From: Vulcanimicrobiales bacterium
GTDB taxonomy: Bacteria > Vulcanimicrobiota > Vulcanimicrobiia > Vulcanimicrobiales > Vulcanimicrobiaceae
DNA length: 64,000 nucleotides
Direction: 5' to 3'
Assembly (NCBI GenBank): GCA_038215615.1
Contig: JBBQQR010000004.1
Coordinates: 64,001 to 128,000, forward strand
The stretch's first letter is position 1. Each line of letters begins with the position of its first letter. The position numbers were made by a program, and so were the translations under genes. Positions 1 to 64,000 of this stretch are shown here, piece after piece. The notes beneath the pieces were generated by a model that was given only the letters and a program-made list of their open reading frames with translations, had not been told where the DNA came from and did no database searches.

Positions 1-1
1 C

Positions 2-412
2 GACGTTCTCAACTACAAAGCCGGAACCTCGAATGCGCTTTCCGAGCTTGCTTACGCGTACGAAGGTTTTCAGCGAACGGCGCTGATCGCGGATTCGCAC
101 TTCGTCGTGGAACGCGTCACCGCAACCGAAACGCCGGCTTCAATGGGAACGCACGACCGTCCGCTTATCGTGATGACGCTCGCAGACGAACTCGAGCTCG
201 CCTGTGCTGACGGAAACACGCATTTGCACCGCTACCAAACCGCGCTCATTCCGGCCGCCGCGCAAACGGTGCGCATCTCCGGCAACGGACCCGCATCGCC
301 GTTCCTGCTGGTGACGCCGCCCGCGTCGGCGGAAACCATGAAGCAGCGCCTCCATGACGCAGGCGTCGCGCAACCCGTCATCGAGCAGTTTCTCGCGCAG
401 TTCGCGGGCTAG
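2..412 (+). CDS. C-terminal part of a probable class I mannose-6-phosphate isomerase (cupin), truncated by window start
   Basis: Frame open from base 2 (DVLNY...FQRTALIADSHFVVERV...QTALIPAA) resembles the ManA C-terminal cupin. Confidence 0.5.
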   Translation, partial: DVLNYKAGTSNALSELAYAYEGFQRTALIADSHFVVERVTATETPASMGTHDRPLIVMTLADELELACADGNTHLHRYQTALIPAAAQTVRISGNGPASPFLLVTPPASAETMKQRLHDAGVAQPVIEQFLAQFAG

Positions 413-978
413 CTGAAAGAGCGGATTCGCGAGCGCAGTTCTTCTCCCGTATCGAGCGCATCTTGCGGCACGAGCGGGCGCCGGTCCGGCTGCAGGCGCG
501 CAATATCCCACCGCTGTTCGGGCTGCGTTCCAAAATAGCCGTCGAGCAGCGCGGCCTCCGCATGCGTCATGATGTGCTCCGCGTCAACCGGAACGCGATA
601 ACGGGCAGCGAGTTTCGCCGCGACTACACAGAATGCGTCGATGAGTCCCGCGGTGAGCGGATACGGGCCGAAGTCATTGGGTTTCGAGCCTTGCATGCCC
701 ATGACGGAGATTCCCAGCGCGAATGAATTTCGCTTGCGCGTATGCGCGGCGTACGGTTCGTCGGGCGCATCGTAAACGCAGCGCATGTTTTCGCGAACGT
801 CGTGAGTGTTGACGACGACGATTTCGCCGTCATCGTCCAATGCAACGCAAAAATGGTAGGCCGGAAAAACCGACCGGTAGTCGTGCGCGGACCAATGGAT
901 GTAGATATTGTCTATGCGGCCTTCGGGCAGATCGGGCGCCCACTGGGTCAGCTTCCACGACGGATACTCCATCATCAT
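409..978 (-). CDS. N-acetylmuramoyl-L-alanine amidase-like protein (Amidase_2 fold)
   Basis: IYIHWSA, YHFCV, AHTRKRNSFALGIS and IMTHAE motifs; start moved to the ATG run at 978. Confidence 0.7.
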   Translation of the reverse strand: MMMEYPSWKLTQWAPDLPEGRIDNIYIHWSAHDYRSVFPAYHFCVALDDDGEIVVVNTHDVRENMRCVYDAPDEPYAAHTRKRNSFALGISVMGMQGSKPNDFGPYPLTAGLIDAFCVVAAKLAARYRVPVDAEHIMTHAEAALLDGYFGTQPEQRWDIARLQPDRRPLVPQDALDTGEELRSRIRSFS

Positions 979-1032
979 ATCTTCGCCGCACGGCATGACA
1001 ACCCGCGCCTTGGAGCCAAAGCAACGCGAGCA

Positions 1033-2334
1033 ATGATCGGCAACTCTGCGCCCGTCCGCTGGCGCGGCGGCCTTGCTCCGGGACACGAGCGGCGCGGCGG
1101 CGAGCTCTTCGCTGGCGGCGTTTGCGCCGACGAACTCGCCACGGCGTACGGCACGCCGCTGCTCGCGATCGATTACGACGTCTTCGATGCGGCGATCGCA
1201 CATTTCTTGCAAGCATGCGCGCCTCACTCAGTCGAAATAGCTTACGCCGGCAAAGCCCTGCTGCTTGCCGCGCTCGCGCGCCATTTGAAACACACGTCGC
1301 TACACCTGGACGTCTGCTCGCTGGGGGAACTCGCCACCGCCGAACGGGCAGCTTTCCCGCCCGACCGGATCGCTTTTCACGGTTGCGGAAAAACCACCGA
1401 GGAACTCGACGCAGCCGCCGAGGGACGCGTGGCTCGTGTCATCGTCGACAACCTCGAAGAGCTGCGCCGCCTCGCAAGCCGTTCCGGCGGCGCGAAGGTT
1501 CCCGTTCTGCTGCGAATCAACTCCGGCATCGAAGCGCACACCCACGAATTCGTGCGCACCGGCGGAGCACGCACGAAGTTCGGCTTCGACGCCGCCGCTC
1601 TGCCGGCCGCGCTCGCGACCCTCAAGAAATCGCCGGGCTTACACTTCGAGGGACTGCACTCGCATATCGGCTCGCAGATTTACGACGCGCACGCGTTCGC
1701 CGAAAATACGCATGCACTCATGGAGCGGGCCGCTTTCGCCGCGGCCGCCGGCTTTGTGACCGAGCGCATCGTTGTAGGCGGCGGCTTCGGCGTTTCGATG
1801 CGACCCAACGAGCCCGCCACCTTCGATGCAGACAAAACAATCACGGAGATCGCCAACGCGGCGAAAAAAGACGCCCGTCGCTGGAATCTTCCGCTTCCGC
1901 GGATAGGCATCGAGCCCGGGCGGGCGCTCATCGCGCACGCCGGCACGACGCTCTATCGCGTGATGTCGGCCAAACGCGAATCCGGCAAACCGTTTGTCAT
2001 CGTCGATGGCGGCATCTATGAAAATCCCCGCCCCGCACTCTACGGCGCGTACCACCATGCGTACGCCGCGCGCGAAAATGGGCCGCTGCAGGAAACCACT
2101 CTCTGCGGCCGGTCTTGCGAAAATGACGAACTCGGCACCGCCGGGTTGCCTTCGAACGTCGCCGAAGGCGATCTGATCGCAATGTGCACGACCGGGGCAT
2201 ACACCTACAGCATGGCGGGAAATTACAATCGCTTCGCGCGCCCGGCGGTCGTCGCCGTACGCGGCGGCACGCACACCCTCATCGCCAAGCGTGAAAGCAT
2301 CGACGACATCCTACGGAACGACTGTGATGAATAG
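1033..2334 (+). CDS. lysA: diaminopimelate decarboxylase
   Basis: YGTPL, YAGKA (PLP Lys), HSHIGSQI, EPGRAL, CENDE and GAYTYSMAGNYN motifs; likely ATG at 1033. Confidence 0.93.
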   Translation: MIGNSAPVRWRGGLAPGHERRGGELFAGGVCADELATAYGTPLLAIDYDVFDAAIAHFLQACAPHSVEIAYAGKALLLAALARHLKHTSLHLDVCSLGELATAERAAFPPDRIAFHGCGKTTEELDAAAEGRVARVIVDNLEELRRLASRSGGAKVPVLLRINSGIEAHTHEFVRTGGARTKFGFDAAALPAALATLKKSPGLHFEGLHSHIGSQIYDAHAFAENTHALMERAAFAAAAGFVTERIVVGGGFGVSMRPNEPATFDADKTITEIANAAKKDARRWNLPLPRIGIEPGRALIAHAGTTLYRVMSAKRESGKPFVIVDGGIYENPRPALYGAYHHAYAARENGPLQETTLCGRSCENDELGTAGLPSNVAEGDLIAMCTTGAYTYSMAGNYNRFARPAVVAVRGGTHTLIAKRESIDDILRNDCDE

Positions 2335-2337
2335 CAA

Positions 2338-2412
2338 GCCCTTCGACTGGCGCGCTCTCGCGCGCCGCTCAGGATGACAATGGCACGCTCGCGCGCGCCG
2401 ACCAGGATGACA
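2338..2412 (+). repeat. REP-like palindromic element, tandem degenerate double copy
   Basis: GCCCTTCGAC-TGGCGCGCTCTCGCGCGCC-GCTCAGGATGACA followed by TGGCACGCTCGCGCGCGCCGACCAGGATGACA; related copies at 44968, 56429, 59418 and 63185. Confidence 0.8.
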
Positions 2413-3900
2413 ACGTTATTTTTTGCGGTTCTGCTGTTGACGCCATTTGCCGCAACAGCGGCGGACATGTCGTCCGTCGCAACGTTGGCAAAGCCGGCTC
2501 CGGGCGGCGCGCCGTGGAGTGCCGCGCAGATTGCTGCGCTGCATCGCACGATCGAAAAACTGCTGGCGGGACCGACGCTGCGCGGCGCTCAGGTGGGGCT
2601 GATCGCGATTGACACGGTTCGCCGAAACACGCTTTATTCGCAAAACGCCGATCAAGAGTTCATGCCGGCTTCGAACTTTAAATTGCTGGTCGGCTCCGCC
2701 GCGCTGAATATCCTGGGCACGGGATTCGCTTACACCACCTCGATCGCAGCGGACGGGCCGCCGAAAAACGGCGCGATTACCGGCAACGTCTACCTGCGGG
2801 GCGGCGGCGACGCGCTCCTGAGCGCACAAGATCTCGACAACGCCGCGGCCGCTATTGCCGCGCAAAGCGTAAAAAGCATCTCGGGCAGCATCGTGACGGA
2901 CGCCACCCATTTCGATTCGGTACGGTACGGCTACGGCTGGTCTTGGGACGACCTGCCTTTTTACTACGCGCCCGTGGTTACTGCGCTGGAGCTTGAGGAC
3001 GGCATCGTTCACATGTATTTTTCTCCGGGCACCGCACCGGGCGCACCGGCGCAGATAACGATTCGGCCTTTAACGGACGCGTTTACGCTCGATAACCGGC
3101 TCGTGACCGGGCCACCCAAATCCAAGGATACCTCCGAACTCGTGCGCCCCTGGGATCAACCAACAACGATTCGCATCACCGGCAGCTATCCGGCCGATGC
3201 AAAAATTTCAGGCGACGTGCGCCCGGCGGTCCCCGATCCCCAGGGTTATGCGGGCGATGTTTTCGCCAAAGCGTTGGGCGCGCACGGCATCACCGTCACC
3301 GGCCCAATGCAAAGCGGAAAAACGCCCGCGGGCGCCACGCTGCTCTGGAGCAAACATTCCGAAGCCATGCCGCAACTGCTCGCCGACTTCTGGTATCCGA
3401 GCGATAATTTGATGGGAGAAATGTTTCTGAAAGAACTCGGCTACCGTTTAAAAGGCGCGCCGGGAACGTTTGAAATCGGAATCGCGATGGAGAATCAGTA
3501 TCTGAAGGCGGCGGGCATCGATCCTTCGACGGTGACGATCTCCGACGGTTCGGGGCTCTCGCAATATGACCGCATCACGCCGCACGATCTGCTGCTGATC
3601 TTGCAAAACGATTGGAGTTCGCCCAACCGCGACGTAGTTCTCAACGCTTTACCGGTCGCGGGCGTCCGCGGATCGCTCAAGAGCTCGTATAAAGGAACGG
3701 CCGCGGAAAACACTGTCTTCGCGAAGACCGGCAGCATCAGCCACGTGCGCACGATTTCGGGGTACGTCAGAACGAAGACGCACGGCCCCGTGACGTTCTC
3801 ATTCATGATCAATCAATGGATGGGCGAGGATCGGCCGCACGGCGCAGCCGACTTAGCGACGCTTCGCGGCGCCATTCTCGCGGCGATCGCGTCGCAGTAG
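2407..3900 (+). CDS. dacB: D-alanyl-D-alanine carboxypeptidase/endopeptidase (PBP4, peptidase S13)
   Basis: Signal peptide; PASNFK (SxxK), SDN, DGSGLS and AKTGS motifs; start 2374 or 2407. Confidence 0.92.
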   Translation: MTTLFFAVLLLTPFAATAADMSSVATLAKPAPGGAPWSAAQIAALHRTIEKLLAGPTLRGAQVGLIAIDTVRRNTLYSQNADQEFMPASNFKLLVGSAALNILGTGFAYTTSIAADGPPKNGAITGNVYLRGGGDALLSAQDLDNAAAAIAAQSVKSISGSIVTDATHFDSVRYGYGWSWDDLPFYYAPVVTALELEDGIVHMYFSPGTAPGAPAQITIRPLTDAFTLDNRLVTGPPKSKDTSELVRPWDQPTTIRITGSYPADAKISGDVRPAVPDPQGYAGDVFAKALGAHGITVTGPMQSGKTPAGATLLWSKHSEAMPQLLADFWYPSDNLMGEMFLKELGYRLKGAPGTFEIGIAMENQYLKAAGIDPSTVTISDGSGLSQYDRITPHDLLLILQNDWSSPNRDVVLNALPVAGVRGSLKSSYKGTAAENTVFAKTGSISHVRTISGYVRTKTHGPVTFSFMINQWMGEDRPHGAADLATLRGAILAAIASQ

Positions 3901-3903
3901 GCA

Positions 3904-4920
3904 ATGCTCGGCGCCCGTTTCGAAAGCGAGATCCGCGAGCAGCCCGACGTGTGGCGCGCGATTGCGTTATCGGATAAAGCCGAAACGCTCGCGCACGCTA
4001 TCCGCGAACGCGACGTGGTGCTGCTCGGCAGCGGAAGCTCGCTCTTTATGGCGCAGCTGGGCGCTCTGGCGCTGCGGCGGCGCGGCATCCGCGCGCACGC
4101 GCTGGCTGCCACCGAAGCGCCGCTCGACAATGTCGCGTACAGAAATGCCGCGATCATTGCGTGCTCGCAGAGCGGCCGGTCGGGCGACTTGCTCGAGGCG
4201 CTCGACGTGCTGCAGCCCAAGGATCTGATCGCGATCACCAACACGCCCGATTCCGAACTCGGACGACGCGCTAATCTCACCATCGATCTGGCCGCCGGGC
4301 CCGAGATCGCCGTTCCGGCCAGCAAGAGCGTCAGCGCCACGGCCGCGATCCTACTGTGGGCCGCGGGTTTGATGGCGGGCACGCATTTGCGCAGCGCCGG
4401 CAGCCTGACCGAAACAGCCGAGGACGTGCGCAGCTGGCTCGACGGAGCCGGCGTCGAGACCGTGCACGAAGCGGCGCAGCGCATAGCCCGGCGGCGCAGC
4501 ATCGTCATCGTCGCTGCGGGCTACGGCATTCCCATTGCCAACGAATTCGCGCTCAAGTTGAAGGAAGCCAGCTATATTCACGCCGAGGGATTTTCGGCCG
4601 GTGAGTTCCGTCACGGAAGCGCGGCGATGCTCGACGCAACCTGCGCGATCATCGGAATAGTTGACGACGTTGCGCGCAACATCGTCAACGGCCCGATGCT
4701 GGAGGCGGCGCACGCCGAGAGCCTGCGTTACGTCATCGGCGGCCACATCGGCGATATTCCACTGCTCGGTCCCGTGGTGGGGAGTGCCTTTAATACGCTG
4801 GCTTGGCTGGTCGCCGCGCAGATGGTGGCGCTCCACGTCGGCCGCGCGCGCTACGTGGAAAGCGACGCGCCGCGGGGGCTAGCCAAGACGTTGGAGGCCG
4901 GCTCCCCGCGCAGGACTTAA
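3904..4920 (+). CDS. SIS-domain sugar isomerase/deaminase (GlmS C-terminal-like, no glutaminase domain)
   Basis: EIREQP, GSGSS, SQSG, ALKLKEA and EFRHG motifs. Confidence 0.85.
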   Translation: MLGARFESEIREQPDVWRAIALSDKAETLAHAIRERDVVLLGSGSSLFMAQLGALALRRRGIRAHALAATEAPLDNVAYRNAAIIACSQSGRSGDLLEALDVLQPKDLIAITNTPDSELGRRANLTIDLAAGPEIAVPASKSVSATAAILLWAAGLMAGTHLRSAGSLTETAEDVRSWLDGAGVETVHEAAQRIARRRSIVIVAAGYGIPIANEFALKLKEASYIHAEGFSAGEFRHGSAAMLDATCAIIGIVDDVARNIVNGPMLEAAHAESLRYVIGGHIGDIPLLGPVVGSAFNTLAWLVAAQMVALHVGRARYVESDAPRGLAKTLEAGSPRRT

Positions 4921-5059
4921 GGCATACGAGCAGACAATAGTCCAGTCAGCGAACGCGCGTGGGACCACGCCGGTCGCTTTTCTTTTGTTATCGCCGGCGG
5001 AGAAGTCACGGGATGCGTACGAAGCAACGCGACGGTGCCGCCGGCAAGGAGAGCGGCGC

Positions 5060-7927
5060 ATGACAGACTTACGACACTCGGGGCGGTGCACGGCTTTGGC
5101 TATAGCCGTGGCAGTACTCATTGGAATCTTCGCCATTCCGGTACCCGCGCAGGCAGCCAATACTGGCGCCATCGTCGGTACGGTCACGAACACTGCCACC
5201 GGCGCACCGATCGCCAACGTTGACGTCACCGCGGCTTCGCCCGCGGCAACGGCCCGGACAAAGACGGACTCGCGCGGGTTCTACACGCTCCAGGCACTTT
5301 TCCCCGACACGTACACCGTCTCGTATCAAATCAACGGCTACGCGCCGATCGTTCTACCGGGCGTCACAGTGCTGCAAGGGCAAACTGTTTCGCTCAACGA
5401 GACGATGACAAACGCGTTGCGCACAATTGCTTCCGTCACCTCACGTGCGGCGGGCAACCTCGTGCAACCGAACGTGACGTCAGACGTCTACAACGTTTCG
5501 GGAGCGCAATTGAACGCACTTTCGCTCGGAAACGATCTGCACAAGACGCTTTACCAGTACGTACAAGGCGTACCGGGCGTCACCTCGACCGGTTTCCCCG
5601 CGCAACCGCGCATTCACGGCGGCAGTATCACCGACATCGGCTATGAGTTCGATGGGATTCCGATCAAGGAACGCATCACGGGCTTCTTTACGACGAACCT
5701 TTCGAACGTCGGCATCGCCAACGTCGAAGTCTACACCGGCGGCCTCTCGGCGGGCGATGCGGCCAACGGCCTGGGCATCATTAATACGGTCGTAAAGTCG
5801 GGCACGTACCCGGCGTTCGGCCAAGTTTCGTTCGGCACCAATCTCTACGGTCAGAACCAACAGCTGACTGCAGAATTTGGCGGAGCGACGCCCAACCGGC
5901 GCTTTTCGTGGTATGCCGCGATCGACAAAACCAACCAGCTGAACTACTACAGCTCCGGGCTGACCTATCCGGCAGTCCTCGCGGAAGGCTTGAACGGCCC
6001 CGGACCGGTGAAAACCACGGACATCGTCGCCAACTTCCATTACCGTCCAAGTGACAGGAACGACATACAGTTCCTCGTCCAAAACGGCGTCGGCGACTTC
6101 ATGTTCAACTATTTGATGGCACGCGCGCCGGGAGAAGCGCCACCAGTAACCGCAGTACCGTGCCCAGGATACGCGGTTTCGGCGACAACGTATACGGGTG
6201 CCACGGGTGGAACCGCGCCCAACGGGCAGAACTGCCCGCTCGGTCTTTACTTCGGAACGGCCTCAAACAACAACGGGAACATCTGGCACCACTACTCGGG
6301 CATCGGTAAGATTCAGTGGAACCACATCATTAACGACCACTCGTTCTTCGCACTGAGATTCGCCGAGAATTTCAACCAGTACATCTTCGATCAACCGGTC
6401 GTAGATGCAAACCTAGCCATTGAAAATACAGCCGATTTTCGTGTCCGCGCCGGCTGCCCGCCGGTACCATACATGCCCGGCACGCCCATCATGAATAGCG
6501 GCGCGGGAACCAGCGGCGTTGCATGCATGCAGCAGACCAACTGGTTCAATACGGGTTTCTTTGGAGACCGGCGCTCCAATATGTACTTGGCCTCGCTCGA
6601 TTACACCAACGCCGTTAACGCGAACACGACCATCCGGGCGGGCATCGGCCAAGAGTACGACATCAATCTCTACAACTTCTATTACACGTTCTTCTTTAAC
6701 ACGGATGGGTCGTACCCGGGAACCAACTTCACGTCGAACTATCCGACTCACGTTCCGAGCGCGTACGTTGATGTCGCACTGCGTAACAGCCGGTGGCTGG
6801 TTCAACCCGGGCTTCGTTATCAGCGGATGTCCTATAGTTATCCCGGAGGCCCGTTCACCGTCGGAATCCTCAATCCGACATTCTCAGCGACATACACGAT
6901 GGGACCGAACGACGTGATCCGGGGATCGTACACCGACTCGACAACGTTCGTCGGCAGCGGATACGTTTTTCGGATCGTTCCGCCGGGTCCGCTTAACGGC
7001 GGGTCGGCAACGTCACCGCCGTTTACGCCATACAACCCTAGTGCAAACGGCTTCTCGGCGGATCCGACACGGATTCATAGCGCCGACCTTCAGTGGGAGC
7101 ATCAATTCGATGCCAACACGTCGCTGAAGTTCGGACCGTGGATGAACAAAGCGACGAATACGTTCTATCTCTACCGGCCGCAAACGAGCGCTGACGGCGT
7201 GTTGCCGATCACGTTCGGCCCGCAGCTCCCGCAAAACGGCGGGATCCGTCAAGCGTTCGGTTTCGAACTGGGCGTGAACCACACCGACCCGCGGCCGATC
7301 GGCGTGTCGTGGTGGCTTAGCGCGACGTACGACAACTACTGGACGTCGATTACGTCGTCGCTAGCGGCGTCGTTCAACGTTGCGCCACTGCCGACTCCTG
7401 TCGTGCAGCGCGGCAACCTGATCCGGTCCGCCTTCGATCCGCTCATTAGCGGAACGCTTACGGCCGATCTGCACTACAACAACTTCCACCTCATCCCGCT
7501 GGTCTATTTCCAGGGACCTTCGTTCACGAACATCGGCGTGCAGACCATCTGCACGATCGGGATAACGACGAGCGCGTCGAGATGCACGAATACGTTCCAC
7601 GGACAAGTCCAGCCCCCGCAGATCGGGCAATCAGAAGCGATGACACAAGGATACTGGGTGATGAACATGAGTGCGCTCACCCACCTGCCGCACGGCCTCA
7701 CGTTGGGCCTGCAAGTGCAGAACCTGTTCAGCCAAACGCACGATCCGACCGGTGAATGTTCGGCTAGCCAGCTCGGAAGCACGCCGACACTCTACACGGG
7801 TTGCGGACCGTTCTGGCCCAACACGCCGACGCTGACGCCGGCAACGGGGGGTTCGTACCGCACGTACCAAGACTACTCGCAGACGACTCCGCAGTTCGAG
7901 CTGTTCTTGGTCAAGCGCATCCCGTAG
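5060..7927 (+). CDS. TonB-dependent receptor-like outer membrane protein with N-terminal carboxypeptidase-regulatory-like domain
   Basis: AGGAGAG RBS, signal peptide, GAIVGTVT...PDTYTV domain, plug-like VPGV/IHGG/FDGIPI segment, aromatic beta-strand C-terminal region. Confidence 0.8.
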   Translation: MTDLRHSGRCTALAIAVAVLIGIFAIPVPAQAANTGAIVGTVTNTATGAPIANVDVTAASPAATARTKTDSRGFYTLQALFPDTYTVSYQINGYAPIVLPGVTVLQGQTVSLNETMTNALRTIASVTSRAAGNLVQPNVTSDVYNVSGAQLNALSLGNDLHKTLYQYVQGVPGVTSTGFPAQPRIHGGSITDIGYEFDGIPIKERITGFFTTNLSNVGIANVEVYTGGLSAGDAANGLGIINTVVKSGTYPAFGQVSFGTNLYGQNQQLTAEFGGATPNRRFSWYAAIDKTNQLNYYSSGLTYPAVLAEGLNGPGPVKTTDIVANFHYRPSDRNDIQFLVQNGVGDFMFNYLMARAPGEAPPVTAVPCPGYAVSATTYTGATGGTAPNGQNCPLGLYFGTASNNNGNIWHHYSGIGKIQWNHIINDHSFFALRFAENFNQYIFDQPVVDANLAIENTADFRVRAGCPPVPYMPGTPIMNSGAGTSGVACMQQTNWFNTGFFGDRRSNMYLASLDYTNAVNANTTIRAGIGQEYDINLYNFYYTFFFNTDGSYPGTNFTSNYPTHVPSAYVDVALRNSRWLVQPGLRYQRMSYSYPGGPFTVGILNPTFSATYTMGPNDVIRGSYTDSTTFVGSGYVFRIVPPGPLNGGSATSPPFTPYNPSANGFSADPTRIHSADLQWEHQFDANTSLKFGPWMNKATNTFYLYRPQTSADGVLPITFGPQLPQNGGIRQAFGFELGVNHTDPRPIGVSWWLSATYDNYWTSITSSLAASFNVAPLPTPVVQRGNLIRSAFDPLISGTLTADLHYNNFHLIPLVYFQGPSFTNIGVQTICTIGITTSASRCTNTFHGQVQPPQIGQSEAMTQGYWVMNMSALTHLPHGLTLGLQVQNLFSQTHDPTGECSASQLGSTPTLYTGCGPFWPNTPTLTPATGGSYRTYQDYSQTTPQFELFLVKRIP

Positions 7928-7949
7928 GCCCGGAATCGGCAGAACCTCT

Positions 7950-7981
7950 GGGGCGGTGCGAAAGCATCGCCCCTTTCGTTT
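7950..7981 (+). terminator. intrinsic terminator
   Basis: GGGGCGGTGC-GAAA-GCATCGCCCC stem followed by TTTCGTTT. Confidence 0.75.
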
Positions 7982-7996
7982 GTCGAAACGCGATGC

Positions 7997-9487
7997 ATGC
8001 CGTTCCCACTTCCGCTGCTCCTGGGCGCGCTTCTCGCGCAGGCGAGCCCAACTCCCACGCCCGCACCGATGCCCGCAGGCTTGGTGTACTACGGGAATCC
8101 GGCCGCCACACTCACGATCGTTTCGCGCCCGCTCGGATTCGATCCGGACGGGAACGCGCGCTGGCTCCTGGTCGCGCGCTTTCTCGACGCGCAGGGCAAA
8201 CCCACGCGCATCATGACGGGCAGCGACCTCGATTGGCTCTCGCGCGACGGCTATGTGCAGTGGCAGACGCGCCTGCGCTTTGGTCAGCCCGCAGCTATTC
8301 TCAAAACCCATCGTAACGGGCGCCTGCAGATCGTCGTGCGCTCGAACACGCCGAAGCTCGGCAGCGTCACGGTCATGACCGACACGCGCAGCTGGACCGG
8401 ATCGCGGGTCGTCGCGCAAGCGCTCGGACCGCATACGATCCAAGTCGGCTGGTTTCCGCAAGAGAACGTATTGGCGCGCGTCGTGCGTATCGACAGTTTT
8501 GGCAGACGCGCAATCATGAGCGTCATCGCCGGACCGAGCTCTTCCTATCGCGACACATCGGTGGAACCGGGCGCACACTACCGCTACCTCGTGTACCGAA
8601 GCGACCATCCGGCGGCGAAAACGACGGCGATTGTGACGCCGCCGGCCGCGCCCGCGACTTTGCTTTCGGCTGCCTCGGGAAAAGCGATGTGGCTGTTCTT
8701 TACGGTGAACCCGCTCGATCCGCTGTACTTCAAACACCTCGATCCGCAGGCCATGGTCAACCAAGCCGTGCGCGCCGGTTTGCACTACGTGGAACTGCGC
8801 ACGGCGTACGGCGCGTATTGGGAGATCACGCCCGAGGCGAAACCCACGGTCGATGCAATTATCGACGGTTTAGCGGCGCACGGCATCGGCACGATCGGTT
8901 GGACGGTTCCGCGCGATACGACGTTCGAAGATCTGCAAGCCAGCGTCCGTACCGCATATTATAGGACGGCTAAGGGCACGCCGCTGACGGGGCTCGCCGT
9001 CGATTTGGAGCGCGGTGACGAGTTCATGGGCGGCGATCCGCAAAAGTTGGATGCGCTGTGGCTGTACATGCAGCGCCTGCGCGCCGCGCTCGGCCCAAAG
9101 TATTTGCTGGTCTCGACCATCGAGGATCCCTATCTCGAACATCTCACCCTCGCAAAATATCCGTACCGCCAAATCGCGCAATACAGCGACGTGCTGCAGC
9201 CGATGGCGTACTGGCGTATGATGCGGCGCACGCCGACAACACCGGAGCAAGTCAAGGTGTTGCTGCGAGCATCGTACGACAAAGTGATCGCGCTGAGCGG
9301 CCGGCGGTTGCCGGTAAGTATGGGCGGACAGACGACCGCGGAGGGACGCAACGGCTACCCGCCCGCCGATGAGATCACCGCGTCACTCGATGCGAGCCGC
9401 GCCGCCGGAGCGATCGGCGAGTGTTTCTTTGCCTGGGATGGCACGCAGCCGTACCAGTGGGACGCGCTGGCGGCATACCGCTGGTGA
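7997..9487 (+). CDS. secreted protein with FN3-like domain and putative glycoside-hydrolase-like TIM barrel
   Basis: Signal peptide; YRDTSVEPGAHYRYLV (FN3-like); GKAMW, LAVDLE and LQPMAYW barrel motifs. Confidence 0.6.
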   Translation: MPFPLPLLLGALLAQASPTPTPAPMPAGLVYYGNPAATLTIVSRPLGFDPDGNARWLLVARFLDAQGKPTRIMTGSDLDWLSRDGYVQWQTRLRFGQPAAILKTHRNGRLQIVVRSNTPKLGSVTVMTDTRSWTGSRVVAQALGPHTIQVGWFPQENVLARVVRIDSFGRRAIMSVIAGPSSSYRDTSVEPGAHYRYLVYRSDHPAAKTTAIVTPPAAPATLLSAASGKAMWLFFTVNPLDPLYFKHLDPQAMVNQAVRAGLHYVELRTAYGAYWEITPEAKPTVDAIIDGLAAHGIGTIGWTVPRDTTFEDLQASVRTAYYRTAKGTPLTGLAVDLERGDEFMGGDPQKLDALWLYMQRLRAALGPKYLLVSTIEDPYLEHLTLAKYPYRQIAQYSDVLQPMAYWRMMRRTPTTPEQVKVLLRASYDKVIALSGRRLPVSMGGQTTAEGRNGYPPADEITASLDASRAAGAIGECFFAWDGTQPYQWDALAAYRW

Positions 9488-9518
9488 ATCCAACGCCGGC
9501 CCGAAAACGTTCTAGTCA

Positions 9519-9995
9519 ATGATGAGCAACGAAACGGCGACCTTCGCGGCAGGCTGCTTCTGGGGTGTCGAAGCGGCTTTTCGGCAGCTTCCGGGCGTGC
9601 TGGAAGTCACCAGTGGATACACCGGCGGCCACACGGTCGCGCCGAGTTACCAGGATGTCTGCAGTGGGCGCACCGGGCACGCCGAGGCCGTAGAGATTCT
9701 CTACGACCCGCAAAAAATTTCTTACGACGCGCTGCTCGACGCGTTCTGGAAAATTCACGATCCTACGACGGCCAACCGTCAGGGGCCCGACGTCGGAACG
9801 CAGTACCGTTCGGCGATTTTCACGCACGGCGGCGAACAGCAAAAACTGGCTGAAACGTCGCGCACGCGCGAGCAAGGCAATCAATCCCAGCCAATCGTGA
9901 CGGAGATTGCGGCCGCCGGCGATTTTTATCCGGCCGAAGATTACCATCAGCGATATTTCGAAAGAAATGGGGTCGCATGCCACATAGCACTATGA
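9519..9995 (+). CDS. msrA: peptide-methionine (S)-S-oxide reductase
   Basis: [15 protein letters not shown] and [10 protein letters not shown] motifs. Confidence 0.96.
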
Positions 9996-10471
9996 CGCGC
10001 GCGGCTTTTGCGATCAGCGTCGCTTCTGCAGTTGGCGCGCTGGCATTTATGCGTGGCGCGCGCGCCAGCGAGAGCTATGCCGTGACCCACAGCGACACGG
10101 AGTGGCGGCAAATACTCGGACCGGCACGCTTTCAAATCTTACGCCAAAACGGCACCGAGCCGCCGGGCAGCAGCCCGTTGAACGACGAGCATCGTTCCGG
10201 GACCTATTCCTGCGCGGCATGCGGGCTGGCGAACTTTTCTTCCAAAACCAAATATGATGCGGGCGAAGGCTGGCCGAGTTTCTGGGTCCCCCTTCCTGAC
10301 GCAATCCGCACCCGCGCGGATTACGAGCTCCTCGATCCGCGCACCGAAGCGCACTGCCGCCGCTGCGGGTCGCATCTGGGACATATTTTTGACGATGGCC
10401 CCAAGCCGACCGGAAAACGCTACTGCATCGACGGGTTGGCGCTCACGTTCGCGCCGGGGAAAGCCGCTTAG
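9992..10471 (+). CDS. msrB: peptide-methionine (R)-S-oxide reductase with signal peptide
   Basis: [30 protein letters not shown] and RYCID motifs; ATGA overlap with msrA. Confidence 0.94.
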
Positions 10472-10905
10472 AGCGAACCCTTGTTGGCGCGCGCCATCAC
10501 TTCGTTGAGCGTGAGGATCTCAATCTTCTCCGACTCGCGGATGTACGAGCGGAACTCTTGCGAGAGATAGAACGCCACGAGCCCTGAAGTAAAACCGCTC
10601 CCGCCGATGACGATGTACGCTTTGTCATAGCTCGGATTCTCGCGCAGCGCGTGCAGCAGTTTGATCACTTCGTAGGGGACTTTCTCTTCGGCGCTGCCGG
10701 CGGTCTGCTGCCATTTCAGCGAAACGAGAAAGCGCGAACCGTTGGGGCGCATGCCGACCAAGTCGGCGCGATGTCTTCCACCGCCCGGCTTACTTCCGAC
10801 GACAACTTGTTTTTCGACCGCGTAACTATTGTTGAGCAGCACGGCTTCGACGCCCGCTTCGAGGGTGGACCCGGTCTTCGTGCCGAGGCTGCCCGGAAAA
10901 AGCAT
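10468..10905 (-). CDS. small PD-(D/E)xK-type nuclease, probable restriction endonuclease
   Basis: TGSTLE...ADLV...VSLKWQQTAGSAEEK; TGATG-coupled to the methylase. Confidence 0.65.
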   Translation of the reverse strand: MLFPGSLGTKTGSTLEAGVEAVLLNNSYAVEKQVVVGSKPGGGRHRADLVGMRPNGSRFLVSLKWQQTAGSAEEKVPYEVIKLLHALRENPSYDKAYIVIGGSGFTSGLVAFYLSQEFRSYIRESEKIEILTLNEVMARANKGSL

Positions 10906-11720
10906 CAGAGGTTACGCGTGGCCAGCATCTCGCGCGCGTCGTCGCGATTGCCGTCGCAACTGATGCGGCGCGGTGCGTCCAGGATTTCCACGTCAAATCC
11001 GAGTTCGCGGTAGAGCCGCAGGACACGCTTGGTTGCCTGGTTCGAAGCAATGACCGGACCGGGATGAGCCGCAAGGCGCTTGGCGAGCCGTCGCTGATCC
11101 GCCCACGTAAAGCCGCCCGCCGCGTACGAGGTGAACTCGACGTCATAGGGCGGATCGGCGTAGATGAAGTCATCGCCGCGAATATCGATTGCTTCGAAAT
11201 CGCCTTGGACGATCTCGTAACGCGACAGCGTCGGACGGTACGGCAGAAAGTCTTTGTGACATTCGACGTGTTTGTAACGGCCGAAGGGTACGTTAAAAAA
11301 ACCGCGCGCGTTGAAGCGGCAGAGTCCGTTGTAACCGGTGCGGTTGAGGTAGTAGAAAAGCGCGGCGGCTTCGGCCGTTTCGCCTTCGTCTTTACGAATC
11401 AATTCGTTAAAGCGCGCGCGGTTGTGGGCGTAGATCTCGCGATCGTTTTTCAGCGAGACGCCGGTGGAACGCAAATCTAAGCCCCGCTGCAGCCAACGGT
11501 AGAATGAGATCAGGTGGGGATTCACGTCGCCTAAAAGCGCACGCCGCGGCAACAGTCCGAGCGTCACGGCCATTCCGCCCGCGAACGGCTCGACGAGACG
11601 GCGCTCGCGGTGTTCCGCCCACGTTTGGAGCAAATGGGGCACGAGCCAGCGCTTCCCGCCGGCCCATTTTAGCGGCGGGGAAAGCGCTACGGAGGCGATT
11701 TCCTCGACTGCGACGGCCAT
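10905..11720 (-). CDS. Dam-family (D12 class) N6-adenine DNA methyltransferase
   Basis: PPLKWAGGK, EPFAGG, YLNRTGYNGLCRFN and YADPPY motifs. Confidence 0.93.
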   Translation of the reverse strand: MAVAVEEIASVALSPPLKWAGGKRWLVPHLLQTWAEHRERRLVEPFAGGMAVTLGLLPRRALLGDVNPHLISFYRWLQRGLDLRSTGVSLKNDREIYAHNRARFNELIRKDEGETAEAAALFYYLNRTGYNGLCRFNARGFFNVPFGRYKHVECHKDFLPYRPTLSRYEIVQGDFEAIDIRGDDFIYADPPYDVEFTSYAAGGFTWADQRRLAKRLAAHPGPVIASNQATKRVLRLYRELGFDVEILDAPRRISCDGNRDDAREMLATRNL

Positions 11721-11832
11721 GGCCCAATTATTGCCGGGCAGGGTGCCAGCTGCCTGTCACTCTGCAGAGGGGTTCGGCGAAACTTTGCAGGCCGCAGGGG
11801 CGTTGGTCGCAAGGGAGAAAGGATTCCGCCGC

Positions 11833-11908
11833 GCCGACGTAGCTCAGTTGGTAGAGTGCAGCTTTCGTAAAGCTGATGTCGTCGGTTCGAATCCGACCGT
11901 CGGCTCCA
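11833..11908 (+). tRNA. tRNA-Thr(CGT)
   Basis: 76 nt cloverleaf: GCCGACG acceptor, D-arm GCTCAGTTGGTAGAGT, anticodon arm CAGCT-TTCGTAA-AGCTG, GGTTCGAATCC T-arm, encoded CCA. Confidence 0.96.
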
Positions 11909-11918
11909 TCTAAAAAAT

Positions 11919-11947
11919 GCAACACAAATCGTGTTGCGTTTTTCTTT
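11919..11947 (+). terminator. intrinsic terminator after the tRNA
   Basis: GCAACAC-AAATC-GTGTTGC followed by GTTTTTCTTT. Confidence 0.7.
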
Positions 11948-11988
11948 GTGCCATACAGGTGGCACTATCAATCCGTATCATCGATACT

Positions 11989-12510
11989 ATGAGAAACATA
12001 ATTTGCAGACGGCCCGGCTGCGACAACCTCGTCAAGAAGGGCGCGACATCCTATTGCTCCCAGCGGTGCCAATTCGACTTTCTTTACGACGAGTTTATTC
12101 GTAAATGGAAACTCGGCGAAATCGATGGTTCCAGCCGAAACCTTGATGGACCGCGATCGCGCGTCCGGCGATATCTTATGGAATCGACCGGTTACACATG
12201 TAGCGTCTGCGGATGGGGCGAGCGCAACCCGAGAACAGGGCGCGTCCCATTGCACGTAGACCACATCGACGGAAACGCGCGGAACAATAGGCCAGAAAAT
12301 CTGCGACTACTTTGCCCCAACCATCATTCTTTGACCGAAACCTTCGGAAATGCCAATAAAGGTAACGGACGCGCCCTTCGGCGCGCCCGCTATATCAAGG
12401 GAATCGACGGCGTTCACTTTTCGCCGCTGATCTTGCCGCAGCGGCGCGGTCGCTTTAGGGCTCGTAGTGGAAGCGCTGCACGAAGGCGGTTGCGGGCGCC
12501 GTTGCAGTAG
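11989..12510 (+). CDS. HNH endonuclease with N-terminal Zn-finger
   Basis: CxxxxC...YCSQRC, CSVCG, LHVDHIDGN..NN.PENLRLLCPNHH; likely ATG at 11989. Confidence 0.9.
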   Translation: MRNIICRRPGCDNLVKKGATSYCSQRCQFDFLYDEFIRKWKLGEIDGSSRNLDGPRSRVRRYLMESTGYTCSVCGWGERNPRTGRVPLHVDHIDGNARNNRPENLRLLCPNHHSLTETFGNANKGNGRALRRARYIKGIDGVHFSPLILPQRRGRFRARSGSAARRRLRAPLQ

Positions 12511-13372
12511 GACGCGTTCCCCAAACGGCCCAAATATCGCCGGTTTTTGGATCGATCGCGACCGTGTGCGGTCCGGGCGTCATCGGCAACGTGCCGAGGA
12601 TCGTCGCCGGTCCGTTCTGATTGATTTTGAGCAACGTGATCCCGTTGCCCGCGCACGCCATCATCTGGCGCGACACGTCGAGATCGCACTGATCGACTCG
12701 TGACGGGTAATCGATCGTCCACAGCAGTTTTCCGGCAGTCGAGTACCCCGACATCTTGTTATTCGAGCCGGCCACGAGCAGCATATTGAAGGGCGCGTCG
12801 TACTGCAGCGGATGGTTATGCTTGATCTCCGGCGTCGAAATCGTGCGCGTCAGCTGCATTCTGCGCCCATCGATAACGGCGATCTCGCTCTCGCTATCGA
12901 TGTTCTGATAAATCTCGTGCGTGGCCGGATTGATCTGCAGATACTCCGGCTTGTGGCCCGGAACGACAATCGTCCCGATCTGCTTGAAGGTCTTCGAGTC
13001 GATCACGAAAATTCGCGTACCGTCGTCTTCATCGCCATAGATCCGGCCGAGCTGCCCATCGTAAGCGATTGCGTCGACGGGACCGGCAACCGCCACGCGC
13101 GCAATTTCTTTCAGCGTCACCGGATCGACCTCCGACAGCGCTTTTGCGCCGCCGTTGCCCGTGTACACATGGCCGCTCGTCGCATTGGGAGCCGATCCGG
13201 CGACGCCGCCCAGCTGGACAGTACCAGCGACGGCACCCGTGTCGGCATCTATGATCATAAGCACCGCGCCGTGCGCCGCATAGATGCGGCGGTGCAACGA
13301 ATCCACCGTCACGTAATCGAAACCGCCGGGCGGTGTTACCGCTACGGGCGGAGCTGCAGCTACAATAGGCAT
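12455..13372 (-). CDS. YncE/YVTN-like beta-propeller protein
   Basis: GGFDYVTVD, DAIAYD and HTVAIDPKT repeats. Confidence 0.75.
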   Translation of the reverse strand: MPIVAAAPPVAVTPPGGFDYVTVDSLHRRIYAAHGAVLMIIDADTGAVAGTVQLGGVAGSAPNATSGHVYTGNGGAKALSEVDPVTLKEIARVAVAGPVDAIAYDGQLGRIYGDEDDGTRIFVIDSKTFKQIGTIVVPGHKPEYLQINPATHEIYQNIDSESEIAVIDGRRMQLTRTISTPEIKHNHPLQYDAPFNMLLVAGSNNKMSGYSTAGKLLWTIDYPSRVDQCDLDVSRQMMACAGNGITLLKINQNGPATILGTLPMTPGPHTVAIDPKTGDIWAVWGTRPTATAPATAFVQRFHYEP

Positions 13373-13374
13373 CT

Positions 13375-13632
13375 CTACTCCTTCTTATCGTTATCGTGGA
13401 ACGTCCCGCGCTTGGCTCCGGCATCGAGCTCTAAATCGTCCAAAAAATAATAGACGATCTTCCGGTCGTCGAAGCCGACCTTCGCCAGTTCGCGTCCGTT
13501 GAGCGTCACCACCTCGTGGATGTGGCCGGTCTTGCCCGCATACGTGTAGTTGACGGCGGTGTAGCCGGCGTCATCGGGTTTGGGCCGGGGAACGGCTTTG
13601 ACGCCGCGCAGCGGGGTGTTATGGCGGTGCAT
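13375..13632 (-). CDS. small hypothetical protein (85 aa, SH3/KOW-like beta pattern)
   Basis: MHRHNTPLRG...YAGKTGHIHEVV...AKVGFDDRKIVYYFLDDLEL; stop 2 nt before the next gene's ATG. Confidence 0.65.
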   Translation of the reverse strand: MHRHNTPLRGVKAVPRPKPDDAGYTAVNYTYAGKTGHIHEVVTLNGRELAKVGFDDRKIVYYFLDDLELDAGAKRGTFHDNDKKE

Positions 13633-13650
13633 CAGAACCTGTCGCTTTCT

Positions 13651-14205
13651 ATGGAACAAGCCACGATCATTGAGTACAACGGGAAGCGCCCGAAAGTGGA
13701 CCCCTCGGCCTTTATCGCCCCAACCGCGGTGCTGATCGGCGACGTCGTCATCGGGGCCGAGTCGAGCATTTGGTTCGGCGCGGTGCTGCGCGGCGACAAT
13801 GGTCCGATCCGCATCGGTGCGCGCACGTCGATCCAAGACAACGCCGTGATTCACGTCAGCGAAGGCGGCCTCACGCAGATCGACGACGATGTCACGGTCG
13901 GCCACGCAGCTATCATGGAAGACTGTCACATCAAATCTCACGCGCTGATCGGGAGCAATGCGGTCGTGCTCACCAACGCGACGGTCGGCGAGCGCTCGCT
14001 CGTTGCGGCGGGCAGCGTCGTCGGCGAGGGTTCGGAGATTCCCGACGGCGTGCTGGTTGCCGGCTCTCCGGCCAAGGTAAAAAAGCAACTGGACGGCGAG
14101 TCGGCCAAGTGGATCGCGATCAGCGCGCGCGAGTATGTAAAGCTTTCCCGGTCCTACCGCTCCCAGGGCATCGGAATGCGTGAGGAGCAGCGCTCGCCAC
14201 GTTAG
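13651..14205 (+). CDS. gamma-carbonic anhydrase family (hexapeptide repeat) protein
   Basis: AFIAPTAVLIGDV, WFGAVLRGD, IQDNAVIH and VTVGH motifs. Confidence 0.88.
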   Translation: MEQATIIEYNGKRPKVDPSAFIAPTAVLIGDVVIGAESSIWFGAVLRGDNGPIRIGARTSIQDNAVIHVSEGGLTQIDDDVTVGHAAIMEDCHIKSHALIGSNAVVLTNATVGERSLVAAGSVVGEGSEIPDGVLVAGSPAKVKKQLDGESAKWIAISAREYVKLSRSYRSQGIGMREEQRSPR

Positions 14206-14257
14206 GTCCCGCAGCCGATGGGTACTCCCTAGTACACAGAAAATGAGGGAGACTCCA

Positions 14258-14446
14258 ATGGCCGACCGCCAGCACAACGAAGAAAACATCTCAAAACGGC
14301 TAGCAAGCTTGATCGTGACGCGCAGCCCCTCCAGCCGCGGGGAAATTCCGGAAGATCATTTGGCCGAAGGCGACGCAGACGACCGCGCGCGCGGCTCACA
14401 GCCGGTCGAGCAAGGCGACACGAGGGAAGTCGACCAGCAGGTTTAG
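14258..14446 (+). CDS. small hydrophilic hypothetical protein (62 aa)
   Basis: GAGGGAGA RBS before ATG; followed by a hairpin. Confidence 0.55.
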   Translation: MADRQHNEENISKRLASLIVTRSPSSRGEIPEDHLAEGDADDRARGSQPVEQGDTREVDQQV

Positions 14447-14454
14447 CAGCCGGC

Positions 14455-14489
14455 GGACGGCGAGCGCTAGGCGAACGCGCTCGCCGTCC
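14455..14489. other. 13-bp perfect inverted repeat (hairpin) upstream of the oxidoreductase operon
   Basis: GGACGGCGAGCGC-9nt-GCGCTCGCCGTCC. Confidence 0.75.
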
Positions 14490-14503
14490 CGAAGAATTCG
14501 GCC

Positions 14504-16309
14504 GTGCAAGTCAACGATTTGACGATCCGCGCCGCAACGGTGAACGGCTCGGGTAGTCAGTCCGCGAATTTGGTTTTAGCCAACGCGATTTTTCGTTTGG
14601 GCATTCCCGTCGCCCCCAAAAACGTTTTTCCTTCGAACATCGAGGGGTTGCCGACATGGTTCGATGTGCGCGTCTCGCCGCAAGGCTACCAATGCCGCAG
14701 CAGCAGCATCGATATTTTGCTCGCGCTTAACGCCGCGACGTGGCACGCCGACGTCCGCGACGTAAAATCCGGCGGCGCGATCCTGTACGAAGAGACGCTC
14801 GCGGTGACCGGCGCTACGAAACGCGACGACGTCACGTACTATCCGGTTCCATTTGCGAAGTTGGCGAAAGAGAACATCTCCAACGCCGACCTGCGCAAGT
14901 ATTTGACGAACATGATCTACGTCGGTGCGCTCGCGCAGTTGCTGGGCATCGGCGAAGATGCCATCGAGGCAGCACTGCGGGCGCAATTTCGCACCAAACT
15001 AAAAGCGGTCGACATCAACATGGATGCGGTCCGGCTCGGCGCCAGTTACGCGCGCGAGAACTTGCCTAAGACCGATCCATACAAGCTCGAACCGATGCCC
15101 GGAAACAACGATGGGTTGATCTTGATGGAAGGTAACTCTGCCGCGGCGTTGGGCTGCGTGATGGCCGGCTGCACCGTGGCCGCGTGGTATCCGATCACGC
15201 CCTCCTCCTCGCTCTGCGAATCATTCATCGCTTATTGCGATCGCTACCGCGTCGACAAGGAAACCGGCGAACGAAAAGTCGCCGTGCTGCAGGCTGAAGA
15301 CGAACTTGCCGCCATCGGCATGGTCTTCGGCGCGACCTGGGCCGGCGCGCGCGCGATGACATCGACCTCGGGGCCGGGCCTCTCACTGATGGCGGAATTT
15401 GCCGGACTGGGCTATTATGCGGAACTTCCGGGCGTGATTTTTGACGTGCAGCGCGCAGGCCCGTCGACCGGCTTGCCGACGCGCACGATGCAGGGCGACG
15501 TCGCCTTCGCCTACACCCTTTCGCACGGCGATACCAAACATATCGTACTGCTCCCAGCCACGCCGATCGAAGCCTACGAGTTTGCAAGCCACGCTTTCGA
15601 TCTTGCCGACCGCTTCCAGACGCCGGTCTTCGTGCTCAGCGATCTCGATCTCGGAATGAATCTGTGGATGACCAAGCCGCTGCCGTATCCCGAGCTCGGC
15701 TTCGACCGCGGAAAAATTTTGGGCGCGACCGAGTTGGACGCGGTGCAATCATGGGGACGTTATCGCGACGTCGACTCTGACGGCATCCCCTATCGCACGC
15801 TTCCCGGAACCGAACATGCTAACGCCGGCTATTTCACGCGCGGCTCCGGCCATAACGAAACCGCACATTATTCGGAAGATCCCAACGTCTATCGCAACAA
15901 TTTGGACCGCCTCACGCGCAAATTCGATACCGCGCGTGCCGCGGTACCCAAAGCGATCGTCGAAGAGAGCGGCAAACCGTGCGGACTAATCGCATTCGGC
16001 ACGACGCACCATGCGATAGTTGAAGCGCGCGCGCAGCTCCGCGAAGCCGGCGTCGAAACGGATTATCTGCGGGTGCGCGCGCTGCCGCTGAGCGCAGACG
16101 TCGCAGCCTTCATCGGGCGGCACGAACGTGTCTACGTCGTCGAGCAAAATCGCGACGGGCAACTCTACGGCATTCTTCGCATGGAATTGCCCGCGCACAT
16201 GATCGAGCGGTTGCATTCGGTTCGCCACTACAACGGCGTGCCGATCGACGCGTCGGCGATCTTCGAACCTTTGCTGCAAGCCGAACAAACGGAACTCGTA
16301 CCTGCATGA
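14504..16309 (+). CDS. 2-oxoacid:ferredoxin oxidoreductase alpha subunit
   Basis: NGSGSQS, WYPITPSS, QAEDELAA, TSGPG, QRAGPSTGLPT and VVEQN motifs. Confidence 0.93.
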   Translation: MQVNDLTIRAATVNGSGSQSANLVLANAIFRLGIPVAPKNVFPSNIEGLPTWFDVRVSPQGYQCRSSSIDILLALNAATWHADVRDVKSGGAILYEETLAVTGATKRDDVTYYPVPFAKLAKENISNADLRKYLTNMIYVGALAQLLGIGEDAIEAALRAQFRTKLKAVDINMDAVRLGASYARENLPKTDPYKLEPMPGNNDGLILMEGNSAAALGCVMAGCTVAAWYPITPSSSLCESFIAYCDRYRVDKETGERKVAVLQAEDELAAIGMVFGATWAGARAMTSTSGPGLSLMAEFAGLGYYAELPGVIFDVQRAGPSTGLPTRTMQGDVAFAYTLSHGDTKHIVLLPATPIEAYEFASHAFDLADRFQTPVFVLSDLDLGMNLWMTKPLPYPELGFDRGKILGATELDAVQSWGRYRDVDSDGIPYRTLPGTEHANAGYFTRGSGHNETAHYSEDPNVYRNNLDRLTRKFDTARAAVPKAIVEESGKPCGLIAFGTTHHAIVEARAQLREAGVETDYLRVRALPLSADVAAFIGRHERVYVVEQNRDGQLYGILRMELPAHMIERLHSVRHYNGVPIDASAIFEPLLQAEQTELVPA

Positions 16310-17343
16310 GCAGCGGCGCACCTCCGGTAAACGTCAATTCCGCCGGCCTCTCTCGCGAGGTCTATAAAGGATTGCCCAGCACGCTGTGCGCCGGCTGCGG
16401 GCACAACTCGATCACCAATCACCTGATCAAAGCGCTGTTCGAGTACGGCGTACAGCCGCACAAGCTCGCGAAGATGAGCGGCATCGGCTGCTCCTCGAAA
16501 ACACCGGCCTATTTCGTCGAACGCGCGCACGGTTTTAACGGCGTGCATGGACGCATGCCTTCTCTCGCTACGGGCGCGAAGATCGCCAACCGCGAGTTGA
16601 TGGTGCTCGGCATCAGCGGCGACGGCGACACGGCCAGCATCGGCTTGGGCCAATACTGCCACATGATCCGGCGCAACGTCGACTGCACCTACATTATTGA
16701 AGACAACGGCTGCTACGGATTGACCAAGGGGCAGTTTTCAGCCACCGCCGACCGCGGCTCAGTACTCAAGAAAGGCCAAGTCAACGAGCTTGAGACGATC
16801 GACGTGTGCGGCTTGGCGATTGAGCTCGGCGCCACGTTCGTCGCGCGCTCTTTTTCGGGCGACGGCAAACAGCTGATTCCGCTCCTGCAGGCCGCGTTCT
16901 CGCATCGCGGCACAGCTGTGCTCGACATTATCAGCCCGTGCGTGACGTTCAACGATCACGAAGGCTCGACCAAGAGCTACGCCTACGTCAAGGAGCACCA
17001 CGCAATTTTGCACACGCCCGACTATATCGTCGGCGGACGCGAGATCGTTGTGGATTACGAGCCCGGGACGGTCAAGGAAGTGCAGTTCGACGACGGCTCG
17101 CGCATCTTGCTGCGCAAACTTGAGGTCGAATACGATCCGGCCAATCGCGTCGGCGCGCTCACCGTCCTAAACGAGGCGCGCGACCGCGGAGAGCTCGTTA
17201 CGGGCTTGCTGTATGTCGATGTGAAGGCCCGCGATCTCTGCGAACGCGAAAAACTTCCGCAGAGGCCGCTCGCGCAGCTCGCAGAAGACGATCTTCGCAT
17301 CTCGCGCGATGATTGGAAACAGCTGATGGAGTCTTTCGGTTAG
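16306..17343 (+). CDS. 2-oxoacid:ferredoxin oxidoreductase beta subunit
   Basis: CAGCGH, SGIGCS, VHGR, GDGD (TPP), YGLTKGQ and SPCVTFN motifs. Confidence 0.93.
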   Translation: MSSGAPPVNVNSAGLSREVYKGLPSTLCAGCGHNSITNHLIKALFEYGVQPHKLAKMSGIGCSSKTPAYFVERAHGFNGVHGRMPSLATGAKIANRELMVLGISGDGDTASIGLGQYCHMIRRNVDCTYIIEDNGCYGLTKGQFSATADRGSVLKKGQVNELETIDVCGLAIELGATFVARSFSGDGKQLIPLLQAAFSHRGTAVLDIISPCVTFNDHEGSTKSYAYVKEHHAILHTPDYIVGGREIVVDYEPGTVKEVQFDDGSRILLRKLEVEYDPANRVGALTVLNEARDRGELVTGLLYVDVKARDLCEREKLPQRPLAQLAEDDLRISRDDWKQLMESFG

Positions 17344-17346
17344 CCG

Positions 17347-18711
17347 TTAGGCCGCTGGAAAGTGCGACTCATCCCCGTACGGTAAGAAGAGCGTGTACTC
17401 GCGCTGGAAGCGTAACTTCACGGTGCCCGTCGGACCGTTACGGTGTTTGGCGATGATAAACTCCGTGAGATCCGGCTCGGCCGCTTCTTCTTTATAATAG
17501 CCTTCGCGGTAGAGAAACGCGACGATATCGGATTCTTGCTCGAGCGAGCCCGAATCCCTCAAGTCCGCCAGCATCGGGCGTTTTTCGGAGCGCGTTTCCA
17601 CGCCGCGGTTGAGTTGCGCGAGCGCGATGACCGGTACGCCGAGATCTTTGGCGGTCGTTTTTAGCGTGCGGCAGATGTCGGAGAGTTCTTCGTTGCGGTT
17701 GGAGTTGCGGCTTAAGACGTTTGGCCTTACCAACTGCAAGTAGTCGATGAAAACAGCCGACAGGCCGGCGCCAGACTGCAGGCGGCGGCACCGGCTGCGA
17801 ATCTCGGCGATCGAGATCGCGCCCGAGTCATCGAGATAAATCGGAAGCTCGTTGAGCACGCCCATCGCGTCGGATATCTTTTCCCAGTGATGCGGCTTGA
17901 TGTTACCGCGGCGCATGTCGTGCATGCTGATATGGGCTTCCGCGCAAATCAAGCGCTGCACGATTTCGTCGTTGGACATTTCCAGTGAGAAAAACGCGAC
18001 CGGCTCGGTCTCCACGCGCGCCGCCGCGACGGCCATGTTGAGCGCAAACGAGGTCTTGCCCATGCCCGGCCGCGCCGCCAGGATGATGAAATTGCCGGGC
18101 TGGAAGCCCGTAGTCATGTCGTCGACGTCCCGAAAGCCTGACGTGAGCCCGGTGAGGCCGCCGCGGCTGTGAAAGAGCTTGTCGATGTTTTCGAAGGCCG
18201 GTTTTAGGAGCTGGCCGACCGGCACGAAGTCGCGATGGAGCTGCCGCCGGCCGATTTCGAAGACCATCTGCTCGCTGCGATCGAGCGCGCCTTCGACGTC
18301 TTCTTCGTTTTCGTAGCCGTACTGGGTGATCTGCGTGCCGGCATGGATCAGTCCGCGCAGTACCGCTTTTTCGCGAACGATCTTCGCGTAGTATGTCGCC
18401 GACGCGGCGGTCTGCACCGTATCCATGAGCGACGAAAGATACGAGATGCCGCCGACCTTCTCGAGCTGGTCGCGCCGCTTGAGCTCCTCGGCGATCGTGA
18501 TCTTGTCGAGCGGTTCGGCGCGATCGTAGAGATGCACGAGCACGGAGTATATCGTCGCGTGCACGTGCGCGTAAAAATCCTCGGAGCGCACGATTTCGCC
18601 GGCTGCACCCATGATCTCGCGGTCGACCAGAATCGAACCCAGCAGCGCCATCTCCGCTTCGAGATTTTGCGGCGGTATACGATCGATGACGGGCAGATGC
18701 GTTACGGTCAT
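17347..18711 (-). CDS. dnaB: replicative DNA helicase
   Basis: PPQNLEAE, ARPGMGKT, FSLEM, IDYLQL, DLRDSGSLEQ and KHRNGP motifs. Confidence 0.97.
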   Translation of the reverse strand: MTVTHLPVIDRIPPQNLEAEMALLGSILVDREIMGAAGEIVRSEDFYAHVHATIYSVLVHLYDRAEPLDKITIAEELKRRDQLEKVGGISYLSSLMDTVQTAASATYYAKIVREKAVLRGLIHAGTQITQYGYENEEDVEGALDRSEQMVFEIGRRQLHRDFVPVGQLLKPAFENIDKLFHSRGGLTGLTSGFRDVDDMTTGFQPGNFIILAARPGMGKTSFALNMAVAAARVETEPVAFFSLEMSNDEIVQRLICAEAHISMHDMRRGNIKPHHWEKISDAMGVLNELPIYLDDSGAISIAEIRSRCRRLQSGAGLSAVFIDYLQLVRPNVLSRNSNRNEELSDICRTLKTTAKDLGVPVIALAQLNRGVETRSEKRPMLADLRDSGSLEQESDIVAFLYREGYYKEEAAEPDLTEFIIAKHRNGPTGTVKLRFQREYTLFLPYGDESHFPAA

Positions 18712-20684
18712 GAGCGGGCTGACATACTCCGCCGGACCGTGAGCGCTCGCCTTGTGGATTTCTTGTGGAGAGCTAAAGCTTTAAATGCCTGCTCGATGGA
18801 GGCAACCGGAATCACTTCGATTCCCGCGAGCGTCCGATCGATTTCGCGCACGTTTTCCTTGGGCACGAGGATCGCGCGCATGCCCGCCTGTCGCGCCGCG
18901 TACAATTTCTCAATGATGCCCCCGACCGGACGAACCTTGCCTTGTATCGAGAGTTCGCCCGTCATCGCCACGTCTTGCGGAACCGGCGTCTTGCTTAACG
19001 CCGAGTACAGGGCGAGAAAAATTGCCAGGCCGGCCGATGGGCCATCGATATTTCCGCCGCCGATCACGTTTATGTGCAGATCGTAATTTGCCGTATCGAG
19101 TCCCGTAACGGCGCGCAAGACCGCAGCGGCGTTAAAGACGCTGTCTTTGGCCATCTTGCCGGCCGCATCGTTGAAGCGCACCGAGCCTTTTCCACGTGCG
19201 CCCGCGCTGAATGCCACGGCTTCGATCTCGATGATGCTGCCTAAATAGTGCAGTACGCCCAAACCGAACGTCTTTCCGATCTCGCGCGCCGCCCGTCCAC
19301 GCACCAAGGTGTGCGGGACCAGCCGCCCCGCCTGGACGACATTGCGCACGTGCTCTTCAGTAATCAGTACGTTCTCGGCGCGGCGCGGTTTGGGGGTCTT
19401 CGCAGGGGCTTTGGCGCGGTAGAGCGCCTCTCCGAAGGCATCGGCCACAATTTGCACCGCCTGACGCCCTTCAATCGTGTACGAGGCGATCAGTTGCGGT
19501 ACGCGGCGCTCGGCCTTCGCGCCCAGCCGCTTAATGGCGGCGCCGACGATCGAGACGATTTGCGACTGCGTCAGCGGTTCAAAGTAGACGGCGGCCGCGC
19601 GCGACCGGATGGCAGGATCGATATCGCCGGGCTCGCGCGTCGTCGCACCGATCAAGATGAAATCGGCCGGCGCGCCTTCCCGGAAAAGTTTTTTGATGTA
19701 CTCCGGCACGTTGGCCGAGCTCTCGTCATAATAGGAAGACTCGAACGTGACGCGCTTGTCCTCGAGCACTTTGAGCAGTTTCGTCTGGAGCAGCGCGTCC
19801 ATCTCGCCGATCTCGTCTATGAAGAGCACGCCTCCATGCGCGCGGGTCACCATGCCCAGCTTCGGTTCGGGAATGCCGCCGTCGGCGAATTCGCGCCGGC
19901 TGCCCTGGTAAATGGGATCGTGCACGCTTCCCAGCAGCGGGTTGGTCGTTTCGCGCGGATCCCAGCGCAGCGTCGTTCCGCTGGCCTCGATAAAGGGCGC
20001 GTCTTTGGCAAACGGCGTGTACGCGCGCGCCTTGGCCACCTCGAGCGCCAGCCGCGCGACGGTCGTCTTGCCGACGCCGGGCGGACCGTACAAGATGACG
20101 TGCTGCGGATAGGGCGATGAAATCTTGGCTAACAGCGAACGGATCGCAGCTTCTTGCCCGACGATTTCCTTGAATGACTGCGGGCGCAGCAATTGCAGCG
20201 CCGACGCCGCCAAACCGCGATCGTTGAGCTGCTGCAATTCTTGCAGTTTCTTCTGCGTCGCCGGTGTTTCCGGGCCTGAGTCTTCGCGCAGCGCTTCCAG
20301 TTTCAAATCTTTGAGGTAATCCTGGTGACGCTCGATCATCTTCGTGTTGATCTTGCGCTCGATCGAATCTTCAACGTTCTTCTGCGCGATCAAATCGGCG
20401 AGCTGCTCTTCGATTTCTCCTAAAGCCCGCCGGAAGCTGGGGCGACCCGTGACGCGCTCGATGGTCGGGTCTTCGAAGACCAGCCGCTGCAGCGCGCAGA
20501 TGCGGTCCGGCAGCGCGCCCGAGCGCATCATTTTCAGCGCGTTCATTTTACCCGCGCGCAGAACCAACTTGTCCGAGCCGATCGTGTTGGCGAGCACGTC
20601 GTAGAGCGCCGAAACGTAGCGGCCCATCTCGTCTTCGCTGCCGAATTTACGACGGAACCTTACTACGTAGGGACTGTCGCTCAC
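18708..20684 (-). CDS. lonC: Lon-family ATP-dependent protease (LonC/LonB type)
   Basis: YGPPGVGKT, FIDEIGE, DGPSAG (catalytic Ser) and EKLYAA (Lys); located between rplI and dnaB. Confidence 0.88.
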   Translation of the reverse strand: MSDSPYVVRFRRKFGSEDEMGRYVSALYDVLANTIGSDKLVLRAGKMNALKMMRSGALPDRICALQRLVFEDPTIERVTGRPSFRRALGEIEEQLADLIAQKNVEDSIERKINTKMIERHQDYLKDLKLEALREDSGPETPATQKKLQELQQLNDRGLAASALQLLRPQSFKEIVGQEAAIRSLLAKISSPYPQHVILYGPPGVGKTTVARLALEVAKARAYTPFAKDAPFIEASGTTLRWDPRETTNPLLGSVHDPIYQGSRREFADGGIPEPKLGMVTRAHGGVLFIDEIGEMDALLQTKLLKVLEDKRVTFESSYYDESSANVPEYIKKLFREGAPADFILIGATTREPGDIDPAIRSRAAAVYFEPLTQSQIVSIVGAAIKRLGAKAERRVPQLIASYTIEGRQAVQIVADAFGEALYRAKAPAKTPKPRRAENVLITEEHVRNVVQAGRLVPHTLVRGRAAREIGKTFGLGVLHYLGSIIEIEAVAFSAGARGKGSVRFNDAAGKMAKDSVFNAAAVLRAVTGLDTANYDLHINVIGGGNIDGPSAGLAIFLALYSALSKTPVPQDVAMTGELSIQGKVRPVGGIIEKLYAARQAGMRAILVPKENVREIDRTLAGIEVIPVASIEQAFKALALHKKSTRRALTVRRSMSARS

Positions 20685-21133
20685 GCCGGCTCCGCGACGA
20701 CGTCCAGTGTCGCTTTGGCAACGACGCTCCTTCCCAGTCGAATCTCGACCGGATAGGTGCCCACAGCTTTGATGGCCGCCTTCATTTCAATTTTGTGTTT
20801 GTCGACCGGCGCCGAAAACGTTTGCGTGAAGGCTCGTGCGACGTCCGCGGTGGTTACCGCACCGAAGAGCCTCCCGCTTTCGCCGGCCTTGGCACGCACG
20901 ACGACCGGCTTACTTTCCAACAGGGCCGCCAGTTCCCGAGTTTCGGCCAGGGACTCGGCCTCGCGCTTGTCGTGCGCTTTCTTCTGCTCGTCGAGCACCG
21001 TCAAAGCGCCCTTGCTGGCTTCGGTCGCCAGTTTGCGGGGCAGCAAGAAATTCCGCGCGTAGCCCTCGGCGACGTCGACGACTTGGCCTTTTTTGCCGAG
21101 CGGCTTCACGTCGCTCAGCAAGATCAGGCGCAC
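20681..21133 (-). CDS. rplI: 50S ribosomal protein L9
   Basis: LGKKG..V.VAEGYARNFLLP and GRLFGAVT motifs. Confidence 0.97.
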   Translation of the reverse strand: MRLILLSDVKPLGKKGQVVDVAEGYARNFLLPRKLATEASKGALTVLDEQKKAHDKREAESLAETRELAALLESKPVVVRAKAGESGRLFGAVTTADVARAFTQTFSAPVDKHKIEMKAAIKAVGTYPVEIRLGRSVVAKATLDVVAEPA

Positions 21134-21137
21134 GGAC

Positions 21138-21395
21138 CTACTCGGTGACGAACGGTAAAAAGGCGATAATACGCGCGCGCTTCACCGCGACGGTCAAGAG
21201 CCGCTGATGTTTGGCGCAGTTTCCCGAGATGCGGCGCGGCAAAATCTTGCCACGTTCGGAGACGTATTTCCTCAAGCGCATGACGTCTTTATAATTGATG
21301 TCGATCGTGCGCTCGGTGCAGAACGTGCACGGCTTCTTTTTTACGCGACGGTCTTTGACCACGCGTTTGGTCTTCAGTTTGGTTTTGGGGGGCAT
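21138..21395 (-). CDS. rpsR: 30S ribosomal protein S18 (Zn-binding form)
   Basis: CTFC, INYKD and [17 protein letters not shown] motifs. Confidence 0.97.
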
Positions 21396-21480
21396 TCGAG
21401 TTTCCTTTGCTAGGTGGATAGCGCCCCCGGACGCGCCGGAGGCCTAGCGAAGTGACGCAGCGCGCCACTGCCTTGGGCGG

Positions 21481-21765
21481 TTAAATCCGGCGCGGTTCTC
21501 CCGCCCGGTAGCGATAGACGATGCGCCCCTTCGTGAGGTCGTAGGGCGAAATCTCGAGCTCGACCCGGTCCCCAGGCAGAATTCTGATGCGGTGGCGGCG
21601 CAGACGGCCGGCAACGTGGGCCAGGACCGTGTGCGAGTTCTCCAGCTCAACGGAGAAGCTGGCGCTGGGGAAAACTTGCACGATCGTGCCGAAAACCTCA
21701 AGGGGCGCCTCTTTGGTGGCGCTGGGCTTGCGGCGCTCGAGCGGTTGCTTGGAGCCTCGTCTCAA
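21481..21765 (-). CDS. infA: translation initiation factor IF-1 with basic N-terminal extension
   Basis: [18 protein letters not shown]...[26 protein letters not shown]. Confidence 0.92.
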
Positions 21766-21991
21766 CTGCTATGGTCCTTCGTGGGAGAGGTGCGGGGGCG
21801 ACCGGAGGTGGTTCGAGGCCCCCTGGGGGGTCACCCTGGCCGATCCGGCCACCTAGTGAAACCTTCGCCGATGGCGAAGCGTTGCAGGAGGGTTATCAGG
21901 CTTCGAAGTCCGCATGGTCTACGTTCCAAGTACTAGCGAGTCGGATCCAGAGAATAACTCACAACTAAAAACTAGGAGACTCGTTAGATAT

Positions 21992-22309
21992 ATGTATACC
22001 GATGAAACGCTGACCTGTGTGGATTGTGGACGTCAGTTCACGTTCACGACCGGCGAACAAGAATTCTTCGCCAGCAAAGGCTTCACCAACAAACCCAGTC
22101 GTTGCACCGATTGCCGTGCAGCCCGCAAGTCGGGCCGTTCGGGCGGCGGCAGCGGTGGCGGCGGCGGTGAAGGCTACGGCCGTCAGCGCGAAATGTTCAC
22201 TGCGACGTGCAGCCAATGCGGCGGCGTAGCGGAAGTTCCGTTCCAACCGCGTGGCGACAAGCCCGTGTATTGCCGCGACTGCTTCGCGCAACGCCCCAGC
22301 TACCGATAA
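21992..22309 (+). CDS. double zinc-ribbon protein with CxxC-x17-CxxC domain
   Basis: CVDCG..FTFTTGEQEFF..KGF...PSRCTDCR; CSQCG...VPFQP...PVYCRDC; AGGAG RBS. Confidence 0.9.
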   Translation: MYTDETLTCVDCGRQFTFTTGEQEFFASKGFTNKPSRCTDCRAARKSGRSGGGSGGGGGEGYGRQREMFTATCSQCGGVAEVPFQPRGDKPVYCRDCFAQRPSYR

Positions 22310-22362
22310 AGTAAGCCTCTCCCGTAGAGGGAGAGAGACTCGCTAACATAAAGGGCCGCCTC

Positions 22363-25020
22363 GTGCGGTCCTTTATCGTAGCCGCGGGGCTTATCGCTGC
22401 CGTGCTTTTTGGCGCACGGCCCGCGCTCCAAGCGCTCGAGCGTTCGAGCGATCGCAATCCCTGCGGACGCGCGCTCCCGGTTCCATCCGCTTTGCGTTTG
22501 CCGGCGACCGTTCCATCAGGCGAGCCGGTCGCGCTGGAGCACACGCTGCTCGATTACTTGAGCTCGTACCGCTACCGCGATTTGGGATGGTGCGTTGATA
22601 AGAGCTTGCGCGACACCGGTCCCTACATCCACGGCATTGCCTACGGCGTGCATCCGACCGTCCGGATCTATTACTCGCCCGAAGTCATGCAGTGGCTTCA
22701 CAACGGGCAGCGCGGCATGCCGGCCGACGGCGCCGTGATCATCAAAGAACAATACGAGATGCCCAAACCGGCTGCGGCGTTCGCCGGAGAAACCGGCGCG
22801 CAGCTCCGGCCGACGGATTGGACGATCATGATCCGTCGCGCGTCGGCGTCGCGCGACGGCTGGTTCTGGGCAGAAGTTTATCAAGGCATGTTCGCCGCTC
22901 AAAATGCGGCGCAGACGCAATATCCGAGCGCGGGATTCGGCATCTACTGTTTGCGCTGCCATGCTTCAGCCGCAAAAGCGCTTACGTTCGTTTCGCTGGA
23001 AAATATCGCGGGGTATCCCGGTACACCGCTTCACTACTTCATCGACAATTCGTGGCGCGTGAAAAAACCGCCGCCGCCGCAAGCCGCCGCCGCTTCACAG
23101 CCCGCTCCGTCCCCTTCGCAAGCACCACTCGCGGTTCAAACTTTCCCGCCCGAATCGGTCGACACGTATCTTGCAAAAGCGCACGGCGCGCACGTTTTCG
23201 TAACCTCCGACCAGTGCATGGGATGCCACAGCGCCGCCCCCGGCCTTCCGCGTGGCCCGCTGGCTTGGGTGCGTGGATTCAACGTTTCCGCATACGGCGA
23301 ATGGCGGTGGTCGCCGATGGCGCTGGCCGGGCGCGACCCGGTCTTTTATGCTCAGTTCGAATCCGAGCTCGCGTATCTGAATACGATGAAAGACCCGCAC
23401 GCGCGCAACGCGCTGCGCGGACAGATAACCGCCATCTGCTCAACCTGCCATGGCGTGATGGCCAAACGCGCCCTCGCGCTCGATCATCCGCATCTGACGT
23501 TCACGCCGCAGATGGTTTTCGACGCCGACCCTTCGCATTGGAGTTACCATTACGGCGGTCTGGCGCGCGACGGCATCAGCTGCGCGGTCTGCCATCATAT
23601 CGTGCAGACGAAGACGCCGGCCGGCCAGACGCCCCTCGCTTTTTTCTTGGATCATAAGATTAACGGCGAATACGATCTGGGCGCGCCTGACAAAATATAC
23701 GGCCCGTTCAAAAACAACGAGATCGTCACACACCCCATGAACGAGGCGCTAGGCGCCAAGCCGCACTATTCACCTTACGTTACGTCGTCACGACTCTGCG
23801 GAAGCTGCCACACGATCAATTTGCCCGTCGTCGATGCTCCGCCCGTCGCCGCCGTTCCCAAAGAACACAGCGTCGAGCAAGCCACCTATGTCGAATGGCT
23901 CAACAGCCGCTTCCAAAACGAATACGGCGCGCTGCCCGGCGCGAAATCGTGTCAGGATTGCCATATGCCGGCGGGCATTCACGACGACGCCCGCGGAGTC
24001 GCGCTGACCCACATCGCGACGAAGATGGCGCTCATCGAGGACACGAGCTATCCCGCCACGACCGGCGCCGCGCCCCACGCCGATCTCAACGTGCGGTTTC
24101 GCAAGACCGGCTTCCGCCGTCACGAGCTGCTAGGACTCAACGCTTTTCTACTCTCGCTCTTCAAACAGTATCCCGATGTCCTAGGCGTGCGGCTCAACGA
24201 TTACATGAGCGGCTCCTCGACCGGCCTCGACGATGCAATCGCGCACGTCATGCAGCAGGCGCGCACCGCGACCGCAAAAGTCTACGTGCGAACGAGCGTT
24301 ACAGGCCGGAAACTGATCGCCGACGTGGAGGTCGTCAATCTGACCGGCCACCGTTTTCCGAGCGGCGTTGGGTTCAGGCGGGCATTTCTCGATGTCGAAG
24401 TGCGCGACGGAGCAACTCCGTTCTTCGTTTCGGGCCGACCCGACGCCAAGGGCCGCATTTTAGGGCCGGGCGGCCGCGTACTCCTCAGTGAATTCTTTAG
24501 CGCCGGTCGGGACGGCCGCCAGCAATACCAAGATCACTTTGACGAAGCGAACCCGATCACGCGACCCGATCAGGTACAAATATTCGAAGAGCTGACTCGC
24601 GATCACAGCGGACATTTTACGACGTCGTTCATCCGTCGCGACCAGGACGTCAAGGATAACCGTTTGCTGCCGCAAGGCTGGTCGAAGACCGGGCCAACGC
24701 CGACATTGCCCGAGTATTTTCTGCGGGCGACGTACCCGCACGGCCGCGCCGCAAGCGACCCGCGTTATCAGGACGGAATGGGCCATGCGATCGTGCGGTA
24801 CGTCGTGATGCTGCCGCCGTCCGTGGATCCGCGGCGCGTGCGTGTCGATGCGACCCTCTACTATCAGTCCTGGGAGCCGTTCTTCATCGCCGAGCGCTCG
24901 AGCGGCACCGGAACGGCGGCGCAGCGTTTCGCCGCGCTTGTCAATCGCTTAGATCTCGCGAAAACGGCGCTCGCGGGCTGGAAGATCAAGATTGCGGCAG
25001 GCTCGGGTCGCGCGAAGTGA
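22363..25020 (+). CDS. secreted multiheme cytochrome c with N-terminal cytochrome P460-like domain
   Basis: Signal peptide; six CxxCH motifs (CLRCH, CMGCH, CSTCH, CAVCH, CGSCH, CQDCH); DGAVIIKEQY...WTIMIR...DGWFW P460-like pattern. Confidence 0.8.
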   Translation: MRSFIVAAGLIAAVLFGARPALQALERSSDRNPCGRALPVPSALRLPATVPSGEPVALEHTLLDYLSSYRYRDLGWCVDKSLRDTGPYIHGIAYGVHPTVRIYYSPEVMQWLHNGQRGMPADGAVIIKEQYEMPKPAAAFAGETGAQLRPTDWTIMIRRASASRDGWFWAEVYQGMFAAQNAAQTQYPSAGFGIYCLRCHASAAKALTFVSLENIAGYPGTPLHYFIDNSWRVKKPPPPQAAAASQPAPSPSQAPLAVQTFPPESVDTYLAKAHGAHVFVTSDQCMGCHSAAPGLPRGPLAWVRGFNVSAYGEWRWSPMALAGRDPVFYAQFESELAYLNTMKDPHARNALRGQITAICSTCHGVMAKRALALDHPHLTFTPQMVFDADPSHWSYHYGGLARDGISCAVCHHIVQTKTPAGQTPLAFFLDHKINGEYDLGAPDKIYGPFKNNEIVTHPMNEALGAKPHYSPYVTSSRLCGSCHTINLPVVDAPPVAAVPKEHSVEQATYVEWLNSRFQNEYGALPGAKSCQDCHMPAGIHDDARGVALTHIATKMALIEDTSYPATTGAAPHADLNVRFRKTGFRRHELLGLNAFLLSLFKQYPDVLGVRLNDYMSGSSTGLDDAIAHVMQQARTATAKVYVRTSVTGRKLIADVEVVNLTGHRFPSGVGFRRAFLDVEVRDGATPFFVSGRPDAKGRILGPGGRVLLSEFFSAGRDGRQQYQDHFDEANPITRPDQVQIFEELTRDHSGHFTTSFIRRDQDVKDNRLLPQGWSKTGPTPTLPEYFLRATYPHGRAASDPRYQDGMGHAIVRYVVMLPPSVDPRRVRVDATLYYQSWEPFFIAERSSGTGTAAQRFAALVNRLDLAKTALAGWKIKIAAGSGRAK

Positions 25021-26524
25021 GCGCGATCATGATCGCGATGGCGACCGCAACCGATAGCGCTGCGCAGACGAGCAGCGCGTCGTGCATGGCGTGAACGAAC
25101 GACTTGTGCACGAGGGCTGTAAACTTGCTCGCGACAGCGAGCAGATCGCCGTGCACAACGGCGCGCGTCGTTTGCGCGATCGCCCGCTGAGAAGCGTGCA
25201 GCTTGTTCATGCGCTCGGCGATCCGGCTGCTCATGCCCGCCGCAAGCAACGAACCTAGCACGGCTATCCCGAACACGCCGCAAATCGAGCGCCCGAAGGC
25301 CAGCGTTCCGGAAGCGAACCCCTCATCCGGCGCGTCGATGACCGCTAAGCCCACCGCCGAGGCGGGTGTGCAGATGATGCCCCAGCCCAGTCCCGCCAGG
25401 GCGAGGGCAGCCGCCACCTCCCACGGCGGCGTGCTTTGTACGGCCGTGGCGAGCCAGACGATGCCGGAAATAGAACACACGAAACTGAGCACGATATTCC
25501 ATGGCAATCCGAGTTTTTGTCGCAGCGCATTGCTGAAAACATTCGCCAGAAAGTACGCGGCGTTGCACGGTATCAAACACAGCCCCGCCGCAATTTCGGA
25601 GAGTCCCTGAATATCTTGCATGAAAAGCGAGATGAGCAGCATGACGCCGTACCATGCAAAGTTCACGAGGCCCAGCAACAGCACGGCAACGTTGAAAGCG
25701 CGCAGCTTGAAATAGTGCAGGTGAATCATGGGCCACTTTGCGTACCGTTCGACGGCAAGAAAAAGCGCAAAGCCGACTCCGGCAATCCCAAAGGCGGTCA
25801 GAATGACGGGCGAGGTCCAGCCGCTAGAGTTCCCTTCGATCATCGCATAACTGATCGCGACGATGGCGCCAATGCTGAGCAACTGCCCCCACAAGTCGCT
25901 CCCCGTTTTTAAGTGCGGCGTATTTTCGGTCGCGAAAAACAGACTCGCGATGACGATCAGGCCGAGCGCAGCGGAAAGATAGAATATTGCCGGCCACGCA
26001 ATCCATTGCACGAGAGCTCCGCCGGCGAGTGGCGCGACGCCCGCCGCCAGCGCGGCCACCGTCGAATATAGCGCGATCGTCGAATCTCTCGCCCGGGCGC
26101 CTGGCGCAGTCTCCAGCAGCAAGGCCAGCGGTAGCGAGAGCAGCGCCGCGCCGCCGATTCCCTGGGCGGCGCGAGCAACGATGAGTTCGACCGGATCGCG
26201 GGAAAGCGCGCAAGCGATCGACGCAAGCACGAACAGTCCCACGCTCAAGCCCAACGTTTTCTTACGTCCCAACTGATCGCCGATCGTGCCGGCTGCCAGC
26301 GTGAAGCTTCCCTCCATTAGCGGATAGATGCTGACGATCCACTGTTGATCGCTAATGCCCGCGTGCAACGACTGGCGCATCGCAGGCAGTGCTAAGTAAA
26401 CGATGCTCACGTTGAGCACCGAGACAAAGGCCGCCAAATAGAGACCGCATCGCGCGAACGGCGTGCGCCAATCGATCGCAGCGGCTCGCACGGCGAACCG
26501 CGGGCGGACAGGTACTACATGCAA
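24986..26524 (-). CDS. MFS drug-resistance transporter (DHA2/EmrB-like)
   Basis: About 14 hydrophobic segments; GTIGDQLGRKK and LIVARAAQGIGGA motifs; start uncertain. Confidence 0.85.
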   Translation of the reverse strand: MHVVPVRPRFAVRAAAIDWRTPFARCGLYLAAFVSVLNVSIVYLALPAMRQSLHAGISDQQWIVSIYPLMEGSFTLAAGTIGDQLGRKKTLGLSVGLFVLASIACALSRDPVELIVARAAQGIGGAALLSLPLALLLETAPGARARDSTIALYSTVAALAAGVAPLAGGALVQWIAWPAIFYLSAALGLIVIASLFFATENTPHLKTGSDLWGQLLSIGAIVAISYAMIEGNSSGWTSPVILTAFGIAGVGFALFLAVERYAKWPMIHLHYFKLRAFNVAVLLLGLVNFAWYGVMLLISLFMQDIQGLSEIAAGLCLIPCNAAYFLANVFSNALRQKLGLPWNIVLSFVCSISGIVWLATAVQSTPPWEVAAALALAGLGWGIICTPASAVGLAVIDAPDEGFASGTLAFGRSICGVFGIAVLGSLLAAGMSSRIAERMNKLHASQRAIAQTTRAVVHGDLLAVASKFTALVHKSFVHAMHDALLVCAALSVAVAIAIMIALTSRDPSLPQS

Positions 26525-26525
26525 G

Positions 26526-27662
26526 CTAGGCGGGGGCGGTGGATGAGAGCGCGCACTTGTTCATGCCGACTTCGAGCTCTTCGGCACGCTCGGCGGAAAT
26601 GGGCGCCCCAAGATTGATCTTTCTTATCTCGGCATAAGCCGCAGGCTGACTAGAATGAGAGACTCGCTCTTCTACGCTCTCCACGAACGCATCGCGATCG
26701 GTGATCGCGGCGCCCGCCAGCAGCGTCCCCAGCCGCCGTTCACAAGCACCGCGTGCATCGAATTGCGCCGCCGAAGCGGCGTGCGCAGGCAACACTGTCG
26801 TCTGCGGATCGAGTTTTCCGAGCACGCCGGAAAGCGACTCGTAGAGATGCTGCGTCCATTCGCGCGCTTTGTTTCCGAGATCCGGCCTGCCGACGCCCTC
26901 GGGCAGCAGCGTGTCGCCGCTGATCAAATAGCGATCGTTCACGAGCAGCGCCGTGCTTCCCAGCGTATGTCCGGGAACGGGAAGCGTCAGCGCCACAATC
27001 TTCGCGCTGCCGATCTCGAACTGCTTAGGCATTGAGTCGCGTTTGAGCGAACTGCCCTGCGCGTCTTCATCGGCCAAATGATAACCGCCGCCCGCATCGC
27101 GTGAAAGCGCCGGGCTTCCCGAAAGATGGTCGGCGTGCAAATGCGTATCGGCGGTGGCACCGATGCGCAGCCCGCTCCGTTCGGCGAAATCGCTGTAGAC
27201 GTCGCCGTAACGGGTTGCGTCGACGACGAGCGCCTCTCCGTCAGACGCGACGATGTACGAAAGACAACCCTTGGCGGGACGCACGACTTGGTAGAGAGCA
27301 AAGGCGTCGCCGGGTTGATTCAAGCGAACGACCCGGTGGTGCGCGGCCCATGCCAGCATGCCGCCGTCTACGTTGATCGCATTGAGGCCGCGCTCGCGCA
27401 ACACGCCGGTGACATATTGCGACGATCGCCCGCGGGCGCAAATAACGTAGATGGACTCGGCGGCGGGCAGGCGCGCGAGCGCGCCTTCTTCGTCTTGGGC
27501 GAATTCAGAATACGAAACGTTCGCGAACGTGGGAATCCCCGGGCCCTCGGGATGCCATTGCACCGAATCCTCCGCATCGCGCGCGTCCAGCAGCACCGCA
27601 CCGGGATCCGCCGTGCCTTGCAGCAGCCGGTCGAAGTGCGCAATGTCCACGGAATGCTTCAT
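26526..27662 (-). CDS. rhodanese + metallo-beta-lactamase fusion (persulfide dioxygenase/sulfurtransferase-like)
   Basis: LLDAR...VICARGRSS...GGMLAW rhodanese; THLHADH, PGHT, SGDTL and GRPDL MBL motifs. Confidence 0.85.
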   Translation of the reverse strand: MKHSVDIAHFDRLLQGTADPGAVLLDARDAEDSVQWHPEGPGIPTFANVSYSEFAQDEEGALARLPAAESIYVICARGRSSQYVTGVLRERGLNAINVDGGMLAWAAHHRVVRLNQPGDAFALYQVVRPAKGCLSYIVASDGEALVVDATRYGDVYSDFAERSGLRIGATADTHLHADHLSGSPALSRDAGGGYHLADEDAQGSSLKRDSMPKQFEIGSAKIVALTLPVPGHTLGSTALLVNDRYLISGDTLLPEGVGRPDLGNKAREWTQHLYESLSGVLGKLDPQTTVLPAHAASAAQFDARGACERRLGTLLAGAAITDRDAFVESVEERVSHSSQPAAYAEIRKINLGAPISAERAEELEVGMNKCALSSTAPA

Positions 27663-27671
27663 GCACTGCTC

Positions 27672-28154
27672 CTAGTGGTGAAATGCGACGAGCGCGGGTT
27701 TGGTGATCATCAAGACCAGCGCCAGCAGCGGAGCGAGCAGGGCAACCGTCCCCCAAACTTCCCAGCGGCGCGACAGTTTCCGGTAAGCTTCGCTTGTAAG
27801 CGACGTACCGGCCGACGCGAGCTCGGCAAGCTCGCGCTGGGCGCGCGAAACCGGCCCGAAGGCCACGCCGGCGATTGCGAAGAGCACCAGCGACCACAGA
27901 ATCCAGCCGGTGCCCAGAATCGTCCACCCGCTTATCGAGGCCGCGCCGAAGCCGGCGATCAGAATCACGATGATCGACGGAATCGTGATCAGGCGGTCGC
28001 TCAGTATGATTCCGCGCAAGGTGTGCGCGGCAATATCAGGGCGGCCGCTCCGGTCGGCGATCGCTTTCCAGAATAATCCGGTCGCGATATTGCCGAGAAA
28101 TGCGACCACCGCAAGAACATGGACGAGCTTTAACAACAAATAAGCGTTATACAT
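27672..28154 (-). CDS. DUF2269-like membrane protein
   Basis: LKLVHVLAVV.FLG start and LMITKP end; 4 TM segments. Confidence 0.75.
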   Translation of the reverse strand: MYNAYLLLKLVHVLAVVAFLGNIATGLFWKAIADRSGRPDIAAHTLRGIILSDRLITIPSIIVILIAGFGAASISGWTILGTGWILWSLVLFAIAGVAFGPVSRAQRELAELASAGTSLTSEAYRKLSRRWEVWGTVALLAPLLALVLMITKPALVAFHH

Positions 28155-28240
28155 CGATCACGGCTCCGGAAGGTCTTTCGGCACGCTCTTGGGCAAGATT
28201 GAAGTCCCAGCCTTTTTCTCCAAGGAGGCCACAGACAGCG

Positions 28241-28507
28241 ATGGATCAGTCACGTAAGGACATATCACGCAGCGAGGCGCTCAAAGCGCTCGTCGTGCTT
28301 CCGGCCCTGGCCGGACTGCTCGCGGCCGGTTCGTTTTCGAGCGCCGACGCAGCCGATAACAAGAAGCAATTCAAGTATCAAGACAAACCCGGGACTCACG
28401 GTCAGAAGTGTTCGGGCTGCCGCTTCTTCAAGAAGCCGAACGGCTGCTCGATCGTGCACGGAAAGATTAGTCCAAACGGCTGGTGCATCGCCTGGGCTAA
28501 ACGCTAG
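28241..28507 (+). CDS. high-potential iron-sulfur protein (HiPIP)
   Basis: YQDKP...CSGCRFF....CSIVHGKISPNGWCIAW; AAGGAGG RBS. Confidence 0.9.
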   Translation: MDQSRKDISRSEALKALVVLPALAGLLAAGSFSSADAADNKKQFKYQDKPGTHGQKCSGCRFFKKPNGCSIVHGKISPNGWCIAWAKR

Positions 28508-28923
28508 TCCTTGCAGAGCTCCGGAGCTTTATAGACCTTGGGCTCCCAGCCCGGCGTCTTAGGCTTCGTATCCAAAAACTGAATATCTAACAAGACCGCA
28601 CCCTTTGGTCCGGAGGTGACGTCGTGATAGGTTTCCGCGGGAATCACGATCGCGCGGTTGCCCGAGAGCACCGTTTTGCGTCCGTTGGTGTTATCGGTGG
28701 CCGACCCCGAGAGCAGGTACATAATCTCGCCGAATTCGTGGCGATGTCTCACGGCGGCGAACGTAGGCGCATACTTTTGCTTCAGCACGCGGAACGTTAC
28801 ACCGGGAGCGCTGGGGAGGCTCTGGCGGTGCGCCAGGGTGACGCACGAAAAGCCGGCGTACGGGTTTGCCGCCGGCGTTGCTGCGACGAGCACCGCGAAA
28901 AGCGTCAGGAAAGCGAAAGGCAC
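28504..28923 (-). CDS. secreted cupin-domain protein
   Basis: HRHEFGEIMYLLSG and IPAETYHDV motifs; GTG start after CGGAGG. Confidence 0.7.
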   Translation of the reverse strand: MPFAFLTLFAVLVAATPAANPYAGFSCVTLAHRQSLPSAPGVTFRVLKQKYAPTFAAVRHRHEFGEIMYLLSGSATDNTNGRKTVLSGNRAIVIPAETYHDVTSGPKGAVLLDIQFLDTKPKTPGWEPKVYKAPELCKD

Positions 28924-28972
28924 GAAACACCTCCGAAAGAAAAGGGATGACGCCCGCAATAAGGAGTGAGCG

Positions 28973-30088
28973 ATGAGTTCAGTTCGAGTTTTGGTCGGCA
29001 CGCGCAAGGGCGCCTTCATTCTGAGCGCGGACGGCAAGCGCGACAAATGGGACGTCAGCGGGCCGCATTTCGCGGGCTGGGAGATCTATCACGTCAAAGG
29101 CTCGCCTGTCGATCCGCAACGTTTGTACGCATCGCAAACGAGCAGCTGGTTCGGTCAGGTCGTGCAACGATCCAGCGACGGCGGCGAAACGTGGGAACCC
29201 GTCGGCAACACATTCGAATATGCCGGGGTCCCCGGCACGCATCAATGGTACGACGGAACGGCGCGGCCCTGGGAATTCAAGCGCGTCTGGCACTTCGAAC
29301 CCTCGCTGAACGATCCCGACACAGTCTACGCCGGCGTCGAGGATGCCGCACTCTTCCGCACCACCGACGGCGGCCAAAATTGGGAAGAGCTCGCCGGATT
29401 ACGCGAACACAAGACGGGAAGCTCGTGGCAGCCGGGCGCGGGCGGCATGTGCCTGCACACGATTTTGCTCGATCCCAAAAACCCGCAGCGCATCTTTGTC
29501 GCGATTTCAGCCGCGGGCGCATTTCGCAGCGACGACGCAGGCCAGACGTGGAAGCCGATCAACCAGGGGCTGCACTCGCAGTACATCCCCGATCCCACGG
29601 CAGAGGTCGGCCACTGCGTGCACCGCATCGCTATGCATCCGTCGCGTCCCGAAGTTTTGTACATGCAGAAACACTGGGACGTATTGCGCAGCGACAACGC
29701 CGGCGACATGTGGACGGAAATCAGCGGAAATCTGCCGAGCGACTTCGGTTTTCCCGTCGACGTGCACGCGCACGAACCGGAGACGATTTACGTCGTGCCG
29801 ATCAAGAGCGACGGCGAACATTTTCCGCCCGAAGGAAAGTTGCGCGTCTACCGCAGCCGCAGCGGAGGAAACGAGTGGGAAGCCCTAACCAACGGGCTGC
29901 CGCAGAAGGATTGCTACGTCAACGTATTGCGCGACGCGATGGCGGTCGATTCGCTCGATTCGTGCGGCATTTATTTCGGAACGACGGGCGGGCAGGTCTA
30001 CGCTTCTTCCGACGCGGGCGACAATTGGAAACCGATTGTGCGCGATTTGCCGGCGGTACTCTCGGTCGAGGTGCAGACGCTGGCATGA
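28973..30088 (+). CDS. BNR/Asp-box repeat beta-propeller protein
   Basis: LVGTRKG start; repeated S.D.G.TW Asp-boxes; AAGGAG RBS. Confidence 0.88.
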
Positions 30089-30381
30089 TCCGCGTCGTGC
30101 TTCCGGCCCATCTGCGCACGCTCGCCCGCATTAGCGGCGAGCTTGAACTTTCCGTGAACGGAAAGATCACGCAGCGCTCAGTAGTGGATGCGCTTGAGGA
30201 GCGTTATCCGACGCTGCGTGGCACGATCCGCGACCATACCACCAAAAAGCGCCGTCCCTACATACGGTTTTTCGCATGCGAGAAAGATCTCTCGCACGAC
30301 CCCATCGACGCGCCGCTGCCGGATTCGGTCGCGGCGGGTAACGAGCCGCTGCTCGTCGTCGGCGCGATCGCCGGCGGTTAG
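30085..30381 (+). CDS. MoaD/ThiS-family ubiquitin-like sulfur carrier
   Basis: [11 protein letters not shown]...GAIAGG C-terminus; ATGA overlap with the upstream gene. Confidence 0.9.
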
Positions 30382-31148
30382 CGTTTCGCTAGGCTCGTTT
30401 CGACGGTTCGCGTCAGTTCCGCTCCGAATAACAAGAGCTGCGCGGAGTAATAGATCCACAGAAGCACGAGAATGAAATCTCCCACGCTTCCGTAGCTCGA
30501 GGCCGGGCGCGCGTGCGTGAAGTAGATCGATATGGCGGCTTCGCCAACCAGCAGCACGACGCCGGTAATCGCCGCTCCGAGAACGGAGCTCTTCCAGCCA
30601 ACATCGGTCTGAGGCAGCACGCGGTAGGTCAGCGTCAGGAATAATCCGAGCGCAAGGATGTTTACGGCGATGCCCGCCTTGAGGCCGGCGGCATCGGCCA
30701 CGACCAGCGATACCATCGCCAGGAGCGCGAGCGCCCCCACAACGACCAGCGCATGCAAACGCAGAACGACCGTCTTCCACCAACCGCCGCGGCGCTGTGC
30801 GGGGACCTCCCAAATCTCATCGAGCGCCTCCTGGACTTGCATGAAAATTCCAAACGCCGAGACGATGACGAGTACGCCGCCGACAAGTAACGCTACGGGA
30901 CTCGTGCGATGCGAGGATGCGGAGACCAGCATATCAACGAGGTGCGCGCCCTGGGTTCCGACCATCAGTTGGAGCTGATTCTTCACGAGGTGCTGCGTGT
31001 GTTCAGCCCCCAGTACGGTGCCGGTCATCACGATGATGATGAACAGCAGCGGCGCGAGCGAGAACACCATGTAAAAAGAAAGCGCGGCGGCCATCCGGGA
31101 AACCCGGTGCCGCCGCCAGTTATCGACCGTCTTCCGAAGGATTTTCAA
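30378..31148 (-). CDS. YihY/virulence factor BrkB family membrane protein
   Basis: AAALSFY..FSLAPLL, YG..G and [15 protein letters not shown] motifs. Confidence 0.9.
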
Positions 31149-31155
31149 CCGGACA

Positions 31156-31331
31156 TTACGCGCCGCGTCTAACGACTTGAACCGCGACCAGCGCCGCTAC
31201 CACCGCCGCAGCGGGTACGGCCCAGCGCAGCCAGCCCGGGCGCTTGCTTTCCTCATCGAAACGAAGGACGGAGCGCCGGAACGGTGTTTAGCGCAGTGCT
31301 GGTTGAGACACGTGTAATACGTCGTTTCCAT
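31156..31331 (-). pseudogene. frameshifted small gene (Cys/His N-terminus, C-terminal membrane anchor)
   Basis: METTYYTCLNQHCAKHR in one frame, RSVLRFDEESKRPGWLRWAVPAAAVVAALVAVQVVRRGA* in another; 176 nt ATG to TAA. Confidence 0.5.
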
Positions 31332-31451
31332 AACGGCCGTATACCCGCTTCACCTTCATGCACCACGTGCTTCGGGCGGTGTACTCTCGGCGAGGATCTG
31401 CCAATCGCCAAGGACGGAACAATCTATGCGGACCGGCGTATTCGAAGTAGG

Positions 31452-32027
31452 ATGATCGGCTTGGTCGTCGCCGTTTTGGTTCTGGTGTGGGTCCAGCTAT
31501 CGCGCACACCCTGGCGCGAGCTCGGCTTCGTGCGGCCCGAGAGCTGGCTCGTGACGGTTGCGGCCGGCGTGGCGCTGGGCGTTGGGCTCAAGCTTGTCAT
31601 GAAAGCGGTCGTGATGCCTCTTCTGGGCGCCGATCCCATCAATCACGTCTACCATTATGTAGCGGGGAACCCAGCCGCGCTCGTAAGCATGGCGCTTACC
31701 GTTATTGTCATCGCGGGTTTCGGCGAAGAGTTCGTTTACCGCGGCTTCTTGTTCGAACGTCTCGACAAGGTGTTCGGGTCGAGTGCCGCTGCCAAAACGT
31801 GTATTGTACTGATCACGTCCGTAGTGTTTGCGCTCGCGCACCTTTACGATCAAGGAATTCCCGGCGCCGAACAAGCCGCCGTCACCGGGCTCGTTTTCGG
31901 AAGCATCCTCGCGATTACGGGAAAAATTTGGATACCGATGATTGCACACGCCGTTTTTGACTTAACGGCGCTGGCGCTCATCTACTGGAACGTCGAGCCC
32001 AGCGTCGCGCATTTCATTTTCAAGTAG
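31452..32027 (+). CDS. CPBP (CAAX/Abi) family intramembrane metalloprotease
   Basis: EEFVYRG, FALAH and AHAVFD motifs. Confidence 0.88.
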   Translation: MIGLVVAVLVLVWVQLSRTPWRELGFVRPESWLVTVAAGVALGVGLKLVMKAVVMPLLGADPINHVYHYVAGNPAALVSMALTVIVIAGFGEEFVYRGFLFERLDKVFGSSAAAKTCIVLITSVVFALAHLYDQGIPGAEQAAVTGLVFGSILAITGKIWIPMIAHAVFDLTALALIYWNVEPSVAHFIFK

Positions 32028-32040
32028 CCGCCGTTCGAGT

Positions 32041-32412
32041 TTACTCCTGAAGACCGCTCTGCTCGTAAATGCCGAGCACGTTGCCGGCCGGATCGCGAAA
32101 ATGCGCGAAGATGACGGGCGCTGTGCGATCGACAGGTTTCACGATCTCGCCGCCCGCGGCAACGATTTTTTTCATAGCGGTGTCGGCGTCAGCAACCATG
32201 ATGTAGACGATCAATCCGGGATTATCCGAAGGAGGACGGCCCGGAACCCAAGATCCGCTTACTTCGCCTACCGTGTCATCAAAGGCCATGCTGCCGTCGC
32301 CGCGTCTGCGGTTCTCCCAGCCAAACGCGTCGCGATAAAAATCCGCGGAACGCGCGACGTCGGTCGCCGGTAGTTCGATGTAGCAAATTTTTCCTGTGGC
32401 GTATTTGGCCAT
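32041..32412 (-). CDS. VOC/glyoxalase family protein
   Basis: ICYIELPATD...FY..AFGW and FRDPAGNVLGI motifs. Confidence 0.88.
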   Translation of the reverse strand: MAKYATGKICYIELPATDVARSADFYRDAFGWENRRRGDGSMAFDDTVGEVSGSWVPGRPPSDNPGLIVYIMVADADTAMKKIVAAGGEIVKPVDRTAPVIFAHFRDPAGNVLGIYEQSGLQE

Positions 32413-32424
32413 AATGCTTTTGCC

Positions 32425-33522
32425 TTATCCGAGAACCGCCACCCTCCTTCGGGCCTGACTGAAAACGCGGCCGAACAATTCTCGCACTTGATCGTCGCTG
32501 ATCTTCAGAGAGCCCTCGGCACAGCTCAGTTCAAACATTGCCCAGCCGGGAATTTGCGTGCGATTCCATCGAGCTGGCATCCATACGCCGTTTTCCTGCG
32601 AAACACGCAGTGCGTTAGCTCGCAATTGCTCGATCTCGCCTCGGACGTACACGTGCGTCATATTCGTAGGCGGGATGTTGGGCGTAACGACAACGTCTTG
32701 AAAGTCCGACAAAATAGCGGCGATTTCGCGGGCGCGTTTGCAGTAGAGCGGAATTCGCGGCAAGTACCGACGGATACCGTCACGCGCCGAAACGATCATC
32801 GGATACTGCTGCACGAGACGGCCGCCGTGACGCCATTGCCATGCGCGCGCTTCGTCGATGATCGCTTTCGGACCGGCAAGCGCCGCGCCAGCCACCGCGT
32901 TCAAAATCTTGTAAAATGATACATAGACTGTATCGAAAGGCCGCGTCAGCTCGGGCAAGGGCAGGCTGTAGAATGGCTGCGACTCCCAAAGTCGCGCGCC
33001 GTCAAGATGCATCGCAATGTTGGCCTCCTGCGCCCAGCCGCAAATGCTCAGCACCTCGTCCCAGGGGCGTAACGCTCCGCCGATATTTCGCTCGGGCAAC
33101 TCCAGCAAGACCGACGAAAGCGGATCGTGGACCGCTTGCAGGTCCGCGAGTGTGTAGAGCGCGTTGCGATCGCCCAGCAGAATCGGCTGCAAACCGTGCA
33201 CTATTTGCATGGCGTTGTTTTCGGACACGACGAGATGACTCTGCGGATGCAGCGCCACGTTGCGGCAATTGCGCCGATCGGCGTGGATGCGCAAAGCAAT
33301 CTGTTGCGCCATCGTTCCGCTCGGCATGAAGACCGCCGCCTCTTTCCCCAGCAGCTGTGCGATCTCGCTCTCGAACGACTCTACGAGCGCGCCTTCTCCA
33401 TAAACATCGGGGTATTCAGCGTCGCCGGCCGCTTCGGCGATCTCGGCCAGCCGCGCCCGAAGCGGTTGCGGCGGGTGTCCAAAAAACTGCCCGCACGAGC
33501 GCATTACTTCGTTCCGGTCCAT
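32425..33522 (-). CDS. low-specificity threonine aldolase-like PLP-dependent lyase
   Basis: DVYG, FMPSGTMAQ, HLDGARL and SFYK motifs. Confidence 0.87.
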   Translation of the reverse strand: MDRNEVMRSCGQFFGHPPQPLRARLAEIAEAAGDAEYPDVYGEGALVESFESEIAQLLGKEAAVFMPSGTMAQQIALRIHADRRNCRNVALHPQSHLVVSENNAMQIVHGLQPILLGDRNALYTLADLQAVHDPLSSVLLELPERNIGGALRPWDEVLSICGWAQEANIAMHLDGARLWESQPFYSLPLPELTRPFDTVYVSFYKILNAVAGAALAGPKAIIDEARAWQWRHGGRLVQQYPMIVSARDGIRRYLPRIPLYCKRAREIAAILSDFQDVVVTPNIPPTNMTHVYVRGEIEQLRANALRVSQENGVWMPARWNRTQIPGWAMFELSCAEGSLKISDDQVRELFGRVFSQARRRVAVLG

Positions 33523-33590
33523 TCTTTATTGCGTTTGCACCCTCTCAAAGTTGCGCCTGCCCGAAAAAGATTAGTTCCACATACTAATAC

Positions 33591-33619
33591 AAAAAGGACC
33601 CGCACCTGCGAGTCCTTTT
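33591..33619 (-). terminator. intrinsic (bidirectional-looking) terminator downstream of ssb
   Basis: AAAAAGGACCCGCA-CC-TGCGAGTCCTTTT. Confidence 0.75.
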
Positions 33620-33650
33620 CTCGACGTTGCGCCGTTAAACGGCTAAAACG

Positions 33651-34082
33651 CTAAAACGGAATCTCTTCGTCCAGCGAATCTTCGACGCGCGCTGCGCCTG
33701 CTGCAACGGGCGTGCCGTTACCGAACCCTTCGCCCGATTCTTGCTGCGGTCGATCTTGGCGCGAGCCGAGCATTTGCATCGTGTTGATAACGACCTCGGT
33801 CGCTTGGCGCTTGTTGCCTTCTTTGTCGTCGTATTGGCGAATCGAGAGCCGGCCTTCGACCAGGCACGACATGCCCTTCTTTAGATACGTGTTGCACGTT
33901 TCGGCGAGCTTCTCCCAAGCCACGATGTCCACGAAGAGCGTGTCTTCGGGCTTCGGATCCTTTTTCGCCGGGTTAACGGCGATACGAAACTTGGTGACGC
34001 CCGCGCCCGAGGGGATGTACCGGATCTCGGGATCGCGCACCAGCGTACCGACCAAAATCACTCTGTTAAACGATGCCGCCAT
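33651..34082 (-). CDS. ssb: single-stranded DNA-binding protein
   Basis: NRVILVG.L.RDPE, VEGRL and C-terminal DEEIPF. Confidence 0.97.
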   Translation of the reverse strand: MAASFNRVILVGTLVRDPEIRYIPSGAGVTKFRIAVNPAKKDPKPEDTLFVDIVAWEKLAETCNTYLKKGMSCLVEGRLSIRQYDDKEGNKRQATEVVINTMQMLGSRQDRPQQESGEGFGNGTPVAAGAARVEDSLDEEIPF

Positions 34083-34156
34083 GATGCCTTACCTTTTCTT
34101 CAGATGCTCGTTCCTGGTGCCATGATAAGCCCTCAGACTGCCACCAGTCTGGCACT

Positions 34157-34519
34157 CTACTCGGCGGGAGTTGGTGCCTGCGCTGGGACCGGAGGCGCCG
34201 CCGCGGCGACTTTTTCAGCCTCGAGCGCTTGCTTATCGAGCCGAATCAGGAGTGCCCGCAGAACGTCTTCGTTCAACCCCAATTGGCGTTCGAGTTCTTT
34301 GGCCGCGGGCGCATCGCTGCGGAACCGCATAATCACGTAGATCCCTTCGCGGACGTCGTGCATCTCGTAGGCGAGGCGCTTCTTGCCGAGCTTATCGACG
34401 TTGAGCACTTCGCCGCCGTTCGACGTAAGAGACTGGGCGATCGCGGCCGCGCGCTGCTCGGCTTCGGCTTCTTCGAGGTTGGGGCGCAGCAGATAGGTCA
34501 CTTCATATTCGTTTGCCAT
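34157..34519 (-). CDS. rpsF: 30S ribosomal protein S6
   Basis: YEVTYLLRP, GKKRLAYE and EDVLR motifs. Confidence 0.96.
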   Translation of the reverse strand: MANEYEVTYLLRPNLEEAEAEQRAAAIAQSLTSNGGEVLNVDKLGKKRLAYEMHDVREGIYVIMRFRSDAPAAKELERQLGLNEDVLRALLIRLDKQALEAEKVAAAAPPVPAQAPTPAE

Positions 34520-34586
34520 GGCGGGACCCGGTGTTCCCCGAGGCGGGCCGGAGGGCCTCTCAGGGGCTTCTCACCCGCTTTGGCAC

Positions 34587-34592
34587 ATTCTA
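34587..34592 (-). promoter_or_regulatory. putative sigma70 -10 box for rpsF-ssb
   Basis: TAGAAT on the minus strand about 67 nt upstream of the rpsF ATG. Confidence 0.4.
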
Positions 34593-34693
34593 AGGCACGA
34601 TGGGAACGACGCATTAGCAACGCGCGCGTGCGCGCCGGCGAAACGACCGCCCCTCGGGTGCTCCGGCCGACTAGCGCAAGCGCCAAGGCCGCG

Positions 34694-35428
34694 TCACCGG
34701 ACAAAAAAGTACGCCGACATCGCTACGCCGATGCACAGTACGACGACGCGCGTGACCGAGGAAGGCACCCGCCGGAAGAAACGCGCGCCGAAGTAGCCGC
34801 CCAGCATCGTAAAGATCGCCATCACGAGTGCGACCTGCCAGACGATGATGCCCGCGATAACAAATGGCACGATCGCAGTGCCGTTGATGACGATCGATAG
34901 GAGATTCTTTAAACCGTTGGCTGCATTCATGTTGGGCAGGCCCGAAAACGAAAGCACCGCGAGCATCAGAATACCCATGCCGGCCCCGAAGTAGCCGCCG
35001 TAGATCGCGATCAAAAACTGCAGGACCAGCTGCAGCGGCGTATGCGGGCGGGCGGAGTGATTCCGCCTTTTTATAAGCGGGCTGAGCGCAAAAACCACCG
35101 TCGCAAAAAGCAGCAGCCAGGGGATCATGCGCACGAACAGCCTCGGCGGCGTATGTAACAAGAGAACCGCGCCTATCACGGCGCCGAGCAAACTCACAAT
35201 ACCCGCCACAACCAACAGATGGCGATGCGCGCGTACTTCTTCGCGATAGCCGCGTGCGGAGGCCACGACGCCCAGCCACATCGCCGTATTATTCGTAGCA
35301 TTGGCCGGAATCGCGGGCACGCCCGCGAGCAGCAGCGCGGGGAAGGTCAAGAAACTGCCCCCGCCGGCGACACTATTGATCGCCCCGCCGATCAAGGCGG
35401 CGGCGCCGACCAACAACCAGTGGTTTAC
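34694..35428 (-). CDS. sulfite exporter TauE/SafE (TSUP) family protein
   Basis: INSVAGGG, ANATN and YGGYFGAGMG motifs; start either TTG 35416 or GTA 35428 overlapping the relA stop. Confidence 0.88.
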   Translation of the reverse strand, partial: VNHWLLVGAAALIGGAINSVAGGGSFLTFPALLLAGVPAIPANATNNTAMWLGVVASARGYREEVRAHRHLLVVAGIVSLLGAVIGAVLLLHTPPRLFVRMIPWLLLFATVVFALSPLIKRRNHSARPHTPLQLVLQFLIAIYGGYFGAGMGILMLAVLSFSGLPNMNAANGLKNLLSIVINGTAIVPFVIAGIIVWQVALVMAIFTMLGGYFGARFFRRVPSSVTRVVVLCIGVAMSAYFFVR

Positions 35429-37593
35429 GACGATGCCTTTGTTTCTCGCTTCGTGACGCGATAGACGCGGCGGACGTCCTTGAGCGTTTCGAGCTTGCGC
35501 AGGATTTTGTGCAAATGATCCAAGTCGTGGATCTGAACCGTGAGGCTCACGACGGCGTGGCGGTCGCGCTTCACGCGCGCGGTGACCGAACTGACGGCGG
35601 TTTTTAACTCGGCGAAAACCGCCATAACGTCTTGCAGCAACGCCGGGCGGTCGAGCGCTTCGACCTCAATGTCCACCGCATGTGTAATCTCCGTCTTGCC
35701 GATCCAACTCGTCTCGAGCATGCGCTCGGGCGTGGCTGTCATGTAGGCGACGTTCGGACAATCCGCGCGGTGCACTGAGACGCCCTTTCCGATCGTGACA
35801 TAGCCGACGATGTGATCGCCCGGTACCGGGCTGCAGCATTTGGAGAGCCGCACGAGCACGTCGTCGACGCCCGCGATTCGAATGCCGCTGCTCTTGCGGA
35901 CTGTGCGGCTCGACACCGACGGCGGACGCGCGATCGTATCAAACTCAACGACTTTGGAAGACTTGAGATCATCTTTGATGCGGTTGATGACCGAGAGTGC
36001 GGACGCATCGCCGAAACCGATCGCCGCAAAGAGATCGCTGGGGGCGGTGTAATTCATGCGCCGCGCGATGCGTTCGATCAGTTCGCCGCGCAGCACTTCG
36101 AAGCCGATGTGGCGCCGCGCGAGCTCGCGTTCGACGGCCTCTTGACCCGCGAGCACGTTCTCTTCACGCCGTTCTTTGCGGAACCACTGCTTGATCTTGT
36201 GCTTCGCGCTGCTGGTCTTGACGGTGGAAAGCCAGTCGAGCGACGGGCGTCCGCTCGATTTGTTCACGAGAATTTCGCAGATGTCGCCATTTTCCAGGGT
36301 CGAGTCCAGCGTAACGATGCGGCCGTTGACGCGCGCGCCGACGCAGTGGTTGCCGACGTCCGTGTGCACGGCATAGGCAAAGTCGAGCGGCGTACCCCCG
36401 GCCGGCATGCTGAAGACGTCCCCGCGCGGCGAAAAGATGAAGACCTGCGAATCAAACAGGTCGAGTTTGAGATTTTCCATGAATACGCGCGAATCGCGCA
36501 TATCCTTCTGCCACTCGAGCAGCGCGCGCAGCCACGACAGTTTGTTCTCAAACTGATCGGTCTTGCCGCCCTCCTTGTAGCGCCAGTGCGCGGCGATGCC
36601 GTACTCGCTGGTGCGGTGCATCTCCATGGTACGAATTTGAATCTCGAGCGCCTCACCTTCGGGACCGACGACGGTGGTGTGCAGCGACTGATACATATTA
36701 GGTTTGGGCATCGCGATGTAGTCTTTGAAGCGGCCCGGCAGCGGCGTCCAGAGCGCGTGGACGGCACCCAGCGCGGCGTAACAGTCTTTGACCGAGTCGA
36801 CGATGATGCGGATTGCCGTCAAATCGTAAATCGTCGAGAAATCGCGCCCGTTCTTCATTTTGGTGTAGATTGAGTAGAAATGTTTGGGGCGGCCTTCGAT
36901 CTTCGCGTTGACGCCCAGCACCTCAAACTCGGCATTGAGTTTCGTGATGACCGACGAAACGACGCCTTCGCGTTCCTTGCGCGTTTTGGCGACGCGTTCC
37001 ACGATCTCGCGGTAGCGCTCGGGATCCAGCACGCGAAGACACAGGTCTTCCATGTCCCACTTGATCTTCCAGATTCCCAAGCGGTGAGCGATGGGCGTGT
37101 AGATGTCGAGCGTTTCGCGCGCTATCGACAGCTGCTTGGCCGGCGGCAAGCTTGAGAGCGTGCGCATGTTGTGCAAGCGATCGGCGAGTTTAATAATGAT
37201 GACGCGGATGTCCTTAGCCATCGCCATAAACATCTTGCGCAGATTCTCGACCTGCGCTTCTTCCTTCGATTGATACGGAATGCGCGTGAGTTTGGTGACG
37301 CCCTCAACCAGGCTTGCAATCTCCTTGCCGAACTCGGCTGAGACTTGCTCGGCGGTGATGCTCGTGTCTTCGACGACGTCGTGCAGCAGCGCGGCAGCGA
37401 TCGTCTGCCGGTCCATCTCGAGCTCGGCTAGAATGCCGGCGACGGCCAGCGGGTGTTCGACGTAGGACTCACCCGAGGCGCGGCGCTGCCCTTCGTGTGC
37501 TTCGACCGCCGTGGAGTAGACGCGCTGCAGCCATGCGACATCGAGCGACGAGTCGTAGGTTTTGACGGCTGCGGCCAGCTCCTCAAAGGTCAT
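35425..37593 (-). CDS. relA: bifunctional (p)ppGpp synthetase/hydrolase
   Basis: HDVVED (HD), IIKLADRLHN, YQSLHT and EIQIRT motifs; TGS and ACT domains. Confidence 0.96.
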   Translation of the reverse strand: MTFEELAAAVKTYDSSLDVAWLQRVYSTAVEAHEGQRRASGESYVEHPLAVAGILAELEMDRQTIAAALLHDVVEDTSITAEQVSAEFGKEIASLVEGVTKLTRIPYQSKEEAQVENLRKMFMAMAKDIRVIIIKLADRLHNMRTLSSLPPAKQLSIARETLDIYTPIAHRLGIWKIKWDMEDLCLRVLDPERYREIVERVAKTRKEREGVVSSVITKLNAEFEVLGVNAKIEGRPKHFYSIYTKMKNGRDFSTIYDLTAIRIIVDSVKDCYAALGAVHALWTPLPGRFKDYIAMPKPNMYQSLHTTVVGPEGEALEIQIRTMEMHRTSEYGIAAHWRYKEGGKTDQFENKLSWLRALLEWQKDMRDSRVFMENLKLDLFDSQVFIFSPRGDVFSMPAGGTPLDFAYAVHTDVGNHCVGARVNGRIVTLDSTLENGDICEILVNKSSGRPSLDWLSTVKTSSAKHKIKQWFRKERREENVLAGQEAVERELARRHIGFEVLRGELIERIARRMNYTAPSDLFAAIGFGDASALSVINRIKDDLKSSKVVEFDTIARPPSVSSRTVRKSSGIRIAGVDDVLVRLSKCCSPVPGDHIVGYVTIGKGVSVHRADCPNVAYMTATPERMLETSWIGKTEITHAVDIEVEALDRPALLQDVMAVFAELKTAVSSVTARVKRDRHAVVSLTVQIHDLDHLHKILRKLETLKDVRRVYRVTKRETKASS

Positions 37594-37641
37594 GATACTT
37601 CCGTGTATCATGCCACAGGGCCGGGGCCGAAGGCAAAGCCG

Positions 37642-38112
37642 CTAGGTAAAAAAGACGAGCGCGATCTTGCCGTCGGGCTGGAGCGCGAACTTCATGTCGA
37701 TGCTGCCGTGTTCGCAGGTCATCGTGTAGACGTAGACGTGGATGCCCTTGGCGATGCTGATGCCGTTGAATGTCGCGACTTGCAAAGCACCGAGCGCCGC
37801 CAGCGCTTTTTCGGACGCGTCCAGCACGTCGGCGCTCAACTGAGCGTTGACGTCGTCGGAGTAACGGCTGCGGTCGACCGCGCCGCCCTGCCAGGCGACA
37901 AACTGCTGCAGCGCGAGTTTGCGAATCTTCGGATCTTCGGGCGCCGGCTTGGGCGAAGGCAGCGGCGGCGGCGAGTTTTCAGCCGGCAGCGCCGTGGCTT
38001 GCGCGGAAGACGCAGGGGATGGCGAAGCCTGCACGGTTTGCGCGTGCGTCGTCGTCACAGGAAAGAGCGCCACGCCCGCGGCGAAGGCGAAAAATATGAG
38101 GCTGCGTTTCAT
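37642..38112 (-). CDS. secreted hypothetical protein
   Basis: Signal peptide and Pro/Ser-rich linker; starts 2 nt after the apt stop. Confidence 0.7.
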   Translation of the reverse strand: MKRSLIFFAFAAGVALFPVTTTHAQTVQASPSPASSAQATALPAENSPPPLPSPKPAPEDPKIRKLALQQFVAWQGGAVDRSRYSDDVNAQLSADVLDASEKALAALGALQVATFNGISIAKGIHVYVYTMTCEHGSIDMKFALQPDGKIALVFFT

Positions 38113-38114
38113 TT

Positions 38115-38627
38115 TTAGTACGTGATGAACGAGGTAACGTCGGCGCCCTTCAAAGCGTCTCGCCCTTTAAGGGCATCGAGCTCGATCAGGAAGGCGAATC
38201 CGGCGACGTTGGCGCCCAGGCGTTCGAGCAGGCGGCGCGTTGCCGCCGACGTCCCGCCCGTCGCGAGCAAATCGTCGACGACGAGCACGCGGTCGCCGTC
38301 GCCCAGGGCGTCGGCGTGAATCTCGAGGGAATTGGTGCCGTACTCGAGCGCGTAGGACTCGCTGAGCTTGCTGTAGGGCAGTTTGCCGGGCTTGCGCACC
38401 GGGACGAAACCGGCGCCGATCGCATAGGCGAGGGGGGCGCCGAGCATGTATCCCCGGGCCTCGATGCCGACCACATGGTGAATTCCCGCCTGCTTGTATT
38501 TGTCTACAAAGAGATCGATCGCAGCCTTGAAGGCTTGCTTGTCCTTGAGCAGTGGGGTAATGTCACGGAACAGGATTCCCGGCAATGGGAAATCGGGAAT
38601 CGCGCGGATGTAGCTCTGAATTTCCAC
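38115..38627 (-). CDS. apt: adenine phosphoribosyltransferase
   Basis: IPDFP.PGILFRDITPLL, VRKPGKLP and VDDLLATGGT motifs. Confidence 0.96.
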   Translation of the reverse strand: MEIQSYIRAIPDFPLPGILFRDITPLLKDKQAFKAAIDLFVDKYKQAGIHHVVGIEARGYMLGAPLAYAIGAGFVPVRKPGKLPYSKLSESYALEYGTNSLEIHADALGDGDRVLVVDDLLATGGTSAATRRLLERLGANVAGFAFLIELDALKGRDALKGADVTSFITY

Positions 38628-38702
38628 GGAGCACGAGCTTCCGCGAGCCGGTACAAGCGGCCTTTCCGTTGTTCCTGGGGATGATCTAAAGCTGGACTAT
38701 CC

Positions 38703-39530
38703 ATGAATCACACAGGACAGGGCAAGCACGCCCGGGAGACACCCGCGGAGTCGCAGCCATTTTCACTTCTCATCCAAGACGACCACCGTCAGCGGCTGGT
38801 GATGGCGTTCGCCGCCGCCTTGGCGCTGGAGATGGTCCTGGCCCAGCTGGTCCCTTGGCGCACGACGACCATCCCGCCCGAACAGCCCGAAATCATTACG
38901 ATTGCGAAGCTCGTGCGCATCGAGCAGAGGCCGACGCCGAAGCCCATCGTGCACGCGCACGTCATCGCGCCGACGAACGTGCAGCCGAAAGTGGTCAACC
39001 CGGGAAAGCCTTCGGAAAACCAGCATATCCGGCGCGTCGCTTCCGCGCGGCCGATGGTGCACACGAAATATCACAAAGCGATCGCTGCCGTCCACATTCC
39101 GACAGGCGGACAAGGCACCGGGACCAGCAAGTCCAAGGCGCTCACGGGCGGTGTCGGGACGGGCGGCACGGGAACCGGTGAGAGCGGCACTGGAACCGGA
39201 ACCGGCGGCGCGCCCGCCGCGCACGAGCCGTGCGGCTACGTCGATTTCATTCCTTACGATCAGCCGACCATCGACAACGGCACGGGACGTATTTGGGAGC
39301 ACATCTCCATGACGGTGCGATTCCCCGACGGCACTGCACAAAGCATCGATCTGGATTACCCGTGGTTTTACGCGTCGACGGCGGCCGACCCGTTCAGAAT
39401 AACCAGTGCGAAAACGGCACTCTTCCAATTCCCGCCGTCGGGCCAGAGCGTGCCCACCCTCGTGCAGTACGTGATGGATCACACGACGGCCGGCGGCAGC
39501 ACGAAGCTCAAGGAGTGTCCGAGCGGCTAA
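38703..39530 (+). CDS. membrane-anchored protein with TonB-like architecture (TM, Pro-rich and Gly/Thr-rich linker, C-terminal domain)
   Basis: One N-terminal TM, PTPKP, GTGGTGTGESGTGTGTGG linker, Cys-bounded C-terminal domain. Confidence 0.6.
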   Translation: MNHTGQGKHARETPAESQPFSLLIQDDHRQRLVMAFAAALALEMVLAQLVPWRTTTIPPEQPEIITIAKLVRIEQRPTPKPIVHAHVIAPTNVQPKVVNPGKPSENQHIRRVASARPMVHTKYHKAIAAVHIPTGGQGTGTSKSKALTGGVGTGGTGTGESGTGTGTGGAPAAHEPCGYVDFIPYDQPTIDNGTGRIWEHISMTVRFPDGTAQSIDLDYPWFYASTAADPFRITSAKTALFQFPPSGQSVPTLVQYVMDHTTAGGSTKLKECPSG

Positions 39531-39602
39531 CTTTCTTTAAGTTAGTGAAACCCGCTTCGCAAGCGAGCGGTTAAATCTCTTATGTGTCGTAGGAAAGGGC
39601 CT

Positions 39603-40310
39603 ATGAGCCCACGCTATTTTGCATTGTTCGCAGCGCTTTCGCTCGCGGGATGTATCGACGCATCAACGTTTGCCAGTCACAACGTCGAGGCGAAATTACA
39701 CCGTTCGATCGCCGCCGCCGGCGCCACTCAATTGAGCGTGATCAATGTCTCCGGCTCGATCACTATCATTGCGTGGGATCGTCCCAGCGTCGACATTAGC
39801 GCGCGCGTCTACGGAGCCAGTCAGGACGCAGTCGCCCGGACGCACGTCGTGACGCAAGGCGGTTCGGAGATCTCCGTTAAGACCGAATACGACAACAACG
39901 GCGGTATTTTTGGAAACCACAACGGCGCCGAAGTCGACTACACCATCCGCGCGCCCAAGACAATCGCCGTTTCCGTCACGAACATTAGCGGCCCGACGAC
40001 GCTGACGGGACTCGCCGGCGACGTCGACGCAAGCGAAATCAGCGGGCGTCTCGACGCCACGCTTGGACGGGTCGCCGGAACGCGCAGCATTCACATGAAC
40101 GCCATCAGCGGACGCATCACCGTGCGCATCGACCGCGACAGCAGCGCGCGCGTCAACGCCAGCACGCTCAGCGGTTCGGTCAATGTATTTTTCCCGTCGG
40201 ACCTTCATCAAGGCGTGGTCGGAAACTCCGCCACCGGGCGGATCGGCAAAGGCACAGCCTCAATGACTCTCCACACGGTCAGCGGTCCGATCGCTGTAGA
40301 ACCGGAATAG
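39603..40310 (+). CDS. DUF4097-like beta-strand repeat lipoprotein
   Basis: LAGC lipobox; repeated N/T-(I/V/L)-S-G units. Confidence 0.8.
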   Translation: MSPRYFALFAALSLAGCIDASTFASHNVEAKLHRSIAAAGATQLSVINVSGSITIIAWDRPSVDISARVYGASQDAVARTHVVTQGGSEISVKTEYDNNGGIFGNHNGAEVDYTIRAPKTIAVSVTNISGPTTLTGLAGDVDASEISGRLDATLGRVAGTRSIHMNAISGRITVRIDRDSSARVNASTLSGSVNVFFPSDLHQGVVGNSATGRIGKGTASMTLHTVSGPIAVEPE

Positions 40311-40314
40311 ATCC

Positions 40315-40438
40315 ATGAAACTTCGCAATCTTTTTCTTGCGATTGCGGCAGCGGCCGCTTTAACCGGATGTTACTGAAACGCACAACACGTTTTTCAGCG
40401 AAACCGACGCTGCGGCTGCAGAGCGCGTCTTGGCATAA
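40315..40438 (+). pseudogene. lipoprotein signal peptide ORF that stops one residue after the lipobox Cys
   Basis: MKLRNLFLAIAAAAALTGCY* (40315-40377); a shifted frame runs TETHNTFFSETDAAAAERVLA* to 40438. Confidence 0.5.
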
Positions 40439-40442
40439 GAAA

Positions 40443-40470
40443 AGAGGCCGGTCGCTTACGACCGGCCTCT
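40443..40470. terminator. terminator between convergent genes
   Basis: AGAGGCCGGTCG-CTTA-CGACCGGCCTCT with A-run on the left and CCTTT on the right. Confidence 0.8.
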
Positions 40471-40492
40471 CCTTTGGTTCGAGCCTCGCTCC

Positions 40493-43030
40493 TTACCGCA
40501 CCGAACCAGCCGGCAAAATGTTGGCTTTTGCGTCCAAAGCTTGCTGAGCCACCGCCGCGAGCGCTTCGAGATGCGCGCGCGTCAATTCGCTTAGTCCGGA
40601 GCTTTGGAGTCCCTGCGCTGCCAACTGCCGCAGTTGCTGGAGCTGAATGCGCGCGAGCGCTTGAGCATCCGCGGGAGTGCCGGGTGCCGGATTAACCCAC
40701 ATATCCGACAACCGTTTCGCGTAGTTGACTTGCAGATTGCGGCGGATAGGGCCGGCGCTGTTGATTCCGCCCGTCAGATCGCCGAAGATGCTCCCGCGCG
40801 CCCAGTCGAAGAGATTCGTCAGCGACATGGTGGCGCCGGAGCTGTACTTGGTCTGCAGATCGTCGATGCGTTGCAGCGTCAGAGGGGCAAAGAGCTCGGC
40901 GAGCACTTGGTTCTGCGCCAAGTTGACGATGGTCGTAACGGCCACGTCGTGACGCGGCGTCGGATTGTACGCCCACGCTCCGCCGGTGAAATCCGACCAC
41001 TCGGAGTACGTGAGCTTGTTGAGAACGTTCTGGTTGAAGTGCCAGGCAGAATTTGCGAACAGTCCGTTCGCGAGCATGCTCCAAGCTGCGCGTTCGTCGG
41101 CAAGCGAAACCGGCGAGAGCGGTTGTCCTGCGCCGGACTCGCCCTTAGCGGCGCGCGAGATATACTCGCCGCCGATCCAGTGCGCGGGCATGACCGCACA
41201 GCGCAGGTACAAATTGAAGGGAGACGTGAAGGCCTGACGCGCTTCGTCGAACGTATGACCGGGCGCCGGAAAGCGCTGCCCGACGGCGTTCATGACGCTG
41301 TGCATCGTCTTCATCTGCACGTCGCACCACTGTAAGGGGTGGTTGGTCAGATCGTTCTGCGCGACGCGCGGATCGATTGCGTGACCGAATTGAAACGAGA
41401 CATCCTCGTCGCTGGCAAAGCGCGTGCGTGGATTCGCCCAGGCCGATGCCCAGCGCCGGAGCGTGGGAACTTCAGCGTTGGGCGTCATTGCGTTGGGAAT
41501 GTAACCGTAACCGTAACGAATCGCATAGTAATCGTACGGACCTAAACCGAGCTGAACGTAATCTCCCTGCGCCGTTCCTTTCGGCCAGAGGTTGATCGGA
41601 GCGTACTCCATCACCGAGTTCCCGACGCCCCAGCGGCTCGTGAACGCCTTGCTCTGCATCTGTTTTGCCGTGTAAGCCGTCGAGCCGATGAAGTTATGCT
41701 GCAGTCCGAAATCGTGGCCGGACTCGTGCAACATGATCGAGCGGATCAAGTCTTGCGTGAACTGATTTTCCGCGGCCGCCGTGTCCGGTAAGCCGCGAGC
41801 GGGAGCGATGACATACCGGTATGTGCGCCCGACAAGACCTTCGACCGCATCGAAGTTCACGCCGATGTTGAGCTCTTCGCCGGTGCGCGGATCGGTAACG
41901 AGTAACCCTTCCGCACCGAATGCCGGCGAGCTCGTATTGAGCCACCGGATCATGCTATGCCGGATGTCTTCCGGATCCCATGACGGATCGGCGGGCTGTT
42001 GCTGCACCTGCACGGCGTCCAAGATGCCTACCCGGCGGAACGCGTCGTTCCACGTAAGCAGCGCGGCCTTGACCGTGTCGCGATACTGATACGGAATGTC
42101 GCTGCTGAGATAAAATACGAGTGGGTGCGTGGCCTTTACGGGAGCGGAAGATGTTCGCGGCCCAAAATTCCAACGCATGATGTAATGAACCGTACGGCTC
42201 GTGCCTATCTGATCGGTCGAGAAGTTGATCAGCGGTTGCGTAAAATATCCGACCCGCGGATCGGCGATACGTGGCATATACCCGTTGTTCGGCGCTTGAA
42301 TGATGTTGTATGACATCAAGATTTCGAGACTGCGAGGGTCGGGCGCATTGTCGATGCGGTTGGGCGCGGCGGACTGCCACGTCTGACTGACGCGTAGTAC
42401 GTCGTTTTCCGGAAAGGCTTTTGTCACCGCAAAGTACGAGCGCGTCGGATCGAGTCTGTACGCACCCGGGCTAGGCGGACCGAAGTTCAAGCTCGAGTCG
42501 AAATCGGCGACATCGCCCAGCAAGAATGAAGCCGGAATGACGACCGTTGTGTCGTCGGCCGCCGCAATCGGCGCCACCGCAACCACGGAGGCGGGCAGCG
42601 AGAGTTGCACGCCGGTCGCTTCGGGCGTATTCGGCCGTGTTATCGTGTACGTGTTGGGCCAACGAATGACGACGGTGTCGTCGACTTTTTCGAAACGGAT
42701 CAACCGCGCGGGGGCAACGTACGGCTCACCTTGGGCCGGACCCAATCCGCCAAGTCCGCTTGAGGGAACGGCAGTTTGGATGAAGTCGGCCCCGAGTTGG
42801 GCTCGTTTTATCGCTAAATAAACGCGGCCGGCCTTGTGGATGATCGGAATAAGACCGTCTTGAACAACGGCGCCGCGCACGAACACGTCGTAGGGGGCTG
42901 GGCCTGAACCCGCGGCTGCGGCTGCCGCTGCGGCAGCGCTGGGCGGCGGAGCCGTTTGCGCGGCGGCCGGAGCCGCCAAGGCCAACACAAAAAAACCGCC
43001 GAGTATAACGCGAAAGAGACTGGTCGTCAT
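40493..43030 (-). CDS. secreted zinc-dependent metalloprotease (DUF4953/EcxA-like)
   Basis: PRIADPRVGYF, HESGHDFGLQHNF, SVMEY and GPYDYYAIRYGY motifs. Confidence 0.9.
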   Translation of the reverse strand: MTTSLFRVILGGFFVLALAAPAAAQTAPPPSAAAAAAAAAGSGPAPYDVFVRGAVVQDGLIPIIHKAGRVYLAIKRAQLGADFIQTAVPSSGLGGLGPAQGEPYVAPARLIRFEKVDDTVVIRWPNTYTITRPNTPEATGVQLSLPASVVAVAPIAAADDTTVVIPASFLLGDVADFDSSLNFGPPSPGAYRLDPTRSYFAVTKAFPENDVLRVSQTWQSAAPNRIDNAPDPRSLEILMSYNIIQAPNNGYMPRIADPRVGYFTQPLINFSTDQIGTSRTVHYIMRWNFGPRTSSAPVKATHPLVFYLSSDIPYQYRDTVKAALLTWNDAFRRVGILDAVQVQQQPADPSWDPEDIRHSMIRWLNTSSPAFGAEGLLVTDPRTGEELNIGVNFDAVEGLVGRTYRYVIAPARGLPDTAAAENQFTQDLIRSIMLHESGHDFGLQHNFIGSTAYTAKQMQSKAFTSRWGVGNSVMEYAPINLWPKGTAQGDYVQLGLGPYDYYAIRYGYGYIPNAMTPNAEVPTLRRWASAWANPRTRFASDEDVSFQFGHAIDPRVAQNDLTNHPLQWCDVQMKTMHSVMNAVGQRFPAPGHTFDEARQAFTSPFNLYLRCAVMPAHWIGGEYISRAAKGESGAGQPLSPVSLADERAAWSMLANGLFANSAWHFNQNVLNKLTYSEWSDFTGGAWAYNPTPRHDVAVTTIVNLAQNQVLAELFAPLTLQRIDDLQTKYSSGATMSLTNLFDWARGSIFGDLTGGINSAGPIRRNLQVNYAKRLSDMWVNPAPGTPADAQALARIQLQQLRQLAAQGLQSSGLSELTRAHLEALAAVAQQALDAKANILPAGSVR

Positions 43031-43079
43031 GAACCCTCCGGATTAGGACGGGCGCCTCAAGCGCCCAGACCTATGAATT

Positions 43080-45107
43080 TCAGCGAACGAGCGGCTGACC
43101 CTGCGGATAGATCGGGCGATTCACGATGCGTTCAAGGGTCGTGGCTTTGGAGCTGAGCACAAAGTCGCCGAATTTGGCGAAATTCTCACGCTCGGCTTCA
43201 CCTTCAGCAAAGCGTTCGTTACGCGTTAGGTCGATTTTGCCCGACGCCGGCAGAAAGCGGATGTAACGCCCGTCGTCGTCGATGCCGGCTTGGATGAGCC
43301 CCTCGTCTTCGAAGATCCGTAAAGCCGCCCCGACCGTCCGTTCTCTGACTCGGTCGAACTGCAGCGTATCGGCGATATCGCCCTGCGACATCCGCACGAC
43401 CCCGCCTTGAGCCAGCCCGCGGATACCGCGGTAGAGCTCGCGCAGCACGCCGATGGTAGGCGCCTCCTGATCGATGATGTACTCGTTGATGCGGCGATCG
43501 CCCTCACCGAAGAGCAAGTGGATGTGCGCCGGTTCGCCGTCGCGGCCGGCGCGGCCGGCCTGCTGATTAAACTCGGTGAACGAAAAGTTGAGGTGATAGA
43601 GCACCACGTTGCGGACGTCGGGGAGGTCGATACCCTCGCCGAAGGCCGACGTTGCGATGACGGCGCGCAGCTCGCCCGAACGAAAGTACTTTTCCACATC
43701 GGCCCGGTCTGCTGCCGGCATTCCCGCGTGGTAAAACATGACGCTCGATCCGAGATCGCGCCGTAATCCGTCGGCAACCTTCGACACCTCGCTGCGCGAG
43801 TTGCAATACACGATCGCCTTGCCGCTGCCGCCCAGCGTGTCGCGCAGATACCGCAGTTTATCTTTCGTGCCGCGCGCGTCGACCACGTGCAGATTCTCGC
43901 GCACGGACGGATCGATCACCCACGCATCTATTCCAAGCTCGCGCACGATGTGGCCGAAAGCTTCGTCGCGAGCGGTCGCGGTTAAGCCCAAAACCTGCGG
44001 CGAGCCGAGCGACGCGATCGTCGCGGACAATTTTCCGTACGCCGGGCGGTGACTGGACTCGTACGCGTGGTGCGCTTCGTCGACGACCAGTAACCCCGGC
44101 GCACTTTTCCCCGTAAACGCTTCGCGGTGGAACTGCAAAAACTCAGGCGTGCCAAGAATGATATCCCAGTCGCCCGTTTCAAGCGACGACATCAGATGCG
44201 CGCGCTCTGCGGCTCCGATCGCGCCGTTCGCGCGCAGAATGCGCAATCCAAATCCATCGAGACGGCGCTTGAGCGCCTCGTATTGGTCGTTGGCAAGCGC
44301 GCGCAGCGGATAGAGCACCAAAGTCTTCTGGCCGGACTCAAGCGCGCGGTACGCAGCCGGGTATTGAAAGCAAAACGACTTGCCGCGCCCCGTTCCCATA
44401 ACCGCAAGCGTGTTTTTTCCCGCATCCAGTCGCGCCAGCACATCGCGTTGCGCTTTGTGCATTTCCGATTCACCGATGAGCGCGCGGCGAACGTCGGCAT
44501 GATCGGCTTGAGCGCGCGCTTGCACGGCAAACGCATCGAGCGCGCTCCCCAGCGCGCGAAAGACGCAAATATTCACTCCGAACTTCTTGCCTTCGGTTCC
44601 CCCGGTTACGTGCTCGACCCGCGCGCCGTACCCGATTCCCGCGTCGATCAGCGGCGCCAGATGCCTGGCTATTTGTTTGCGCAGGAAACCGAGTTGCAGA
44701 TTTCCGTACCACACGGCAATGGCGTTGGCGTCGAACGGATTCGCGGGCTCGCGCTCGAGCAACAGATCGACGCCCGGCACGATGCCCGCTACGACGTCCT
44801 GCCGGCCCTCAAACGAGACGCCCATGATTTTGGTCGGAAAGGAATCGCGCTCACCGATACCCGCAAACGCATCGCGGTCCAAGAACGTCTTCTGCTGCGC
44901 GAACATGCGCTCGACGAAGTCGTCAATCGACTCCGTTCCGTCGTCGATCGACGGCAGTTCAACCGGCCCCTTCGACTCGCTACGCTCGCTCAGGACTGCG
45001 CTTGGCGCAGGCGCTGAGGTTTTGCCAAAGTTTTCTAATAGCCGCTCGAACGCGGCTTCCGATGGAGTCGGGAGCGGGAGTTTCCTATTCTTCGCGCTGC
45101 GCGTCAT
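43080..45107 (-). CDS. HIRAN domain + RecQ-like DEAH helicase
   Basis: TKIMGVSFEGRQ..LEREPANPFDANAIAV..LGFL (HIRAN); MGTGRGKS, DEAH, TATA, ATSAFGEGID and QQAGRAGRDG motifs. Confidence 0.88.
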   Translation of the reverse strand: MTRSAKNRKLPLPTPSEAAFERLLENFGKTSAPAPSAVLSERSESKGPVELPSIDDGTESIDDFVERMFAQQKTFLDRDAFAGIGERDSFPTKIMGVSFEGRQDVVAGIVPGVDLLLEREPANPFDANAIAVWYGNLQLGFLRKQIARHLAPLIDAGIGYGARVEHVTGGTEGKKFGVNICVFRALGSALDAFAVQARAQADHADVRRALIGESEMHKAQRDVLARLDAGKNTLAVMGTGRGKSFCFQYPAAYRALESGQKTLVLYPLRALANDQYEALKRRLDGFGLRILRANGAIGAAERAHLMSSLETGDWDIILGTPEFLQFHREAFTGKSAPGLLVVDEAHHAYESSHRPAYGKLSATIASLGSPQVLGLTATARDEAFGHIVRELGIDAWVIDPSVRENLHVVDARGTKDKLRYLRDTLGGSGKAIVYCNSRSEVSKVADGLRRDLGSSVMFYHAGMPAADRADVEKYFRSGELRAVIATSAFGEGIDLPDVRNVVLYHLNFSFTEFNQQAGRAGRDGEPAHIHLLFGEGDRRINEYIIDQEAPTIGVLRELYRGIRGLAQGGVVRMSQGDIADTLQFDRVRERTVGAALRIFEDEGLIQAGIDDDGRYIRFLPASGKIDLTRNERFAEGEAERENFAKFGDFVLSSKATTLERIVNRPIYPQGQPLVR
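44968..44996 (+). repeat. REP-like palindromic element inside the helicase N-terminal coding region
   Basis: CCCTTCGACTCGCTACGCTCGCTCAGGAC, read on the minus strand as VLSERSESKG. Confidence 0.75.
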
Positions 45108-46419
45108 CCGGTGGCAGCGGCCGCTCCGGTTCGAAGCCTTCGAGGTTCATGTTTATTTCTTCGTGACCCTGATCGAACGCGGTTTCATCGCCGCCCGCGG
45201 CTTGCGCGTCGAGCGGATCCATCGTGTTCGCCTCTTCGCCCGCTGTCGGCGTCATCTCGTCGCCCGCAGGGGCGTTCTCGTCGCGCTTGCGTTTGTAGCG
45301 TGCAGGCGTTCCCGGCGTAACCGTACGCGACCCTTTGGCTTTCTCGCGGCGAGCCTTACGCGCCGCCACGATGTCTTCGCGCGCCATGCCTGAATGCGCG
45401 CCAAGCGCGCGGCTCTCTGCAACCGTCCGCGCCGAACGCGTACCTTGCGCGGCCAAGCCCGCCGCGCGTTTGCGCGAAGCCGAATCGAGTTGGCGTTTGC
45501 GGAAAAAGAGCACCAGCGGCGCCGAGTAAAAGATCGAGTGGTATCCGCCCGAGCAAATCCCCACCAGCAGCGCGAACGCGAAGTTCTGCAGCGATGCTCC
45601 GCCTAGCGCGAGCAGCGCGACCAGAGTGATGACGACGGTGGCCAGCGTGTTGAACGAGCGCGTCATCGTCTGCAAAATCGACGTGTTGACGATCCTGTCG
45701 TACGGCTGCCCCGCCATCACGCGGGTGTTTTCTCGTATTCGATCCAGAATAACGATCGTATCCATGACCGAATAGCCGATGACCGTAAGTACCGCCGCTA
45801 GGAACGCATCGTCGGCGCGTTTGTCCGCGAGCGCGTAGATGCCGATCATCATCGCGGCGTCGCGCACGAGCGCGATAACCGTGACCAAGCCGAAAATGTA
45901 GTTCCAGCCGAACCGGAACGCGATGTAGAGGAACTGGATCAGCAGAGCGATGACCAGCGCCTCGATCGCCTTGATCAGATACTCTTTGCCCAGCGTCGGT
46001 CCAACCGACGTGACGGCGGACGAATTCCGATCGACCGGCGCGATGCTTTGCAGCGCGTTCCACAGCGCGGTTGTGTTGTTGCCGAATGCGGTCTGCGTTT
46101 CGACGGAGTATTTCGTCCACGCGTTAGCGCCCGCGGTTTGGCCGACGGTCGTGATGCGCTCGTCGCTCACGTTCAGTTTCGAAAGCGCCGCGCGCACCTG
46201 GTCTTGCGTAACCGGTTTGCTGAAGACGACATCGACCGCGGTGCCGCCGGTGAACGACAGGCCCAAACGAAGCGCGTGCGATGGCTGAAATCCGCCGCCC
46301 GGCGCAGTCAGCGAATGATAGACCATCGATCCCAGTCCGGCAAGGATGATCAGGTACGAGATCAGCGAGACGACGCGGAACCAGCCGACGATATTCCAAT
46401 TCAGGCGGCGGAAAAACAT
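45085..46419 (-). CDS. secF: protein translocase subunit SecF with long charged C-terminal tail
   Basis: LGLSFTGG, VGPTLG and IGYSVMDTIVILDRIRE motifs. Confidence 0.94.
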   Translation of the reverse strand: MFFRRLNWNIVGWFRVVSLISYLIILAGLGSMVYHSLTAPGGGFQPSHALRLGLSFTGGTAVDVVFSKPVTQDQVRAALSKLNVSDERITTVGQTAGANAWTKYSVETQTAFGNNTTALWNALQSIAPVDRNSSAVTSVGPTLGKEYLIKAIEALVIALLIQFLYIAFRFGWNYIFGLVTVIALVRDAAMMIGIYALADKRADDAFLAAVLTVIGYSVMDTIVILDRIRENTRVMAGQPYDRIVNTSILQTMTRSFNTLATVVITLVALLALGGASLQNFAFALLVGICSGGYHSIFYSAPLVLFFRKRQLDSASRKRAAGLAAQGTRSARTVAESRALGAHSGMAREDIVAARKARREKAKGSRTVTPGTPARYKRKRDENAPAGDEMTPTAGEEANTMDPLDAQAAGGDETAFDQGHEEINMNLEGFEPERPLPPDDAQREE

Positions 46420-46422
46420 CGG

Positions 46423-47799
46423 TTACGTCCCCGCCTTCGACAAGATGCCGACTTCTTCGGGCTTCACGCCGTAGAGGTTCGGGTTGGTCGCGACGTTACT
46501 GTCGACGACCAGATCGACGAAGAACCGCGTGATGAAGACGGCGGTAAAGAGCGAAAACACCGTGCCCCAAAAGAGCGTGTAAGCAAAGCCTTTGACCGTG
46601 CCGGTTCCGAGCATGAACAGCACGCCCGCGCCGACGATCGTGGTAAAGTGGCTGTCGAAGACCGCCGTGAACGCGCGCGCAAAGCCGGTGCGCACCGAGG
46701 CGCGCATGGACTTGCCGGCCCAGAGTTCTTCTTTCATGCGTTCGAAGATCAGCACGTTAGCGTCGACCGCCATACCGATCGAGAGCACGAAGCCGGCGAT
46801 ACCCGGCAGCGTGAGCGTCGCGTGCGCTGCCGCCAGCAGTCCGAACATCATGATGACGTAGATCACCAGCGCGATGTCGGCCAAGAGTCCGGGCAGACGG
46901 TACATCACGATCATGAAGAGCAGTACGAGCCCCAGCCCAAGCATCGAAGCGTACAGCGACTTCACGAGATCGATCTTGCCGAGCGTCGGTCCGATCGTTT
47001 CGTTTTCGATGAACGTGATTGGAACGGGCAGCGCGCCGGCATTGAGTTCGTTGGCCAGTGTGATCGTTTGGTCTTCGGTGAACTGTCCGTAGATCTCGCC
47101 GCTGTCGGAGATGGCACCATTGATCGTCGGTGCCGAAATGTAGCGCTTGTCTAAAAAGATACCGAGCGGCTTGCCGAGATTAGCGGTGGTCAGCGCGAAA
47201 AACTTCTTGGGGTCCTTGGTTTGGAAGTTGATCTGAGGCGCGCCGGCTTGACTGTAAGCAGCTTGCGCCGCCTTCAGCTCTTTTCCGGTGTACACCGTCG
47301 GACCGCTCGCGTTATATGCGCCGCGGGCAATCAGCGCGCACGCGTCTTTGGTGGCTTTGTTGAGGTTGCATTTGGCCGCCGTCGGATTCGGTCCCAGATA
47401 GGCCAGAGCGGCTTCAGCGCGCTGCGCTATCGCGGGCGGAACGATTTTGTATTCGAGCACCGCGACTTGCTTGAGCAAGAGCTCGGCTTGCTCGGCATTC
47501 TTCACCTGGGGAAGCTCCACCAAGATGCGATCGGTGCCGACCTTGTTGAGCTGCGGCTCGGTGACGCCCAGGCCGTTGATGCGGTGGTCTATGACGTCCA
47601 TCGTTTCGTTCTGCACGTCGGCGGTAATGGTCTTGACTTCGGGCGTCGTGTTGAGCTGCAGCAAGAGGCGCGCTCCGCCTTGCAGATCCAGCCCGAGGTG
47701 GATCTTCTTTTGCAGCGGCAGCGCGGCGTAGAGACACAGCGCGACGATGGCGAGGACGACGAGCGCCTTCACCGGGTTCTTCCATCTATTCCAGGTCAT
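46423..47799 (-). CDS. secD: protein translocase subunit SecD
   Basis: LGLDLQGG, AGALP, IGPTLG, TLPGIAG and GMAVDANVLIFER motifs. Confidence 0.95.
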   Translation of the reverse strand: MTWNRWKNPVKALVVLAIVALCLYAALPLQKKIHLGLDLQGGARLLLQLNTTPEVKTITADVQNETMDVIDHRINGLGVTEPQLNKVGTDRILVELPQVKNAEQAELLLKQVAVLEYKIVPPAIAQRAEAALAYLGPNPTAAKCNLNKATKDACALIARGAYNASGPTVYTGKELKAAQAAYSQAGAPQINFQTKDPKKFFALTTANLGKPLGIFLDKRYISAPTINGAISDSGEIYGQFTEDQTITLANELNAGALPVPITFIENETIGPTLGKIDLVKSLYASMLGLGLVLLFMIVMYRLPGLLADIALVIYVIMMFGLLAAAHATLTLPGIAGFVLSIGMAVDANVLIFERMKEELWAGKSMRASVRTGFARAFTAVFDSHFTTIVGAGVLFMLGTGTVKGFAYTLFWGTVFSLFTAVFITRFFVDLVVDSNVATNPNLYGVKPEEVGILSKAGT

Positions 47800-48035
47800 G
47801 GCTAACCGCCGAATGTTGTGGACGGGCCTCTGCGGGGCCTTCAGCTGCCGCACTGGCTCGAGGATTTTGCGCGGGCCGGGTTGACCGTGGCGTTGGGCTA
47901 CGGGTTCCCATACCGCGACTTCAAGAAATGGCGGTTGGCCGCGGGGTGAAGCCCCAGGAATGCTTTCGATGACGGCAACCAGACCAGGAGCCCCAAATAT
48001 GTGCCATTACTTGCCATCCTGGCCACCGTATGCGC

Positions 48036-48923
48036 TTAGGCGAAGGAGGGACTCCAAGCCGTCGCCGCTACCAGCGAGCTGACGATCGCGCGGCTCGCCG
48101 GCGATTTGTTGAGCGTGTAGAAATGAATGCCCGGCGCTCCGCGCCGCAGCAAGTCGGCACATTGAAGCGTCGCAAAAGCGACGCCCAAATCTTCTACGGC
48201 CTTGGGTTCGGATTTTCGCTCTTCGAGCTCGACGAGGAGCTTCGGCGGAATCGTCGCTCCGCACAAGGCGATAAAGCGCGTGATCTGTTCGTAGTTCGTG
48301 ATAGGCATGATGCCGGGCAGAATCGGAACTCCGACGCCAGCGGCACGCGCGCGGTCGACAAACGCAAAGTATTTGTCGTTGTCGAAAAAAAGCTGCGTGA
48401 TGAGAAACTCCGCCCCCGCGTTAACCTTTATGCGCAGATGCTCGACATCCGTTTCGAAATCGGGCGCTTCGATATGCTTTTCGGGATGGCACGCTGCACC
48501 GACGCAAAAATCAAAATTGCGCTTGATCATCGTCACCAGCTCGTCGGCGTGTGCGAAACCGCCGGGCGGCTGCACGAAAGTCGCGTCGCGCGGCGGATCG
48601 CCCCGGAGCGCGAGCACGTTATCGATGCCGGCCGCCTCGAGGTCGCTGAGCAGGGAACGCAAATCGGCGCGCGAGCTTCCGACACAGGTGACGTGCGCCA
48701 TGACGTTAAGGCCGACGTCGTTGCGGATCTGCTTGGAGACTTCGACGGTGCGCGAACGCGTCGATCCGCCGGCGCCGTAGGTTACCGAAACAAACGCCGG
48801 CCGCAGCTCGCGCAGCGTATGTGCGGTTTCCAGAAGCTGTGCGTGCGCTTCGTCGTTCTTGGGAGGAAAGAACTCGAACGAAAAAAACGGCCGTTGCGCC
48901 GCCAGCGCGTCGCTGATTCGCAT
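48036..48923 (-). CDS. metF: methylenetetrahydrofolate reductase
   Basis: SFEFFPPK, VTYGAGG, LRGDPP, ITQLFFD and HFYTLN motifs. Confidence 0.96.
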   Translation of the reverse strand: MRISDALAAQRPFFSFEFFPPKNDEAHAQLLETAHTLRELRPAFVSVTYGAGGSTRSRTVEVSKQIRNDVGLNVMAHVTCVGSSRADLRSLLSDLEAAGIDNVLALRGDPPRDATFVQPPGGFAHADELVTMIKRNFDFCVGAACHPEKHIEAPDFETDVEHLRIKVNAGAEFLITQLFFDNDKYFAFVDRARAAGVGVPILPGIMPITNYEQITRFIALCGATIPPKLLVELEERKSEPKAVEDLGVAFATLQCADLLRRGAPGIHFYTLNKSPASRAIVSSLVAATAWSPSFA

Positions 48924-49024
48924 GAACTGCTCTTAACGAAAGCTCTCGGCGACGCCTCTACCAAGTTCCCAGTTTGTCAGGGCATGGTAGCAGTTGGTAA
49001 AGGCTACGCGTCCGCGGGTGCAAG

Positions 49025-50647
49025 TCATAGTTGCCGAACCGTACGATAGCGCCCGTCGTCGAAATGCGCCGCCGGTTTCGCGTAGAGCCTGGCGTTGGCC
49101 AAATCGAAGGTTAGGACGAAATTCTTGAGCACGCCCAAACCGATATTGCCGGCGGCGAAGCGGTCGGCGAATGCGCCTTGGGTGCCAAGCATAACATTGG
49201 CATAGTTGTTAAAAAAGCGGTACGGTCCGATGTCGAGCTCGTCAACGATCGCGCCCACGGCACTGGCCGATCCACCGACGCCCATGTTGTTGGCGAACCG
49301 TCCGCCGGCGTACTCGATCAGGCCGGCGTGCGCGCGGATGAACGGGCTATACACGAGCAGCTCATTGCCGTTGCCCGTATCGATGACGAAGCGCCCGTTC
49401 GTGCCGTTGACCTTGGCCTGAAGCTCGACGAGTTCGCGATCGCTATCGACGCTGAAACTCGTGCCTTCGGATTTCAGCGAACCGGGTTTTGCAAACGTCA
49501 TCGTCTGCGCGTCGGGATCGACCCGGATTTCGGCCGTTGCGAAAAACGGGTAGCCGAGGATGCCGTCGATAGGCTGCGCGCCCGTGACTCCGCGCAAGTC
49601 GAGTACGGTCACCATCCGAACCGGCAGCGCGACGCCGCCGATGTAAATCGAATCCAACGCCGCAACACCAAGACCACCCGTGCGTTGCGCGCCCGCAACT
49701 TCGAGCTGCCCTTGCGGCGTCAGCCCGGCTTCCTTGGCAACATGCGCGTCGAGCACGACCGCTTGCGCGCCGCTGTCCAAAAGAAACGTGTATTCGCGCC
49801 CCAAAATCTTCAGCCGCACGTAGTCGTGACCATCGTGCACTTCCAGCGGCACGGTAACCGGCACGTCGGTCTGCACGGTTGGAGCTTCGGGCAGCGTGAA
49901 GATACCGGCTGCAATCGGCCGGTCGATGATGACGTTGACCGTTGCGCGCGTCAGATCGAAGGCGTGGTCGCCGTTTGACTCGACCGAGCGCTGCGCGATC
50001 AGTACTCCTGCGAAGAGGCGGTAGTCGTGGTAGTCCTGGGTGTCGGTTCCGTCCGTGTCGTCGTACGCGACCCGATCGAGCATGGAGGTCTTTCGATCGA
50101 GATAGATCGTTTCGGGCTGTCCTTGCGGCGGAGCGACGGAGATCGCAAAGACGTCGCGGCCGTCCGGGAGCTGCGCAGGTCCCAAGAACCGGTCGTATAG
50201 CGGCTCGGTCACGAAGCGATCGCCTTCGATGAAATCCTCGGTGCGCTGGCGCTCCAAAAGCAGTCCCCGGAGTTCTCGAATCGCGCCGTTCTCGTTGACA
50301 GCGTACTCCCGGCCGCCCAGACGCAGATTTGATTCACGGCGGACGCCGGTTTTCTCGTCGTAACGCTGATCGCCGCCGGAGCGCCAGCTATGAAAAATTC
50401 CTTGCAGCGCGGCGCCGCTCACCATGCCGACCACCTCGACCGAATGCGCATCGCGGACGTGCATCGCGGCGATTGCCGCTTTGCGCGCTGCAAGGACGCT
50501 GGTAAGGTCAGGCACGGACTGGGCGCGCGCCGCAACCGGCAAGGCAAGCGTCGCGGCGCAGAACGCGACGAGCAGTTTGTTACGGCCGCAGTCTATAGCG
50601 GCGGTAGCTCTCCAGGACGTTTTCGACGTACGCGCGTGTTTCTGCAT
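49025..50647 (-). CDS. secreted aspartyl protease with two retropepsin-like domains (start uncertain)
   Basis: FLLDSGA, DGILG, FVIDTGN and GNIG motifs; signal-like [19 protein letters not shown]. Confidence 0.8.
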
Positions 50648-50717
50648 AAGGCGGGACGCCGCCATACTTCTCGACGGCACCCGGACCTGCATTGTAGGCG
50701 GCTATGGCCTCGGAGTG
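50580..50717 (-). pseudogene. C-terminal fragment of a lytic transglycosylase (SLT domain)
   Basis: [31 protein letters not shown]; catalytic ES and GLMQ motifs absent. Confidence 0.75.
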
Positions 50718-50742
50718 TAAAGGCCGGGCACGTAACATGTTA

Positions 50743-50777
50743 GCCGCATGGCCTCCGCCACATCCAGGCCATGCGGC
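50743..50777. other. 12-bp inverted repeat near the SLT truncation point
   Basis: GCCGCATGGCCT-11nt-AGGCCATGCGGC. Confidence 0.7.
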
Positions 50778-50804
50778 GACCGTCAGGTTCAACCAGCTAC
50801 AAAA

Positions 50805-51881
50805 TCACTGCGCCGAGAGCGGTAGCCCGCCTCGATCCAATGGAATGGTGATGAGCAACTGCGTCACTTCGCTGTAATTGCGCACGCCCGAGGCGACGCG
50901 ATTGGACTTCAGGTAATTATTGTACATCCGCCAGGAAAAGCGGGAGAAATCAATGTTGACGAAGCGCGCGTTGCGTTGGCGCAGAGCTTCGAAATCTTGC
51001 CAGACTTCGGGCGCGAACATCTTGTGCGGATACTTTTGCAGCGGGGGCAGATACAAGAATACTTCGAGCCAGCCCGAGTACTGCGCAACGGTGTCGGAAT
51101 CGCGCATGCAGGTCAGCGCCGCGATGTAATTGGCTTCGTCCTCGCGATTGTAGCCGGCGACGTGACTCCATTCATGCGCTTGTGAAAACGGGCGCTCAAA
51201 CCACAAGAGATCGGGTGCGAGCTGAGTCTCGAGCGTGAACGGATTGATGAAGCCACTGGTGCCGTTCTTGTCCATGAAAAATCCGGCCAGCGTCGGTTTG
51301 GCTGCACCCACCTCGGGCGTCCAGCGATCGCCCAGCCGTTGCACCACCGGCAGCCATGCGTTGCGAAGGAGTTCGAACGCCAGCGCTTCACCGCGCGGGG
51401 CGTTATCGTTGAGCGCGTGCGCCGGGCGCGCGAGCCGGTTGAGTTCGGCAATGGCCCGGCCGCGCAGGGCGTCAACGTTGCCCGCCGTTAAGCGTGAACG
51501 GTCGTAGGCGACGCGACTCTGCAGCGGCGCGCGGTCGTAACCCCAGCCCCATCCGCCATAAAACCAGAGCGCATACATTCCCGCGACTCCGGCAATCCCG
51601 AAAAGCATGCGCAGCATCGGCACACCGAAGCGTCCGCGCCGCATGCGTTCGATGTTGCGCCATATTTTGACGATCACCACGACCGCGCCGGCCGCGATCA
51701 CCACGTCGCCGAGCGAAAACGGAAGCGCCGGCGTGAATGATCCCCAAAAGTTCTCCCACTTGGGATACCAGCCGTTGCTGAACGCGCTTTCGACCCACGC
51801 CGGCGACGGATGCCAGAGCGCGGCAAAGAGTCCCGCTACGATCAGCAGCGCGTCGGCGAAAAGTTGTACGCGGAGTCTTAG
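50805..51881 (-). CDS. DUF3810-like membrane zinc-peptidase-motif protein (no canonical start at the conserved N-terminus)
   Basis: [14 protein letters not shown]...[15 protein letters not shown] and AHEWSH..G..REDEANY motifs; frame open to 51881 but first GTG at 51704. Confidence 0.8.
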
Positions 51882-52267
51882 CGTTTGCTAAATTGGAAGC
51901 GCTTGCGGGCGCGTTTGCGGCCGTACTTCTTCGACTCTTTTTCGCGATCGTCGCGCGTCAAGAGGCCGGCTTTGCGCAAAATTTCGCGCAGTGATTCATC
52001 CATTTGCACCAGCGCGCGGGCGATGCCGTGCCGCAGCGCGCCGGCTTGGCCGGACGTGCCGCCGCCCTCGACCTTGACGTCGATGTTGAAGCGCGTCAGG
52101 CTTTGCGTGGCTTCGAGCGGCTGCTTCACGATTTGCTGCAGCGTCTGGCGAGTAAAATATTCTTCGAGCGGGCGTTTGTTGACGGTGATCTTGCCTTCGC
52201 CCAGCGCGAGTCTCACGCGCGCGACGGAACGTTTACGCCGTCCAGTCCCTAGGAAGTTATCGTTCAA
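51878..52267 (-). CDS. rpsI: 30S ribosomal protein S9
   Basis: [19 protein letters not shown] and [15 protein letters not shown] C-terminus. Confidence 0.98.
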
Positions 52268-52689
52268 GGCAGCTCCTGCGGTTTTTGCGCTTCGTGCGAA
52301 TGCGTCGCACCGGTATACACTTTTAAACGGCCTAGGCGGACGTCGCGCAATCTATTGGTGGGCAGCATGCCGCGCACCGCGCGTTCGATCAAGCGTTCCG
52401 GATGTTTGTCCATCAGGTCGCGCGCGGTCTGCAGTTTCAGGCCGCCGGGATAACCGCTGTGGCGGTAATACACTTTTTGGTCCCACTTGTTGCCGCCCAG
52501 CTCGACCTTCTCGGCGTTGAGCACGATCACGAAATCGCCGTCATCGATGTGCGGCGTCCAGGTCGGCTTGTGTTTGCCCGCAAGGACGCGCGAAATACGC
52601 ACGGCGAGAGTGCCGAGACGCTGGCCCGCGGCGTCGACGATGTACCAATCGTGCTTCGTCTCCGCGGTCTTCTGCTGGTACGTGCGCAT
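52264..52689 (-). CDS. rplM: 50S ribosomal protein L13
   Basis: [27 protein letters not shown] and AVRGMLP motifs. Confidence 0.97.
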
Positions 52690-52823
52690 GGTCTTCCTTA
52701 TAAGCGTGGGCAACCGACCTACTATACGCGGAGCCCGCCGCACCCGTCAAGCATGATTAAGGCCACGTCAGACTTTCGCATAGCCAAAAGGCGGCCGCCT
52801 GCCTCCATGAAAAAGAGATTAGA

Positions 52824-53654
52824 ATGAAGCATCGGATCGTCGGTGGTATAGCCGCTGCCTTTTTTGCCTGTTCGGCCCTGGCCATGGCCGTCGACAAGCC
52901 GGCCCCCAAGGGGCCTCCCATCGGGTCGATCTGCGACGAGTCCCTGAGGTCGATTGCCAATACCACCCACGCCCGGGCGACGCCCTGCGTCGTGACGCGC
53001 GGTCACATGGTCATCGAGACGATGTACTATCAGAATGCCTCGCGCGAAGGCGGAACGGCCCTGGCGGCCTACCCCGAGGCCACCTTCCGCGTGGGGGTCA
53101 GTCCGCGCCTCGAGCTGTTCGTGGACGCGCCCTCCGACATCGCCAAATCCGGAACTCATGGCGATGGCATCTTCTATTTCACCCACCCGGGCGTCGGTCT
53201 GAAAGCCTTGCTTTCAAGCAGCAGCACCTTCGCTTCGAGCCTCTCGCTCGAGACCCGGCCTCAGCTGCACGCGCTCGCCCACATGAGCCTGCTGCCGATG
53301 GCGGATGCCACGCTGACCGCTTCGTGGATGCCGCGCCGTTCAAACGTGATTATCACCGGGCAAGCGGGCGCATTCTGGTTCCAGCAGCGCGGAATGGGTC
53401 ACGAGCAAAAAATGGCCGCGACGTTTGCGCTCGGGGTCACCGCGCCGATCATGCGCAAGACGTGGCTCACGCTGCAACTGCGGAGTTTTTCGATAGCCGC
53501 ATTACATTCGTCGGCGCAAAGTTCGGGGACGCTAAGTCTGCAGCATGAAATCGGCCGTAACGTGTTGGCGAATGTGCAGCTCGGCACGGCTTTTAACGCC
53601 GCCAGGCATTCCAAGGCGCATTATCTCGGCCTCGGTTTCACCATCCGGCGCTAA
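52824..53654 (+). CDS. secreted/outer-membrane beta-barrel-like protein
   Basis: Signal peptide; alternating beta-strand pattern ending YLGLGFTIRR. Confidence 0.6.
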   Translation: MKHRIVGGIAAAFFACSALAMAVDKPAPKGPPIGSICDESLRSIANTTHARATPCVVTRGHMVIETMYYQNASREGGTALAAYPEATFRVGVSPRLELFVDAPSDIAKSGTHGDGIFYFTHPGVGLKALLSSSSTFASSLSLETRPQLHALAHMSLLPMADATLTASWMPRRSNVIITGQAGAFWFQQRGMGHEQKMAATFALGVTAPIMRKTWLTLQLRSFSIAALHSSAQSSGTLSLQHEIGRNVLANVQLGTAFNAARHSKAHYLGLGFTIRR

Positions 53655-54420
53655 TCGGCGGCTCTCCGAACGAGTCGAACCCGTCCGCGTAACGCACGCC
53701 CGCTAAATACAGACCTTGAGGCGGCGCTGTCATGCCCGTCGCGGAACGATCGAGCGACGCCAGCGCCGGCGCAATGCCGGCCGGATCGCGCTTTCCGGTT
53801 CCACACTCAACCAGCGTTCCAACGATGTTGCGGGCCATGCGGTGCAAATATCCGTCGGCGCGAATTTCAATGCGCAGCAAATCACCGTTGCGGCGAATAT
53901 CGATCGCGCGAATCGTTCGCAGCGTCGGACCGCTCTCGGGGAGCATGCCGCAAAACGAGCGAAAATCGTGCTCGCCGATCAGCGGCGCCGCAGCCGCCTT
54001 CATCGCTGCGACGTCGAGCGGCGGCCAGACGTGACACACATGGCGCGCGTACAGCGGCGAGCGCTCGCGCCGGTTTAGAATAATGTAGACGTACGTGCGC
54101 TCCAGCGCCGAAAAACGCGCGGAGAAGCCGGCCGGCGCTATGCCGGCATCGCGTATGGAAAGATCGGGGGGCAATTCGGTATTCGCTGCGAGCGTCAAGC
54201 GCTCGAACGGAAACGACGCCGCGGTTCTTAGCGAAACAACCTGTCCGGTCGCATGAACGCCCGTGTCAGTGCGGCCCGCCCCCGTGACTTTCACGGTGTT
54301 TGCAAAGAGGGTTGAAAAAACTCGCTCGAGTTCGCCCGCGATCGTGCGCAGCTCGGGTTGAAATTGGAAGCCGGAAAAAGCAGAGCCGTCGTACTCGACG
54401 ACGGCTCTGATAGTCGTTAG
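53638..54420 (-). CDS. truA: tRNA pseudouridine(38-40) synthase (apparent non-canonical start)
   Basis: VEYDGSAFSGFQ, AGRTDTGVHATGQ, GEHDFRSF, MARNIVG and TAPPQGLYL motifs. Confidence 0.95.
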   Translation of the reverse strand, partial: LTTIRAVVEYDGSAFSGFQFQPELRTIAGELERVFSTLFANTVKVTGAGRTDTGVHATGQVVSLRTAASFPFERLTLAANTELPPDLSIRDAGIAPAGFSARFSALERTYVYIILNRRERSPLYARHVCHVWPPLDVAAMKAAAAPLIGEHDFRSFCGMLPESGPTLRTIRAIDIRRNGDLLRIEIRADGYLHRMARNIVGTLVECGTGKRDPAGIAPALASLDRSATGMTAPPQGLYLAGVRYADGFDSFGEPPISAGW

Positions 54421-54848
54421 GCTGCGCGGCGCGGGACCTGGCGTTTCTCGTCCAGATCCAGCAAGTCGGCCCAGGTCGTTACGTCGGTCCGGTCCAGCGC
54501 CACTTGGTTGCGCAGGCCCAGGAAGTATGTCTTCGACTCGCCCTCGGGCTCGTGACTCACGCATTGCCGGTTCCACTGCTCGATTTGAGCGGGCGTCTTT
54601 TTGTCGACGAACTGCTTGGCGTAGGCATCGATCTCCGCATCGCTCTTGGCGTTCTTGATGACGTTGTAGAATTCTTCACCGTTGATGCCGAGAAATTCGA
54701 ATACCGCGTGGTCCATCGGGCAGTCGAAGTGGTATTCTCCGACGTTGCCGTGGGCTGTGGCTTTGCCCTTATCGAGGGCGCGACCCAGCTGCACGATGCC
54801 CAGGTATTTTTCGTGCACGCTGCGGGGGTACGTTTTTGTTAAATCCAT
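54417..54848 (-). CDS. DUF5069-like protein
   Basis: DLTK.YPRS, GEYHFDCPMD and DLLDLDE motifs. Confidence 0.8.
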   Translation of the reverse strand: MDLTKTYPRSVHEKYLGIVQLGRALDKGKATAHGNVGEYHFDCPMDHAVFEFLGINGEEFYNVIKNAKSDAEIDAYAKQFVDKKTPAQIEQWNRQCVSHEPEGESKTYFLGLRNQVALDRTDVTTWADLLDLDEKRQVPRRAA

Positions 54849-54915
54849 GGCCCTTATAACCCGACTTACTTAAAGTAGGTTTCAGGCAGAGCTCGCCGGC
54901 TGCTCCCTATGTGGC

Positions 54916-55782
54916 TTACTGCGAGAGAGGGACGGTGAAGACGTCGGGCGGGATCGAACGCGGATAGCTGATGCCGTCTAGGGTAAAGCGCCAGATGCCA
55001 TGGTGCGTCGATATCCCGAAGAAACGCAGCGTCCCGTCGATTATCCCGTCGGTTAAGGTCCAGTAACCGCCGACGTCGCCAAAGTGCTGTTCCACTATCC
55101 CGTGAAAGCCGAAGGCGTCGCGAACCCCGTAGCGCAGCATGCAGAACTCTTGCGTCTGGACGTTGATGATGACATCGCTGAGCTGATGCTGCGGCGCGCG
55201 ATCGCGCGCGACCAGATGAAGGGCGTGTCCCGGACTGCCGTTCGGGCAGGCCTGGGCCCCGCGCTCCTCCAGTCGGTAGATCGTCGGACCCATCACATGT
55301 ATGGCCGCAATCTGGCGCAGGGACGATGGCTCTTGAGGCACGGGCGTGGCGCCGGCCGAAACTGGCTGCTCGACGTCTTGGTAGTTCAGCATGCCGTCAC
55401 GCAAGGCACGATATGTACCATACCATGTCGGATCGAAAAACGAACGGGCGGTAACGTAACGCTTTCCATTCTCGTCGATAATCTCGGTTGCGTAGTCGTC
55501 CGTACGGTGGCGCAGTTGCCACGCACTCGGCCCGCTGCCGCTTCCGATCCCAAGCCAAACGAAATGATTTCTTACGAAAAGTTTCACGGGCAGGCCATCG
55601 TCTTGCGAATGCAGCGTCGAACTTTCAAATGCCGGCTGCGCACGAGACGACGTTGCCTTCACGGCCGCGAGGTAGAGACTCTCGGCTGCGGAGGGCGGGT
55701 CCGCTTGCGCGCGCGTTGCGGAGATGAAAATAGCCGTTAACAGCAACGCGAACGCAACAAAGACGGCCGGGGTTCTCAGCAT
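54916..55782 (-). CDS. secreted hypothetical protein
   Basis: GGAG RBS, signal peptide, two Cys. Confidence 0.7.
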   Translation of the reverse strand: MLRTPAVFVAFALLLTAIFISATRAQADPPSAAESLYLAAVKATSSRAQPAFESSTLHSQDDGLPVKLFVRNHFVWLGIGSGSGPSAWQLRHRTDDYATEIIDENGKRYVTARSFFDPTWYGTYRALRDGMLNYQDVEQPVSAGATPVPQEPSSLRQIAAIHVMGPTIYRLEERGAQACPNGSPGHALHLVARDRAPQHQLSDVIINVQTQEFCMLRYGVRDAFGFHGIVEQHFGDVGGYWTLTDGIIDGTLRFFGISTHHGIWRFTLDGISYPRSIPPDVFTVPLSQ

Positions 55783-55914
55783 GTCTCCAATACGATTGCC
55801 GGCTCCGAAATGTTCCGCGAGTTAATGGCCCAGGGGAAAGGAAAGCGCGTCGACTGGCCAGGCACGTTCCGGTTCGTCAAACGTCCTGTCAAAAGCCGAG
55901 ATGTATTTGCAATC

Positions 55915-57456
55915 TCAGCGAACGCCGCTCCCGTGCTGACGCTGGAGCGGAAAAAGTAAGACGTCTTTGATGCTCGGCTGATTGGTCAGCAGCATCACGA
56001 GGCGGTCCATCCCGATCCCGATGCCGGCCGTTGGCGGCATGCCGTACTCGAGCGCGCGCACGAAATCCCAATCGGGTTCGGGAATCTCTTCGTCGCCGGC
56101 CGAGCGTTGTTTGATTTGGCTTTCGAAGCGGGCGCGCTGATCATCGGGATCGTTGAGCTCGGTGAAGGCATTACTTATTTCGGCGTTGGCAATGAACAAT
56201 TCGTACCGGTCGGTGATCTCGGAATCGTCTTGCCGCCGCTTGGCCAGCGGCGAGATCGCGACCGGGTAGCCGGTCACGAAGGTGGGCTCGTACAAGTGCG
56301 GCTCGGCGACGCGTTCGAAGATCTTGTCAAGCGCGTGCGCGTGCGAGGGCGACTCGGGCAAACCCAGCGCGGTGAGTATCGCCGCCGCGCCCTTGGGGTC
56401 GAGTAATTGCTCGCGCAGTTCCTTTCTTGAGCCTGTCCTGAGCCCCGCCGAAGGGCCATGCTCGCGAATCAGTTCCAAGTACTCGATGCGCTTGAACGGA
56501 CGCTTGAATGAGAGCGTCTTGCCGCCGGCTGGCACTTCGTCTTTGCCGCCCGTCATGACGTCGACCAGATGCGCGATTAGCGCTTCGTTAAACTCGCGCA
56601 TGTCGTTGACGTCCCAGTACGCGGCGTACAGTTCGAGCATCGTGAATTCGGGATTGTGAACCGGATCGATGCCTTCGTTGCGGAAGATGCGGCCGATCTC
56701 GTAAACCCGCTCGAAGCCGCCGACGATCAAGCGCTTGAGATTCAGTTCGGTCGCAATGCGCAACTGCATCATTTGGTCGAGCGCGTTGACGTGCGTCACG
56801 AAGGGGCGCGCGGCCGCGCCGCCGGCGACGTGCAGCAGCGTCGGTGTTTCGACTTCGTAGAAGCCTTGCGCGTCGATGAAGCGTCGCGTTTCGGCGAGAA
56901 TCTTGCTGCGTGCGAAAAACACCTCGCGCACTTCGGGATTCACGATCAAATCCACGTAGCGCTGGCGGTAACGCTTCTCAACGTCGGTCAGCCCATGCCA
57001 CTTGTCGGGCAGCGGATACATCGCCTTAGCGAGCACGTCGAACTTGAGCACATGCAGCGAGAGCTCGCCTTTTTGCGATCTGAACATGTAGCCGTGCACG
57101 CCGACGATGTCGCCGATGTCGAGCACCGTCCAATCGGCAAATTTCTCGTCGCCGACTTCGTCGCGGCGCACGTAGAGCTGGAGCTTGCTGGTGCGGTCCG
57201 CGAGATCGGCAAAGGCGGTCTTGCCGTGCGGCCGCTGCGACATCAAGCGGCCGGCGATCGACCAGTTCTCGCTCTCGGCTTTTTCGCCGGTAGACAGAAA
57301 ATCGTACTTGGCGAGCAGCTCGCCGGCGTTGGTATCGACGGCGTAACGCGTTTGCGCGAACGGGTCCGCTCCGTGCGAACGCAAAACGGCCAGATTTTCA
57401 CGTCTGGCCGCTACGAGTGCTTCTTCCGTCTTGCCGAGTTCGCGGGAGTCCGTGCT
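55915..57456 (-). CDS. lysS: lysine--tRNA ligase (class II); start uncertain
   Basis: LPDKWHGL, RYRQRYVDL, GGAAARPF, FRNEG and YGMPPTAGIGIG.DRL motifs; first canonical start TTG 57384, frame open to the greA stop. Confidence 0.96.
   Translation of the reverse strand, partial: STDSRELGKTEEALVAARRENLAVLRSHGADPFAQTRYAVDTNAGELLAKYDFLSTGEKAESENWSIAGRLMSQRPHGKTAFADLADRTSKLQLYVRRDEVGDEKFADWTVLDIGDIVGVHGYMFRSQKGELSLHVLKFDVLAKAMYPLPDKWHGLTDVEKRYRQRYVDLIVNPEVREVFFARSKILAETRRFIDAQGFYEVETPTLLHVAGGAAARPFVTHVNALDQMMQLRIATELNLKRLIVGGFERVYEIGRIFRNEGIDPVHNPEFTMLELYAAYWDVNDMREFNEALIAHLVDVMTGGKDEVPAGGKTLSFKRPFKRIEYLELIREHGPSAGLRTGSRKELREQLLDPKGAAAILTALGLPESPSHAHALDKIFERVAEPHLYEPTFVTGYPVAISPLAKRRQDDSEITDRYELFIANAEISNAFTELNDPDDQRARFESQIKQRSAGDEEIPEPDWDFVRALEYGMPPTAGIGIGMDRLVMLLTNQPSIKDVLLFPLQRQHGSGVR
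56429..56455 (-). repeat. REP-like element inside lysS
   Basis: Minus strand CCCTTCGGCGGGGCTCAGGACAGGCTC, encoding (G)PSAGLRTGS. Confidence 0.75.
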
Positions 57457-57969
57457 CTAACTCGCTTTCTTCGCGGCCTTCTTCGCCGGCGTTCCCCGCC
57501 GGATGCTTTCAATCTTGTATTTCACGATGCCCCGCGGCGTGGCCACGTCGACCGTCTCGCCCTTCTTGTGGCCGATGAGCGCGCGTCCCAACGGGGATTC
57601 GTTGCTGATGCGCTGATTCACGGGGTCGGCCTCGGCCGAACCCACGATCCAGAACTCATGGCCGGAGTTCGATTTGACGTCCTTGACCTTGACCGTGGCG
57701 CCCAGGTGCACTTCGTCGGCCGAATAGTCCGACTCGTCGATCAGACGAGCGTTGCGAACCATCGACTCCAACTTCATGATGCGGCCTTCGATGAACGCCT
57801 GCTCCTGCTTGGCGTCTTCGTACTCCGCGTTTTCACTCAGGTCGCCGAACTCTTTGGCCTGCCGGATCCGGTTATTGACCTCACGGCGATGAACGCTCTT
57901 GAGCTCGTCGAGCTCGTGCTCCATCTTTTCCAGGCCCTCTTTGGTGAGGACGACTTCTTTATCGTTCAT
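57457..57969 (-). CDS. greA: transcription elongation factor GreA
   Basis: LTKEG, GDLSENAEYEDAK and ISNESPLGRALIG motifs. Confidence 0.97.
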   Translation of the reverse strand: MNDKEVVLTKEGLEKMEHELDELKSVHRREVNNRIRQAKEFGDLSENAEYEDAKQEQAFIEGRIMKLESMVRNARLIDESDYSADEVHLGATVKVKDVKSNSGHEFWIVGSAEADPVNQRISNESPLGRALIGHKKGETVDVATPRGIVKYKIESIRRGTPAKKAAKKAS

Positions 57970-58029
57970 ACTTCCCCGGCGGCCAGTGATAAGGAAAGCG
58001 CCCCCATGCAGGGCGCCAGCGCCGTTGGT

Positions 58030-59403
58030 TCACCCTGTCCGGGGGGCTCGCCTGCTCATGGCCTTCGACGAGGCCCACCCGCGCCAGAGCGCCAGCGGAA
58101 CGCCTACCACTATACCCCCGGCGGCGTATATTTGCGAGGTTCGATCCTCAAAAATTACAGTCGCGCCCAAGACGACCATGAGCGCCACCAGGCCGATCCC
58201 CGGGATGACCACCCCCGTCCAGCGGAAGGCGGGCTGCGCCCAAAATATCCGTACCGCAGCGGCGGCGCTGGCGGCAAAGAGCAAGCCTAAGAACAGCGAG
58301 CTGCCGTTGACGACGAAATCCAGCTGGGCGCGGGCGCTGGGCGAAAGTCCGGTGAGCAGCTCCACGCCGATCACCAGGAGTGCCGTCGCTACCAGCGACC
58401 AGAACGGCTCTTCGCGCGCGTCGAGCGTGCCGAGCGCGCGCGGCAGCACACGGTCGCGACCCATCGCGAAGATCGAGCGCGAGAGATAGAGCAGCGTCGT
58501 CCACAAAGCGGAACTGGTCGAAACTAGGACGGTCGTTAGAATGACCGGCCGCCAGAGCGGCGCCCCCAATAAATCCGCCACATAACGCATCGCGTCCGCC
58601 TCATTCGCTTTGAATCCGCCAAGCGTGCCGAGACGGTCGAACGCAAACATTGCCACCGCCAGTGTTGCGGTCGTTAGGAGCAAGCCCGTTATGCCGCCGC
58701 GTCCCGAGGCCGTCGGATCCTTTGCCACTTCTTCGGACGTGGCGGCGGACAGCTCCCAACCATCGCTCATCCAAACGCCCAGCGTCATCGCATAGACGAA
58801 ACCAAAACCGCTAAATGCTAGTGCTTTCACGTCGCTTCCCGACGCCGCGTGCGCGACGGCCGCGTGCGGCGACAGCCACGCGAAAACCGCCGCCACCGCA
58901 ACGACGCCGATCTCGAGCGCTAGCGCGGCGGCGGTAACGATTGCCGTCGGACGCACGCCCGCATAGAGCAGCACCGCACTGCCGGCGATCCACGCGGCGC
59001 CGACGGCGGCATCCCAGATCGGATTTTGCGCGCGGCCCGGCGCGAGCAGGTCGAGCGTATAAATACCCGCCGGTACCGCCGTCGCCAGCGTCGCGAAAAC
59101 ATTTGAAAGGATCAGCAACCACGCTCCGTACGCGCCGGCATACGATCCGAACGCCATGCGAATCCACGAATACGACGATCCGGCATCGGGCGCGACGCGC
59201 GAGAGCTGCGCATACCCGATGGCAATGCACAGCATGATCGCGGAAACCGAAAGCAGCGAAAGCGGCGCGAACGTTCCGGCCGCCACGATCATCGGTCCCA
59301 TCGTCGACGCCAGGCTGTAGGCCGGCGCCATCGAGGCCGACGACAGCACCGAAATATCGAAGAACCGCAGGACGCGGGGGAGGTGGCGTGAGCCCTTCGT
59401 CAT
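58030..59403 (-). CDS. APC family amino acid permease
   Basis: MAPAYS, PDAGSSYSW, GWE...EE and R.IFAMGRD.VLP motifs; about 12 TM. Confidence 0.88.
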   Translation of the reverse strand: MTKGSRHLPRVLRFFDISVLSSASMAPAYSLASTMGPMIVAAGTFAPLSLLSVSAIMLCIAIGYAQLSRVAPDAGSSYSWIRMAFGSYAGAYGAWLLILSNVFATLATAVPAGIYTLDLLAPGRAQNPIWDAAVGAAWIAGSAVLLYAGVRPTAIVTAAALALEIGVVAVAAVFAWLSPHAAVAHAASGSDVKALAFSGFGFVYAMTLGVWMSDGWELSAATSEEVAKDPTASGRGGITGLLLTTATLAVAMFAFDRLGTLGGFKANEADAMRYVADLLGAPLWRPVILTTVLVSTSSALWTTLLYLSRSIFAMGRDRVLPRALGTLDAREEPFWSLVATALLVIGVELLTGLSPSARAQLDFVVNGSSLFLGLLFAASAAAAVRIFWAQPAFRWTGVVIPGIGLVALMVVLGATVIFEDRTSQIYAAGGIVVGVPLALWRGWASSKAMSRRAPRTG

Positions 59404-59417
59404 GCGCCCATCGGGCG

Positions 59418-59451
59418 CTGCTCAGGGTCGTTCGACAAGCTCACGATGACA
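59418..59451 (+). repeat. 34-bp REP-like direct repeat, copy 1
   Basis: CTGCTCAGGGTCGTTCGACAAGCTCACGATGACA; 32/34 identical to 63185-63218. Confidence 0.85.
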
Positions 59452-60349
59452 ATGCAATAACCCGTGGCTTTAGATGCAATTCGTGGAGCACGCGCTCGTA
59501 GTCTTCGGGCGTAACGTCGGCCCACTTCTTCCCAAGCAACGCCAGCAGCGCAGCTTCGACGACGTTGGTTCCAAAGGAGCGCCCTTGAAAGTCGGGCGTC
59601 GTCGTGATGAGCATCTTGACGCCGCGCGTGCGCAGCTCGTCGACGTCTTTCTCCGTCACCGTGTTCGTGAGGACGATTTTTCCGTTCAAGTCGTCCGGCA
59701 TGAACTGACGCATGAAATGATAGTCGCCCGCGATAATTTCCGCGTCACGATAATACTGCGGATATTTGGGCTTCGGCGGCTGGTCTTGCTTCTTGCCGGT
59801 CGGATAGAAAAACTGAAACGGGAGTTTGCACGCATCCGGCAGATACTTTTCGGCCATCGCTTCGAACTCGTGCAAGCCTTTGACCGGCTTGTCGAGATCG
59901 AGCGCGAAGATGAAATCGCCGAAGAGCACGTCGGCGCCGGCATCCACGAGCGCCTGGGCCATGCCGAAGCGGTCGAGCGCGCTGACCATCAGCACTTTCT
60001 TGCCCTTGAGGTCGATGCCGAGTTCTTCTTGCATGAACCGTACCGCTTCACGCTCGAGCGTATTCTTCAGGCCGCTGCCGTCCACGACCGGCGTCACCTT
60101 TGCAGCTTCGAGCAGACGCAAGCCGTCACGCAGCGCAAACCGGTGCTTGCCGGCGTAGAGATACACATCGATTCCGCCCAGGCCTATCGCGTCGACCTTA
60201 CCGTCCAACTCTTTAACTTTCGCAATTGCTTCGTCGAGCTTGCCATCGGTGCCGACGCGCGAAATCTCAAAATTTTCGCCGAGCAGGTTTACTTTCGCGC
60301 TGTGATCGCGCGCGCTCGATCCGAGCGACACCGAAACGACTTTTTTCAT
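59441..60349 (-). CDS. conserved hypothetical dehydrogenase-like protein (family often labelled quinate 5-dehydrogenase)
   Basis: MKKVVSVSLGSS.RDH, VDAIGLGG, VVDGSGLKNTLE and GRSFGTNVVEA motifs; ATGA overlap. Confidence 0.75.
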   Translation of the reverse strand: MKKVVSVSLGSSARDHSAKVNLLGENFEISRVGTDGKLDEAIAKVKELDGKVDAIGLGGIDVYLYAGKHRFALRDGLRLLEAAKVTPVVDGSGLKNTLEREAVRFMQEELGIDLKGKKVLMVSALDRFGMAQALVDAGADVLFGDFIFALDLDKPVKGLHEFEAMAEKYLPDACKLPFQFFYPTGKKQDQPPKPKYPQYYRDAEIIAGDYHFMRQFMPDDLNGKIVLTNTVTEKDVDELRTRGVKMLITTTPDFQGRSFGTNVVEAALLALLGKKWADVTPEDYERVLHELHLKPRVIALSS

Positions 60350-61479
60350 GCTATTCCTTGGGGCGCCGGACTCGCTCGTCTCAACTCGGCAGCGTGGCGT
60401 ATCGCCGCGATTTTTTCCGGAGTAATGGCGGCGTCGAAAGCGCGCATGTCGGCAAGCGTGAAGCCGTCTTTCTCCGCGAGCTGCCCGATTTCGATAACCT
60501 TGTCGACGTCGATTCCGCGACCGAGCGAGTATGGTTCGAGCCGGTTTTCGAGCGCAAGCACCATCGTCTCGCTCATGCATGCGAGCGCGGTGCGCGGCGG
60601 CAGATTCAAATCGAAGTCTTGGCCGGGTTCGCGTACGCGTTCGAAGCGGGGATTGCCCGGCAGCAGCATGTTACCGCCTTCGACTACCAAAACGTCGGCA
60701 CGTTCTTGCGCGACGCGGCGGCTGACGTCGTGCGGCAGCGACAGCTCGCAGACGACGGCGCCCGTCTGTAAATCTTCGGGCTCGATGACGTCTTGCGTGG
60801 AGCTGGTCGCGGTCAGAATCAGCTGCCCCTGACGAACGGCCGACGAGAGATCCGTCGTATAAGACGATTCGCACGGTAACTCGCCGGCAATCGATTCGTG
60901 AAATTTCGCCAGCCGCGTATTGTTGCGCGCGACCAGAATCAACCGCTTCACGCGCGGTGCAATCAATTTTGCACAGGCCGACCCAATCGAGCCGGTCGCA
61001 CCGACGACGACGGCGGTCGCTTCCGATGCATCGATCCCCAGCTCGCGCGCGCCGCGAAAGAGGCTGGCGATGCCAGCCCAAATCGTCAGCGAATTTCCGG
61101 TCGTCACCGGAACGGGCGAACGTTCGGCCACCGTGACACCGCCGTCACCCACAACGCCGGTAAATGCACCGAGTCCCGCGATTCCGGCGCCAAGTTCGGT
61201 GCCGATTTCGATCGCGCGCAATATACGCTCGTAGACTTTCTCGCGCGGGAATCCAATGATCTGTTCGGGCAAGAGCGCCGCTGAAACGAACCAGCCTTCG
61301 GTTTCACGTCCGTCGGGCGTCCGGATGCCCGTGACATGCGCCACGTTCCACGCCGGCATCCATTCCATGATCTTCCGGATGATCGGCGCGCCCTTGCCCT
61401 TCGCACTGGGCTCATAACGCACCACATCTTCCAGCGAGAGCGGGTGGATCACAAAACAAAACTTCGGAGTGTTAACCAT
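60346..61479 (-). CDS. acyl-ACP reductase-like NAD(P)-dependent dehydrogenase
   Basis: KFCFVIHP, GLGAFT, TTGNSLT, VVGATGSIG (Rossmann) and LACMSETMVLALE (catalytic-type Cys). Confidence 0.8.
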   Translation of the reverse strand: MVNTPKFCFVIHPLSLEDVVRYEPSAKGKGAPIIRKIMEWMPAWNVAHVTGIRTPDGRETEGWFVSAALLPEQIIGFPREKVYERILRAIEIGTELGAGIAGLGAFTGVVGDGGVTVAERSPVPVTTGNSLTIWAGIASLFRGARELGIDASEATAVVVGATGSIGSACAKLIAPRVKRLILVARNNTRLAKFHESIAGELPCESSYTTDLSSAVRQGQLILTATSSTQDVIEPEDLQTGAVVCELSLPHDVSRRVAQERADVLVVEGGNMLLPGNPRFERVREPGQDFDLNLPPRTALACMSETMVLALENRLEPYSLGRGIDVDKVIEIGQLAEKDGFTLADMRAFDAAITPEKIAAIRHAAELRRASPAPQGIA

Positions 61480-61912
61480 GGGTTTCGGCTTCCCGTTTGA
61501 GCGCCGCCAGCATCATCTCGCTGTTTTCACGCACTTTACGTTCCAGCGTCGGGCCGATCAGCTCCGCCAGCGTCGGAACGCCGAAATCGTAGTCCACGCT
61601 CAGCACGACATGCGTTTTGCCATCCTGCCCGGCGAACGTCCAACTGCCTTCGAACTTATCCAGATCGCCTTCGAGCAGTTTGTAATCGATCCGCAAATTG
61701 GCGTCGTCGAAACGATCCTCTTCGGTCCATTCGATGGGCGCTTCTTCGACCAAAGTTTTCCAGCGCGTCAACATATGGTCGGAGTGGCGTTCGAGGATAG
61801 TGACCGATTCGACGTCGGGCATAAACTCCGGAAAACGATCCTGTTGTTTGGCCAATTCATAGACGGCGCGAGCTGGAGCTGCGATCGCGATCGACGTTTC
61901 AACATAAGGCAT
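61472..61912 (-). CDS. SRPBCC/START-fold (polyketide cyclase/Coq10-like) protein
   Basis: I.APARAVY...RFPEFMPDVESV and EGDLDKFEGSWTF motifs. Confidence 0.85.
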   Translation of the reverse strand: MPYVETSIAIAAPARAVYELAKQQDRFPEFMPDVESVTILERHSDHMLTRWKTLVEEAPIEWTEEDRFDDANLRIDYKLLEGDLDKFEGSWTFAGQDGKTHVVLSVDYDFGVPTLAELIGPTLERKVRENSEMMLAALKREAETHG

Positions 61913-61921
61913 GTGCTGCTA

Positions 61922-63211
61922 CTACAGAGCGCCGAGCTTCTCGCGGGCGGTGGACAGCCCTGCCTCGAGAGCTGCCAGCGCTTTATCGATCTCGGCCTCG
62001 GTCACGACGAGCGGCGGTTCGAGCCGAATGACGCGCTGCATGTTCAGCGTCCAAGCGGCCGTGACGCCGTGTTTTAGCATCTCAGGAATGATCCAGCCGC
62101 CGTAGCCTTCGCTGGTCAGTTCCACGCCGACGAGCAATCCAAGTCCGCGCGCCTCGCGCGCCACACCGGGATATTTGCGGGTCAGCTCCTGCGCGCCCGA
62201 GAGCAACTGCGCACCGCGGACGCGGGCGTTCTCGACGAGGTCTTCTTCAACCAGGGCGTCCATTGCCGCGAGCGCCGCAGCGCACGCAATTTCGCTGCCG
62301 CCGAACGTGGACGTGTGCATGACCGGATGTTTGGCGTACCCCGCGTTCCACACCGGTGTGCGCGCGATGTAGGCGCCCACGGGAATCACTCCGCCTGAAA
62401 GCCCTTTGGCCAACGTCATGATATCGGGGACGACGCCGTCGCGATCGCAGGCGAACATCGTGCCGCAGCGGCCCAACCCGGTCTGCACTTCATCGGCGAT
62501 GAGCAGCGCGCCCGTCCGGTCGCAGATCTCGCGCACCTCGGCTAAATACCCGGCGGCCGGAACGTTCACGCCCCCCTCTCCCTGCACGGGCTCGACGATG
62601 AACGCCGCCGCATCGCTCAGCGCGTCTTCCAAACCCACAGTCGAACCATAATCCAGGTGCGCGACGTCTTCGAGCAGCGGCGCGTACGTATCTTTGAAAT
62701 ATTCGCGGCCGCTGGCCGAAAGAGAACCGAGCGTCTTGCCGTGAAAGGCATCGCGCGTCGCCACGATCGCCCGGCGCTTGGTGGCCGCGCGCGCGAGTTT
62801 GATCGCGCCTTCCACGGCTTCGGTTCCGCTGTTGCAAAAAAACGAGATTTTCAGATCGCCCGGCGCGAGCTCGGCGAGCCGCTTCGACGCGCGCCCGAGC
62901 ATGATATTGAACATCGTCTTGCCCGAAAGCGCCATCATATCGAGTTGCGCTTTAACCGCGGCTACCACTTTGGGATGCCGGTGCCCAAGCGTGAAGACGC
63001 CGTATCCGCCCGCAAAATCCAAATACGCCTTGCCGTTTTGATCCCAAATCGTGCAGCCTTGCGCGCGCACTTCCACGGGACTGCCCGACACTTTCATCAC
63101 GCGGGCGAGCGTCGGGTTTACGTAGAGTTTGTAATTCTCGTACGTTTCATCGTATAACCCCTCGACTGGGCCACCTGCGGTGTCCTGCTCGGGGTCGTTC
63201 GACAAGCTCAC
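61922..63211 (-). CDS. class III PLP-dependent aminotransferase
   Basis: NSGTEAVE, FHGKT, EPVQGEGG, DEVQTGLGRCG, LAKGLSGG and STFGG motifs. Confidence 0.92.
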   Translation of the reverse strand: MSLSNDPEQDTAGGPVEGLYDETYENYKLYVNPTLARVMKVSGSPVEVRAQGCTIWDQNGKAYLDFAGGYGVFTLGHRHPKVVAAVKAQLDMMALSGKTMFNIMLGRASKRLAELAPGDLKISFFCNSGTEAVEGAIKLARAATKRRAIVATRDAFHGKTLGSLSASGREYFKDTYAPLLEDVAHLDYGSTVGLEDALSDAAAFIVEPVQGEGGVNVPAAGYLAEVREICDRTGALLIADEVQTGLGRCGTMFACDRDGVVPDIMTLAKGLSGGVIPVGAYIARTPVWNAGYAKHPVMHTSTFGGSEIACAAALAAMDALVEEDLVENARVRGAQLLSGAQELTRKYPGVAREARGLGLLVGVELTSEGYGGWIIPEMLKHGVTAAWTLNMQRVIRLEPPLVVTEAEIDKALAALEAGLSTAREKLGAL

Positions 63212-63218
63212 GACGACA
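63185..63218 (+). repeat. 34-bp REP-like direct repeat, copy 2
   Basis: CTGCTCGGGGTCGTTCGACAAGCTCACGACGACA; contains the GTG start of the aminotransferase on the minus strand. Confidence 0.85.
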
Positions 63219-63220
63219 TA

Positions 63221-64000
63221 CTAAGCGGCGATGGAACGCTCTAGAGATTCGATGGTTTCCTCGACGACCGCGATGACGTCTTGCGCTCTATCGAGGCGCA
63301 TGATTCGTTCGCGCAAAACCGCCGCGCCGGAAATACCCTTCAAGTAGAGCGCAATATGCTTGCGCATCTGCGGGACGGCGCGCGTTTCGCCAAGTTCTTC
63401 GAGCATTGCGCGGTAGTGCACGCCGATGGCGTAGCGCAGGCGATCGGCTGCGGATGGCACGGCTTGCGCCGCGCGGCCTTCCATCAGATCGCGGATCTGC
63501 GAGATGAGCCACGGGTTGCCGAGCGTGGCGCGACCGAGCATGATCGCGTCCACACCGCTCTCGCGCATGCGATTCATCGCTTCGTGCGCGTCGGCAAGAT
63601 CGCCGTTGCCGATCACGGGAATATCCACCGACTGCTTCAAGCGCTTGATGTGCGCCCAGTCGGCGTTGCCTTTATAGAACTGCTTCGCTGTGCGCGCGTG
63701 CAGCGTCAGCGCTTTCACGCCGGCCTTTTGCGCGCGCTGCGCGGCTTCAACGTAGACAAGCTTATCTTCGCTCCAGCCGAGTCGCATCTTCATCGTCACC
63801 GGACAATCGACGGCTTCAACAACGGCGCGCATGATCGCCTCGCAGCGATCGAGATCGCGCAAGCATGCCGAGCCGCCGTTCGTTTTCGTGACCTTGGGAG
63901 CCGGACAGCCGAAGTTGATGTCCACGATGTCGGCGCCGCACTCGCGTACGATCTTCGCCGCCTTCGCCATCACTGCCGGATCGTCACCCCAGAGCTGCGT
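63221..64000 (-). CDS. dusB: tRNA dihydrouridine synthase (5' end outside window)
   Basis: QLWG, DINFGCP, KMRLGW, HART, GNGD and GRA.LGNPW motifs. Confidence 0.93.
   Translation of the reverse strand, partial: TQLWGDDPAVMAKAAKIVRECGADIVDINFGCPAPKVTKTNGGSACLRDLDRCEAIMRAVVEAVDCPVTMKMRLGWSEDKLVYVEAAQRAQKAGVKALTLHARTAKQFYKGNADWAHIKRLKQSVDIPVIGNGDLADAHEAMNRMRESGVDAIMLGRATLGNPWLISQIRDLMEGRAAQAVPSAADRLRYAIGVHYRAMLEELGETRAVPQMRKHIALYLKGISGAAVLRERIMRLDRAQDVIAVVEETIESLERSIAA

Follow-up and report, generated by a model that had tools for sequence, protein, structure and literature searches.

Coupling of adjacent genes by termination and re-initiation is known at start and stop codons that overlap by four nucleotides (−4, ATGA) or by one (−1, TGATG) (Huber et al., 2019, PMC6728339; reviewed in PMC12548453, a 2025 review whose accessible text still treats the choice of start codon in re-initiation as an open question). 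Weak start codons have been described for single genes, namely infC, which begins at AUU, AUC or AUA under the control of IF3 (overview in PMC5499595), Streptomyces sigR, which starts at GTC (accessible text of PMC5472188), and four sites in Staphylococcus aureus, where the accessible text gives AUU for cvfC1 and AUA for ccpN and citZ (PMC13009471). In Escherichia coli, codons outside AUG/GUG/UUG/AUH/CUG support only 0.1–1 % of AUG initiation according to the available part of one report (10.1101/063800), in which CUA is not named and falls into the weak set of 57 codons by exclusion; inactivation of the ribosome recycling factor (RRF) leads to random re-initiation after stop codons, as summarised in the accessible text of PMC2268962, and excess IF3 lowers re-initiation without a Shine–Dalgarno (SD) sequence (same text). 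The weakness of such codons and the effect of IF3 in E. coli, as given in these partial texts, weigh against re-initiation at CTA. The literature searched, in which subscription journals are poorly covered, yielded no description of NTA starts over TAA or TAG in bacteria and none of non-canonical starts in Eremiobacterota/Vulcanimicrobiota.

The window analysed here (a stretch of 64,000 nucleotides) carries on its minus strand the gene rpsI (51878..52267; PF00380; uS9 ending in QFSKR), itself coupled to rplM through a TTGA overlap, and downstream of it a gene for a predicted membrane-anchored protein of the DUF3810 family (50805..51881; 358 codons plus stop). A preliminary description had rpsI ending CGC TAA with an overlapping CTA, and this was confirmed on the minus strand at 51881–51878: the stop TAA (51880–51878) is overlapped at −4 by CTA (51881–51879), forming the CTAA junction (51878..51881), and CTA is the best-supported candidate for the start of the DUF3810 gene. 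The same description placed an in-frame TAG three codons 5′ of CTA and the first ATG, GTG or TTG at 51704, and both are correct; TAG (51888..51890) closes the frame upstream, and GTG (51702..51704) is codon 60 and the start of the 299-aa database version, leaving 59 codons from CTA to GTG (51705..51881). The sequence at 51890–51870 reads TAG CAA ACG CTA AGA CTC CGC and continues GTA CAA. The account of the frame stood as sequence; it had not named the one-mismatch codons, which are ACG directly 5′ of CTA (51882..51884), derived from the Lys-Arg end of uS9, and CTG CTG ATC at codons 12–14 (51840..51848). The junction sequence contains no SD 5′ of CTA, a consensus scan gave nothing resembling a terminator between rpsI and the gene downstream of it, and a sigma-70-like promoter for the rplM-rpsI-DUF3810 unit (52721..52750, minus strand) is a consensus match only. 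A canonical start further upstream is excluded by the TAG at 51890–51888, in agreement with the earlier claim that none is possible. A base-call error is likewise ruled out, the CTAA junction being identical in six other assembled genomes (L002, L003, L031, L033, L035 and L037) and a contig from run X1 covering 51500–51932 without any difference, although X1 may be the source sample and hence not independent. The only sequencing run carrying an RNA label probably contains DNA.

The junction, together with others considered below, resembles the termination–reinitiation pairs covered in the accessible text of PMC6728339 in its four-nucleotide start/stop overlap, its shared strand and its operon context; it differs in that CTA, GTA, TTA or ATA lies over TAA or TAG, mostly without SD, whereas the pairs described there are canonical only. 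In the Vulcanimicrobiia overlaps CTA, GTA and TTA are two mismatches from AUG. With the infC, sigR and S. aureus sites, as far as their accessible descriptions go, it would share a conserved weak start codon that holds output low, low output being our inference here. Those sites, however, are few, have strong SDs and are served by de novo initiation, whereas the DUF3810 CTA has no SD (pth, discussed below, has one), and the present case would involve several dozen genes, each linked to the stop of the gene before it, with CUA, GUA and UUA among the codons. RRF is present in this lineage, unlike the RRF-inactivated E. coli case (accessible text of PMC2268962).

The DUF3810 gene is an intact, conserved coding sequence without a canonical start. 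When the 59 codons were aligned with homologues and examined for selection, as the preliminary description had suggested, pN/pS was 0.133 for codons 2–59 and 0.137 for codons 60–340 (six pairwise comparisons with close relatives, pooled), and the variable columns numbered 11, 5 and 30 at codon positions 1, 2 and 3. Estimated in this way, purifying selection on codons 2–59 is equal to that on the rest of the gene; codons 2–11 contain few substitutions (5 synonymous and 4 non-synonymous, pooled). Read from CTA, the protein matches PF12725 (DUF3810) over residues 34–344 and profile positions 1–311 (192.7 bits; cut-off 28), whereas from GTG the match covers profile positions 28–311 only (163.8 bits). 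Residues P25, W29, N36, G37, W42 and D59 are invariant in a 58-sequence alignment, from which AlphaFold2 predicts helices at 2–22 and 27–47 with pLDDT above 90; helix 2–22 (pLDDT 92–97) is hydrophobic and a predicted membrane helix. Most of the 120 homologues listed extend across more than 90 % of the long form (91–100 %). On all the comparative evidence, translation of codons 2–59 is supported, which bears out the earlier proposal, made from a transmembrane helix and family motifs, that the skipped segment is translated.

An opposing view is that the gene is a young pseudogene that has lost its start, or that only the 299-aa form is made, from the GTG at 51704, and it accords with the lengths of the database entries in the DUF3810 cluster (291–303 aa in 11 of 15 among the matches listed). 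It is difficult to reconcile with selection on the skipped codons that matches the gene body, with homologues that mostly span the long form, with the detection of the gene in 138 of the 150 genomes of the family that were searched (a tally that takes in genomes marked unpublished), and with smc, pth and prfA, which likewise lack a start and hold core motifs in the skipped parts. We regard this view as barely credible; a recent pseudogene and a wrong base call, both raised in the preliminary description as grounds for doubt, are contradicted by pN/pS and by the six further genomes, respectively. A PF12725 search of seven genomes of families f2 and f3 found no DUF3810 gene.

The DUF3810 protein has an invariant HEWxH motif (HEWSH at residues 236–240) and a REEA-like motif, with H236, E237, H240, E247 and E249 invariant. 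Since the HEWSH motif is invariant, we infer that the protein is a zinc peptidase, probably a membrane-anchored metallopeptidase, putative on the basis of motif. Foldseek with the DUF3810 model gave no match at E≤0.001, and the structural neighbours found by VIA-align are weak (best Z 6.6, range 5–6.6; rmsd 4.5–5.8), M1 zinc aminopeptidases being among them.

The position of the junction in relatives was read from 36 rpsI–DUF3810 junctions in published genomes, leaving out L026–L028 and L471 (unpublished genomes) and the duplicates L032, L034, L091, L463 and L483; the DUF3810 total of 37 in the tally of one-mismatch codons still contains L091. DUF3810 junctions were located in 23 further genomes outside the 36 read, and the junction loci L036 and L301 are truncated. 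No canonical start precedes the first helix in 21 of the 36, and 18 of these 21 open in the −4 phase. The phase recurs in 11 of 14 genus-by-spacer combinations without a canonical start (nominal p=0.0007 against 1/3), and four genomes of genus g71 hold it across spacers of 17, 23, 26 and 38 nt, while the codon at the overlap varies among CTA, TTA, GTA and ATA. The cluster members P0013 and P0014, which have a called canonical start, and L004 have their N-terminus 12 residues before a conserved Ile, and the DUF3810 CTA is 13 residues before it; NTA stands at the homologous site of canonical starts.

These junctions also bear on the proposal that an ordinary one-mismatch codon is the start and the CTAA overlap is incidental, so that NTA, ATA excepted, is never a start; ACG before CTA would then still be coupled to the rpsI stop, and CTG or ATC at codons 12–14 would be reached by de novo or scanning initiation. 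ACG precedes CTA in all seven clade genomes and each has CTG at codon 12 or 13, no junction free of one-mismatch codons was found among the DUF3810 NTA loci, and in NCBI the G102-type orthologue (P0006) is recorded as beginning at the position matching codon 12. Codons of this kind (CTG, ATH, GTC and ACG) are evidently used at the frame-0 and frame-2 junctions of prfA, tmk, leuB, queA and lysS, and CUG and AUH reach about 1–2 % of AUG in E. coli (available part of 10.1101/063800). Nevertheless, an internal start would favour no phase, so the −4 preference, kept in 11 of the 14 combinations, counts against an internal CTG; across the clade, codon 12 is CTG, CTA or CTC and codon 13 CTG or CTA, neither being conserved as a start; the ACG position reads GCG in L008, L011 and L029; the canonical-start relatives P0013, P0014 and L004 keep their 12 residues before Ile; and ten pth, truA and hflX loci hold no one-mismatch codon. 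A one-mismatch start is, on balance, unlikely. The earlier assignment of the start to CTA is therefore the best supported, with the −4 phase recurring, although for the DUF3810 gene CTA is a probable rather than a certain start, because ACG at codon −1 and CTG at codons 12 and 13 are present.

The same 36 junctions fall into two layouts. At 18 junctions the rpsI stop is followed by a hairpin and a U-rich tail; a canonical start precedes the first helix in 14 of these and is lacking in four, and the DUF3810 reading frame passes through the hairpin. Of the 18 junctions without a hairpin, 17 have no canonical start and one has it, 16 opening in the −4 phase (CTAA, TTAA or ATAA). The trade-off between terminator and canonical start has a Fisher p of 2e-5, although the relatives are not independent and the value is overstated because seven of the 16 terminator-less NTA loci belong to one clade; the terminator-less NTA layout is found in six genera (g1, g4, g8, g16, g21 and g71). 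The two layouts may be alternative means of limiting the expression of a minor gene that lies downstream of a very strong ribosomal protein operon.

A −1 shift at the rpsI stop, giving a uS9–DUF3810 fusion (and likewise L25–Pth) that is possibly processed later, also predicts the −4 phase and requires no odd start codon. However, P-site re-pairing at −1 is possible at only 2 of 19 NTA junctions, against 22 of 366 canonical overlaps; at the rpsI junction CGC cannot re-pair to ACG and there is no slippery site; and orthologues with separate canonical starts exist (L004, L005, L010 and L016), some of them after an in-frame stop. The Lys-Arg tail at the C-terminus of uS9 is a functional end, and a fusion would presumably block the N-termini of the membrane helix and of Pth. 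We consider such a fusion very improbable.

The preliminary description counted the rpsI junction as a second, independent case, and the other is probably truA (53638..54420, minus strand), which has a CTAA junction at 54420–54417 with CTA at 54420–54418; profile position 3 is at residue 4 and the first canonical codon is codon 43. Within family f1, loci that combine the lack of a canonical start with NT[AG] at −4 number 28 of 44 for truA, 18 of 30 for pth and 15 of 30 for hflX. The first bases of the f1 overlap codons vary freely, and rearranged or TGA-ended f1 junctions have ATG, GTG or TTG at the same place. Ten loci (pth GTAA in four, truA CTAA and GTAG, hflX GTAG in four) have no one-mismatch codon from 9 nt before the stop to the conserved core, and are therefore the best evidence for GTA and CTA themselves as starts. 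AGGAG lies 7 nt upstream of the pth GTA. A phase test on the pth spacers gave 7 of 11 (p=0.04), and database entries for Pth are 166–174 aa long against about 189 aa, the GLGNPG motif being missing from the short form. The contrast between classes is based on pth and truA loci only: pth is canonical in 8 of 30 loci of f1 and in 1 of 7 of f2 and f3, mostly with CTG or ACG nearby, as against 20 of 21 in other classes, where truA is canonical in 10 of 10. On this distribution, non-canonical overlap starts are best regarded as a lineage trait of the class Vulcanimicrobiia.

A genome-wide census of the source genome (G000), in which genes were called by a self-trained model of dicodon usage (2077 genes), gave 1350 same-strand junctions, of which 366 are canonical NTGA overlaps and 115 TRATG. 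A coding-like segment ahead of a first canonical codon that lies 36 nt or further beyond the stop was found at 49 of the 1350, an approximate number, since the threshold of 36 nt misses cases. These candidates divide into 25 in the −4 frame (6 CTGA, 3 ATA and 16 CTA, GTA or TTA), 10 in frame 0 and 14 in frame 2. In 38 of the 49, the frame is free of canonical codons as far upstream as its preceding stop. Among the candidates are smc (ATAA), pth (GTAA), truA and hflX (CTAA) and mutS2 (GTAG), as well as prfA (TAA-CTG), tmk, leuB, queA and lysS. Of 20 chosen proteins, 17 had an NCBIfam match, which in every case begins 5′ of the first canonical codon; for SMC, profile position 1 is at residue 6, the junction codon being codon 5 and the first canonical codon codon 60. 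The set is thus wider than the CTAA junctions noted in the preliminary description: GTA, TTA, ATA and CTG seem to be used too, and at other spacings GTC, ATC, ATT and ACG also seem to serve as starts. The coaE gene, whose GTC is preceded by GGAGG, and a glycosyltransferase gene probably start at GTC a few codons before the stop, and purA probably starts at ATC; because these three start before the stop, 25 overstates the number of NTA starts. The codon after NTAA begins with A, so that an ACG or ATC overlapping the stop at −1 is in the same frame, as in truA, purA and others.

In a second genome, G132, of which 2.0 of about 2.5 Mb were read, 37 of the 49 candidates had a match, and the extension aligned in 36 of the 37. 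Between the two genomes, a loss of the canonical codon was seen at 2 of 154 canonical −4 overlaps and a different tetramer at 36; of 20 non-canonical −4 overlaps, 8 changed and none became canonical. Since conversions between the two kinds are rare (2 of 154; 0 of 20), canonical and non-canonical overlaps are, as judged from this comparison, not interchangeable: either the weakness would itself be conserved, or only a fixed set of genes would tolerate it. A four-base SD match was present before 3 of the 25 −4 candidates (12 %), compared with 9 % of 214 controls and 26 % of the 366 canonical overlaps, and no SD enrichment before NTA codons was seen among the 25. Because there is no SD at the DUF3810 CTA and SD matches are near the control level, delivery of the ribosome by the upstream gene is likely to be the positioning signal.

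NTA is the commonest single class among the candidates and mirrors NTG, and tilS is present, all of which would suit a special decoding of NTA as NTG by a lysidine-modified initiator tRNA, a second initiator tRNA or A-to-I editing. ARAGORN, however, finds three CAT tRNAs and no TAT tRNA. The three, by their features, we take to be the initiator, with three G-C anticodon pairs, the elongator Met and Ile2. Editing of TAG overlaps would moreover abolish the stop, CTG, ATH, GTC and ACG starts occur as well, and the stop codon itself dictates the middle T and the A of NTA, which makes a special reader unnecessary; special decoding is in our estimation highly improbable.

The initiation machinery itself offers no obvious cause. 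The genes infC, infA, fmt, frr, prfC, tilS, rsmH, rsmD and ksgA are all above cut-off (rsmI is partial at a contig end), and a lost or odd component was rejected, IF3, IF1, initiator tRNA, Fmt, RRF, RF3, RsmH, RsmD and KsgA looking ordinary. An alignment of IF3 from 30 genomes showed no class-specific loss at the residues we take to be critical. The anti-SD tail is normal in five relatives, the region being unassembled in G000, and the infC genes of f1, that of G000 included, have ATA as start codon with an SD in front. Bridge B3 in helix 44 of 16S rRNA has C1414, C1415 and U1416 facing A1482, G1484 and G1485 in 13 of the 14 f1 genomes for which both strands were read; the 5′ strand of the G000 16S agrees with this pattern; C1416-G1484 is found in 13 of 13 published f3 genomes. 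Among 113 arbitrary metagenome 16S sequences G1484 occurred six times, C1415-G1485 five times and U1416 with G1484 not at all. The numbering is anchored on what we take to be positions 1409 and 1491–1493, and the E. coli reference copy is atypical at 1484–1485. It agrees, for the commonest type in the sample, with the pairs given in the accessible text of PMC3082907. According to that text, C1484G in E. coli 16S doubles CUG initiation (114 against 58 units), with T1414C and G1416T acting as suppressors of the lethal C1484A (PMC3082907). The E. coli mutant is unpaired at this bridge, whereas the f1 helix is a compensated natural state, and one f11 genome has the f3-type helix (G1484), yet pth and truA of f11 are canonical. 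That G1484 with U1416 is the structural cause is thus distinctly doubtful.

Our current working hypothesis is that the DUF3810 gene is made by termination and re-initiation at a very weak codon at the rpsI stop, which we consider probable, and that CTA is the start, which is rather likely; that ACG is the start is quite unlikely, and the same low chance is given to CTG/ATC. The ribosome terminating at the rpsI TAA would remain on the mRNA, move a couple of bases and re-initiate with fMet-tRNA at a non-canonical codon beside the stop, most likely CTA in the −4 overlap, with the geometry of ATGA, GTGA, TTGA and CTGA and A instead of G in the third position. A small share of the heavy ribosome traffic on rplM-rpsI would pass into the DUF3810 gene, because the start codon is poor; initiation at the overlap would then be of low efficiency and would serve low expression. 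Several dozen coupled genes or more in each genome would start in this manner at NTA, CTG, ATH, GTC or ACG beside a stop, and the weak start would itself be conserved and, at the rpsI locus, would take the place of the intrinsic terminator by which the gene is damped in other genera. We give about even odds to the combined proposition that the start-codon rule is relaxed at stops, that CUA, GUA and UUA are true starts in re-initiation, and that they set, for dozens of housekeeping genes, a conserved low-expression tier that is interchangeable over evolution with an intrinsic terminator. The genes smc, pth, truA, hflX and mutS2 are those this proposition names as low-tier housekeeping genes.

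Comparison gives strong grounds for concluding that the DUF3810 gene and similar genes lack a canonical start and open at the stop upstream, and it is interesting to speculate on what such junctions offer. An essential gene that can be made only from a two-mismatch codon at a stop would make the choice of start codon in re-initiation directly testable, and such junctions would separate re-initiation by 30S or 70S ribosomes from de novo initiation, with matched natural controls in relatives, where the same gene has ATG, TTG, CTG or NTA. Most likely, dozens of Vulcanimicrobiia genes, including core housekeeping genes, begin at unusual codons such as CTA, GTA or TTA over stops and are missed by gene finders, and such starts may keep these genes weakly expressed. 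If this is true, the start codons in use in bacteria exceed those in annotation tables, and database entries from a widespread soil class systematically lack part of their N-termini, as in the DUF3810 protein, with 299 aa in place of 358 aa.

At the junction between greA and lysS, the lysS reading frame likewise has an N-terminal stretch without a canonical start (window positions 57459-57384, minus strand), in which AGC ACG GAC follows in frame directly after the greA TAG. The NCBIfam match of the lysS product begins at residue 14 and the first canonical codon is a TTG at codon 25; the ACG is retained in the comparison genome G132. Elsewhere in the source genome, coaE appears to start at a GTC (contig C2, about 100695-100710, plus strand; locus L142), which lies 7 nt downstream of a GGAGG and four codons before the stop of the upstream gene, and in this respect resembles Streptomyces sigR. 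The infC start (contig C16, about 5730, minus strand; L038, with relatives' copies L308-L336) varies by group, being ATA in family f1, that of the source genome, and ATC in f2, with ATT in f3 as well as in the majority of other classes. In the G075 copy (L336) the frame is broken near the start, perhaps through a sequence error. For rplM, the most likely start is the canonical ATG at 52689 (minus strand), downstream of a promoter-like site at 52750-52721, and the GTG at 52743 given in the ORF list is disfavoured relative to it. Database entries for the DUF3810 protein (cluster members P0002-P0031) and for Pth of the same genus are truncated N-terminally.

Across the source genome, a 4-base Shine-Dalgarno match precedes only 20-30% of canonical starts, and -4 or -1 overlaps make up 36% of same-strand junctions (481/1350). 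Relatives have a normal anti-Shine-Dalgarno tail. The 16S copies of G303 (L472), G040 (contig C35) and G209 (contig C70) differ from their own family's type and probably represent contaminating contigs; the GG at 1484-1485 in an Escherichia coli 16S (L484, NZ_CP123592.1), which departs from the common type, is possibly a sequencing error. ARAGORN identified 47 tRNAs, tRNA-Sec among them, and found no tmRNA in the whole assembly, where the gene may be unassembled or split.

Just 3' of the rpsI stop, and within the DUF3810 N-terminal reading frame, an intrinsic-terminator-like hairpin is present in 18 of 36 relatives (L005-L007, L009, L010, L013-L016, L018, L019, L021-L025, L030 and L182), the stretch encoding ...RGSF... 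in that frame. Ribosomes translating through this hairpin could bring about coupled anti-termination.
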